NCBI GenBank assembly: GCA_030264375.1
Contig: JASCQW010000168.1
Coordinates: 12,963,081-13,022,994, forward strand
Length of the DNA stretch: 59,914 bases
Reading direction: 5' to 3'
Source: Carcharhinus longimanus
Taxonomy: Eukaryota
How positions within the stretch are numbered: the stretch's first letter is position 1; every line of letters starts with the position of its first letter. The position numbers and the translations under genes were made by a program. Below the pieces are notes generated by a model. It was not told where the DNA came from, searched no databases, and saw only the letters and a list, made by a program, of their open reading frames with translations. Positions 1 to 59,914 of this stretch are shown in pieces.

Positions 1-195
1 AGAACATCTACCTCCTCCATCCTATCAGCCTGTACTACACTTCTTTCCTCAAAACATGGCCCCTCTCCTTAGTGAACACTGAAGAAAAGTATTCATTCAC
101 CTATCTCTTCTGACTCCATGCACAAGTTCCCACTACTATCCCTGACTGGCCCTAACTTCACCCTGGTCATTCTTTTATTTCTCACATAAGAAATA
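1..195 (-). mobile_element. CR1/HER1 LINE ORF2 internal fragment
   Basis: gtgaacactgaagaaaagtattcatt...catgcacaagttcccactactatcc resembles the reverse complement of CR1 ORF2. Confidence 0.6.
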
Positions 196-236
196 AACTT
201 CAACTTAATATCAGAAACACATTACAGAAACATTAG

Positions 237-406
237 TCCAAAGGTGTGCAGATTAGGTTGATTGGCCATGCTAATTTAACCCTACTGTAAGAGGGATTAG
301 CAGAGTTAAAAATGAAGGGTTATGGGCAAAGGGCCTGGGTGGGATTGTAATCTGTATATACTCGAAGGATTGAGTGGTCTCCTTCCATACTGTAGGGATT
401 CTATGA
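237..406 (+). mobile_element. HE1-type V-SINE, 3' half with CR1/HER1-like tail
   Basis: gattggccatgctaa core and ...ctccttccatactgtagggattctatga tail, homologous to other copies in the window. Confidence 0.8.
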
Positions 407-1190
407 AATTAGAATAATCTGGCTGTTATGTATCCTGACAGAAAGTGATAAGCTTTAATATTTTGGCTGTTTATTCATGAAAATATACATTCAACTTTTA
501 TATCCAAGCACAAACAAATTTGCTATGAGAAGTCTATGGTTCAAACTGTATGGTGTCCTCTAACTGAAGAAGCAGGACACACGCAAGGGACCTAAAATAG
601 AACATTGTAAAATGATTAACTCCCTGGAGAGGTGTTCAAAGAGACTGTGCTTCTTTTGAAAATACTTGTACACAATTTGTTTACCCATTTTCCCTATTTT
701 GATATTGCAAAATAAGTAAGACTTACATAAAATAAAAAAAGGGTTGTTATAATTGCTCGCACTGCATCTAGTGACTAAACAATCTCTACTTCCTGCAGGT
801 TAATGGACTGGTTTGTCTATCCTCAGTGAAATACCTTTGCTCCTCTTAATTGTTCATGGACCTCGCAGCAATAGACTGCTTCCAAGGCCAGAGCTACTGT
901 GAACTATCACACCAAGTTGGTCAGATGGTCACAAGGTGCTCCTATCCTCATTAATAACAATCTGGATAAAAACTCAAAGATGGAAAAACTAACAAGTTTA
1001 ACAGTATTTTTGGCTACTTTTGATTTTCTATTGGCATCATAGAAGGTATTAAAATGTTTCTGAACTTCATGAGCGAGGGAGTTCAATTATCATCAGAAAA
1101 GGCCAAGTAACTCATAATTTAACCAAGTAACTCTTTAGTTCTCTCACACCACCGGACCCAGTAACTTCACCAGTGTTGCCACTAGGATTT

Positions 1191-1518
1191 TAGAATAGAA
1201 TTATAGAATCCCTATAGTGCAGAAGGAGGCCATTCGGCCCATCAAGTCTGCACCGACCACATTCCCATCCAGGCCCTATCCCTGTAACCCCACATATTTA
1301 CCTTGCTAATCCTTGACACTAAGGGTCAATTTAGCATGGCCAATCAACCTAACATACACATCTTTTGGACTGTGGGAGGAAACCAGAGCACCCAGGGGAA
1401 ACCCATGCAGACACGGGGAGAACGTGCAAACTCCACACAGTCACCTGAGACTGGAATTGAACCCGAGTCCCTGGTGCTGTGAGGCAGCAGTGCTAACCAT
1501 TGTGCCAGCGTGCCACCC
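1191..1518 (-). mobile_element. HE1-type V-SINE, full length
   Basis: tRNA-like head (reverse complement gggtggcacgctggcacaatggttagcactgctgcctcacagcaccagggac), V core and ggcctccttctgcactatagggattct tail. Confidence 0.92.
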
Positions 1519-2038
1519 ATATTTACTTTATTTTCGGTAAGTACTACATTAGTTGCACACTTTATACATTTCCTGCTGGATATTCATGACAAATATAGAA
1601 TTTTTTCAAACACAGTTCAGATCCACAGTATAAGTTAAGCCTCTTTCTGAAAACATGAAAGTGTTACTTTAAAAGAGAAACCAAGAGAAAAAAATGAAGT
1701 GATTGGCAGAGTGAAAGCTGAAGTATAATGTTCTCCAGGAAGCAAAACTATAAAACCACAGTATTTCAATTCAAATTCAAGTCTTGTCACATCAAGCTAA
1801 TCCAAGACTATGTTAATTTTATGTAAAATAGAAGAAATGAGGGAGGAGGATTCAAGTTTAAGATTTCCTTTGCAAATAAATCTTCACTTCTTTAAAATTC
1901 ACTTTTTGAAATGCAAGTCACTGTTTAGTATAAGTATGCAGATTTCAAGCACATCCTCCTTCGGCGAGGCTCAAGGCAAGCCAGAAGATCCTGCTCCATG
2001 GCATTTAACATAATACATTATAAGGGTCAATGACTTAC

Positions 2039-2068
2039 GGTGATTGAAATTGCTTGTGAAGTGTGAAA
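2039..2068 (-). other. Candidate 30-nt in-frame cassette exon
   Basis: tgcacttctcatag|TTTCACACTTCACAAGCAATTTCAATCACC|gtaagt. Open in phase 2: (D)FTLHKQFQS(P). Confidence 0.3.
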
Positions 2069-2119
2069 CTATGAGAAGTGCATGTTGCCTTCATTTATGT
2101 ATGTACATATAAAACATAC

Positions 2120-2155
2120 TCGAAGAAGCAAAATTCAAATCAGTGCGTACTACAT
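2120..2155 (-). other. Candidate 36-nt stop-containing (poison) cassette exon
   Basis: tgtcccccctttcag|ATGTAGTACGCACTGA...TCTTCGA|gtatgt. In phase 2 it reads (E)CSTH-stop. Confidence 0.3.
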
Positions 2156-3237
2156 CTGAAAGGGGGGACAGTGGGTTTCAGTGGGTTTTGTGATTTTTTT
2201 CCCCCCCCACACTTGTACCATGAAAAAAAGCTTGGCAAATGGAGGTTTACCCTTTGAAACTTAGGAAGTAATTATTCATTTAGCTCGTGATTTAAACTGC
2301 TAGCCAGGGGTGAAGCATTGATAGCCGCAAGTCCGTTACTTGCAATGGTAATGTGCACATCAATTTGAGATACCAGAAATTCAAGAAAGGTCTTTGCAGA
2401 ACTTTTCCAAATAATAACAGCATGCTCCTAAGTAGTTGCCCTTATTGCTCACTGAATTGAATTGAAATAATTCTATTTAATATTGTTGGATCATAATTTT
2501 TGTAATATATTTTTGATCCAATACATTTGTGGTAAGTGCAACAAGTACGCAAGATCTTTAACGTAACAATTGTTCTTTTTGATACAAGTAGCCAACTGCA
2601 AACTAAAATTGTCTGAATCATTTAAGGACTTGCAAATAAATCAATGACTTGGATTCCAGCTGACCGTATATGTTAGGATGCTGGATACTCTGAAGATCAT
2701 TGTAATACCTGGTAGACAAACCTAATGTACAGGATGACAGACTTGATAGTATCCATGTCTGGTGCAGTTTCTAATTGCTCCAAGTCAGCTTGTGAAACTG
2801 AAAAATCACCCTAAAGCAGTAATTTAATTTTGAAAGCACTATTGTCACAATGTATATTATTGATTGTGCAATACCGATATAAATTAAATCCTGGAGTGTA
2901 CAAACATCTAGAAAGATAATGAACATCCTTTGCTGCATATTTATTTGTTTGACATGTGCAAATTAAGTATCTTTGTGCTTTAGCCAAAATTGTCTTAATT
3001 TGCACATCTCTTTTAACGTCGCACCATACATTTTTACTGCTCAGTCTGTCCTAGATTGATAACTTCACTATATGCTTGATTCAGAGTTGGACTGTTGTGA
3101 ACATCTGCAGTAGGGATCACAGCCAAACTGAACACCTAACATGGAGGCTATAGCCCTACACAAGCTAGTGTCATAATGATGTCTCTATGCAGCTTCTTAA
3201 AGCTACATGTCATTGTCTTCATCCAATGTCATATCAA

Positions 3238-5055
3238 CCCCTTTTTTGACAAAAGAAAAACTTTGTGAGAACAGCGAATATCAGGCATAACAAGACTGAG
3301 ACGGTATAGAGTCTTTACATATGAAGGTAATGTTTTAGTGGGTATATGATGCCACTATATCTTGTTCTCATGTCGTTTTCAGGGTAATGTGTGACATTCT
3401 GTGGTTGTACCTTCTCAGCGGGATCATCTTGTCCTAGAATACTGGTACTTGTGCTATTCTCTGTGACTGACCTGTGTCTGTAGTTCAGAACACACGATGC
3501 GAAGATGCAAATATGCTAACGGTTCCTTCTGAAGATCTGTCCGTTTGGCAATCAACTTCATATAACAGTGACTGTGTGCCTTTTTGCAGTACTTATTCTT
3601 GTACCCACGTCTTCATGTGGTGGTCTGGCACGTTTTAACCTTTTATTGGTGTTATCGGTTTTGGGCAGGAGAGTGATACGGACTTGCCTCGCAAACATCA
3701 GCTTGGGAGGTAAGGNNNNNNNNNNNNNNNNNNNNNNNNNNNNNNNNNNNNNNNNNNNNNNNNNNNNNNNNNNNNNNNNNNNNNNNNNNNNNNNNNNNNN
3801 NNNNNNNNNNNNNNNNNNNNNNNNNNNNNNNNNNNNNNNNNNNNNNNNNNNNNNNNNNNNNNNNNNNNNNNNNNNNNNNNNNNNNNNNNNNNNNNNNNNN
3901 NNNNNNNNNNNNNNNNNNNNNNNNNNNNNNNNNNNNNNNNNNNNNNNNNNNNNNNNNNNNNNNNNNNNNNNNNNNCACGGAGTGAATTTTGTACTTTGGG
4001 TATGTCTGGTTTGTTGAGACTGTGGCACGTTTTTGCTTAATGCCATTGGTTGAGCATGGCATGCTCATGTCAAAATGTGCTGGACACTGTCTGATAAGTG
4101 GTTAGGACCACACTGCACGCAGTGTTTGGATGTCTTTGATGTTCTGGTTACCTCGGCAGTGGTAGTTTTGTGACCAGCAACCATTGCCTCAAATTTTCTA
4201 CCTTCATTTAGCAGCACATCTATTGAGTAACTTTTGGCTTTGTATAGTAGTGCCTTTCTAAAAGACTTGATGAATGCTGAAGCAATGACAAGCTCCACTA
4301 GTCTCCCCGCACAGTCATCTGATTGAAGTCACATTCATCGCCTTTGCAATAGCACCACATCATAAACTGAGCAATGCTTTCACTTGGCTATTGCTGGTAC
4401 AACATGAACTCTAGCCTGTGAATTCTAAAGATGACTTAGACTTTTAGTTCATCCTTAATGAGCTTGAAGATTTTATCTGGGTCCTTTTGTTTTTCATCTG
4501 ATAGACCTGAAGAGTTGACATGCCATTGCCAAGAGAAATTAGCTCTCTCGTCCCTTGGTGCTGTACCTGCTCTTCTACAAAGTGTAAGTGCCTCTTTGTC
4601 TAAGAGTTCTGCAAGGAGGTCTCTTCTAAGAGCAAGTCTTCCTTTGGCGCATTCCTACTCAGTGGCCACTGGAGGTCATAGTCAAATCTCTGTTTGCCAT
4701 TGCGACATTCCTGGTTTTTGGCTACACTGGGTGCTGCACAGGTGGAGTTGCCGAGTGCTGCAGCTCTTTGGGTTGAGAATTTGCACTTGCTGCCTGTCTG
4801 CTTTCCCTGTGCTTTTGGAGAATAAATGGAGCAACAAGCATCACTGTTGACTCATAAGAGTGTGCTGCTAAGGGAGAAGAAGCTTGCCTCTCCTGTTTGC
4901 TATATATTTTAAAAACAGCACTTGAGATGTTTGGCCTTTTTTTAAGCATGGTTTGAAATAAGGAAAAATAACTTGAAGTTGCAGAGATGTTGCCATACTG
5001 ATTGTTTCTGCTGCAGTGTTGAAACTTGCTGTTTTATTCCACAGGGTTGCCACCA
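3238..5055 (-). mobile_element. Decayed, internally deleted Gypsy LTR retrotransposon (gag plus integrase C-terminus)
   Basis: Gag-like ELVIAS..FRKALL..LLNEGRKFEA and a CVQCGPNH knuckle (4065-4298). Integrase end PKLMFARQVRITLLP and LPNGQIFRRNR*HI (3510-3715). Purine tract aaaaaagggg at 3247-3238. PBS-like TGGTGGCA at 5055-5048. Confidence 0.75.
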
Positions 5056-6873
5056 CACCTTGACTGTCAGGACAGGAAAGCTTTTTTTTTGCTGAAACTG
5101 AAGAAACAGACTAACCAACAGTCGTGCCGAGCTCCCTCGAGAGCCATTAGGACTTGCCTTTCCTGCGCCCCTTAGCCTGGGATATCATTTTTTTTTAAAA
5201 CAAACAACACTCTAAGCTTCACTGTTTGGATGAGTGGTGTATAAACAGCTGATGTTCAGATAAAGCAAAGCCTTTTATCCAAATCACTGAGCTGGCAGTG
5301 AGGTCTTCAGTCACCTGTGGACTCAGGATGTCTTTGAGAACTAGCCGAGGTGCCAAACTTCGAATTCCAAGTTCTTGTGGTTGAAGGACTGGGATTTTTG
5401 TTCTTTTTNNNNNNNNNNNNNNNNNNNNNNNNNNNNNNNNNNNNNNNNNNNNNNNNNNNNNNNNNNNNNNNNNNNNNNNNNNNNNNNNNNNNNNNNNNNN
5501 NNNNNNNNTTAAACTGTTCTTCCCTGCTTAAATCCCTACTCCAGTCTACCTCACTTTAATGGGAAAAAAAACAAGGATTTGCTGAGCTACAAACTGACCA
5601 TCCACCACATACCAACTCACCCACTCCAAATTACAAAACAAAAGGACACTTTCTCTTTTATCCTTTGTAAATCCTTGCATGTTCTCAGTGATAAACATTT
5701 TCGAACAATACAGATCCACAGTCTGATAATTCAGCCACATTGGCTGCAAAATAACTGATAATCTAGCTATTGCTGACAAACATTGAGTGAGGAATGGAAG
5801 TTTAAGTAATCATAAGGCATTTTGCTTACAGCAGTCTAGAATGCCGGAAAGAAATTACATGGTATGAAACAGAACATTGTTACAGAGAGAATTTTGCAAT
5901 AATTGGACTAGCATTTTCTGGCAACATAAAAGACTATCAACTGTATCAAAGCCTGACAAGCAGAAATGCATCTAGCCTAGTCTCTCTTTAAAAGAGAAGG
6001 ATCAATTGCAAATAAATGGAAGTTTCTTCCTGACACGATCTCAATGCTTCCTGTATCTGAGAAGCTTCATTTTGCTCTATGCAGATAAACCATTTTATTC
6101 ACAAAAATCTCATTTTGGGTTTATTGAAATCCTAGTGATTTGCTGTTATTTCAAGGCCTGGGGCATTATAAAACATAAACAATTTCTCATAATAATTTAG
6201 AATGCAGATAAAGGAAACAAAAAAAATTATCCTAGTTATTAATTGTAATATCAGCCTGGCACCTAGACCTGCAAATCATGTTGACATGATAATACTAACC
6301 CTCAAATTTTCAAATGTCATTAGCATTTCACAATGAATGGTTAATAATAAAATTATTATACTTCCACAATTCATCCTAAGGTCATCAAATAATTAAAGTG
6401 ACTTCAATACTAGGAATGCATTAGCTCTAATTATTATTCTTCTGTCATTCAGTTCCCTTCCTCTGTCAGAAGCTGGTGATGTATATAGCCAAGGCTGGAA
6501 GGCGTGAGATTGCCTGAGGCACTGTGCTGGAAAAAACATCAGCTTGAGGATAAAGGTTATGGAAATCTAAGCTGAAAGAACCAAAAAGGTTTTTGAGGCA
6601 GAGCCCTGGAGCAGCACAAGGTCAGCATGAATTTGTGGCAAGTAACCACATAACCAGGCTATTGCGCCCCACAAAAGCGGCCAAATCGTGGGCCTAATCA
6701 AACGATACAGAACTGAGATTTGGATCCTGAAAGTTGTACTCCCCACCATAAGGCTGCAATAGTGAATAAATCAGACCTGCTGATCCAGAGGCCTGAGCAC
6801 ACCTGCTCTTATCCCAGAGGTCTACAGCCAGAAGCTGTAGAATTATTTACATTTTTCATTCACTTAATTGAGA

Positions 6874-6953
6874 TCATTGAAGGAGAGGGCAACTTAAACT
6901 CTTACAGATAGATTCATTGAAGGAGAGGGCAACTAAAACTCTTACAGATAGAT
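6874..6953. repeat. 40-bp tandem duplication (2 copies, 1 mismatch)
   Basis: tcattgaaggagagggcaact(t/a)aaactcttacagatagat x2. Confidence 0.95.
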
Positions 6954-7469
6954 TTTATGAATCAAAGCCAACATATCCAGTCTGGCACCCAATTACACAA
7001 AGCTTCAGTTTGATTTTGAAGTATTGCCTCTTTTTCTGCCTCCTTCCAAACTATAATCAAAAGCTCTCACTGCCTCTGAAGCCAAAATAAATCTGGACCA
7101 TTAACCTCCCAGAAATTAATTTAGCGCAAAGAAATCAGATTCCTATCTGGGCTATTTACCCTCATGTTGCCGTTGATGACACTCTTCTGACTCTTCCAGA
7201 ATATTCTTACATGACTCAACAAAATACACTGTTCATTTGTTTTCTTCAAATAATTTGCCCATGATTTGTTACTGATTCCAGGAGGTATGTATTACTAACT
7301 TGACATTCCTCTTAACTGGCCCACAACTGTTGATCCTGAGGGCGAGCTTCAGCCTCCCATTTGCATCTTGTGCCAAGTCATAGTCATAATTTTGTAAGTG
7401 TGGCTGGACAACCATGCTCCTGTTGAGTAATGGAGTGGCACACTGATACACTATGAGAGATTTATCTGC

Positions 7470-7900
7470 TCTAAACTCAAGTTAAAAATAGTTGTCACTA
7501 TCCAAAGAAAAGCTATCCAGGTTGAGGGGATGGCCTAAGTGATCGACAAGAGGAATGAAGGAAGGTCGGGCAGTCAGTGATCTCAGAGTAGAGACAAAGC
7601 CAGTTGAGATGGAAGTTGGAATCATTGTGGATGAGAAGTTGCTTAATAGAGAGGCAAAAGGGTTGCACCAAAGTAAGGTAGTCAGAGGGGGAAGTAGTTG
7701 CACAGATCAAGATCATGCCTGTGCAACTTGAATCGAAATGTTAAGGTTTGGAGATGGCTGTGGAAGTTGAGTGAGACCAGTAACTGAGGCACAAAATAAT
7801 CAGCAGGAGCACTGCTAAGGGTAGTTCCATTTAAAACTGAGCCCAGGACATAAGCTGAATTGAGCATGAGCCAGCAGAGGTGAGTGGTGGCCTCAGCTAT
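7470..7900 (-). mobile_element. Old L2-type LINE fragment
   Basis: Purine-rich plus strand typical of antisense L2; endonuclease-region remnants such as LLIHNDSNFHLN. Confidence 0.5.
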
Positions 7901-8034
7901 TAGTGATGCACAGGGTAGATCCAGCAGATCACTGGAAGGATATATGGAGCAACAGGAGGAACACAGCAAAGGTCAGTTGTAACAGTATGTTCAAAGCAAA
8001 CACTGAAAGCTAATGAAAATGAATAAGAGCTACT

Positions 8035-8130
8035 GAATGAGCTGACAAAGGCTCACTGAACTGAAATGTTAACTGTTTCTCTCCATTGATGCCATCAGAG
8101 CTGCTGAGTATTTCCAGCATTTTCTGCTTT
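8035..8130 (+). mobile_element. Penelope-derived short 3' element (decayed hammerhead-like core)
   Basis: ctgacaaaggctcactgaactgaaatgttaactg...gctgctgagtatttccagcattttctgctttt; related copies at 13160, 21760 and 55060. Confidence 0.55.
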
Positions 8131-8699
8131 TAACAAAATCCAAATGCTTCCATGGCAATCAAGTCATCAGCGCATGCAATATTAAGAGAAGCAGTCTGCA
8201 TCCTGTGACAAAATAGCAAGGGTGGGGAGTTGGTGGGTGGAATTCTTACTTGCCGAGATGCAGGCAGCAGTGGGAGTGGGAGGGTCATCCAGTAGTGTAC
8301 AGAAAACCCAGGTGGTCTGGGATTCACCATGTGCTGTGGAGTTTCAACTCTATGCATGACCTTTGAGCTTAACAGCCCTAAATATCAGCCTGATAGATTG
8401 CCTTGACTTTCACTCAGGAAGAGACTCAAGGAGACTGCAAGGCCTAATCCTGATCTTGGGCTTCCTGAGAGCCCTGGGAACCAACGTAAAACATGCAGAG
8501 CAAGTTAAATCTGAGGCTCTTAGCCATAATATCATATTTAAACTGTCAATCCAATCCCAAGAGTGAACTGGCTGCACCCATCTGCTCTCCTGTAAACTCA
8601 GTAAAACCTAGAAGTCGGGGTCAGGAGGTTTAGAGTCAACTTTTCCTCTCTGTTAGAATTTTTGCCCATTTAACCCTCCAGTCACACCCAAGTCCAAAG

Positions 8700-9805
8700 A
8701 ACCACAGCAAAATTACAGCAGGGAAGGAGGCCAATCTTGTCCATACCAGCCCGGTGACACCCAGGTGCCCTTTCTAATCCTATCATCCTTAACCCAGCCC
8801 ATAGCCCTGTGCCTTACAGCAAATGAAGGTGCAAATCAAGGTATTTTTTCCAAAAGAGGTCTCTACCTCCACCACCAACTTGGGCAGTGAATTCCAGACA
8901 CCCACCATCCTTTGCATAAAAATACTCTTCCTCATTACCCTCTACACCTACTGTAACTTATATTGAATCTACGTCCCCTGGTTCTCCAGAATATCTACTA
9001 CTGGACACAATTTTATCCCGTCCACTATCTCTTCCCCTGATAATTTTGTACATCTCTATCAAGTCACTCCTCAATCTTCTTTGTTCCAAGGAAAATAACC
9101 CCAACCTGTCCAATCTCTCCTCATAGCTACACTTTTCTAGCCCTGGCAACGTTCATGTAAATCTCCTCTGTACTCTCACCACAGCAATTATGTTCTTTCT
9201 GTAATACGGCAACCAGAACTGTACACAATACTCCACTTGTGGTCACACCAGCATTTTATACAATTCCAACATTATGGGCAGAAGTTTCCCATCGCATCTG
9301 ACGTGGGATTCGTACTGGGCAGTACACAGACCATGCAAAGTTCTATTGACCTCAGGCGGGATTTTCCAGACTTGGGTTGAGCGCAGCCGGAAAATCCCAT
9401 CCTAAATCCATACTTTTATATTCTATACCTCTGCCAATGAAGGAAAGCATTCCATATGCCTACATTACAAACTTGTCTACTTGAACTGCTGCCTTTAGGG
9501 ACATGTGTACTTGTACGCCAAGATCTCTCACTTCATCTACCCTTCTTAATTTATTCCCATTTATTGTGTATTCTCTACAACTACTTGACCGCTCTAAATG
9601 TATTATTTCACACTTCCCTATGTTAAAATCCATTTGCCATTTTATTACTCACTCCACGAACCCATCAATATAGTTTTGTAGATTATAGCTTTCCTCTACA
9701 CTATCCACCACTTGGCCAATCTTTGTGTCGCCTGCAAATATTCCAATTGTGTCCCCCACATTTGCTTCCAAATCGTAAATATATGACGCAAACACCAAGG
9801 GTCCC
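8700..9805 (-). mobile_element. CR1/HER1 LINE 3' end (RT C-terminus plus 3' UTR)
   Basis: ORF 8958-9149, [37 protein letters not shown], is the canonical CR1 ORF2 C-terminus. Confidence 0.92.
9276..9402. mobile_element. PIF/Harbinger-like MITE nested in the CR1
   Basis: Imperfect terminal inverted repeats gggcagaagtttcc / ggaaaatcccatcc and 3-bp flanks tat/taa; it interrupts otherwise continuous CR1 sequence. Confidence 0.65.
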
Positions 9806-11089
9806 TCCCCTCAATAATGTTACAATTCTCCCAGTGAATCAGCAACTCTACAGCCCTTCTACTTGAAATGGCTCTGAAATCACAGTTTAAGAACTCGTTG
9901 ACTAAATTGAAGCCACGAAATAAAAACTAAGTTACAGGAACGAAAAGGTGTAGCCATGATAGTTTTACAAATGGTCCCAAGTGTGACAAGTTGTAAAGGA
10001 GAACAATTGTTCAAGGCTTTCATTCCATTCCACAGTGGGTATCAAGCAACAGCATGATCGTGGTCAGATTCACACACAAACATGCATTCTGACATTTTGA
10101 CTACAATGGAATAGTTTGTCCAAATTCTGAATTTAGGCTCCAATATATAGAAAAAGAACCTGCAGAATAGGCAAAGCCACCACCTTCAAGGCAGGAAAGG
10201 TGAGATAACATTTGTGCTACCGTTCTAAAGTGAAATTCCACCCACTCTCCCCTTGCAATAACTGAACAGTAAAAAGTTCCCAGGTAGGAAATCCGTGCTC
10301 CCCGACCCTGGGATCCAAGATCATATTTCCACACAACTAAATTCCCTGTGCCTCAAAATTGCTATTCAATAAAATTGTTATGAAATGATGTGTCACAAGA
10401 TGTTGAATATGGCGGGTGTAAGAAATNNNNNNNNNNNNNNNNNNNNNNNNNNNNNNNNNNNNNNNNNNNNNNNNNNNNNNNNNNNNNNNNNNNNNNNNNN
10501 NNNNNNNNNNNNNNNNNNNNNNNNNNATATTTTTTGTTAAAATGGTTTAGTCTTCTACTTCAGTTGCAGAATATTCTAGCTATTTATATTCCAGGCTTTA
10601 TTCAATGTGACCTGCTAAATGACTCATACACATAATTGGTTATGTGATAGAACATCCTTCCCCACCCCCCACAACACTTAAATGACTCACAAAATTAATT
10701 GTTTGTAGGATGGAACGAATTTTCCCTTGTGAATTGTAAAGTAACCCTTGTCGGTGTGATTATTTATGACTGCAAGTGATACTCAGTTGATTGCAGTTGT
10801 GACTAAATGCTGGAAGGTTTCTTCTGTAGATTACATACAACCTGCTGTAATCAGCCCAGTATCCGCATCCCAGGAGGGAAATAGAGGAGCTGACAGTCGC
10901 ATTGAGGCTGTAATTAACGTCACTGAACCATTGAAAACTCCACCTCTAAGGCAGACAGTTGGCAAAGCCCTAAAGTTCCAGAGTAGATTTAGGTATTTTT
11001 TTGTTTATCCCCTAAATTAACCCCGCAATGGTACAATATAAATATCTTAAATGTTTAATAGTTAGTTGTTTGGTAATACAGCACTGGAG

Positions 11090-11983
11090 TATTTCTGAAA
11101 GAGAGATAAAGCTTTTCATCTTGCACTCATTAGGACAGTTCACAAGAATATCAACAGTGGAGGAAACAACAATTTACCCTATGTGAAAAGAGGATACTGA
11201 TTGATTGGTAGAGTGATTGTCATGCAGGATGTACCAGGAACAGTAAAACCGCCAAGCTTCTGTTCAAATTCAAATCAGGCAGGTATTGGTCAAGGCACTG
11301 CCATGACCAATGAACTAGGGAACAGTTGTATCCCAAGCTTTTGGATATTTGCCTGTCATACAAACGAGTAACGTGTTATATAAATTTCAGTGCTGGTGTG
11401 ATATCAGTATGTAGGACATACATCCCAACAACTGGTGGATTGGTGGATTAGTACATCCCTTTGGTTGTCCTTAACAGACAAAGTACTGACTGTACCCAAC
11501 CAGCCTGTGTTTGCAAACCTCAAAACAATGTCCAAATTTAGATATGTTCCCATGATTGGACAAGCCTTGCTAAACAATTCTGATGGTGCTAATAATTACA
11601 CAGTGGACCAATTATCAGTCAGACTCAGTGTGGCTCACTTACACATGCCAGAAGCTACATATATTCACATACAGGACCATGTTTTTTGCAGACAGAAGGG
11701 GTATGTCCATGTCCACCTTTTTCAACAAAGCAAAAGCTTGATTGTCAACAATTCCCTGGTCTATTCCCCATGGCAATGCCTTAAACCAGAGTCCACTTGC
11801 CTGGTTTGGATTTGAAGAAAAGCTTGGCAGTTAATGGTTCCCTGGTGCATTCTCCATGGCGATGCCTCTACCAATCAGACACATTTGCCAACCAATGGGC
11901 ACTCTCTTCTCAGGCAGTGTAAATGGTTTTTCTCGCAATGTGTCCCAATGAGTGTTTAGACAGGAAGTCTTTTCTTCAGCAAT
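11090..11983 (+). mobile_element. Penelope-like element remnant: GIY-YIG endonuclease fragment between inverted pseudo-LTR arms
   Basis: Frameshifted SNVLYKFQCWCDI/YVGHTSQQL...IGQALLNN...AHLHMPEATYIH...CRQK (11365-11720). 11090-11345 is an inverted homologue of 11730-11983. Confidence 0.85.
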
Positions 11984-12683
11984 CCTAAATGCTCAATATT
12001 CAAGGCATGCTGCGTTAAACTGACAGGCTATTATTTGACACCTAATGTAAGTCTTCTCTTTGGTGAGCACTATAATCTTTTCCGGTGAATAATAAAATGG
12101 AATTCGTTCATAACCTCATTTATAAAATTGATAATTTTCATGTTTGAGGGAATAAACCTTCGTCAGAGCATATTTTCAAACAGAGATAACATCAAAGGGA
12201 TATTGTATTCATGAAGAATTGCGTGTTGAGTAGATCAGGAGTTAATAATTTTAGTTCTTGGTCCATCTGGGTACAGTGAACACTGCAAACTGGACACTTT
12301 TGATGGAGCACTTATCTTAAAAGAATCTATTTATCATCTGAAGACCCAGGAAAATTCACATATCAGCCTCACTTAGACATGATATATTGTTTGAAAATAC
12401 AGAGTTCCACTGTTCATTCTGCTTCAACCAAAAGCTAAAAAGGTGAGTTAAACACATGTATGGCAGAGTGAGCCATTGTTTTCTGATGCTTTTCCAACCT
12501 TTAGTCTGTCCTTGGCTTTTGGAACAAGGATTTTTATTTTTCATTCATTTTTATTTTGAAATATGTAGTTCGCGTTTCCCTGAGCATGAACTGATTTCCT
12601 ATCACACCTTCTCTACTGTAGATGTAACACTTTGACTCCACACTCATTCTGGCATCTTAAGATTTGATTATCTAAATTTGAGA

Positions 12684-12995
12684 GGTGGCACAGTGGTTAG
12701 CATTGCTGTCTCATAGCACCAGGGACCTGGGTTCAACTCCCGGCTTGGGTCACTGTCTGTGTGGAGGTTTGCATGTTCTCCCTGTGTCTGCATGGGTTTT
12801 GTCCAGGTGCTCCAGTTTCCTTCCACAGTCTGAAAGATGTGCGGGTTATGTGGATTGGCCATGCTAAATTTACCCTCACTGTCTAGGGGACTAGCTAGAG
12901 TAAATATATGAGGTGATGGGAATGGGGCCTGGGTGGGATAGTGGTCGGTGCAGACTCAATGGGCCGAATGGCCTCCTTCTGCACGTGGGATTCTA
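12684..12995 (+). mobile_element. HE1-type V-SINE, near full length
   Basis: ggtggcacagtggttagcattgctgtctcatagcaccagggacctgggttcaactcc head and CR1-like tail. Confidence 0.92.
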
Positions 12996-13368
12996 AATTG
13001 CCCTGTTTTAATGGATTGGTGCTGATTTTTACATGCTTGTATTTGATATTAACAGAGCAGTGGGGGTGGCCTTGAGGGTAGAGGTATTGGCTAAGGGCCT
13101 CAAAGCAAATTTAGTAACCCAATTTCTGCTTTCATGATGAAATCAGTCTACTGCCAGGCCCAGATGAGATGACAGGTCATTGATCTGGAACTCTGTTTAT
13201 CTCTTTACAGATGTTGCCTCACCAACTCTGTATTTCCAGCATTTTCTACTTTTATTTCAGAATTATCTTTATAGGGCACATGGAATGAATCTTCTTCCAG
13301 ATCCTTCAGAGTAACTTTGGCCACAGGCAGCCCGAACTTACCTTGCTGATAACCAGGGCAAACTCAAT

Positions 13369-14366
13369 ATTACGATCTCTGTTTTGATTTAGAACATTGG
13401 GGATTTGAATTTCATTTTCAGCGATCAATTTAAAGAATTACACAACAAGAATTCAAGTGTTACAACTTTTACTGCAACAAACTAAACACAATGTGGACTA
13501 AACCCTTTAACCTACAGAACAGATTTGCCCCTTTTAATATTTAAAGCAACTAAAAATCTCCCTCTCCATGGCTGTACTTTACACTATCCCTTAACTAGTC
13601 ATTCAATTTTCCCAGAACCCATCCAAAGTGATTCTTAGTTCCCAAGGGCTCACTTCAGTTCTTTTTATTTCCAGGCCTGGTAACTTTTAACCCCATAAGT
13701 GTCTTTGGTGAGGGTTGACCTGGAGATTCTCCCTCTAGCTCAAGCAAGGCAAATTGTCCAGCCTTGTTTTAAATCCTCATGAATTTGATCTTTTCAATCC
13801 AAGCACGAGTTCGCAGTAGCATTTCTGCATGGCAAACCAAAGAATCTTGCCACCTCTTGATCCTCCATCAGATTCTAGCAGGCTGACTTTGTCCATGAGA
13901 TTCAATGATATTTTAAAGAGAGAAAAAAACTATGTAAGCTCATATTACAAGGGTTTCTTATGCACTGTTCCTTCCAAAAGCACATCCCCATGGCAATTTG
14001 AATCATATGGGCCTTGTATGGTAACAAAAGTGCTAATTAACTATCCTTTAGACACCTAACTTAATTCCATCTTTAAATTAAAGACAGTTAATATGTAACT
14101 ATTTACAAAATCTGACATTCTTAACATATCCCTAAGACTTTGAAAACTGTTAGTCTATCCATAGTCAGCACAGAATCTTCTGTCATTAGGCACAAATCTG
14201 AACATCTTTCCACTCCAACTCTGATCTCCCCTTTAATCTTGAGCAATCGACCCATCCAGGTTTGCTGTCAACAGAAGGTGGAACAGGTCACATGACCCCC
14301 TTCACTCCTCCATTTTATACTAAATTAGAAACAGTCTGAAAACCTATAAATCTCATATTTGTAACA
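13369..14366. mobile_element. Possible solo-LTR-like element
   Basis: tattacgatc/tgttaca near the left end and tgtaaca at 14360-14366. No clean target-site duplication found. Confidence 0.3.
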
Positions 14367-15104
14367 TAGACTACAGTTCACTGAGCCACAGCTGGACGCT
14401 CATTTAGCACTCCACAGCTCAGCAGCTGTCGGAAATGAAGCCACGGCCTTCGAGTAGTGACCACCTCTTCGTATCAAAAGCAAGCGGCTAGCCCATCAGC
14501 GACATCAGCGTGTCATCCAAAAAATCAAAACCAAACCCATGATCTATTAAATTTGCATTTGTTTTACCAACAGCTGCCTAAATGATCCTGCCAGACTTGG
14601 GCACTACCAAAGTTCACCATTCATCCCGGTGTATGCTCCATAAAGGGCACTGTCAAATAGAAACATAGAAAGTAGGTGCAGGAGTAGACCATTTGCACTT
14701 GCACCACCATCCAATATGATCAAACGTTTAACAGGTCCTCAGTTCCCAGCCTTTTCTTTATCGGTCATTTGTGGAGACACTAAAAGTTACTTGTACGTTC
14801 TCTGTTTCTAGTGTCTTTACATTGTCTCACCAAGATGAAGATTTATATCCTTTAACAGAATCCTACTTCTCTACTGAGTAGTTTGTGGATCGGTCACTCC
14901 ATTTACCTCCTCTCATTTCTGCATCTCTCTTCACTTTCTTTCCTCATCCAAGATATTAAGGGTTTCCTTAACTTTTCTGATTTTCGTTTTCTGATTGCGG
15001 TTTGCCTCATGACGTGCAATGATGACCAACTGTGAATTTCCATTTTTAGTGGAGAGAACTTTATCTTTCTATGTTATTGTGCTGAGATTGTAATGATCAG
15101 ATTA

Positions 15105-15383
15105 TAGTGATGGCTTACAGTGCCAGGTTTGATTCCTGGCTTGGGTCACTGTCTGTGCGGAGTCTGCACATGTTCCCCAGGTCTGCTTGTATTTCCTCTG
15201 GATGCTCTGGTTTCCCTCCCATGGTCCAAAAGACATGCTGGTTATGTGCACTGGCCATGCTAAATTCTCCCTCAGTGCACCTGAACAGGCATCAGGCAGT
15301 GGCAACTAGGGGATTTTCACAGTAACTTCATTGTGGTGTTAATATAAGCCTACTTGTGACACTAATAAATAAGCTAAACTAAA
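15105..15383 (+). mobile_element. HE1-type V-SINE variant with alternative (Rex1-like) tail
   Basis: HE1 head and core, then ggcaactaggggattttcacagtaacttc...gtgacactaataaataa. Confidence 0.85.
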
Positions 15384-15389
15384 CAGTTT

Positions 15390-15577
15390 CATATTCAACC
15401 ACATTAAGTTGATCTGCATTAAAATGATCTTTCTCTGTACCCCAACTATGACTGCAACACTACGTTCTGCACTCTCTCATTTTCTTCTCTATGAACAGTA
15501 TGCTGTATAGCACACAAGAAACAATACTTTTCACTATATATCAATACGTGTGACAATAATAAATCAAATCAAATCAA
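15390..15577 (+). mobile_element. Rex1/Babar LINE 3' UTR
   Basis: Homologous to 18650-18825; ends gtgacaataataaatcaaatcaaatc. Confidence 0.8.
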
Positions 15578-15699
15578 GCTGGATGCTCTTACAAGCTTAC
15601 TGAAGTTTATCATTTGGAAATCTGAATGCCAACAGCAATCAAAGGCTTTAATAATATCTGGACAGTCAGCAAACTATATAATTATATATATTATAACTA

Positions 15700-15775
15700 T
15701 ATCTGGAATTCTCTGCCCGTTGAAGTGGTGGAGGCTGCCTCGCTAAATATTTTTAAGACGCGGGTTGATGGGTTT
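15700..15775 (+). mobile_element. Young CR1/HER1 3' fragment running into a gap
   Basis: IWNSLPVEVVEAASLNIFKTRVDGF, with CpGs intact. Confidence 0.85.
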
Positions 15776-16039
15776 NNNNNNNNNNNNNNNNNNNNNNNNN
15801 NNNNNNNNNNNNNNNNNNNNNNNNNNNNNNNNNNNNNNNNNNNNNNNNNNNNNNNNNNNNNNNNNNNNNNNNNNNNNNNNNNNNNNNNNNNNNNNNNNNN
15901 NNNNNNNNNNNNNNNNNNNNNNNNNNNNNNNNNNNNNNNNNNNNNNNNNNNNNNNNNNNNNNNNNNNNNNNNNNNACACCTTAACATGACCCAATTATTC
16001 CAGAATTTAGTCGAATGGCCTACTTCTGCAATATAATGA

Positions 16040-16780
16040 CTCTAAGCCAAAGCCAGAGGATCAGAGTAAATGGAGTGGTGAAGATAGAGAAGGTTCAGAT
16101 GACGCAAGAATGAAATGTTTAATTTGATACATTGGAGGAAGAAAAAAGTGAACGAGAACAGGAATGCGTGCAAGATCAGAAGAGGGCACTGGAGATTTGG
16201 ACAGGTTAGAGATGGAGCTCCTAGATGATGGAGCAGAGAGTTCAGGAAACTGATAAGCAAAGAGGTAAAGCCAAGATGGATAATGTTCTGGAGGTGAAAG
16301 TAAAAGACATTGGTTATGGACAAAGGTATGAAATTTGAAGTTCAATTCTGGAATTAAAAGCAATAGGAAGATCTTATACCTTCGGTCTCAGTGTGATTAA
16401 GTAGTTGGGAGGAAAATACACTCACAGCTTGGAGTTTTTGGCAGGAAACAATAGGTTAATTTTGATGTTCACAATGTTCAAGTGGAGGGAACTATGGCTC
16501 ATCTACGACTTAATCAAAGAAAGACATCTTAACACGAATTTTTGGGAGTTGAATCAACCTGGAATTTTAATACACACACAGAAATTTACTTCATCCCATG
16601 AGAAAATGAATCTGAAAGGAAACATATAACAACAAAAAAATGCAAGGGACAGGAATGAATTCTTGGAGGTCAGGAGAAGAAATCGTTCTTAGAAGTCCAT
16701 TTGCTATATTATGACTGATTGGCAAAGAACCATGTGAGAGAAAAGGGTCGCAAAGACAGGTCATGGAGAAGATGTTTGGA
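16040..16780 (-). mobile_element. Old L2 LINE RT-region fragment
   Basis: TNVFYFHLQNIIHL resembles the L2 motif TKTAYFHLRNIARL. Confidence 0.6.
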
Positions 16781-17009
16781 GGTTATTGATACCATCACCA
16801 GGGTGGCACTAAAACCATCACTGTAATATGTTCATTAAAATCTTGGTACAATAACACAGAAAGATAAAGTTCTCTTCACTTCAAATGGAAATTCAAGATT
16901 GGCATTGCAACGTCATTGCAGGTCATGGGGCAAAAGCTCAATCAGAAAAGGAGGCATAACAGAATTGAACAATTACACATAGAACTACAGAACATTACTT
17001 TCACTAAAC

Positions 17010-18085
17010 CAAGTTGTGAATTCCAGGTGTCCATCATCCTCTGGTTGAAGATTATCCTCATGTCCCCTCTAATCCTTCCATCAATAACCTTACATCTGTG
17101 CTCCTTGACAATTGGCCACTCTGGTAAGGGAAACAGAGCATTCCTGACTACTCTATCTAGACCCCTCCTAATCTTGTAAGTCTCAATTAAATCTCCTCTC
17201 AGCCTACCCTGCTCTAAGCGAAGTAATTCCAGCCTATCGAATCTTCCTTTGTAGCTGAAATTCTCCAGCCCTGGCAACATTCTTGTAAATTGCCTCTCCA
17301 TAACAATTACGTCCTTCCTGTAATGTGGTGACCAGAATTACACACAAAATGCTAACCATAGCCAAACCAACTTTTATACATTTTGAGCATTGAGCATTAC
17401 ATCTCTGTTTTTGTATTCTATACCTCATCCAATAAAGAAAGCATTCCATTTGCTTTCTTTACCACCTTATTCACCTGTCCAACCACCTTCAGAGACTTGT
17501 GAACAATGACCCTAAAGACCCTCACTTCCTTGTCCCCTCCTGTGTATTCCCCTGCTTTGTTTGTCCTCCCCAAGTGCATTATCTCACACTTTTCCAGATT
17601 GAATTTCATTTGCCACTTTTCCACCAATTCAGCCAACCATTGATATAATTCTGGAGTTGGCAGCTATCCTCTTCACAACTACATGGCCAACTTTTGTGTC
17701 ACCTGTCATCATGCCTTCCACATTTAAGTCTAAATCATTAAAATACAAAAACAGCAAGAGTCAAACACTGAGCCCTGTAGAATCTCACTGGCAATCAGTT
17801 TCCATTTGCTAAAACCTCTATTGACCATTATTTTTGCTTCCTGTCAATGAACCAGTTTTAGATCCAACTCACCACTTCCCCCTGTATCCCATAGGCTTTT
17901 ACTTTTCTGACCAGTCTACCGTGAGACCTTGTCAAATACTTTACTGAAATTCATTTAGACACCATCCATAGCAATACCTTCATCAACCCTCCCTGTTACT
18001 TCCTCAAAAAATGTAATTAAATTAGTAAGACGTGAACTTCCCTGACAAATGATGTTGACTATCCCCAATTAATCAGTTCCTTTCC
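17010..18085 (-). mobile_element. CR1/HER1 LINE RT region, decayed
   Basis: ORFs WQMKFNLEKCEIMHLGRTNK...VNKVVKKANGML and QFTRMLPGLENFSY...RLRGDLIETYKI. Confidence 0.92.
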
Positions 18086-18154
18086 TATAATGAATATTAT
18101 GTCTAACATTTCATAACCCTCCCCTTCAGGAAGCATAGTGAAGGACATGTTCTT

Positions 18155-18825
18155 GTGATTAAGTGGAAATGGTCAAGATCTTCAAGCTTTGAGGTGTTCA
18201 GATCACCAATAATCTGTCCTGGTCCCTCAACACTGACCTATAGTTAAGAAAGTCCATCAACGTCTCTAATTTCTCGGAGGCTAAGGAAATTCGGCATGTC
18301 CATTCTGACTCTCAACAAATTTTACAGATGCATCATAAAAAACAACCTTTCTGGATGTATCACAGCTTGGTTTGGTTCCTGCTCTGACCAAGACTGCAAG
18401 AAACTATGAAGGGTCATGAATGAAGCCCAATCCATCATGCAAACCAGCCTCCTATCCATTGACTCTGCCTATACTTTCTGCTGCCTCAGAAAAGCAGCCA
18501 GCATAATCAAAGACCCCAAGCACCCCGGATATTCTCTCTTTTACCTTCTTCTGACAGGAAAAAGATACAAAAGTCTGCGAACACGTACTAATTGACTCAA
18601 GAACAGCTTCTTCCCTGCTGCCATCAGACTTTTGAATGGATCTATCTTAACATTAAATTGAACTTTCTCTTCACCCTATCTGTAATTGAAATACTATATT
18701 CTGTACCCCCTCTTTTCCTTCTCCCCTATGTATTCTATGAACAGTATGTTTTGCCTGTACCGTGCACAAGAAACAATACTTTCCACTGTATCCCAAGGTA
18801 CGTGACAATAATAAATCAAATCAAA
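18155..18825 (+). mobile_element. Rex1/Babar LINE 3' end nested in the CR1
   Basis: Degenerate GVQITNNLSW..FLRRLRKFGM..KDPKHPG..LFYLLLTGKRYKSLRTRTN.LKNSFFPAAIRLLN, with an (aatca)n tail. Confidence 0.88.
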
Positions 18826-18829
18826 AATT

Positions 18830-19340
18830 TAATTAGAATGTCTGCGTCATTCCTCTCCACTGTGAAGACAAAGTACTCATTAAGAACCTCCCTACATCTT
18901 TTGCACAAGTTATACTGTACACCCCTGATCAAACCTGCCCTTTCCTTAGTTATCCTCCTGCTCTTAAGGTACTGATAAAACATTGTGGGTTTTCCTCAAT
19001 TATACATGCCAACATTTTAATATCCTTTATTTGCTTTCCTAATTTCCTTTATTTGCTTTCCTAAATTTCCTTTATTTTTACTTCATTCCTGTATTTTCTA
19101 TACCACTAGGTATTCTTAAGTATTAGGTTTTTTATGGCTGTATTAAACTTTTATTTTTCTGCATTATTTTACCCTGTACACTTCTGGATAACCCAGGGGC
19201 TCTTGATTTGGCAGTAACACCATTTTTCTTTGGCGGGGGTCAAGTCTACTAGTGCCTCTAAAATCTTGTTCTTGAATGTCTCCTGTTGATCTATCACTAT
19301 AACCAGTCCATTTCACCAGATCACCTTGCAACTTTATAAA
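18830..19340 (-). mobile_element. CR1 LINE fragment (continuation), containing a 22-bp tandem repeat at 19023-19078
   Basis: tccactgtgaagacaaagtactcatt is CR1-like; tcctttatttgctttcctaatt occurs about 2.5 times. Confidence 0.6.
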
Positions 19341-20426
19341 TTTGTTTTTCGTCAATTTAGAAATGTTTCAGTTACGCTGGATAAATTTGTATGCTGTGCA
19401 CACCAAGTTACTCTTGACTGAGAGAGAGGCTGGACTATACATGATGTTATACAATTCTGCAGGCTCTGGAATCCATGTTTTGACATCATAATTTATCTAT
19501 TCCAAAAGCAAAGGAAATCATCACGCCATTTAAACGTGTTAATTCTGGTGCAGCTCACTTTATAGCAAAGGGCAATGTTACTTAACAAAAGCCATAGAAA
19601 ATCAATATTTTGGGACTCCTAGTAGTTACTGTATTACAGTATTTACTCAGTTTGTTGCATCTATTTAATCCAGAATTTTAAGATGAAAGTAAAGGTAAAA
19701 ATTCCTGAATAAGAATGGACAAGTTGAAACTCAGTGGAATCTCATTACTTTTCAGCAATAAGTTGGAAAAGTTTTGCATTTTTAATCCTCATGTTGATCA
19801 GACAATTGATGAATCATTGTCAGTGCAACTGAAAGACTGCAGACGAGAATGAGCTATCTGCTTCAGCATCTAACGCAGCTAATCAATTGATAAAGTAGAA
19901 AGTCTCTATGAATAGGTGGAGAGAGAAGACTTCTGGTCCCAGTTATTTGCCAGAAGAGAATTACAAGAAAATCAAGGCAGACAACTATTAACACCCAACA
20001 CCTGCATTTCCTAGTGATCATTTGCCCTACAAAATAATTTAACACAGAAACATCACACCAAAACTGCTGAAGCTGCGTCAAAAACATTGTAATACATTTT
20101 ATTTCAAAAAAATTAAACTGTTCTACTAAAATAAACATGAATAATGGCGGCCATTTCTAATTCATGCAATGCTATTTTCTATCTACAGAAAGCATTCCCA
20201 AATCAGCAAATGTCTACACTAACATAGAAAGGACTAATCGAAGAGAAAGGCAGTTGCTAATAAGTTCAGTAGGTCTGTCCGAAAGTAAGTGGGTGAGGGA
20301 CTGCATGCTTCTGTGTTTGAACAGCAGTTCTACTCAACACTACGCCTCTAACGTGTCTACATTCCTCAGCAATGCAAATGTGTCTAACACAATCAAGAGA
20401 GTAAAACAAGAGCATGCACATCTTAC

Positions 20427-20435
20427 CTTGATGAA
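20427..20435 (-). CDS. KCNMA1: Candidate 9-nt alternative microexon of KCNMA1 (S1-S2 linker)
   Basis: tctaat...ctctttctcccattcatttcctcttaaaaatatcaaattgttag|TTCATCAAG|gtaagatgTGCATG. Frame-preserving, no stop in phase 2. Confidence 0.5.
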
Positions 20436-21539
20436 CTAACAATTTGATATTTTTAAGAGGAAATGAATGGGAGAAAGAGCTGGTATTAGATCAAGTTATT
20501 TTTGATGGCAGATTCCATTAGTAAAATGTTAGCATGTAGCTTTTCTCAGGAAAAAAAAACTTGTAATCTTTAGCTTTCCAGCCAGTAAGCACCAGATAGC
20601 TTTTGACAAAGTTGCTGCCGCCACCAAAGCTGTGCAAAGCAGCTAATGAGAAAAGTACTTCAGATGTTTTGTCTTCCCCTCAGCAGGCTGGGATGAATGA
20701 TATCAGGGTTGTGTGTTGCAAGGAAACAAAAAAGTCAAATGAAATAGCACCAATGACATTTGTGCACTCTCCTCTTCCCAAACATCTGTAACCAATGTGA
20801 TTCAGAAGAAAATCAGTCCGAAAGCCACCTCAGTTGAGCACAATAAACCCACTGCACTCTGTTTCCAAAATGGTAACACTTTAAGATTTTAAAAAGTAAA
20901 CTATTGTTTCCTTTTCCCTTGTTCTATCCAATCAACCAATAAAGGACTGAAACATTTCATCTACAATTTGGTGTAAATGTTCACCAAATCCCATTGGTTC
21001 CCATTCCAGGCTTGTAACTATGGATCGTCTGCCATCAATTTCATTTTGAAGTTGGGTAGGTGGCTTATAATCAAAAAAAAACTCGCAAAAATTTTAATTA
21101 TGTCAAACTCTTAGTGTTCTGTTGTAATACTATTGATATGTTCAATTTCACTGGAAGGTCAATGACAAGATTAAGAGCTGGATGGTTGATGCTCAAAGAT
21201 TCCATCGCCTTCCTCATCTCACTGAACTGCTGAAGCATGAGACAATACTCATAAAAAACATGATGCTCAATGTTGTAGGTGGAATTAAAAAAAGAAACGG
21301 TTGAAAATTAAACTTGAACAGTCAGTGAGTTCTGTTTCTTATAGCAATATTTTCTACAAGAGTTTAGAACCAATGGTGGCAACTTGTCATATGCCAGCTG
21401 AGCATTTTAAGGTTGCCAGTTACACTGCACCATCTAATTTGTGGTTTTATTTGATCATCATCAGAATGTGCTGAGAAAGCTGTCAAATTTTCTTTTATCT
21501 GCATATTATATGTTTGAAAATGTCCTTGGACAGCAGGTA

Positions 21540-21858
21540 ATGGTCTTGTGGTTGCCATTTACATCCCCCCTGGATAGATCTTTTGTTTCTTTACTGACCA
21601 TTAACACCCTCCTTTTGCCTTGCACCATCATCCATTTTGTCATTCAAATACTTCTGGTCTCCGCCCTAACAGAGATCTCGCCTTTCCTTCTTTCAATCCT
21701 GCCAACCTTTTGCCTTTTGCTCCCTGACTCAGGTGCTGCTTATAAACAGTTGTATAATTTCTTTCAGTTCTGTTGAAAGATCATCAGTCCAAAATACTAC
21801 CTCTGTATCTCACTCCACAGTTGCTGCCCGAGCTGTTGAATGCTTCCAGCATTTTGTC
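21540..21858 (+). mobile_element. Penelope-derived element
   Basis: Ends ctttcagttctgttgaaagatcatcag...gctgcccgagctgttgaatgcttccagcattttg. Confidence 0.55.
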
Positions 21859-22559
21859 AAGTAATTGGCAGCCCTGTTAACAGACATAATCATGCCTGCT
21901 CTTTGAAAAAATTAATTAGTCCTACTCTCCTGCTCTTTACTATAGCTTTGCAAAATTTTCCTTTTCAGATATATATCCAACTCTTTTGAAAGTTACTATT
22001 GAATCTGCTTTCACCACCAGTTCAGGCAGTGCATTCCAGATCATAGCAGATGATTGTGTAAAATAAGGCATTTTACATCAGCTTCTTTTGCCAATTATCT
22101 TAAATCGGTGCCCTCTTATTACCAAATGTACAGCAATTTTCAAAAAAATACTTCCATTTGCAATGCCGTCAGCATAAGGAGGATATACTTCTTATAAATA
22201 GAAGTGATCCTCCTATTGACAAATTATGAGAGAAAGCAGCTTATTTCCTCTAGACTGCAATCCAATGTAAAATAAATGCATCCCGGAGAAAGGCTGCCAT
22301 CGACTAACTGTTAAGAAAAAGGTAAGGAGAACACATTAAAATGCTCCCAAAAGTTAGGGATTTCATACTTATAAATCAATTAAAAAACACAAAATGTAGA
22401 ATAGCAGATAAATAGTTTATATGCTGGAAATATTTATTAACGTAAGTATTAGTTCACAAGTTATTCCAAAAGTGTATACAAATCTATAAATAGAAATGAT
22501 TAGCATTTTTGCCTATGCTCCATTGGAAAAGCCAAATTAAAAGGTATTGTGGTACTTAC

Positions 22560-22621
22560 TCTGAAGAATCTATGAAGTATATTACAAGTGCACCAATGCT
22601 GAGAGCAAAGACCAAGACCAC
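22560..22621 (-). CDS. KCNMA1: KCNMA1 (Slo1/BK channel alpha) internal coding exon encoding TM segment S1 (canonical exon 3)
   Basis: Minus strand reads tgtttcttctctttttcag|GTGGTCTTGGTC...GATTCTTCAGA|gtaagt. The 62 nt, phase 0 to phase 2, translate as [20 protein letters not shown]+GA, matching the vertebrate Slo1 S1 sequence ([31 protein letters not shown]). Confidence 0.97.
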
Positions 22622-22875
22622 CTGAAAAAGAGAAGAAACAGCTTTTGAGATAGAAGGCCAAAGAGAAGTAAAGTGAATTATAAATAAAGTCAGCAACATT
22701 CATATTACTGTGGACTTCTAATCAATATTAACTTCGTTTACACAAAGACAGCGCCAAATTAAATGTGCCAGTGTTTTGCTGAGACAGGTTGTTGTGTCGC
22801 TTTGTTATAAGTAACACTTATTTATCCTTATGCTTCACTTATGAATAAATCCTTCAAGTTCTGGGCTCTGAACTC

Positions 22876-22973
22876 TGAGCCACGACAGATCAGCCATGAT
22901 CTTATTGAATGGCGGGGCAGGCTCGAGGGGCTAGATGGCCTACTCCTGCTCCTATTTCTTATGTTCTTATGTT
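22876..22973 (+). mobile_element. Young, severely 5'-truncated CR1/HER1 3' UTR with about 10-bp TSD
   Basis: Near-identical to 34707-34806; ttcttatg tail; flanks ctctgaactc (22866-22875) and ctctgaattc (22974-22983). Confidence 0.88.
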
Positions 22974-23297
22974 CTCTGAATTCAATGTTTCACCTCAGTA
23001 ACAGTCAAAAAAAAATTATGCAATATAACTAGCTTGTGGTCAGACATATAGGCTAATCATCTGATGAGCCTGTCAAATTTGATCCAAAATTAATCATATA
23101 GCCATAACAAAGCCTTTTGAAAGATTTGAGGCTGGGGTCTCAACTTTTTACTATATATAAATGATTTGGTGAAGTGACTGAAGGTATGGTTGCTAAATTT
23201 GCATAAAGATAGGTAGGAAAGTAAATTGTGAGGACAACATAAGGAGACGCAGAAAGGCTGAGTGAGTGGCAAAACTCTAATAAATGGAGTATTATGT

Positions 23298-23538
23298 GGG
23301 GTCACTGTCTGTGTGGAGTTTTCTCATTCTCCTGTATATGGTTGAGTTTCCTCTGGATGTTCTGATTTCTTCCCACAGACCAAAGACGTGCGGGTTAGGT
23401 GGATTGGCCACGCTGAATTGGCCTTCGTATCAGGGGAATAGCAGGGTAAATATGTGTTTACCGGAATAGGGCTCGAGTGGGATTGCAATCGGTGCAGACT
23501 CAGTGGGCCAAATGGCCTCCTTCTGCACTGTTTCTATA
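23298..23538 (+). mobile_element. HE1-type V-SINE, 5'-truncated
   Basis: gggtcactgtctgtgtggagtt...ggcctccttctgcactg. Confidence 0.88.
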
Positions 23539-24840
23539 GTTTTAAAGGGAAACAAGCCCAAAATCTCCAGTCTCCTCACCACGATTCTGTGATTCACTCA
23601 AGTACCTTGACCAGGCCTAGGGGACATCTGGAGCCTGAAGGGTCAGTCCCTCATGATTGTCCTTTCCACCTTCCCAAAATCATCACAACTCATGATTAAA
23701 GTGACTCAGGGTTTCACAGCTTTATGTTGTGAGGTGAGATTTACTGAATGTGACATTTCATGGGTCAGAAACTTGGCAAGGTCGCATGATCCAGGTCTCT
23801 ATCGTGCAGGGTTATGTGGCTGCATGCAGGCTATGTAACTCAGAATGTGAAGGTAACAAAGAGTGTAGGTCCAAAATTCTAAGCCTGGAGTGTCAACATC
23901 GGTTTTTTTTCCCATTGTGCTCTGCAGCACCATGAGTAACCCCTAGGCTAAAAATGTTGGATGCAAGCAGCAGATTGTCCCTTACACATTTAGATCAATA
24001 GCCACTCAGCCCCAAGGGAAAGCAAACATGCCATGTATAGCTGGCATCAGGTAAAAATATCAGCTGTTGTAACATCATATCAAACACATGAAGTACAATT
24101 ACAATTAAAAACAAAATAATACATCAGCTATATAGCAGTCATTCTATTTCAGCTGTTGACACCAGGAGCCTGTGAAAAATTGTGTATATGCTTTAGCTGC
24201 TTGAACAAAATTGTGATCAGCATAAAGGGAAATGACACTTTCAATGGACATATTCTGCATCGCTTTCGCAGAAGGAGTCTGAATCCAGGGAATCGAGCTG
24301 GATTTTCATAACTTAAAATTAACCCAAAATTCAGACACTAAATTGAGACCAGAGCTTGTGGTTATTTAGAGCAGTCTGCATCATTCAAAAATCTCATTTG
24401 TCTTCACAAAGACCAGGAAACGATGTTCAGCCTGTTCTTCAATGACCCTTCTCCCACTCTTTCACCACCACCAACAATAGTAAAAGAATAATTCCTTGTC
24501 CAAACCAATTAATATTTAAATCTGTCCATTATCTATTACCTCACTTTTGAATTTGTTTTTATATCTTTCCCCCAGCTAGAAGATGGCCGGTTGGCTGCCA
24601 AACAGCCTTCAGCAATGACGGTCTTGAGCTAGTCACTGTGGCAACATCAGTGAGAGCACGAAGAGAAACAGACTATCAACCTGCAGGTAAATTAATACAA
24701 TCAATCCCCATAATATATTCTGAGGCTTTGTTTTTCCAACTGACATAAATTTGGAATTATGATTGCAGTCACTCATTTTGTATATGCATAGATGCATACA
24801 GGCACAAATATGAGCGCACCTGCGCGCGCACACACACACT

Positions 24841-24975
24841 TCTTCTTCTGAGGCAGTCCCCCAGGATTGAGGATGACTTTCTTCCATTATGATTTGGTAG
24901 GTTCTAAAATGGTCAAATGTGAGGTCTGCAGACTCTGCCACATGGAGGGCATGCTGAGCCTGAAGGGTCAGGTAT
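24841..24975 (-). mobile_element. RTE-type LINE 3' end
   Basis: Reverse complement ends ...aagtcatcctcaatcctgggggactgcctcagaagaaga (GAA tail). Confidence 0.55.
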
Positions 24976-26213
24976 TTCATATATACATATGTATATATAA
25001 TGTAATAAATATTTTATACATGTGCCTGTAAATTCTGACAGANNNNNNNNNNNNNNNNNNNNNNNNNNNNNNNNNNNNNNNNNNNNNNNNNNNNNNNNNN
25101 NNNNNNNNNNNNNNNNNNNNNNNNNNNNNNNNNNNNNNNNNNNNNNNNNNNNNNNNNNNNNNNNNNNNNNNNNNNNNNNNNNNNNNNNNNNNNNNNNNNN
25201 NNNNNNNNNNNNNNNNNNNNNNNNNNNNNNNNNNNNNNNNNNNNNNNNNNNNNNNNNNNNNNNNNNNNNNNNNNNNNNTTTGCTTTTTTGTTTCTGTGTG
25301 AGTGATTTTTTTAAAGCCAATGGAGGCGATAATGGACACTTGTTGGTTACACAGAAAATGCCTGAACAAATAGGAACCAGTGGAATTTTATTTTTTTAAA
25401 TGTCAGATAAGTAAATTCCAAAGACTCTTTAATATCTGGTACCAAAAGCTTTCTGCAAAGCGGCCTCTCTGACACACACAGGTGTAACCAAAGAAAAAGT
25501 TTCAAAATGACTCAAGTTTTCTGGACAGCACTACAGGAACTGCACGGAATTTGTGTTTGAGAAAATAAGAACTCCATCCAAGTGTAAGATTACTTTACTG
25601 GCTAACCACACGCTCAGATTCCCCAGTTATTGGCATGGTTTTCTATTAGAGTTGTCAGTAGGTTTGAGTACAATCTTGACAAAGAGTAATAAAGGGGCCA
25701 TCAATATTACCACTCTCCTTGATAACAAATAACTAGTACATTCTACAAGCCTAATTGACTTATTTTAAAGAGTAAAATATGCTTAAATTTAACATTCATA
25801 TTAAGGTTGCCAAATATAAACTGAAATTTAAAACATATTAGCAGTCCAGGCCACCATGGTCATGGGCATGCATTAAATTGTGGTGTTTCCACACAAACTG
25901 CTTTAGGTAAATATTTAAATTATGCAATCATTATACTCATAATGGCAACAAACACCGAAACATAAACTGAAATGTTCTCCGAAAGAAATAATGAAATATC
26001 AATGTATTGCAACATGTGGAAATCTCAAATTTTTAAACAACATTGGGGTTACAAACTATATTTTCAGTAAAATTACATTTGGCCTCTGCCCCATTTTCAA
26101 TAAGTGAGGCAAATTTACCAGTTCAGCTGAATGTTGTAACTTACAGATCATTTATTACTATTTTTTAATGTGTCAGTTACCCATCCTTTAGGAGAATGAT
26201 AATATATACCCAA

Positions 26214-27102
26214 TGTGACATTAGTGTACCTTTAAGAGAGTTTTTTTAAATCATACTCTCTGTAACTCTCACAGCCTCAGCTCTCATTGTTGCCAGGTTG
26301 CCTGTGAGAGTACTTTCATTGCTCCTTCAGTGTTTAAATAGGGTTGTTTATTTTAACTTTGGGATCTTTTATGACTTTGCATTATTAAGAGGAAGACTGT
26401 TTGGCAGGACAGTTTTTTGTTCTTCCTAATGAATTTAAGGTTTCATTTTCTGTTTGGCTGGCTGCAGTTTGAGTTTTAGAAGGGACATCAAGCTGAAAAT
26501 TAGTTTTTCTCTCTCACCCTGGTTTTAGGAATTCTGCTGGTTAGCTGAAAGCAAGGCTTCTTGTCTTCCTGCAGCAGAAAATCTGTTGCTGGTGGCTTGA
26601 CCAGAGTCCCTCCTTGTTGTTCTGGGAAGCTGTTCTGATTTCATACTGTTCTGGGTTTATCATTCATATTAAGGCATGAGTCTTTGTTGTGTTACACCTG
26701 TGGAAAGGGTTTTGTCTATGGGAAGTTTTGTTTGATTGGAACATTTTAGATATATTTGTTAAGGGTTATACATTATCACGGTTGTTTTGTTTGCAATTGA
26801 TAAAAGTTATTACCAATTTTCTTTCTATATATGTTAACTATATGCTTAAATAAACTTTATTTGATAAAAGCTCCTTAGTGGATTATTTCAATCATACCTG
26901 AGGTTTAACATATNNNNNNNNNNNNNNNNNNNNNNNNNNNNNNNNNNNNNNNNNNNNNNNNNNNNNNNNNNNNNNNNNNNNNNNNNNNNNNNNNNNNNNN
27001 NNNNNNNNNNNNNATATCATGCTTACCCTAGCCAAAGTGCAAAATGTATGATCCAGGCTGGCTCCATAAAACACTTGGGTGTTTCTGATCTGAATTAAAA
27101 CA
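26214..27102 (+). mobile_element. Solo LTR (Gypsy-type), containing a gap
   Basis: TG...CA termini (tgtgaca...aaaaca), 4-bp flanks ccaa/ccag, T-rich U3 and an aataaa at about 26849. Confidence 0.6.
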
Positions 27103-27811
27103 CCAGCAGAAAAATACAGGTTCTAACTGATCACAGAATAAAAAGTCAAGCACACAAGTGGAACCATAAATAGGTAACAGTACGAGGCAAATGTCGAAGG
27201 ATACAAAGGCATCGAATATGAAAGTACACAAGTAATACACTGCAATTTGCAGAAATAAACTTCAGTATCTAGAGGCTGCTATTTAATGCTCACTGGTACA
27301 ACTGCAAAACATTTTTCTGTGTAACAGACAAAACAACAATACAAGTATCACTATTTACATGAAGAGACAGTCTCAGGATACTTTACAATCCAAAGACACT
27401 GATGAAGAGACAAGTGTTGTAGAAAATAACCTGTGTGTACAAGTAAAGATCAAACTGCAAAAACTAAAGAGATTGCCTGCTCCCTGAACTCTGCTATCCC
27501 TTCAACGGGTGATTTTGTTAGCAGTCTGTAAAGTAATTTGACATGGCTAATCCTGCCTAGAAACTTCCCAATAAAATGAAAGTAGTTATCACTCTCAAAC
27601 ACTTGGGGACATTTTGCAAATTGGGCCTTACATGCATTAAAAGTTCAAGTATCAGCAATGCAGCAGCTAACAACCTGAAGCTGTTTATGCAATGAAGTGA
27701 TTGATGTACTGTGTCATTTATCACCAATATACCACTTAGGGTAATTTCAAAAAGAGTAATTGAATGATTGCAATCACATCAGTAAATCCTATGGCCTCAA
27801 TGTGGACACAG

Positions 27812-28141
27812 GATAGAATCCTAGAATTACCACAGTGCAGAAGGAGACCAGTCGTGCCATCGAGTCTGCACCAACAACAATCCCACCCAGGTCCTGTCCT
27901 GGTAACTCCATATATTTACCCTGCTAATCCCCTAGGCACTAAGGGGCAATTTAGCATGGCCAATCAACCTAACCCATACATCTTTAGAGTGTGGGGGGAA
28001 ACTGGAGTACCCAGAGAAAACCCATGCAGACACAGGGAGAACATGCAAATAGAACACAGATAGTCATCCAAAGTCAGAATGGAACCCATGCCCCTGGTGC
28101 TGTGAAGCAGCAGTGCTAACCATTGTGCCACCATGCCATCC
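27812..28141 (-). mobile_element. HE1-type V-SINE, full length
   Basis: Colinear with 1191-1518. Confidence 0.92.
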
Positions 28142-29675
28142 TTAAATAATTGGATCGCAGTTGCACGTGCTCAGTGATGATTTGTCTAAGGAGTTGATTT
28201 TAATGAAAAAGGTTAAAGATTTATGAACTAGCTTTTTCAAAGTTTAACATCTGTAAAATCTCAGAGAAATGTAACAGCTTTTTTTAGTCAAATTTGAGTA
28301 CTGTCAGAACACTGCTAAAATCATTCGTTTGCTGTGCAATCCTCGCAAGACCATTTTCAAATGATATACACCCAAAACATTTTAAAACTCTCCATCACTA
28401 TTCCCCATGAAAATATGCTGAGAATAACATTTGCACCATAACAATAAAACATGTGCTTTTAATAATCAGTATCACAAAAGGTGAGGGACAGGAAAAGTGG
28501 AGAACAGTCCAAATTTAGCATCAGCACGGTCATTTTTCCACCCACACTCTTTAAGAGTGCTCTGAACAGGAGGACTGAAAGACAATGCAGATCTATGAGT
28601 GGAGTTTACAGGTTTAAAAAAAACACTAAAACACTGTGCTCAGGGTCACAAATAGCCACAATAACTTGCACTAATCCTTGAGGAAGTAAGTCCTAAGGGT
28701 CTTGACAAAAAGGGATAGAGTCATGGCACTGAGCAGAAATTAAGAGAAGAGTTGCAGAGGCAATCAAAGCCATAGATCTTGAGAAGAGTGGCAAATCGAA
28801 GGATGTAGTTCTTGACCGATTGGCCTAGGGGTGATTCCAGAGTGCAGACTCATGGCACAGCCATGTGATTAGGGAGGGGACTTTGGCTACAGAGCAGATC
28901 GGAGTTAGAAGAAGTGGTGTGAACTGGGATACATTTGTGCAGCAGGTTGCATAGGTGAAGTGGGGTGAGGTAAGGGCGAGCGCTACCCTAGTGACTTATT
29001 GACAGTTTTCACCTTGTCTCAATGACCAAAAACCACAATAAAGGCCACAAACATTAGTTCTGAATTCAGATAGGCTTGGCATGGGAAAAGGTGGATACAT
29101 GCAATTATTGGCCCACCTGCAGTGGTTAGGGCAGTAATGGAGCTCTTAGGAAAACTGTTAAGTGGCAAGTCTAACACTTAAATATGGTTGGAGTGGCACT
29201 TTTGTGTGCTTCTCCTTAGAAAACAAATTCTCACAAGAAAATAAACCTCTTAAACCTCTGCAATTGTACTTGGATGTTTATCCAGTTAGTTTATACTTGG
29301 GTTATGAAATGTAACCAGTCTGATTGATACCTCAGGCTTTCTGTACTCATGTGGCTGTGTCATGTGGCTGTCTCTGGAGACATTTTAAACTCAGTTCAAT
29401 GAAGACATCTCACTGACTACATACTGAAGACTGCTGTCCTTTATACTTGAAACAGCATGCAACAAGTTGGGAATATTGGGATATAATGGGCTGCAGTCAA
29501 ATGCATATTTAAAGAACTGGAACATATTATTTGCTTTGTGTTAAATTTGCTTTTATATGTAAAAGGAATTTGTACTAGAATGATCAAGATATGCTCATTT
29601 GTTATTGAAAATGGACAATGTACAGTATTTAAAATGAAGCACCAGGAAGTTCACTTTTCCTTAGATAAATTAAGG

Positions 29676-30330
29676 TTAGGTTGAGGGAGCTGGGACTCTT
29701 CTCCCTGGAGAGACAAAGGTTGAGAGGCGACCTGATAGAGGTTTATAAGATGTNNNNNNNNNNNNNNNNNNNNNNNNNNNNNNNNNNNNNNNNNNNNNNN
29801 NNNNNNNNNNNNNNNNNNNNNNNNNNNNNNNNNNNNNNNNNNNNNNNNNNNNNAGGTATAGATGTGATTCGCGCAACTTGTGGGCCGAAGAGCCTTTTGT
29901 GCTGTAGTGTTCTATGTTCTATATGTTCTACGAATTTCAACCACCAAAGAAGAGACTTAATAATGGTGTTTAAAATGATGAGGGGTTTTGATAAAGAAAG
30001 AAAGGGAAAAGTTGTTTCCTTTGGCAAGAGGATCAGAAACCGGAGAAAGCTGATTTTGGATCACTGGCAAAATATCCAGCCAGAAGATGAGCAGAATTTA
30101 TTTTCCCTCGCACGGTGAATTTTATAACCTAGAATGCACTGACTGAAAGAATGGTGGATATAGATTCAATAACAATTTTCAAAAGGGAACTGGATAAAAA
30201 TTACTAAAAAAGGAAAAATAAGTGTAGGCTACCGAGAAAGAGAATGGGAGTGGGATTAATCAAGTAGCTCTTTCCAAGAGGCAGCAGAGACATGGTTGAC
30301 TGAATGGCCTCCTTCTTGCACTTTTTAAAT
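29676..30330 (+). mobile_element. Two adjacent CR1 3' fragments (young one with a gap, then an older one)
   Basis: RLRELGLFSLERQRLRGDLIEVYKM and a tgttctatgttct tail, then RRDLIMVFKMMRGFD and a second 3' UTR. Confidence 0.85.
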
Positions 30331-30339
30331 TATTCTCTA

Positions 30340-30735
30340 GTGGTAGTGAGCCGTCTCTTGAATCATTGCAGTCCACGTGTTGTTGGTAGACCCAGAGTGC
30401 CTCTTTCTGTAATCGACTGATATGACTGAGTGGCCACTTCAGAAGGCAGTTAAGAGTCAACCACATTGCTGTGAATCTGGAGTCATGTGTAGGTCAGATA
30501 GGTAGGGGTGACAGATTTCCTTCCTAGAGGACATTAATGAATCAAATGAGTGTTCATGACAATCCAGTATTATCATTATGATTATTAATCTCATTAATAA
30601 GAAGAACATTTTACTTTCAGATTTATAATTTGAATTTAAATTCCCCCAGCTGCCATGGTAGATCTGAACTCATGGATATGGAGCATTAGTCCAGGCCTCA
30701 GGCTTACTAGCCCAGTAACATTACCACATGCTCTC
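30340..30735 (-). mobile_element. tRNA-derived SINE of a second family (possibly MetaSINE-type core)
   Basis: Reverse-complement core tgactccagattcacagcaatgtggttgactcttaactgccttctgaa; homologous copy at 55615-56040. Confidence 0.65.
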
Positions 30736-31009
30736 ATCTTTTTTAATATTCAATATATATGTACCCTGTACACTTTAGAAACAGGCCAGTGATGCAGTCA
30801 AAGACAAGCCTTTAGCAATAGCTCAGTGTAGCAATAGGCACTTAACGAGAACCAACAATTAAATTATTAGATGTACAGGTTTCCACCAAAGTATTAGCCA
30901 TTTATTCAAAACAGTTATTCATTTTTCCTGTTGCAAATCATCTTAAGTTTGTTTTCACCACCAGCTCTGCGCAACATAACCGCAGAACACTTTATTTTTG
31001 TTGAAGGCA

Positions 31010-31270
31010 GTCAGCCTGGCTCAGTTAGTAGGACTTCTGCTTCTTAGTCGGGTGTAAATCCCACCCCAGCACTTAGCATTTAAACTAGGCTGTTACGTAA
31101 TGCAGCACTGAGGAACCACTGGACTGTAAGAGATGCTGTCCTTCCAGTGAAAGATTAAAGCAAGGCCACATATTATTCAGATGCTGGCTAAATTCCCAGG
31201 GCACTATTTGATGAAAAAGAAATAATTTTCTTGTCCTAACCAACATTCCTCTAATGGTAATGGCCTTCAA
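31010..31270 (+). mobile_element. DeuSINE-like (SacSINE1-type) element
   Basis: tggctcagttagtag head, gcagcactgagg...gatgctgtccttccag...ggcactatttga. Confidence 0.65.
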
Positions 31271-32865
31271 ATAACCAACATATTTATTACTCAATATACA
31301 TCATATTCATGAATCCTTTAATGTGGATGTCAATACATATCAATTACGAGGATTGCCTTGGTTATTGATGTTTTTGTAACTTTGTCAGCCCAAAGACAAG
31401 TAGGAAAGATTGGAGATAGATTGCGCTTGTGAGGGTAGAGTAAAATAATAGTTGCAAGTGTTTTTACAACTATATTATCATCTAGGGGTTCAGATGGCAA
31501 TTTACAAACTGCACAAACTTTAATCATTCACAATGACATCAGAACTTCTGGTAAGATTACGGACTTGTAGTTACCCGAGTTAGCTTTTCTCCATCGAGAA
31601 CAAATGATACAAAGTGATCTTCTGTAACAAGAGAAATATTTGAACATTAATTAGAAGTAGAAAAGGGGTGAGTTTTGATCCACATCTGAAAGTGCACATG
31701 ACTTATCAAGTAGAATGTTAAATAGTGGTGCCACAAGTATGAAGACCAAGGGTGTGGGAATAATTCTGCATAATAGAATACCTGAACAGTTCTAGTCTGC
31801 ATAATACTTACAAATCAACAGTGATTTATTAGAATGAATATGGAAAGCAACAAAAAACCCTCCAGTTAGGTTACTATGACATAGCAATTAATGGAAGAAT
31901 TGAAATTAGATCAGGTACAATGGCGTGTGAAGTAGTGATTTATCAAATGACCAGCTTCAGAAATGTGGAATCTGAATCCAAGAAAATGACACTCTTTAAT
32001 GCAACATCAAACCACAAAAAATAACGATTAGTTAAGTGAAACCCTAGTCCTTGGAAATGCACTTGGTCGGACCTAATCCAGCATCTAGCAGCTGCTAGTC
32101 TTTAGCATCAACTGGCTTAAAACTTACAATTTCACAAATGCATGTTGTAGCAATAGGCGATGCAGAAACTGGAAAGGTCACATAATACCATGCTGGGATT
32201 GAAGTGGCGGTTTATAAACTGCGCAAACTTTGCTCTGGACCATTCGTAATGGCAACAAAACCCCTTGGTGAGGTGAGGTTACTGCCTTGTAGTCATTCTC
32301 TAATGTTAGCTGCTCTCTATTTAAAACATACAGCTTGTGTAAGATTAATCTGTGTTCCAAAGTCATCAGTAGACCCTTAATTAATGTCAAAAAAGGATGA
32401 TTTGGGGGTGGTTTTTCATAATCCACGAAGTGGTGAATTGCAAATCAAGTAGATACTACTGAGTGGCAATTGATATTCGTTTGTTTCAGCTACATTTTGT
32501 TATTTTTTATTTTTAGTATGAAATATATTCACTGTTATAGAAAAAACAGGGTTTCTATATTGAGATTTTAGGCTCATCACTCTTTACATGCATGCTCAAT
32601 CTGAACATTGGGTGTAAAAATACAAAAGCATGCATTCCTCAGCACAATCATCTATGGTGGAACAAAATATATTCCCTTCCCCTTAGAGACCAAAAGATGA
32701 TTACATCTGAATAGTCCTTACAAGCATACAAATTTCATGTCAAACAACACAAGGGAGATTTAAAGAGAAGGGTGACACTTTGGAGAAGGATCAAATTTCA
32801 GAGGATATTAGATGGGTTCAGTTAATTAGCAGAAATTTGACAGGAAAACAGGTTAAGATATCTAT

Positions 32866-33238
32866 GAGCAGCATGGTGGCAACATGTTAGCACTGCTGCC
32901 TCACAGCGCCAAGGACCCAAGTTTGATTCCCAGATTGGGTCACTGTCTGTGCAAAGTCTGCACGTTCTCCTTGTGTCTGCCTGAGGTTTCAGGCTTATCA
33001 CTCTTGACATGCATGCTCAATCTGAACATTGGGTGTAAAAATACAAAAGCAAGCATTTCTCCGGGTGCTCCAGTTTCCTCCTACAGTCTGGTTAAAGATG
33101 TGCTGGTTAAATACATTGACCATGCTAAATGATCCCTCAACGTACCCGACCAGATGCCGGAGTGTGGCAAATAGGGGATTTTCAAAGTAACTTCATTGCA
33201 GTGTTAATGTAAAGCTACTTGTGACACTAATAAATAAA
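32866..33238 (+). mobile_element. HE1-type V-SINE variant (Rex1-like tail) carrying a locally templated insertion
   Basis: HE1 head; extra segment 32982-33061 matches 32561-32640; gtgacactaataaataa tail. Confidence 0.9.
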
Positions 33239-34373
33239 ATCCATCTAAATGAATTCAAAGCTCTGTAATTTGATCGCTTTACTGCAGTATCTACATTTTA
33301 AATATCATGTTTTACTCTGCTAAATTTTAAATGTTTTTTTTGGCACAAAATATATTCACTGTTTAGTTTGAGGATAACGAAAATGAACTTTTTTTTAAAA
33401 TAACCTCATGCACCATCGTGAGAATTTGAATCAAGTTGTTTTACCATGCTGGCAGCAATTTAAGGACCGTGTAATTATACTTTGTGTCTTTGAAGAGGCA
33501 CAAGTGAAGCAAATCCACATCCAAAAAGCCCTATTACCAATTTGCATCCAAGAAAATAACATGTTTGAAGAATAGAGTTCAGTTAAAATGGCAAATAAAA
33601 AGGAGCTTTGCAGAGGCTGAGATAATAGACTTATGATTCAACACATAGGGCAAGTATTCTTATCAAAAAAGTGGCTGAATATTTTTTCTTACCAGATGAC
33701 ATTTTACTATTAATTTTCCATGATGCCACTTTCCCCACCGCTCTTTTCAAATATTTACTCAATGTTCCTCCAAAAGATGCAATGATTTCTGTCTGAAGCA
33801 CTTAGCATGAGAACGATATTCCACGTTCCCATATTAAGAAATGTCTTAAAACATCTCTTTATTGTGCCAATTCAAAATTGGCAATGTCACTGAAAACCCC
33901 GCCAAAGGAAATAGTTGTTTACAATCAAAGCCCTTTATAATTTTTTAAATCTCTAAAAAAAAGTCTATATTAAGTCTTTTCTTTTGCCTCTTCTTCAGTA
34001 ACACATTTCAGAACAAGTCTTTCCCCGTAACTTTAGTTTCTCTGTGTTGGAATTACCTTGGTGATCCTACTCTGTGCACTTACTATTGTTTTAATCTCTA
34101 CTGGTGCAAGCTCAGAATTTCTTTCAGAGAGACAGAAAGAGCACTGGTTGAACTTGAACTGAGTGTTTGGGCTTTCTTATTGGCAATTTCACTTGCAGTC
34201 AAATCCTGTTAAGAAAGCAGCAGTTTCGCCGCAAATTGTTATACTCTAATCAGGATTGCTCTTCCATCAGAATTCCTGTTCACATCTTCGTATCAGGACC
34301 CAAATAAATCAAATCACAATGCAATCAAAACACAAGTGGAAAAGGTGGCATAATTATTCCAAGTTTTCCACAC

Positions 34374-34806
34374 GATCAAGAAGGCGAACGGTATGCTGGC
34401 CTTTATAGCGAGGGCGATAGAATATAAAAGCAGGAACGTCTTGCTGCAACTGTACAGGGTACTGGTGAGGCCACAGCTGGAGTACTGTGTGCAGTTTTGG
34501 TCGCTGCACTTGCACAAGGATATTTTGGCCTTGGAGGGAGTGCAGAGGAGNNNNNNNNNNNNNNNNNNNNNNNNNNNNNNNNNNNNNNNNNNNNNNNNNN
34601 NNNNNNNNNNNNNNNNNNNNNNNNNNNNNNNNNNNNNNNNNNNNNNNNNNGGTTTTTGATAGGCAAGGGGATTAAGGGTTATGGGGAGAGGGCGGGAATG
34701 TGGAACTGAGCCATGACAGATCAGCCAATGATCTTATTGAATGGCGGGGCAGGCTTGAAGGGCAAGATGGCCTACTCCTGCTCCTATTTCTTATGTTCTT
34801 ATGTTC
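34374..34806 (+). mobile_element. Young CR1/HER1 3' portion with a gap
   Basis: Intact frame KKANGMLAFIARAIEYKSRNVLLQLYRVLVRPQLEYCVQFWS...LEGVQR; ttcttatg tail. Confidence 0.95.
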
Positions 34807-35584
34807 CACGTAACTGATCAGAATCTTAACTATGCTGCTGTGGCTTACAGTAAATTTGCAGTGCAGATCAATTAAGTTTAGATGTTAAGAAAAATAAATA
34901 ATTTAAAGAACGGCTTAGACTAACATGATAATCAAATATTGTGCTTGGCTTAAAAATTTACTGGGAGCAGGTCTGGCATATTGAGATTCCAACAACATTA
35001 AAAACCCTCCTCATTCAATTCCAAAGGCGTGTTTATTCTTAGATAGACATACAATGTGACCATCAATATTTGTCTGATATATCCATGAACTTTCTTAAAA
35101 AAACTGACAAACAGCACATTTTCTTCAATGAAACTGACTTGGTCCCAAGGACTAGATCGACCGAAATGACAAGTAGGTTTAAATGGCATTTGCTCTTGAA
35201 AGGGAATTCCTAATTAAAAATCAGGAAAGGTAATCTGGAAATCGAAACATTTTCCACTGCTACATCCTTGTAGCTGAATTAAGTACAGATTTCAGAATGC
35301 TGACTTACATTTACCTAAAATGTTTCTCAGCAAATGTAACTTTGAGTCCAAGTGCTTGTGCAATTTCCCAAATTGCACAATCCATTTTCCCATATAGTCC
35401 ATAGATCATGGTGACAGGTTACATGCAAATGACATTATAAATCATGACTATCAAGCTTCAACAGTTACTAATGTTATCAGGATGTGGAAATGTTGTGTCC
35501 TTGCGACATAATCCAATCCATGTGGCTCTGCACAACGAATACAGATTTCACGATGCCAATGTATTCCCATTGTATTCCAATTCC

Positions 35585-35863
35585 TAGACATACTCTCTTC
35601 CACCTTCTTCCGTCAGGAAAAAGATACAGAAGTCTGAGGTCAAGTACCAACCGACTCAAGAACAGCTTCCCTGTGGCCATCAGACTTTTGAATGGACCTA
35701 TCTTATATTAAGTTGAGCTGTCTCTACACCTGAGCTAAGACTGTAACAGTACATTCTGCACCCTCTCCTTTCCTTCTCTATGAATGGTTACTAGTCTGTA
35801 TAGCACAAGAAACAATGCTTTTCACTGTATACTAATACATGTGACAATAAAATAAAATCAAAT
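35585..35863 (+). mobile_element. Rex1/Babar LINE 3' end
   Basis: HTLFHLLPSGKRYRSLRSSTNRLKNSFPVAIRLLN plus 3' UTR. Confidence 0.9.
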
Positions 35864-36949
35864 CCCAGGAAAAATGTTATGATTTCAGCTGACACAAACT
35901 AGTTTTATTTTATAAGGCAATCTAGTCCACCGAACATACTTAAATTAATATAAATCTTGCTCACCCATCACATCCAAAACATTATATTTGAAAAACAGCA
36001 TTGACAAATTTAATTAAAATAGCTATGAAAACAGGCCAATATTTTCAGAAAAAAGTACCAGTCAGAAGCAATAAACAAAATCCAAGGAGCATTTGAAAAC
36101 TCTTGATAAAGATAGTGCTCAAAATAAGGTTTCAACATAATAAAGACATGAAATAAACAGCAGCATTATTAAACTTACTTAAATTATTTTAATATTTCTT
36201 TCTCTGAGTAGCCTATGGCTACAGTCCATTAAACTTCTCACTGATACAATTCTTAGCTGAATATCGTCAACAAGTTAGCAAATCATAACTTTCAGCAAGG
36301 CTTTATGCTTACAATGCCAAGGATATTTAGACAATTGACAGCAAGGTAGGTCATTTACATTCATTATTACGGGATTTGCTGTTTCTAAAGTTATCACATT
36401 TCCTCTGTTCCATTTGTACATTAAGAAAATGTTGGGGTAAAATCAATAGGTAAGCCATTATTAGAAGCAATCAAAATAACTGGAAATTTACAGATCAAAG
36501 CAAAGTTCAGTGACCACAGCCTGTTAACATTGACATGAATGGTAGCAACTGCCTTCTGCTGGCTTCCACAGCTGCTAAACAGTGCATTGGGGAGGTACTC
36601 TATTTGATATCTGCACCATTTTAGATGTATTTCAATCACTCGAGATACATAGGAACATAGGACTGAGATGCAAGAGTAGCCTGGGGAGAAGCTCAGAAGG
36701 AATAAGTCCTGACAACCCAATCCCAGAAATCATTTGAGGGGAACTATCCTAAATCTACAAAAGGATGCTGAGAGATCTGGGTACATGGGCAACGTTGGAA
36801 AGGATCCACAGGTCTAGCCATCAGTTTGATTGTTTGTTGTCACATTGTTACATCTGTGTTGTGGAAAAAGGCCAGATGAAATTCCGCTTCTGTCTCCATT
36901 CAGATATATAGAACACTAATGCAGGTAAAACCCAATTCCATCGAGAAGG

Positions 36950-37185
36950 TTGAGGGCAGCAGATACCTGAGAACACCACCACTTGCAAGTTCCCTCCCAA
37001 GGAAATATATTGCCATTCCTTCACAGTCAAAATCCTGGAAGTCCCTCCCTAACGGCATTGTGGGTCAACCCACAGCATGTGAACTGCAGCAATTAAGAAG
37101 GCAGCTCACCACCACCTTCTCAAGGGCAACTAAGTATGGGAAATAAATGCTGGTCAGTCAGTGATGCCCATGTCTCACAAATATA
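36950..37185 (+). mobile_element. 3' end of a non-LTR retrotransposon (family shared with 39160-39410 and 42050-42570)
   Basis: SKSWKSLPNGIVGQPT..LQQ then ctcaagggcaactaagtatgggaaataaatgctgg. Confidence 0.7.
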
Positions 37186-37584
37186 AGAGTTTATTTCCAT
37201 CTACTTTCAAGAAAACCATAAGTGTACCCCAGTTTGAAGCAGGATTTATTTTTCCTATATATTTTCTTGCGCTGGGATAGCAACGAGATGGCCAGTGATT
37301 GATCCAACTCCAGTGAAGGTAGACAATACAACTCCTTTAAAAATAACTGACTGCAACACAGTGACAGGTCCTCATGAGTGTTATCATTCATCTGAGAGGC
37401 ATGAGTGAAGTTGGAGAATTAGAAGTTACTGGAAATAAAGAAATAGATCCCCTCACAATACAAAATGCTGTTGTTAATGTTTCTAGGGTGTCATACAATG
37501 ATAGAATGTGGTTTCTATGTTGGAAGTCTGAAAGATAAATGAGATGATTCTCCCAGCCCCTTGTGCTGCTTTTGTAGCATATCA

Positions 37585-38107
37585 GGCCAGGAAATTTCAC
37601 GGGCATCAGGCAGTGCCAAGGGGGCAATCAGTGGGGGGTCCCGCTGCCACTCTGCAATTGGGCTGAGTGACAGAGGGAGGGAGGCTAGCCATTAGGGTGG
37701 GGCAGCCTGCTGGAGGGGTCAGGGCTGTGGGGCAAGTGGGGCAGACATCGAGGCAGGCTGGGAGCAGGGATCAAAGCTGGCTCAGACATGTTTGGGGGGC
37801 AGGGGGCGGGGGGTGCAGCAATTGGGCCGTGGCAAGATCAGAGGGCCAGCAATGTGGGCTGGCCAGCAATTGAGAGGCCGCCAGTGCGGGGCCACTGCGC
37901 ATGTGCCGATCGGCAGATGTGCAATGACCCACTCAGTGCTATACTGCAAGAATAGGCCCATCCACTGAATTTCAGCGTGGTTCATGCTGAGGCACTCTGC
38001 AGTGCAGTGTGGGAGATTCATTTTGAAACTCCTGCAGAAAAATCCAGTGGGATTTATTCCAGTTTTAACACGAGTTCAACACTTGGAATTTTTTGGAGCA
38101 TGGCCCC
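37585..38107. mobile_element. GC-rich non-autonomous DNA transposon (Harbinger-like) remnant
   Basis: Ends ggccaggaaatttc / ttttggagcatggcccc resemble the GGGC-type MITE termini seen at 9276 and 59569. Confidence 0.5.
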
Positions 38108-39105
38108 CAAAGAGTTTTGTTTCATCGAGTAGATCCAACTGCATCAAACTCAGCTTCTAAAAAGGTAGAAAGATTGGTCTCTGTACTGTTGCTGCTTTTC
38201 AGTAAATGCAGATGTTTGAAATCTGTTGGTCTATCCCCCTTTATCTGTACCCCATATGGAAAAACCTTCTCTGGAAGCCTAACTGAAAACCTGCCTGACC
38301 CAGGTGGCAAATATCAATGTAACCTCCAGTTTGCACATGACCACTCCTGTTGAAACAGGTTTATCAAGGATTTTTGACTAGGCAAGGAAAATTGAAGTTG
38401 TGGAAAAATGCATGAGTCAGGACTTAATGGAACAAATTTACAAACAAAGGAACATAATGAATTTGGAACAGGAGTAGGCTATTCGGCCCCTCAAGTCTGC
38501 TCATGCACCATTTGATAAGATCATGGCTGACCTGTCTGTGGCCTGAACTCTACTTTCCCATCTACCCTCAATACCCTCCTTGCATTTTTCATGCCTGCGC
38601 ATAACAGAAACAAGAGTATCACGCTGTGTAATGGTTCTAGATGTTAATTCACTTATGAATGTAGTAACTTCAGATAGACCGACAGACTCCTGTAGGTAAA
38701 ATTATTATTCTGCTCTGAACCATGACCATTTTGACTGCCACTGTATTGCTCGACACTGAGCTAGTTCATACTTGTTCACATTCATGAAGAACGTAAATTC
38801 ACACAAATCAGCAAAAAAATGACAAGGAATGGCAGCTTTTGTTTGGTGACTCTACCAGCAGCTGGGTGAGACAAAGTGCCCAAAATCCAGTGTGCGTGTG
38901 TTACATCCAGGCATTTCTTCCTGCATCCTAATGAATTATAATGCCAGGATTATACTGCTGGGGAATGTGATAGCTAAACAATTACAACAAATTCCAAGGT
39001 TTTGAAGTGATCTGATGGCATCATAAATTATCAGTACGAATTTCATCAAAACCAATAAACTGTAGTATAGCCACAAGAGTACTTAATGCACAACTGCCCC
39101 ATCTC

Positions 39106-39110
<5 letters not shown>

Positions 39111-39138
<28 letters not shown>
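39111..39138. repeat. (GA)14 microsatellite
   Basis: Direct read. Confidence 0.97.
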
Positions 39139-39142
<4 letters not shown>

Positions 39143-39594
39143 CGTGATGATGAAATGCTTCGGACAGCAATGCGTACAATGTACAAGATGCACTCCTTCA
39201 ACAGCAGGTTCCAAACCCGCAAACCATGTGGAGAGACAAGGGCAGCAGATACATGGAACAGCATCACCTGCAAGTTTCCCTTCAAATCACACGACATCTG
39301 GAGGTAAAAATCCTGAAACCTTTTCCTAAAAGCACCATGGGTGGACCACGAAATGTCGACTGCAGGTGTTCATGAAGGCAACCCACAATCACCTTTTCAA
39401 AGGATGGTTTGACAACCTCCATGAGATCCATCAGTAATCACTGATTGATCTCCCTGTGGGCTTGTTGAGTATGAATTCCCTGGTAACAGGCAGTGGCCTG
39501 CCCAGTTCATTACCTTAGCCTTTTACAAAGCAGGCCCAGGCCTGGGCCTATTGAACTGTAGTCACAGGCAGGGACAAGTGGGTGCACACTACAC

Positions 39595-39737
39595 TCTTTC
39601 TCTGTACCCGAGCTATGACTGTAACACTACATTCTGCACTCTCTCGTATGAATGGTATGCTTTGTCTGTATAGCGCGCAAGAAATAATACTTTTCACTGT
39701 ATGCTAACTCGTGACAATAATAAATCAAATCAAATCA
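39595..39737 (+). mobile_element. Rex1 3' UTR
   Basis: Homologous to 15390-15577; aatcaaatcaaatc tail. Confidence 0.8.
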
Positions 39738-39869
39738 CGCCATGGTAGTGGTTTAACTTTGCATTCTGTAATATCTTTGCTCCTTTCCAGTCAGACTTCC
39801 TGAGCCATTACATATGGACAATAAATGAATGCCTTGTCAGCAAAGCCCACGTACTGTCAAAGAAAAAAG

Positions 39870-40330
39870 CTCTCCTTGCAAACATCTGGAGGCCAAAATT
39901 GGGAGAGCTGGCCCACATACTAGTCAAGCAGCAACCTGACATGGGCATACTCGCCGAATCAGATCTTAAAGAAAATGTCCCAGATACTAACATCACCATC
40001 TCTGGTTATGGTCTGTCCCTCAAAAAGGACAAACCCACTAACGATGGTATTAAATCAAGAGGCAATTGCCCTGGGAGTGTTCAACATTGGCTCTGAACTC
40101 CACAATGTCTCATGGCATCAGGTCAAACACAGGCAAGAAGACTTCCTGTTGATTACCATTTACTGACACCTACCCTCAGCTGATAAATCAGTACTCTTTA
40201 ATGTTGAAAGCCATTTGGAGGAAGCACTAAGTGTGGAAAGGAAATAGAATGTACTCTGGATGGGAGATCTCAATGTCCCACTACCGAGCAAGCTGGCACA
40301 GCCCTAAAGGACATTGCTGCGAGACTGGTT
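39870..40330 (+). mobile_element. Non-LTR retrotransposon APE endonuclease fragment
   Basis: ANIWRPKLGELAHILVKQQPDMGILAESDLKENVPDTNITISGY carries APE motif I/II-like sequence. Confidence 0.75.
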
Positions 40331-40399
40331 TCAGACATAGTGTCCAGTCCATTGTAGTTGCTTGATTGCTTGTGGAGGTAGCTTCAAGAAAGACACTAA

Positions 40400-40737
40400 C
40401 ATAGAATCCCTACAGTGCAGAAGGAAGCCATTCAGCCCATCAAGTGTGAACCGACTCTCCGACAGAGCATCTTATCCAGGCCCGCCCCCAGCACTATTCC
40501 CGTAAGCCCACGCATTTACTCTGCTAATCCCTCTAACCTACACACCTTGGGACACTAAGAGGCAATTTAGCATACCAATCTATCTAATCTGTGCATCTGT
40601 GGGCCGAAACTGTAGCATCCTGAGGAAATCCATGCCGACACGGGGAGAACTGGCAAACTTCACACAGTCACCCCAGGCTGGAATCGAGCTTGCAACCCTG
40701 GCATTATGAGGCAGCAGTACGAACCACTGTGCCGTCT
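40400..40737 (-). mobile_element. HE1-type V-SINE
   Basis: agaatccctacagtgcagaagg tail; head reverse complement gcacagtggttcgtactgctgcctcataatgccaggg. Confidence 0.9.
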
Positions 40738-40739
40738 TG

Positions 40740-40900
40740 CTGAGAATGTGGCAGAAGAATTGCTGATGGAATTTCTCTAACATTCTTACGTGTCACTAAT
40801 GTACAGTCCAGTTCTCACTGCAGTACAGAATGTGGTGGCAATAACTGCTCTGTATACTAGGGTGTTTGCGGAGATCTCTTGTCAAATACTCACTGCCACA
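40740..40900 (-). mobile_element. RTE LINE RT C-terminal fragment
   Basis: Frameshifted YRAVI..LY.SENWT...RMLEKFHQQFFCHIL. Confidence 0.65.
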
Positions 40901-42049
40901 ATTTGTAGAAGGCTGATCTGGCGCAGCTGGTTGGGTATTGGATCTCCTTGTCAGTCGGAACATTCAAGCCTGGATATCAACTCCATGCTGAAACAACAGC
41001 ATAGTACCTGTCCATGGTACTGAAATGGCAATGAAATATTTCTAGTCTGAGCGTGCAAGGAATCACTTCCCTGGCCTTAGCAACCTTGCAACTTCAAGTA
41101 GTTGTGGATGGCCCATGGTGTTGTGCTTGGGTATTCTGGAATCTAAAGCACAGTCTATCAGCTTAAGGCTACTACTCAAATACTACCTGCAGGAACGTAA
41201 GTAATTGTGTTTGCTTTTATTTGCCACAGGTCAATTACAGGGCAGTAAATTACATGCTAATTTCAAGCTTCAGAGTAAGCTATATGGTCACAGTTCTTTC
41301 ATGTCATTTTGCATCAGTAATAAAGTGCAACGTCTGAAAGGCTACAAATGTGGTCTTGAAGCAAGGTATTTTATGAGTTCCTCTTAAAAATAGAAATTAT
41401 TAATCAGATTCATGGCTGAAATACAAGCTTACAATAAAGATCTTTAAGATAATGAAAGGGTTTGACAGAGTAGCAGCAGAAAATACTGACACTTGTAGCC
41501 AAGTCCAAAACTAGGCATTATCGAAACAGTTACTAATAAATCCAATAAGAAATTCAGAAGTGCATTTACAAAGAGTGGTTAGAATACACAATGTACGCCC
41601 CACAAGGAGTTGTTGAGACAAAGAACACAATTGTTTTTGTTCATTTGTTTATGGGATGTGAATGTCAATGGCTCAACCAGCATTTAATGCCCATCCCTAA
41701 GCACTCTTGAGAAGGGGAAATTCGATAAGTACATGAGACATAAGAGAATAGGAGACAATGTTGTTAGGGTTAGATGAAGGAAGAGTTGAAGGAGGCTCAA
41801 GAGGAGCATAAATGTTGATATAGACCAGTAAGACTCACTTGTCTGGTTCTATGCTATATAGACTCAATGCAACTTGCCTGCAAAACTAAAATTGCTATGG
41901 AAACAACAATCTTTAAGTGCAGCAGACGTACTACTCATTTGAGACATAAATATCAGAGCATAATGGAAGCCTTTTGTGCCATTTCGTTTCAGGTTAGGTA
42001 TGTTTGCCAACCAGTTTGTTGCTACAAAAGCAGAAGTTTGGTATTCTCT

Positions 42050-42570
42050 GCTGAGTAACTCACCCACTAACTCCCCAAAGTGTTTCTACCATACACTAAG
42101 CACAAGTCAGGAGTCTGATGGAATACTTTCAACCTAGATGAGTGCAGCTCCAGCAGCACAAGAAGCTTGAGTACTATCCAAGACAAAGCAGCTTGCAGAA
42201 TTAGCATCCTAACCACTGCATTGAATATTCACTTTCTCCAACTTAAGCGCACAGCATATTACTATCTCTATGATCTCGAATAGTACCTCTCAAACCTGTG
42301 ACCTCTACCACCCGGGAGGGATAAGTGCAGTAAACACAAGAGAACATCATCACTTGGAAGTTCTCCTCCAAGTCACACAACATCCTGACTTGGAATTATG
42401 TCTCTTTCATATCTGTCACTGGGTCAAAATCCTGGAACCTGCTACTTACTAGCATTGTGTAAGTAACTTAGCCATATAAGCTGAAGCAGTTCAAGATGAT
42501 TCAATACCACCTGCTACGAGAAAACAAAAATGCCATTTTGCCAGCAATAATCACATCTCAAACAATTTTT
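42050..42570 (+). mobile_element. Non-LTR retrotransposon 3' fragment
   Basis: AQVRSLMEY...MSAAPAAQ..L..IQDKAACRI-type RT C-terminus. Confidence 0.7.
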
Positions 42571-42829
42571 TAAAACATGTCACCAACTAATAGGAGTTTA
42601 TTTAGATCCTTTTGGCTTAAGCTGTTTTCTATAGATTTGAGTATCACATGCAATAACATATCAGCAAGAGGTGTTTTCTGGAGGCTCATACTGGAGAGAG
42701 TGAGGTGTAGCATGACGTCCATCCTGACATTTCAGACGGTCCTAGTCATGCAATTTAGTGCTCATGAAACTCACAATTAGAGCAGTGATTTGGATTCACA
42801 AAACCTTTAAGAGGGCAAAAGGTAGTAAG

Positions 42830-43175
42830 GCACATAATGTAACAAAATCTGACAACAAGCCACATAAGAAAATATTAGAATAGCTAATCAAAGAGGTAGG
42901 TTTTAAAGAGGGTCTTAAAAGGAGGATGGAGAAGTGGAGGGACAAGGAGGTTTTGGGGAGAAAATCCAGGCCTTAAGGCATAGTCAGCTGAAGGCATTGC
43001 CAATAATATTGCAGGGTGAAAATCAGGCATGTGCAAGAGGCTAAAACTTGAAGAACAGAGACAGCCAACAGCTGTAGGGTGGTTACAGAGATAGAGGAAG
43101 GCAAGGGCACGGAAGAAGTTGTAACAAGGATTTTTTTTTAAGTTGAAGCATTTTTGGACTGGAGCCAATGTAAGA
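42830..43175 (-). mobile_element. L2 LINE 3' fragment
   Basis: PFKTLFKTYLFD, the terminal L2 motif. Confidence 0.7.
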
Positions 43176-44499
43176 CAGAAAACACTGTAAACTTATTACC
43201 AAGAACTCACTGAACCATGGAGGGCACCTTTAACCACAGACCATTTTAAGTACATTGGAAGGAATTGAGTCCAACAGAAGCCAGAAAGAACAACAATTTA
43301 AGAAGTATTGTTAGTGTTTGGAAATAGGCCAATGACTATATTTAATTTGGAATAAAGAAAATGCCATAATGTGTAATGAAAACAAAACTGATAATGACAT
43401 TATTTACTGTTCACACAGATTGAAACAAAATGTCATAACAAACCCTCAGAATCCATCCTTGTAATTAGAATAGCAGTACTGTTTATCACACGGGTAATAA
43501 TGCACTCCCGAATTTCATCCCTGACCACAGCATCATTGAATGATACTGTAGAGAGGAGGCCGTGGTAGCTTATGAACGGCTTTGAGCATTTGAGTATACT
43601 AAGGTCATCCTTTGATGAGTCATTGCTGGTGGTGATGTCGGATATTAATGAGCAGGAAACTCCTCCACTCTCCCTCCCAGTGACTGAGCTGCAAAATCTG
43701 TCAACTGAAGTTTGAAGAGCCAGGGAGCGAAGGTTAGACCGTTTCTGCAATGTGTCAGGAGGGAGCAATGGGAGGTCTATGAATGAGTCCCTCTCCTCAT
43801 TCCATTGACTGATTTGGATCAAGGAAACGATGGGTTCAACTAAAATTAGAATTATTGTCCTGACAAATACCTAACTTCCAGACATGAGACAATGTAATGA
43901 GTGTGATTGTACTATTAACTCAAATTCAGCCCAGGCAGATGTCATTGTTTTTTGTTTTTGGTACTGAATGAGCCAAACTGGCACAAATCCAGAAAGCTCT
44001 AAGTGAGAACATGAAGATAAAAAGTGCAGAATAATATCAGATTAGTGCGGTAGGGAGCATACTTTGGAAGCTGGGATTCAGACAGATTGTCTCGATCATG
44101 GGGTCAGAGCTAATAGCATTGAATCCAAGTCATCTTACTCCTGATTCAGTATTGCTCAACCTGAGTTAACGCAAAGCACAAATAAAGTCCAATTGGCTGG
44201 CATTTTGTCATTATCTAGCTTAATGTGCACAATGGCACACTCACTTAGACATAATAAATTACATTAAAATGCATCCAAGAATACTGTGTGCTGTAACAAT
44301 CATTACTTTGCAAATTCAGAATAAATGCTAAACAAGACCTACTCAAAATCCCTTCACCATAAAGCACCGTAATGACTTCCATATGTTCCAACTTGCCACT
44401 GAACACTCGCTATCTTATTGCTATACCAGAGATATACCACAGGTCACACGTGTTAACAAGAGTATTAGACGGAAAAGAGGGAGGCAAATGTGGTATCAG

Positions 44500-44840
44500 G
44501 AAAGACAGATTTGGGTTTATACAACACTTTTACAAACTCAGGACACCCCAACTAAATTCTTTTGAAGTATTTCCATATAGAAACCAGCCAATTTGTATAC
44601 AGTCAAGTCCCACAAAACAGCAATGAGATTACATTTTTTTTTGCTTAACCATGTTCAATGAGGGCGAAATATTAAGCAGGACGCCAAGAAAAACTCTCAT
44701 TTTCTTCTTTCAGATATTGTCACGAAAGTTTTCATGTCTACCTCAAAGATAAGAAGCAGAGCTTCAGTTCAACATCACATCCAAAAGACTCACTATGTCA
44801 CATTCAAAAGGCAGCCTAAGTTTAGTGCTCAAATCTTTGG
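44500..44840 (-). mobile_element. DeuSINE-like element
   Basis: Inverted homologue of 31010-31270 and 52885-53125. Confidence 0.55.
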
Positions 44841-45139
44841 TGACAATAATAAATAAAAAGTTATTTATCAATTCAAAAACAACTTTTTCTTTAAAAAGAC
44901 TGTATAAAGTTTGCATGACTGTTGGGTGTTATTAATAGATGCTGAACTAATTGATAAGAATTTTCTTTGTGATATCATCGTAGCCTATTAACCTGTTAAA
45001 AAAAATAGGACCAGTCCCTTCAATAAAGCAATTAACTTANNNNNNNNNNNNNNNNNNNNNNNNNNNNNNNNNNNNNNNNNNNNNNNNNNNNNNNNNNNNN
45101 NNNNNNNNNNNNNNNNNNNNNNNNNNNNNNNNNNNNNNN

Positions 45140-45320
45140 TCACCCTTTAAATAGTAATCCCTCCTACTATTATTTCTGCCAAAGTGGATAACCTCACACT
45201 TGCTAACATTATACTCTATCTGCCAGGTCCTCGCCCACTTGCCCAGCCTATCCAGATCCCTCTGCAGACTTTCCACACCCTCCACACAATTTGCTTTTCC
45301 ACTCATCTTCGTGTCATTGA
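45140..45320 (-). mobile_element. Young CR1 RT fragment abutting a gap
   Basis: DTKMSGKANCVEGVESLQRDLDRLGKWARTWQIEYNVSKCEVIHFGRNN. Confidence 0.92.
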
Positions 45321-45444
45321 CAGGTAAAAATCACACAAGGTACAAAATGCTTTCCCACTAATATCAACAACAATCCTTTCTAACTAACTGCAAAGTGGGA
45401 AATGTCTATTGATGCCACTCTTAGTCAGTATGTTGAGGAAATTA

Positions 45445-45590
45445 AAGTTAAAGTTTATTTATTAGAGTCATAGGTAGGCTTACATTAACACTGCAGTGAA
45501 TTAACTGTGAAAATCCCCGAGTCGCCACACTCCGGCTCCTGTTCAGGTACACCAAAGGAGAATTTAGCATGATCAATGCACCCTAGCCCG
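45445..45590 (-). mobile_element. HE1-variant SINE tail (Rex1-like type)
   Basis: aaagtttatttattagagtcataggtaggcttacattaacactgc...; similar tails at 46500-46552 (+) and 49664-49765 (-). Confidence 0.8.
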
Positions 45591-48349
45591 ATTGTTTCAA
45601 ACTGCTTATTAAATATCAAATCATGCTGGGGTGTTATGATCCTGGTTTACATGCATCTTAAGTAAAAATACTAGAAAGAAAACCTATAACCCAGAGTCAG
45701 GGTTTAAGTTACTGTACATAACCACAACAACATCATTCTTTCTGTACAATATATCAGATATTGACTTGTTTACAGACATGCATTAGATCTGAATTTTTAT
45801 TCTATAAGTAAATACAGTACAGTGGGCTTCACATTCTGACATCAAAGTCAAACAATGCACAACACTACAATCTACGTAGATAAATTATCAGTCATTCCTT
45901 GAACTGTCTAGGTTCCTCTGACAATCCCTCTTAAATCTGTCCAATTCCCCAACTTTAAGAGCATCCTTACAATCTAACTTTTTAAGTGAGCATTTGGTCA
46001 TTGCTTCTAATCTTTCCTTTGATTCATCACTCCTTTCTCCTCTAAGCCTCTATGAAACACCTGCAGGTGTTCCCATGTACGCAAGCCACAATAAGTATGT
46101 TACTGATGGCTAAACTCTCATTACAACTTCCCATATTGAAGAAAGAGTCCAGTGGCAATCATCCAGTTGACTGGATATGCAGGTTAGGTGGAGTTATGGG
46201 GGATAGGACCAGGGAGTGGGCCTGAGTGCTCTTTTAGAGGGCCTCTACAGACTTGATGGACCAAATGATCTCCCATCTGCATTGTAGGGCTTCCCTGGAT
46301 TCTATTTACAGTGATAGCTAAATGGTTTCAACTATTTTTTTCATTCCTGACCCCGTCTGGGTTTGGGAACAAATCCTACAGGGTTTGGTATTCTTGAGAT
46401 ATTCTAATATTGAACAGAATTTACAGCACAGTCCCATGTGTTTGCACAGATTCCCCTTAAATGCATTTGATTTTCACAGTAACACTCAGTAAAATTTTAC
46501 ACTCATTGCAGTGTAAGCCTACTTATCACACTAATAAATAAACTTAAACTTTAAGCTATGGCATTCACTTCAACTACATTTTGGGATAGCAAGTTCCACA
46601 ATTCTCAACACAAAGATAAAGTATGAAATGTGGACCTTCCTCCATGTTCTATAATGTATAATCCAAAAAAATCACCTTAAGACAAAGTACAAGCCCTGTA
46701 TATTAATACTGGAGATCTAACATTAAGATATTAATATCTCCAAGAGATAGGTATGGCTGGTTTTCCAGAATAAGTCAGTGAATACTAATGCAAGAGTGAA
46801 TAACTAGTGATGAGTGAGGTTGCAGCAGCTATCTGTGTTAGCATGCAAACGAGAATCACTTCATGCATTATGAATGGTCACAACTGGGATTACTTTTTCC
46901 ACAATCTGTTCANNNNNNNNNNNNNNNNNNNNNNNNNNNNNNNNNNNNNNNNNNNNNNNNNNNNNNNNNNNNNNNNNNNNNNNNNNNNNNNNNNNNNNNN
47001 NNNNNNNNNNNNCCACAATCTGTTCAGTTTTGTTGAGTGTCATATGTCGACTATGTTGTCTTAAATTTTTCATGGTATCAAATATATTTGCTACCCCATT
47101 TCAATGGTCCGCATTTATTGCGACGTCCTTTGAGCAAATGTGACTGTATATTTATGCGAACATGCTAAGAAGAAAGAGCAATGTATCAGAATGTTCTATC
47201 GCCCGAATATTTCACCTGCTGTTCAGTGAGGTTTTTGTGTGGTTTGGAAACATATGCCAAGTGGCTAGGTGGCAGGGTATTATGAGATATACTCGTGAGG
47301 ATTTTTTGGCAGGAGCTTTTTGCTTTGTAAGTTAAGTTGCACCTATTTTTGAATTTCAGTGTCTCTGGGGCAAGTGAATACCTAGAAGACAATACGCTAT
47401 ACCTCAGAACAAAAAAAGCATAACCGCAAACTGAACATTCAGCGAAGCCCCTTGCTGCAGATTTACAACAATTCAAGCTTCTCAAAAGAACCCAATCAGT
47501 TTAAAGGAAATTCCTGATGTAAACACGAAGAAATATTTGCATCAAAACTTTACGTTTCAGTCAACTATACTCTGCAGAGGAAATCTACTGGTTAATGCAA
47601 TGGCAACTATAAGTGAAAGGGTCATAGCCAGAAGAACAATAGAAAGAGTAGAGTTTGAAAGTATATGAACAGTGTGCATGACAGTACATTTTTAAAAATT
47701 TGCATTAATAACATTAATTTTATATAAATTAGACAAAGTTCACTTCAGATGGTTTGATTCTGTCAATACTAGTTGGATATAAACAGGGTGGTTATGCAAC
47801 CAGCCGTATTGTCATTGGAAATGACAAGCTAGTTAGCTTGCTTCACTCAATATGATTATACAAATTCCTTTATTTGTTTCTTCCAATTTTCTCTCTTGCG
47901 CCAAGAGTATATTCTACTGGATATCCTTAGCATGTCACCCATGAAGCTGATCCTAACCATGTGCAGACTTGGACCCAAGCCGATCGTTATGATACGCATA
48001 TGAACACATCTCATAAGGATTACTGGATAGTGATGAGGAACAGGAACTTTAGGAGTTTCCCCCTTCCCTGCTTCACCTGAATTAATGCATATTTGTTTGC
48101 TTGAAAAACATGCAATAAACCAGCTTTCAATTATTAATTTTGTAATTAAAAACACCCACAAAGATCAGTGGAAGTTTGGCAATTCAGTGTAACTTGGCAT
48201 GGTCTGGGATTTTTATTATGATGGATTTTTGACATGCATTGATTGTAAAACGTACCACAGCAAGATCATTTGTAACAGTATACAAAGCCAGAATTGATTG
48301 ACAGCAGCAATCTCCATTTATATGCTCATCATCAGGTGAGAAACATCAC

Positions 48350-48603
48350 CATCAGGGAAAAAGATATAAAAGTCTGAGATTGTGTACCAACCAATTCAAA
48401 ACCAGCTTCTTCCCACCACTTTTGAATACTTATATTAAGTTAACCTTTCTCTACACCCTAGTAGGACTGTAACACTATTTTCTGCACCCTCTCCTTTCCT
48501 TCTCCCCTATGTATTGTATGAATTATATGTTTTGACTGTAAAGCGCACAAGAAGCAATACTTTTCATTTTATATCAATACACGTGACAAAGAAAATCAAA
48601 TAA
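48350..48603 (+). mobile_element. Rex1 3' end
   Basis: ccatcagggaaaaagatataaaagtctgag...acgtgacaaagaaaatcaaat. Confidence 0.8.
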
Positions 48604-50399
48604 AAAAAGTGAATATTTTACCATAAGGAGAAAAGAGACGGGCATTAAGCATGAGGAAACAGGAGAGGGATTGAAAGAATAGAACAGGGAAAGAAAGAAA
48701 GTGAAAATAAATATTTTGCAAAGGTTTTTTTTGAGTACACTGAGGAAGACAGGAAGGTGGAGAGAATTGGACAGAGAATGCTGCATATCTTGACGTCTCA
48801 AATGACTAACCACCAATGGTGGAGAGAAGCAACTGAGGATCAAGAAACTCACCATTAGTAGAGTATGCATTATATCTTGGGACGTGGGGAGGATCACAAA
48901 TGTAAATTGAAGCAAGGCCGTATGAAGATTTGAAAATAAAGATCAGAATTTAAAACTGACACACAAGAGCAGGGAGAACTTGTGGGGCTTAGAGAGGAGG
49001 AAAGAAATTGGATGTAAGAACTGGCATTGGTCCAGAAATTCTGCATTCAGTTAGGTACTAGGTATAATTTATCAAAACTACAGAATTCATGCACAAAAGG
49101 ATGTGTGGTCATTTAATTAACAATCAAGGTGAACACATTTTTAGTAATGTTAACTTTGCAATGTGAAGATAGTTGGTGTATTATCTGTAGCCACCAGAGG
49201 GGGCAATGATTCTATAAAACACAAAGCTAATCTTCTGACGCTCAGCAACATCTTTACAAGACAGAGTATCCACCAAAAATCGAGTTTCCAGCACTCACTT
49301 CGAATCACCTCATCCACAGCAAGGGTGCATTTTCCATTTGTCTGACAGCTGCTAAGTGTTTTGAAGAGGTTAGGATTCTTTTGGAGACTGGATGCCACTG
49401 ACAGAACGTAACATCAAAAAAAATCTCCTTGTTTGGAGAATTCCAAACTTTTTTTTGGCTAGTTTAAAGGTGGAACAAGGAGGCAATGGCTATTATCAAC
49501 ATCTCTGCTTTTAAAAAGCTGTTCTCTCTTGCTGTGTGAGTGAAATGAATTTTTAAAAACAGGTCTTTGCACAGTGAATTTGAGAAACTGTCAGCCTAGT
49601 ACATCTAGAGATACACCCCAAGAATGAGGAGGTTAAACACTTATTTCACATGAAAAAGATTTAAAGTTTTAAAGTTTATTCAGTAGTGTCACAGGGAGGC
49701 TTACATTAACATGGCAATGAAGTTACTGTAAAAATCCCCCAGTCGTCACACTCTGGCACCTGTTTGAGAAGTGAGAAATAGCATAAAGCAACCAGGAATG
49801 AAAATAGATTTCAGGCCCGTTTATTAAACTGGAGGAAGATATTAAATTTGGAATTCCTGGAGCAGAGTCATACGTACCAAGTATGTGCATCACAAACCTG
49901 GGTTGCACCTTAAAGTCCAATGTGCATCTTTGGCAGCATCCAGCAGCAATGCAAGACAGAAAGATTTACAAGGATTGTTGGTGTGTGTAAGGGGAATCAG
50001 GAAGATTGCAGCAAGGCTCATTGTGCTGGGCCAGAAAATTTGAAAAGAACAGGGGAGTTAAGACCAAATAAGATCACATAGTCATAATTAGGTAACACCA
50101 TGTTTGGGGTATTAAAATCCTGCAGATTGTGGGGAGGGAGGGAAGACAGGTACGTGCATGCTTTATATTTCTGGTCCTGATTGACAGGCAAACAATCAAG
50201 ATTTTACTGTGTTTTCATGTGGACACTGACAGCTGAGTAACGTGAAGATGAATATATCTTGAGGAATAAGTCACATGAAATTCTTGGTTGCCACAAGTTG
50301 GAAATGGAACTATTAACTCTGTCTTAACATACCATTAATCAGCTTTTAAGGTATTTTGTTTAATAGCAATAAGCCTCTCCAACCCATAAGACCATTATA

Positions 50400-50836
50400 A
50401 AACCATAATTCAAATGAGCAAAATTAGGCTACTCAGCCCATCGAGTTCACTCCACCATTCAATCATGGCTGATATTTTTCTCATCCCTATTCTCCTGCCT
50501 TCTCCCCATAACCCCTGAACTCCTGATTAATCAAGAACCTATCTATCTCTGTCTTAATGATCTAGACTCCACAGCTGCCTGCAGCAGAGTTCCACAAATT
50601 TGCCACTCTCTGACTGAAGAAATTCTTACTCATTTCTGTTTTAAAGGATCATCCCTTCAGCCTGAGGTTGTGCCCTGTGGTTCTGTTTTATCCAACTACT
50701 GGAAACATCCTATCCTCATCTACTCTATCCAGGCCTCATCCTGTAAGTTTCAATAAAATCCCTCCTCATCCTTCCAAACTCCAAAGAGTACAGACCTAGA
50801 GTCCTCAACCATTCCTTATACGACAAGCTCCTCACT
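50400..50836 (-). mobile_element. CR1 3' end
   Basis: ccaccattcaatcatggctgat 3' UTR signature plus the reverse complement of the ORF2 end. Confidence 0.85.
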
Positions 50837-50889
50837 CTATACTGTGGAAGCCATGGAATATGTCAAAATATCCTCAAAACCAGTCTGTA

Positions 50890-51190
50890 CCCATATATAA
50901 TCGCACTGAGCCACACAGACAATGGAAATGCCATCTTTGCTCCTAGGTCTATGCAGGGTAGTGTGATGCTTCAATTGACCTTCAGCTTTGGGTAGGTCGC
51001 ACTCCTGATCTACTGCTGGAAAACAAAATCTGTGGACATCAGCAAAAGGTAGGGTTGGGTTCAGTTCAGTGCTGATGGTTTTCCAAAGCTCACTTGACCT
51101 GTTCATGTTTGCCACCTGGGCTAACATGCAAGCCGTAGTCTCTAGGATAAGATGAAACAAAGGACAGACGTGGATTGTGGAGCCACGGCC
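50890..51190 (+). mobile_element. Ancient SINE of a third family, decayed
   Basis: actgagccacacagac...cactcctgatc..ctgctggaaa..tgtggacatcag; related fragments at 47870-48080 (-) and 56366-56397/57321-57495 (+). Confidence 0.55.
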
Positions 51191-51249
51191 AAGTATAAAT
51201 CATTAGCTTCAGGAGAGAAAATAATTGAGATGATGGAACAAGAAATTGG

Positions 51250-51645
51250 CTCCTCACTAGAGAAGAATGAGAGGAGATCGAGTTGAGAAATGTAAGATTA
51301 TAAAAACTATTAACAAAGTAGACATAGAGCCAATGTTTCCTCTTGTGAGGCAATCTGGAACAAAGGTCATACTTTTAAGGTACATTTAAAACAGAGATGA
51401 GGAGAAATTACTTCTCAAAAGGCTGTGAATCTGTGGAATTCACTACTCCAGAGTATGGTGGATACCAGGACATTTGAGTAAATTTGAGGGGGTGCACAGA
51501 TTTTTAATTCGTAATGGATTAAAGGGTCACAAAGAACAGCAGAAAAGTGGAGTTAACGCTGATACAAGATCAGCCATGATCACATTGAATGGTGGAGCAG
51601 GCTCAAGGGGCTGAATTGCCCACTCGTGCCCCTAGTTCTTATGTA
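51250..51645 (+). mobile_element. CR1 3' end
   Basis: gaatctgtggaattcactactccagag...agatcagccatgatcacattgaatggtggagcaggc...ttcttatgt. Confidence 0.85.
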
Positions 51646-52884
51646 AATCCCTCCATAAATGGTCAAAATCTTAAAATGAATCACAACTTTGAGCCTCAGC
51701 ATCTTACACTATAGTCAACTCAGGGAGTATTTTCCCAGCTTACTTTTAAATACACCTTGGCCTATGTATCCAAAGCACGAGCCAAATAAGCACTCGTCTG
51801 TAAAGAATTCGACTTTAATTTGACCTGCAGTCACCAACATTACCTGTAAGGGATTAGACAAGACAACTAATCAAGACACACGCTGAGGTACAACTTTCAA
51901 AGAATACTGATGCGATCAACTTTCACAGCTGTGAACCACTGAAACAGGTTGTTGGGTTCGAATAGAAGGAGGTTGTAATCTTTAATGCAGTGCTTATCAG
52001 CATGTTCCAAGGTGTAAGGCATCGCGTTGATTAAATTCGGACACACTGTGAAATCCATTCCGTCAGGTTCAGCAGTGATATGGGGTGGTTCTCTTCAAGC
52101 AGTACCACAACCCCATACTGAGACAAAAATATCAGGACACAATGCAAGCAAAGCTCCAATGTCCCCGAGCACAGTCGCAAACATCACCATGCCCTTTTCT
52201 CTCATTTCTCAAGTGCTCCCCTTGTAATTTATGACTCATTATCACGTTTGCCCATTCAGATGAAATAGAAAAGATCCCTGGGTACTATTCAAAACATAAC
52301 AGGCTGAATGGCCTCTTTTCATAGGTTTCTATGGTTCCGTTCATATCAAGAAAAATGGTCACACAGTCAAGGATGCACTTCTGCCATGTTGCGTTAATTC
52401 AATATTATAACAAAGCAGCTCTTCCTTGTGGCTTTTCCCTGCCTGGTCGATGCTCTGTAACTAAAAAGCTGGAAAATAACATTAGTAAGACATTTCATTT
52501 CATTGAGGAGGCTTCAGGCTAGTCCACGTCCAACAACCTGCTCTGAAAATTCTACTCACATTTTGACAGCTGTGAAAAAATCAGTTGAGACAACCATAAA
52601 ACAATCAACAACACTCTAAATGAAACAATCCACAAAATTCCAACACAAGTCAATTTATGCAATCTCCCATTGTTAACAGATCCCTCTTGTTTTTTTTTAA
52701 ATTCAGGATCGGGATCTACATCTTAGCCAAAAACTGATAAAGTTCTTCCTTCAATCACACCCCATCTGCGTACCAAATGTTGCTGAAATCTGCCCATTGG
52801 GTTTTGGGATGTACTGTTGACAGACAACCAGGCTAACAGCGTTGGAAACAGGACCTCTGCCTGCCTTCAGTGCTAGTGATTAAA

Positions 52885-53125
52885 ATTAAGAGCAGGGAGT
52901 TCTCTCAATGCCCTATCCAGCATTCTTACCACAAATAACAGCACAAAGAATGGGTAATCTGACCATTCCCTCATTTTTCTGTTTGAAACATTGTTGGCAG
53001 CATGCAAATTCATGACCACATTTGCCCACAAAACAACATGACCACACTTCCATTGACTGCAAAATGTTTTGGACATCCTGAGACCTGAGTGCTTGCTTCT
53101 TATATAAAATTCAAGTTCTTTCCTG
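52885..53125 (+). mobile_element. DeuSINE-like 3' half
   Basis: gagcagggagttctctc...gcatgcaaatt...ttttggacatcctgag...atataaaattcaagttctttc. Confidence 0.6.
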
Positions 53126-53315
53126 CTTCGTTACACGTGAATTATATCAAGAAATTAATGAAAAATCTGTTCATGTACACACTGGAAAACTAACCACATT
53201 ACACTGTCACATAAATGACCATTTAGGTTTCCTCATGTAGTATTTTCCTCATTCTCAGACAATTTATTCGAATGACTGCTTTCGTTCTTCTACACCGCCG
53301 CCGCCACTCCCCCCC

Positions 53316-53316
<1 letters not shown>

Positions 53317-53382
<66 letters not shown>
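53317..53382. repeat. (AC)33 microsatellite
   Basis: Direct read. Confidence 0.97.
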
Positions 53383-53385
<3 letters not shown>

Positions 53386-54639
53386 GCTCTCTGCAGTAAA
53401 TTGATGTTTTCTAAGTGAGCCAGAAATTCTGCCCATCTCTATCTTATGGGTGGAAATCTCAACGCGCACAAATCCCTTGAAGAGACAGAATAATCTGTGG
53501 AGAGAAGAGAGAGGCATGCCAATGTGTATTAAAGAGCTCTCCACAGTCACCACAAGCCCTCTGTGCATGCAGATAATTAGAAATTATTTAATGAGACTTG
53601 ATGCCTTTCCCCCAGGATTACAATGTACTTGGGATGCCTCAAGACTGGAGACAGAAAGGAGTCAGTTGGCTCTTAAGTGAGTTTCATCTACAAATGTGAA
53701 ATTACTAAATGCCAGCATATGGTCTAAGAGATGTGACACATTGCTGAACAAATTCCACCCATATAAAGGCAAATTCAGCTTCTTAAGCATCAACAACAAC
53801 CTGCATTTATATAGAATCTTTAATGTAGTAAAAAGTCACAATATGGTTTGCAGGAGCATTATCAGACAAAATTTGACACCAAACCACACAGAGGTATTAG
53901 GATAGGTAACTAAAAAGCTTGGTCAAAGCGGCAGGTTTTAAAAATCGACTTGAAGGAGAGTCATATAGAGACAGAGGGAATTCCAGAGCTCAGGTAAGAC
54001 ACAACTTCCAATGGTGGAATGATGAAAATTGGGGATCTGCAAAAAGACAGAACTGGAAGAAAGCATAGATCCTGAAGGACTGGAGGAGACAGTGATAGGG
54101 AAAGTGAGGCCACAGAGATACAGAAACACAAGGTTGAAAATGTTAAAATTGTGGCAATTCCAGATTGTAATATTATTATGGACGAATGAATTGTATTATA
54201 ACAGTGAGGAATTTGATTCTAATATGATAACATTACTGACAGTCATTTTCGAATTATGGTGCAGCGCAACAACTGGGATGAAGCTGAGTGAACCAGCAGT
54301 TGTAACATTGCCAATCACTATGGATCAATTGTTTAGGCTGGATTAAAAAAAGAGGGTTTCTGCTGGTTTTCATTCTTAATTAATACCGAGAGCAAATACA
54401 AATGGCCACAGGAAACCCTTCATCTCGTATTTGCGAAGAGAATTTGATAAGGTGCCAGAACCCAACAATCGCTATATTTCAGCCTAACCATGAACTAAGC
54501 CGAACGCTGCAAGCTTCCCAAGAACACTCCATCTTTTCAGTGCAGATGTGCAGCAGTAAGATCCTGAGATTTTTTAATCCACCCTTCACTCCACAACACA
54601 TCAGATACCATTAAGTGTTCGCTGATCCACAGACCACCT

Positions 54640-55060
54640 TACATAGGGTATCACAAAGTACATGCAGCACAGAAACAAATTATTTGGCCCAACTGGTTCA
54701 CGTTTATTTTCCACACAAACATTCAACGCCTTTTCATCCAACCCCAACAACGCATTTTTCATTCCTTCTTCCCTCATGAGCTTATCCAGCTGCCCCTTGA
54801 ATGCATCTTTACTGTTCACATCAAATACTCTTTGTGGTAGCAATTTCAACATTATAATCAGTTTCTGGGTAAGTAAGGTTTTTCTGAATTCCCTACTGGA
54901 TTTATTAGATACCACTGTATATTTATGTCTTGCCTGCAAATGGAAATATTTTCCTTATATCAATCCTATTAAACTTTTCCAAAATCTTGAAGACTTCCAT
55001 CAGGACACCCCTCAGTTTTCTTCCTGGAATAAAAAGTCCTAGCTAACTGTTCAATCATTC
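54640..55060 (-). mobile_element. Old CR1 3' end
   Basis: NKSSREFRKTLLTQKL...LLPQRVFDVNSKDAFKGQLDKLM. Confidence 0.75.
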
Positions 55061-55614
55061 CTGTTGAGTTCTGTAAAAGGGACATTTAGATTTGAGTTTA
55101 TCCGGTGTATTTCAGTTTTATTCCAGATTTCCAGCATTCACAGTATTTTGCTTTTATTCCTAACTGGTATTGTGTTGCGTTACATAATGCTCTGGAAATG
55201 GCACAATGTGCAAATTGTATACTAGGTAGATTGTACGAATAAAACAGCTGCAAAGCAACAAGCGAAGCTGCCCTGATGACTTGTATGGTAAAGTTGACAT
55301 CCAGCAGAGCAACATCAACCAGCAAATACTGGGTTCAAATTTCTTGTTCACAATTAGCTATGGCAAACTAGAAGGTGGTATTAATTTTCTTATATGACAC
55401 TGGGAGCTGAACTGAATAACAGACCATGCCATAGGCAAGCAGCTGCTCCAGATCAAACAATGGAAAGTTTTTGTCTTCTGTAACAGCTGTAAGCCTTGCC
55501 TCAAATTTCCTTATGCTTTTAGCTCTACGTCACTTAGCAGTCTTTGCTCTGCTCCACCCATTGACAAACATTGCATGATCACGTTAAACATGTTTGTGAT
55601 TACTATTATAATTA

Positions 55615-56040
55615 CTTATTTTTAATTTATTCATTCACAGGATATAAGCTTGGCTGGCAAGGCCAACATTTAATGCCCACTGCCAATTACCCTTGAAGAG
55701 GTGGTATGTCACCTTATTGAATGACTGCAACCAGTTCTTATGGTTTTGATAAAACTGAGTAAATTAATAGGCTGTTTCAGACGGCAGTTAAGTATAAAGT
55801 ATATTGCTGGGGATCTGGAGTCACATACAGAGCAGGCCAGGTAAGAACAGATTTCCCTCCCTAAAGGCCATTAGTGAACCAGATAGGTTTTGATGAAAAT
55901 CCAAGACTTTCATTGTCATTATTTTGGCTACTAACATCGTATTCCAAATTTAAATAATTAAATTTAAATTCCTCAATCACATGATTTTAACTTAAGCCTC
56001 CAGATTAGTTCAGCAAAATAACCACCATGTTACAATACTA
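55615..56040 (-). mobile_element. tRNA-derived SINE (same family as 30340-30735)
   Basis: Shared core gatctggagtcacata..gcaggccaggtaag..cagatttccctccctaaaggccattagtgaaccaga. Confidence 0.65.
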
Positions 56041-56045
56041 TACTA

Positions 56046-56364
56046 GGACAGCACAATGATACAGTGGCTAGCACTGCAGCCTCACAACACCAGGGACTGG
56101 GTTCGATTCCCAGCTTGGTCATTGTCCGTGCAGAGTCTGCATGTTCTCCCCATGTCTGCGCGGGTTTCCTTCGCGAGTTCCGGTTTCCTTCGGGAGTTCC
56201 GGTTTCCTCCCGCAGTCTGAAAGATGTGCTGTTTAGGTGCATTGGCGATGCCAAATTCTCCCTCAGTGTACCTGAACAGGCGGAGTGTGGCGACTAGGGG
56301 ATTTTCATAGTAACTTTCTTGCAGTATTAATGTAAGTCTACTTATGACACTAATAAATAAACTT
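56046..56364 (+). mobile_element. HE1-type V-SINE variant (Rex1-like tail) with internal 19-bp unit expansion
   Basis: HE1 head; c(g/c)ggtttccttcg(c/g)gagtt repeated at 56161-56210; gacactaataaataaactt tail. Confidence 0.9.
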
Positions 56365-56397
56365 AAATCCTGATTCTGAGCACTATCCACTGACCTC

Positions 56398-57320
56398 AAA
56401 GACTGATCAGTAAGTTTACAGATTATACGAAAATTGATAGAGTGGTAAATAGTGAGGACGACAGCTTTAGATTACAGAAAGATATAGACAGACTGGTTAG
56501 ATGGCTTATTAATGGCAAATGGAATTCAATCCGGATACATGTGAGGTGATGCACTTGGGCAGGACAAACAAGGCAAGGGAATACATGATGAATGGCAGAA
56601 CCCTGGGAAGCACAGAGGATCACAGGGATCTTGGTGAGCACTTACATTGGTCCCTTAAAATAGCAGGACAGGTGGATAAAGTTATTAAGGCATATGGTTT
56701 ACTTGCCTTTATTAACCTAGGCATAGAGCTTAACAGCAGGGAGGTTACGTAGGATGTATATAAAATGTTGTTTAGGCTATGGCTATATTGTGTGCAGTTC
56801 TGGAATCCATACTATAGGAGGGACATGATAGCACTGGATAGGATGCACACATAATTTACCAGGATCTTGCCTGGGCTGGAGAGTTTTAGTTATGAAATGA
56901 GATTGGATAGAGTGGGGTTCCTTTCTTTGGAGCTGAAGAAACTGAGGGAGGACATGAGAAAGATAAAATTATGAGGGGTATAGATAGAATAGACAGAAAG
57001 AGACATTTCCCGTTGGTGGAGGATCAATGACTCAGGACATAAATTTAAGGTAAAGCGCAGGAGGCTTTGAGGGGATGCCAGGAAAATCCTTTTCACCCAA
57101 AGTGGGAATTGTGGGAGTCCACAACTCACTGCCTGAAAGGGTGGTGGAGGCAGAGACCTTCTTAACATTTAAGAGGTATTTAAATGTGCACTTGTGATAC
57201 CAAGCCATACAAGGCTATGGGCCAAGTGCTGGAAAAGGGGTTAGGATAGTTAGGTGGTTTGTCTTTGACTGGTGCAGATACAATGAGCCAAATGGCCTTT
57301 TCCTGTGCTGTATACCTCTA
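56398..57320 (+). mobile_element. CR1/HER1 3' portion (about 920 bp) inserted into an old SINE
   Basis: WQMEFNPDTCEVMHLGRTNKAREYMMNGRTLGSTEDHRDLG; flanked by tgacctc at 56391-56397 and 57321-57327. Confidence 0.92.
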
Positions 57321-58789
57321 TGACCTCTGCTGAGTAATGGACATGTATACACTGGATGAGATCAGGCTCGGGTCACCTCCTCACAGCTTAGCAGTGCTCA
57401 GCAATGAGATTGGTAAATGAAATAAAATGTGCTTGGGCAAAGTACATGTAAAATAATAGCACGTCACAAACTAGCACCTTCAAAGAGAGGGGGAGAGGAG
57501 AAGAGGAAGCAAACTGACAAAATCCGATGAAAAGAAATCACTGAAGATTGCAAAACAACTGGATCAAAAGCAAGTTAAGCCCAGGATGGTTGGAATGCTG
57601 CCAACATTATGTAGCTCAATCAGTTTAATACATCAACAGGCACTTCTTACATCAGACATTCCAGGTCACTGATAATAATGCTTGAATGTCTTGACATTTG
57701 CCAATAGGCAGGCAAAGAGCTTTCACAACAAACTGGAATTGCACTACATTGAAAAAGGTCTAAAACTGCGCACAAGAAACAGCAGTAAGGACACTGCAGA
57801 GTTAGTATCATTTAATGCTTAAGTGCTGTTCTGGGAGGTGACACCTGATGATGTAAAAAGGAGCTTCACAAGTACATTATTTAGTTTCTCATCTAACGGA
57901 GAAATGTAAAACAGGCACTGCTGCACTTCTCAGACACAGCAATGTGTCAGCAAGCTGAAAGACCATGCTAAGAATATAAATAATACCAAGCAAAACTCCA
58001 AGGCAGCAATAAGACACAGCAAGAGTGGGACAAGCTGTTCTTCACACCAATGAAATACCTGCAATCACAGTGCTGAGCTGATTCAAGTGGCAATGTGTTG
58101 GCTTTTCTACCTTGAGTAACAGCTCTGTTGCCAGGGATACGTCAACCCCAGTAACGGATCCATTCCCACCCCAGGAAACTTAACCCACTAACAATGACAA
58201 ATCCTTCCCAGCAAGTAAATCTCCCTCTAAAAATAAACTCTTTTAATATATTTCACCCAAAGCCAAGGAAATATATTAGCCCTTAAGGAATGTCTTAATA
58301 AGCTGTCAAAATGTCCCAAAGCATTTCTCATAATGAATTTCTTAATGCAGTAAAGACAAACCTTAGATCCACCATTAACCCAGGAAGACTTTATTCTGAA
58401 ATAAAATCACAAGGGAGATGTGTTATTTTGCAACATTGCTCTGAACACCTGTGTATAGCACAGTGCTGGCCCTGAAGCTCACAAATGCAGGGTTTGAATT
58501 ACTTCATATCAACAAGCAGACGCTGTTACTCTTCACGGACTGGTGTTTCTCAGGGAATGTTTCATGAAGAATCACTTTGGAGACTGAGTAATAAACGCAT
58601 CCAATAAAAACACCTCCGACGGATGGCAACAGAGCAACAATCACTGAATCCAAAATTGTTGGCACACTCTACACATGTAGTAGCATGGACGTCATGTGTT
58701 GTGTGAAAATAGACCTTGGAGAGAATCCTATTCAGGTTTACAGTTCTCTTGTGAAATTTTGGAAGACGACAGCCATTGTTTTTGGCCCC

Positions 58790-59420
58790 TGCCACAAACT
58801 CAATTCTCTAACCACAGACTCTATCCCTCTTCCTGGCAACTAATCTGCAGCTGAGAGGTTGTTCACAACCTTGGTATCAGATTTGATCCTGAGATCAGCT
58901 TCCAACCACTTACTCACGCCATCACGAAGACCATCATTTCCACTTCTGGAATATCACCAGAGTCTGTCCCTGCTTCAGCTTGTCTTGTCCATGCCTTTAT
59001 TACCAATAGATGGCTGTTCCAATGCACTCCTTGACAGCTTCCCATATTGTAACCTATTTAATTTTAGGACATCCTAAAAAGGCCAGGCAGCCTTTATGGT
59101 TTAGGTGCAACCTCGATCTATGGATGAAATGTCCTCACTGAAGCCATATCTGAACTCCCATTGTTCCATTTCCCCTCTTGCTCTTGGCCAAACAATCCCT
59201 TGATTTTAAACTTCTTGTTCTAAAATCTTCCTTGTATCCTTTCCCATCTCTGTAATCTCCTCCGGCTCGGTAACCTTCTGAGAGATCTGCATTCCTCCAA
59301 ATCTGGTCTCTTGAGCATCCACCATTGGTGCCTATGCCCTCATTGCTAAGGCACTAATCTCTGGAATTTCCTCCATAAATCTTTTCACTTCTTTAACTCT
59401 TTCCTTAAGATGCCCTCAAA
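58790..59420 (+). mobile_element. L2 LINE 3' region
   Basis: VHNLGIRFDPEISFQPLTHAITKT..FHFWNITRVCPCFS matches the L2 RT C-terminal motif; ends ttccttaagatgccctcaaa. Confidence 0.8.
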
Positions 59421-59568
59421 CTAGCAGGGGGAGACTCATTGTCAAGGTGCTGCTAAGTACTTGTCATAAGATTAGTGCAACCTGATTTGGTGAAACTGGG
59501 TTGAATGGCAGAATACAAATAGGCTACTCCCCTCTGTATGCAAAGGTGAAATATACTGCACTCCCTTA

Positions 59569-59780
59569 GGCCAGAATTTTACATTGTTCGAGTAGGTGCA
59601 CACCAGACCTAAAAGCGCATGAAGTCTTGTGAGAAGATGCCAGGAGTGCGTTCCGATTCTTCATGCACTCACAGAATATTTCAGTCAGCAGGTACATGAG
59701 AGTGTGGGAAATACGTTTGCTGATATTCAAGCACACAATTTAACTTTTAAAGGACCAACAGAGCTATTTTAAAATTTTAA
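59569..59780. mobile_element. Harbinger-like MITE left portion
   Basis: tta|ggccagaattttac terminus. Confidence 0.4.
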
Positions 59781-59788
59781 GTTGATAT

Positions 59789-59914
59789 ATTAGTGTCACA
59801 AGTAGGCTTACGTTATCACTGCAATGGAGTTACTGTGAAAATCCCCTGGTCGCCACACTCAGGCACCTGTTCGGGTACACTGAGGGAGAATTTAGCACGG
59901 CCAAGCCACCTAAC
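59789..59914 (-). mobile_element. HE1-variant SINE 3' part (continues beyond the window)
   Basis: attagtgtcacaagtaggcttac...ctgagggagaatttagcacggccaa. Confidence 0.88.

Follow-up and report, generated by a model that had tools for sequence, protein, structure and literature searches.

The locus considered here raises the question of whether nine bases in an intron of the BK channel gene of Carcharhinus longimanus are an exon, what would select them and what they would do to the channel. The window (the whole stretch of DNA analysed, 59,914 nucleotides of contig JASCQW010000168.1) contains a single coding exon, which lies on the minus strand, matches residues 117–135 of human BK (KCNMA1) and is the S1 exon of kcnma1. 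The exon before it is located ∼208 kb upstream on the same contig and encodes protein 98% identical to that of Mustelus asterias. The S2 exon is also on this contig, 56.9 kb 3′ of the S1 exon and 34 kb outside the window. The S1–S2 intron is 57 kb long, of which ∼3.5 kb are given as N. The S1 exon and the elements of the candidate exon within the intron are as follows, numbered by position in the window.

22560..22621, minus strand: kcnma1 exon for transmembrane helix S1, 62 nt, ending in phase 2 within an Asp codon
20485..20490, minus strand: branch-point-like tctaat, 50 nt 5′ of the acceptor, of presumed use
20455..20479, minus strand: polypyrimidine tract of 25 nt (23/25 pyrimidines), which opens an AG-free zone without UGC
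20427..20435, minus strand: TTCATCAAG, 9 nt, very likely a cassette microexon, phase 2-2, coding three serines that follow the Asp corresponding to human N136
20421..20426, minus strand: 5′ splice site gtaaga, as read from the sequence

The AG-free zone extends over 42 nt, from 20479 to 20438, and the acceptor reads ttag. The nine bases are within the 27-nt limit for microexons, are bordered by canonical AG and GT, and keep the reading frame. These splice elements, and three GCATG sites described below, were all found on the minus strand at the positions given in a preliminary description of this DNA, which had also called the region repeat-free; the two properties looked at, a single genome match and no sizeable internal repeat, agree with that. 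The same description had proposed a three-residue insert in phase 2 reading SS(S/R). Length and phase were correct, but the first base of the S2 exon is C and the insert is therefore SSS, so that the linker with the microexon reads IDSSD-SSS-PIES.

Gene-strand sites of the form YAG-N(3–30)-GTRAG number 95, and five are left after filtering for frame, an AG-free zone and pyrimidines; among those five, the microexon alone has a TGCATG within 150 nt. Across the sequenced S1–S2 intron, it is the sole 9-mer flanked by AG and GT or GC that is able to encode the insert. An alternative donor or acceptor at the S1 or S2 exon was rejected as the source of SSS because the adjoining bases code for other residues. 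A structured RNA was likewise rejected, with a folding z-score of 0.80 and no Rfam match in 19500–22500 at E values up to 0.1. Other stretches of 3–27 nt that pass the microexon filter lie at 57132, 17120, 12894 and 5835 (minus strand), with one more in L004; they have neither a nearby TGCATG nor a comparable UAG cluster and occur in no fetched protein.

The same insert is present in BK proteins of other fishes. Three protein searches and two cluster look-ups yielded 350 proteins, in 305 of which the linker could be read by pattern. SSS is carried by 18 proteins (one from S. retifer, seven from S. canicula, three from C. plagiosum and seven from A. radiata), and ISS is found at the same junction (D-ISS-PIES) in two paddlefish isoforms among the 350. 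XP_038639221.1 (S. canicula isoform X6), XP_032868523.1 (A. radiata isoform X7) and AWO14627.1 (S. retifer) have identical SSS in the identical place. Eight pairs of isoforms from the same species, present in three species as RefSeq models, differ by the three residues alone, which is the mark of a cassette exon. RefSeq models account for the majority of carriers; AWO14627.1 was submitted to GenBank and is taken here to be the ampullary clone of Bellono 2018.

In a search centred on the insert, 13 of 5,371 BK hits outscored the insert-less form, all from the same five species, a count that covers cluster representatives only. Fifty-five further cluster members, mostly teleost, contributed one extra carrier, again S. 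canicula. No teleost or tetrapod carrier was present among the proteins retrieved, and the retrieved isoforms of sturgeon, bichir and coelacanth are without the insert, as are those of 16 other elasmobranchs. Among the latter is S. torazame, and as two of the carrier species belong to its genus, its lack of the insert suggests under-annotation. The paddlefish carriers, ‘alpha-1-like’ kcnma1 isoforms X1 (XP_041124276.1) and X3, resemble the shark form in having three residues inserted at the same junction and differ from it in reading ISS rather than SSS; known from proteins alone, their insert would be homologous judging by position and sequence. Among the retrieved paddlefish isoforms, the insert is confined to one of two kcnma1 copies.

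The intronic flanks provide a further line of evidence.

20078..20678, minus strand: conserved intronic block around the microexon, 1–2 substitutions per 601 nt in run X18, boundaries picked post hoc

Run X18 derives from another organism, ∼97% identical to the window, and its contigs, of depth below 5, cover 2,046 of 2,101 nt. It has 47 substitutions in total, of which 40 are listed individually; 32 of the listed ones fall in 19300–20077 (∼4%) and one (two at most, from the contig total) in 20078–20678. The 336 nt singled out in the preliminary description contain one listed difference against 46 in 1,710 nt (P = 0.002, or 0.011 if one unlisted difference falls inside), and the post hoc block gives P values of 7e-8 to 1e-6. 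Sequencing errors at a depth below 5 are not expected to spare one block. The lone listed change within the block, at 20388, is a purine–purine swap ahead of a UUAG. The exon, splice sites and GCATG sites are untouched by any listed change, and the check on conservation of the splice sites and TGCATG thus has a favourable outcome in this one other organism. Run X17 is identical to the window and may be its source organism, and is not counted as independent. Runs X3 and X15 yielded no contigs over this part of the intron and count neither for nor against conservation.

The earlier proposal of a microexon in the S1–S2 loop is borne out both by orthologous isoforms that have or lack the three residues and by the conserved flanks. 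The carriers' insert is known from proteins alone and this shark's exon from DNA alone, which would allow the nine bases to be an unspliced look-alike kept by chance in this shark, the insert of the database isoforms coming from elsewhere. However, the ends of the flanking exons cannot supply SSS, no other 9-mer fits, the flanks are constrained and a GenBank entry outside RefSeq contains the insert; we regard a chance look-alike as most improbable. On their sequence, the nine bases very probably form a cassette microexon of kcnma1, which would add three serines to the extracellular S1–S2 loop, and splicing of it in C. longimanus itself appears almost certain.

Candidate regulatory elements lie in the intron past the donor, with offsets counted downstream.

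20123..20386, minus strand: 15 UAG triplets, putative Musashi-type enhancer with presumed binding, +41 to +302
20413..20418, minus strand: TGCATG, RBFOX-type, +9
20304..20308, minus strand: GCATG, +119, predicted to pair with the +9 site
20163..20168, minus strand: TGCATG, +259

The 300 nt past the donor contain 15 UAG against 3.7 expected (P = 8e-6, or 5e-4 over 64 triplets), an enrichment noticed after looking rather than set beforehand, and the 300 nt upstream contain two. The triplets include three clusters, at +68/77/85/95, +191/206/211 and +242/246/253/268. Fifteen is the maximum of 5,522 gene-strand windows and was matched in none of 1,000 dinucleotide shuffles; other loci never reach 13 in those 5,522 windows, in 5,524 of the opposite strand or in 2,913 of the rest of the intron. 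The end of the UAG cluster approximately coincides with that of the conserved block. The triplet is a target of hnRNP A1/A2 as well. A Musashi-type exon is followed closely in the downstream intron by groups of three or more UAG that are missing upstream, and the shark exon has this layout. In mouse, such downstream clusters are up to eightfold enriched at photoreceptor exons and are bound by MSI1 (PMC4991804; PMC9509328); neither paper mentions Kcnma1 in its main text. The Musashi-activated Ttc8 exon 2A and the Cep290, Cc2d2a and Cacna2d4 exons are also short, with several clusters of at least three UAG within ∼300 nt downstream and few upstream. Unlike those photoreceptor exons, the shark exon has downstream RBFOX sites as well, and in mouse downstream RBFOX sites are described as marking exons that are less included in photoreceptors. 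MSI1 is further reported to prefer longer exons and to be insufficient alone for most retinal microexons (PMC10987577, a review).

The preliminary description pointed to RBFOX-dependent inclusion; on this view RBFOX would be the chief activator of an ordinary microexon of brain or muscle, and the abundance of UAG would matter less. Three GCATG occur in the 300 nt against 0.39 expected (P = 0.008); as RNA, (U)GCAUG is present three times downstream (GCAUG at +10, +119 and +260) and not upstream, unchanged in X18. A downstream (U)GCAUG promotes inclusion in described cases such as the muscle Snap23 microexon (PMC12064062), and the YGCY count is slightly raised (7 against 3.4). Against RBFOX as the main activator, 13 of the 1,105 windows, spread over three other loci, also reach this GCATG count, and the conserved block follows the UAG-rich stretch. 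The two nearest sites, at +9 and +119, are complementary and predicted to be paired (p 0.6–1.0 depending on the window), partly because both contain the same palindrome. RBFOX, NOVA and ELAVL are, in addition, reported to be low in photoreceptors and hair cells (PMC10987577). The three sites are real and RBFOX control is plausible, but its signal is weaker than that of UAG and the nearest two sites are predicted to be paired; RBFOX as the leading activator seems to us rather unlikely. Positions 20418–20403 and 20317–20302 form a 16-nt inverted repeat, the 85-nt loop of which holds the first five UAG; in the folding model, this repeat could switch accessibility from one protein to the other, RBFOX or Musashi. 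The three other clusters of at least three GCATG are near 45800, 32700 and 28100 (minus strand), in the long intron ahead of the S1 exon.

Another candidate regulator is SRRM3/4. The exon would then be a standard neural microexon that the downstream motifs modulate only slightly, and its nine frame-preserving nucleotides, long AG-free zone, far branch point and strong donor would all suit that role. The last 40 nt of the upstream intron contain no UGC, a motif present in 74–79% of SRRM3/4 targets and absent in the other 21–26% (bioRxiv 2024.09.17.613571); its absence here places the exon outside the majority, and SRRM3/4 dependence is judged unlikely. Motifs for MBNL, QKI, NOVA and PTB around the exon are without clear enrichment.

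We read the downstream motifs as a dual-input enhancer, with Musashi as the probable first input and RBFOX as the second, and Musashi with RBFOX appears a more likely regulator than RBFOX alone. As separate claims, Musashi being the main activator is about evenly poised between true and false, and RBFOX may or may not contribute to inclusion with equal probability. In a paddlefish list of lateral-line-enriched genes, KCNMA1 is 4.1-fold enriched, and msi and rbfox genes are absent from it (PMC5429088). kcnma1 is expressed in catshark ampullae according to a catshark expression paper. Enrichment of the microexon in electroreceptors or other receptor cells is a tentative expectation that falls somewhat short of even.

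The insert follows the residue matching N136, three residues past D133 and five ahead of C141, in a segment where auxiliary subunits approach. D133 is described as part of a Cu2+ site, and its substitutions move V0.5 from 206 mV to 224–238 mV, a shift of ∼18–32 mV (PMC2346571, Table I). The beta-4 subunit contacts the S1–S2 loop and C253 of gamma-1 adjoins C141 (bioRxiv 2023.11.01.565197); the original beta-4 structure describes contacts on S1 and the pore helix, with almost no contact between the ectodomain and the alpha subunit (PMC6934384). By analogy with the D133 shifts, and with beta-4 and gamma-1 contacts near the loop, gating or subunit coupling would likely change to a modest extent. 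The route to such an effect would probably be geometric; the beta subunit and the hook of gamma-1 lie opposite this loop. We lean slightly towards the insert having a measurable effect on the channel.

The exon might instead be real and regulated with its serines functionally near-neutral, the loop tolerating a change in length. All 14 of the mammalian-type solved BK sequences are without the three residues, and the loops of fly and Aplysia are one and two residues longer, respectively, than the mammalian loop. Deletion of conserved Musashi-type photoreceptor microexons in mouse is reported to leave ERGs unchanged, and the absence of teleost and tetrapod carriers among the retrieved proteins also fits near-neutrality. 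On the other hand, the same residues occur in catsharks, bamboo shark and skate and ∼600 nt of flank are constrained, which implies selection; near-neutral serines are on the unlikely side. Alternatively, the serines could act chemically, if phosphorylation or O-glycosylation of DSSDSSSP in the secretory pathway altered the surface charge by the voltage sensor. The extracellular position and the Ser/Asp-rich composition favour this, and dentin phosphoprotein is heavily phosphorylated on its DSS repeats, but the first residue of the paddlefish insert is Ile; we consider a chemical role highly unlikely.

The explanation preferred here is that inclusion of the microexon would lengthen the extracellular S1–S2 loop of BK by three serines. 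The conserved intron past the donor would drive inclusion, with Musashi acting on the UAG clusters as the chief input in sensory receptor cells and RBFOX likely adding to it in neurons or muscle. The prediction for the lengthened loop is a modest shift in gating or in coupling to beta/gamma subunits, which would be a new means of adjusting electrical sensing. As a whole, this chain stands roughly a one-in-two chance of being right. The UAG cluster allows a cheap test of whether electroreceptors use a photoreceptor-like Musashi splicing programme.

Other tiny in-frame cassette exons tune BK. SRKR (site C1) and STREX are of this kind and sit in the cytosolic gating ring rather than in the voltage sensor. 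IYF is another small C-terminal insert. SV1 (33 aa in S1) and mK44 (44 aa in the S0–S1 loop) are likewise splice variants of the N-terminal membrane region of BK, but they use another junction, are far larger and cause ER retention or cleavage, whereas SSS adds 3 aa to the extracellular S1–S2 loop (PMC4116789). The SSS exon is therefore not SV1, mK44, STREX or SRKR, from which it differs in junction and sequence. Where BK splicing in the literature consulted affects the cytosolic gating ring or introduces large N-terminal inserts, SSS is a natural three-residue change in an extracellular loop of the voltage sensor. No description of an S1–S2 microexon of BK was found in the literature searched, with a passing mention in King 2016 or Bellono 2017/2018 being possible, and a search by peptide and accession returned one match, which was unrelated. 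The exon is unmentioned in the accessible sections of two skate BK papers, a sawfish paper and its supplement legends, a catshark paper and two papers on BK variants; the legend of Figure S6 in the sawfish supplement refers to splice sites 3 and 4 and exon 21. The preliminary description had not recognised the exon among known variants, and no paper naming it was found; it is nevertheless already recorded in RefSeq models and a GenBank entry. We conclude that this is a real, conserved and apparently undescribed splice site in the voltage sensor of cartilaginous-fish BK, possibly common to paddlefish too.

A more far-reaching scenario is that the exon dates from the jawed-vertebrate ancestor, was kept in electroreceptive fishes (sharks, skates and paddlefish) and lost in teleosts and amniotes, is Musashi-driven as an extension of the photoreceptor programme to electroreceptors, and contributes to the way in which the published ampullary BK channels of shark and skate differ; we hold this to be speculative and distinctly unlikely. 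S. retifer BK combines SSS with a counterpart of the 12-residue C2-site insert that has been reported as exclusive to a single skate ampullary sequence, and the little-skate protein that shares its linker with the King ampullary clone has neither insert. With the chain-catshark BK record containing SSS and the little-skate record being without it, a shark–skate comparison may have mixed species with splice form. As a separate observation, models from char (Salvelinus) join a short alternative N-terminus straight onto the S2 exon, with S0 and S1 missing.
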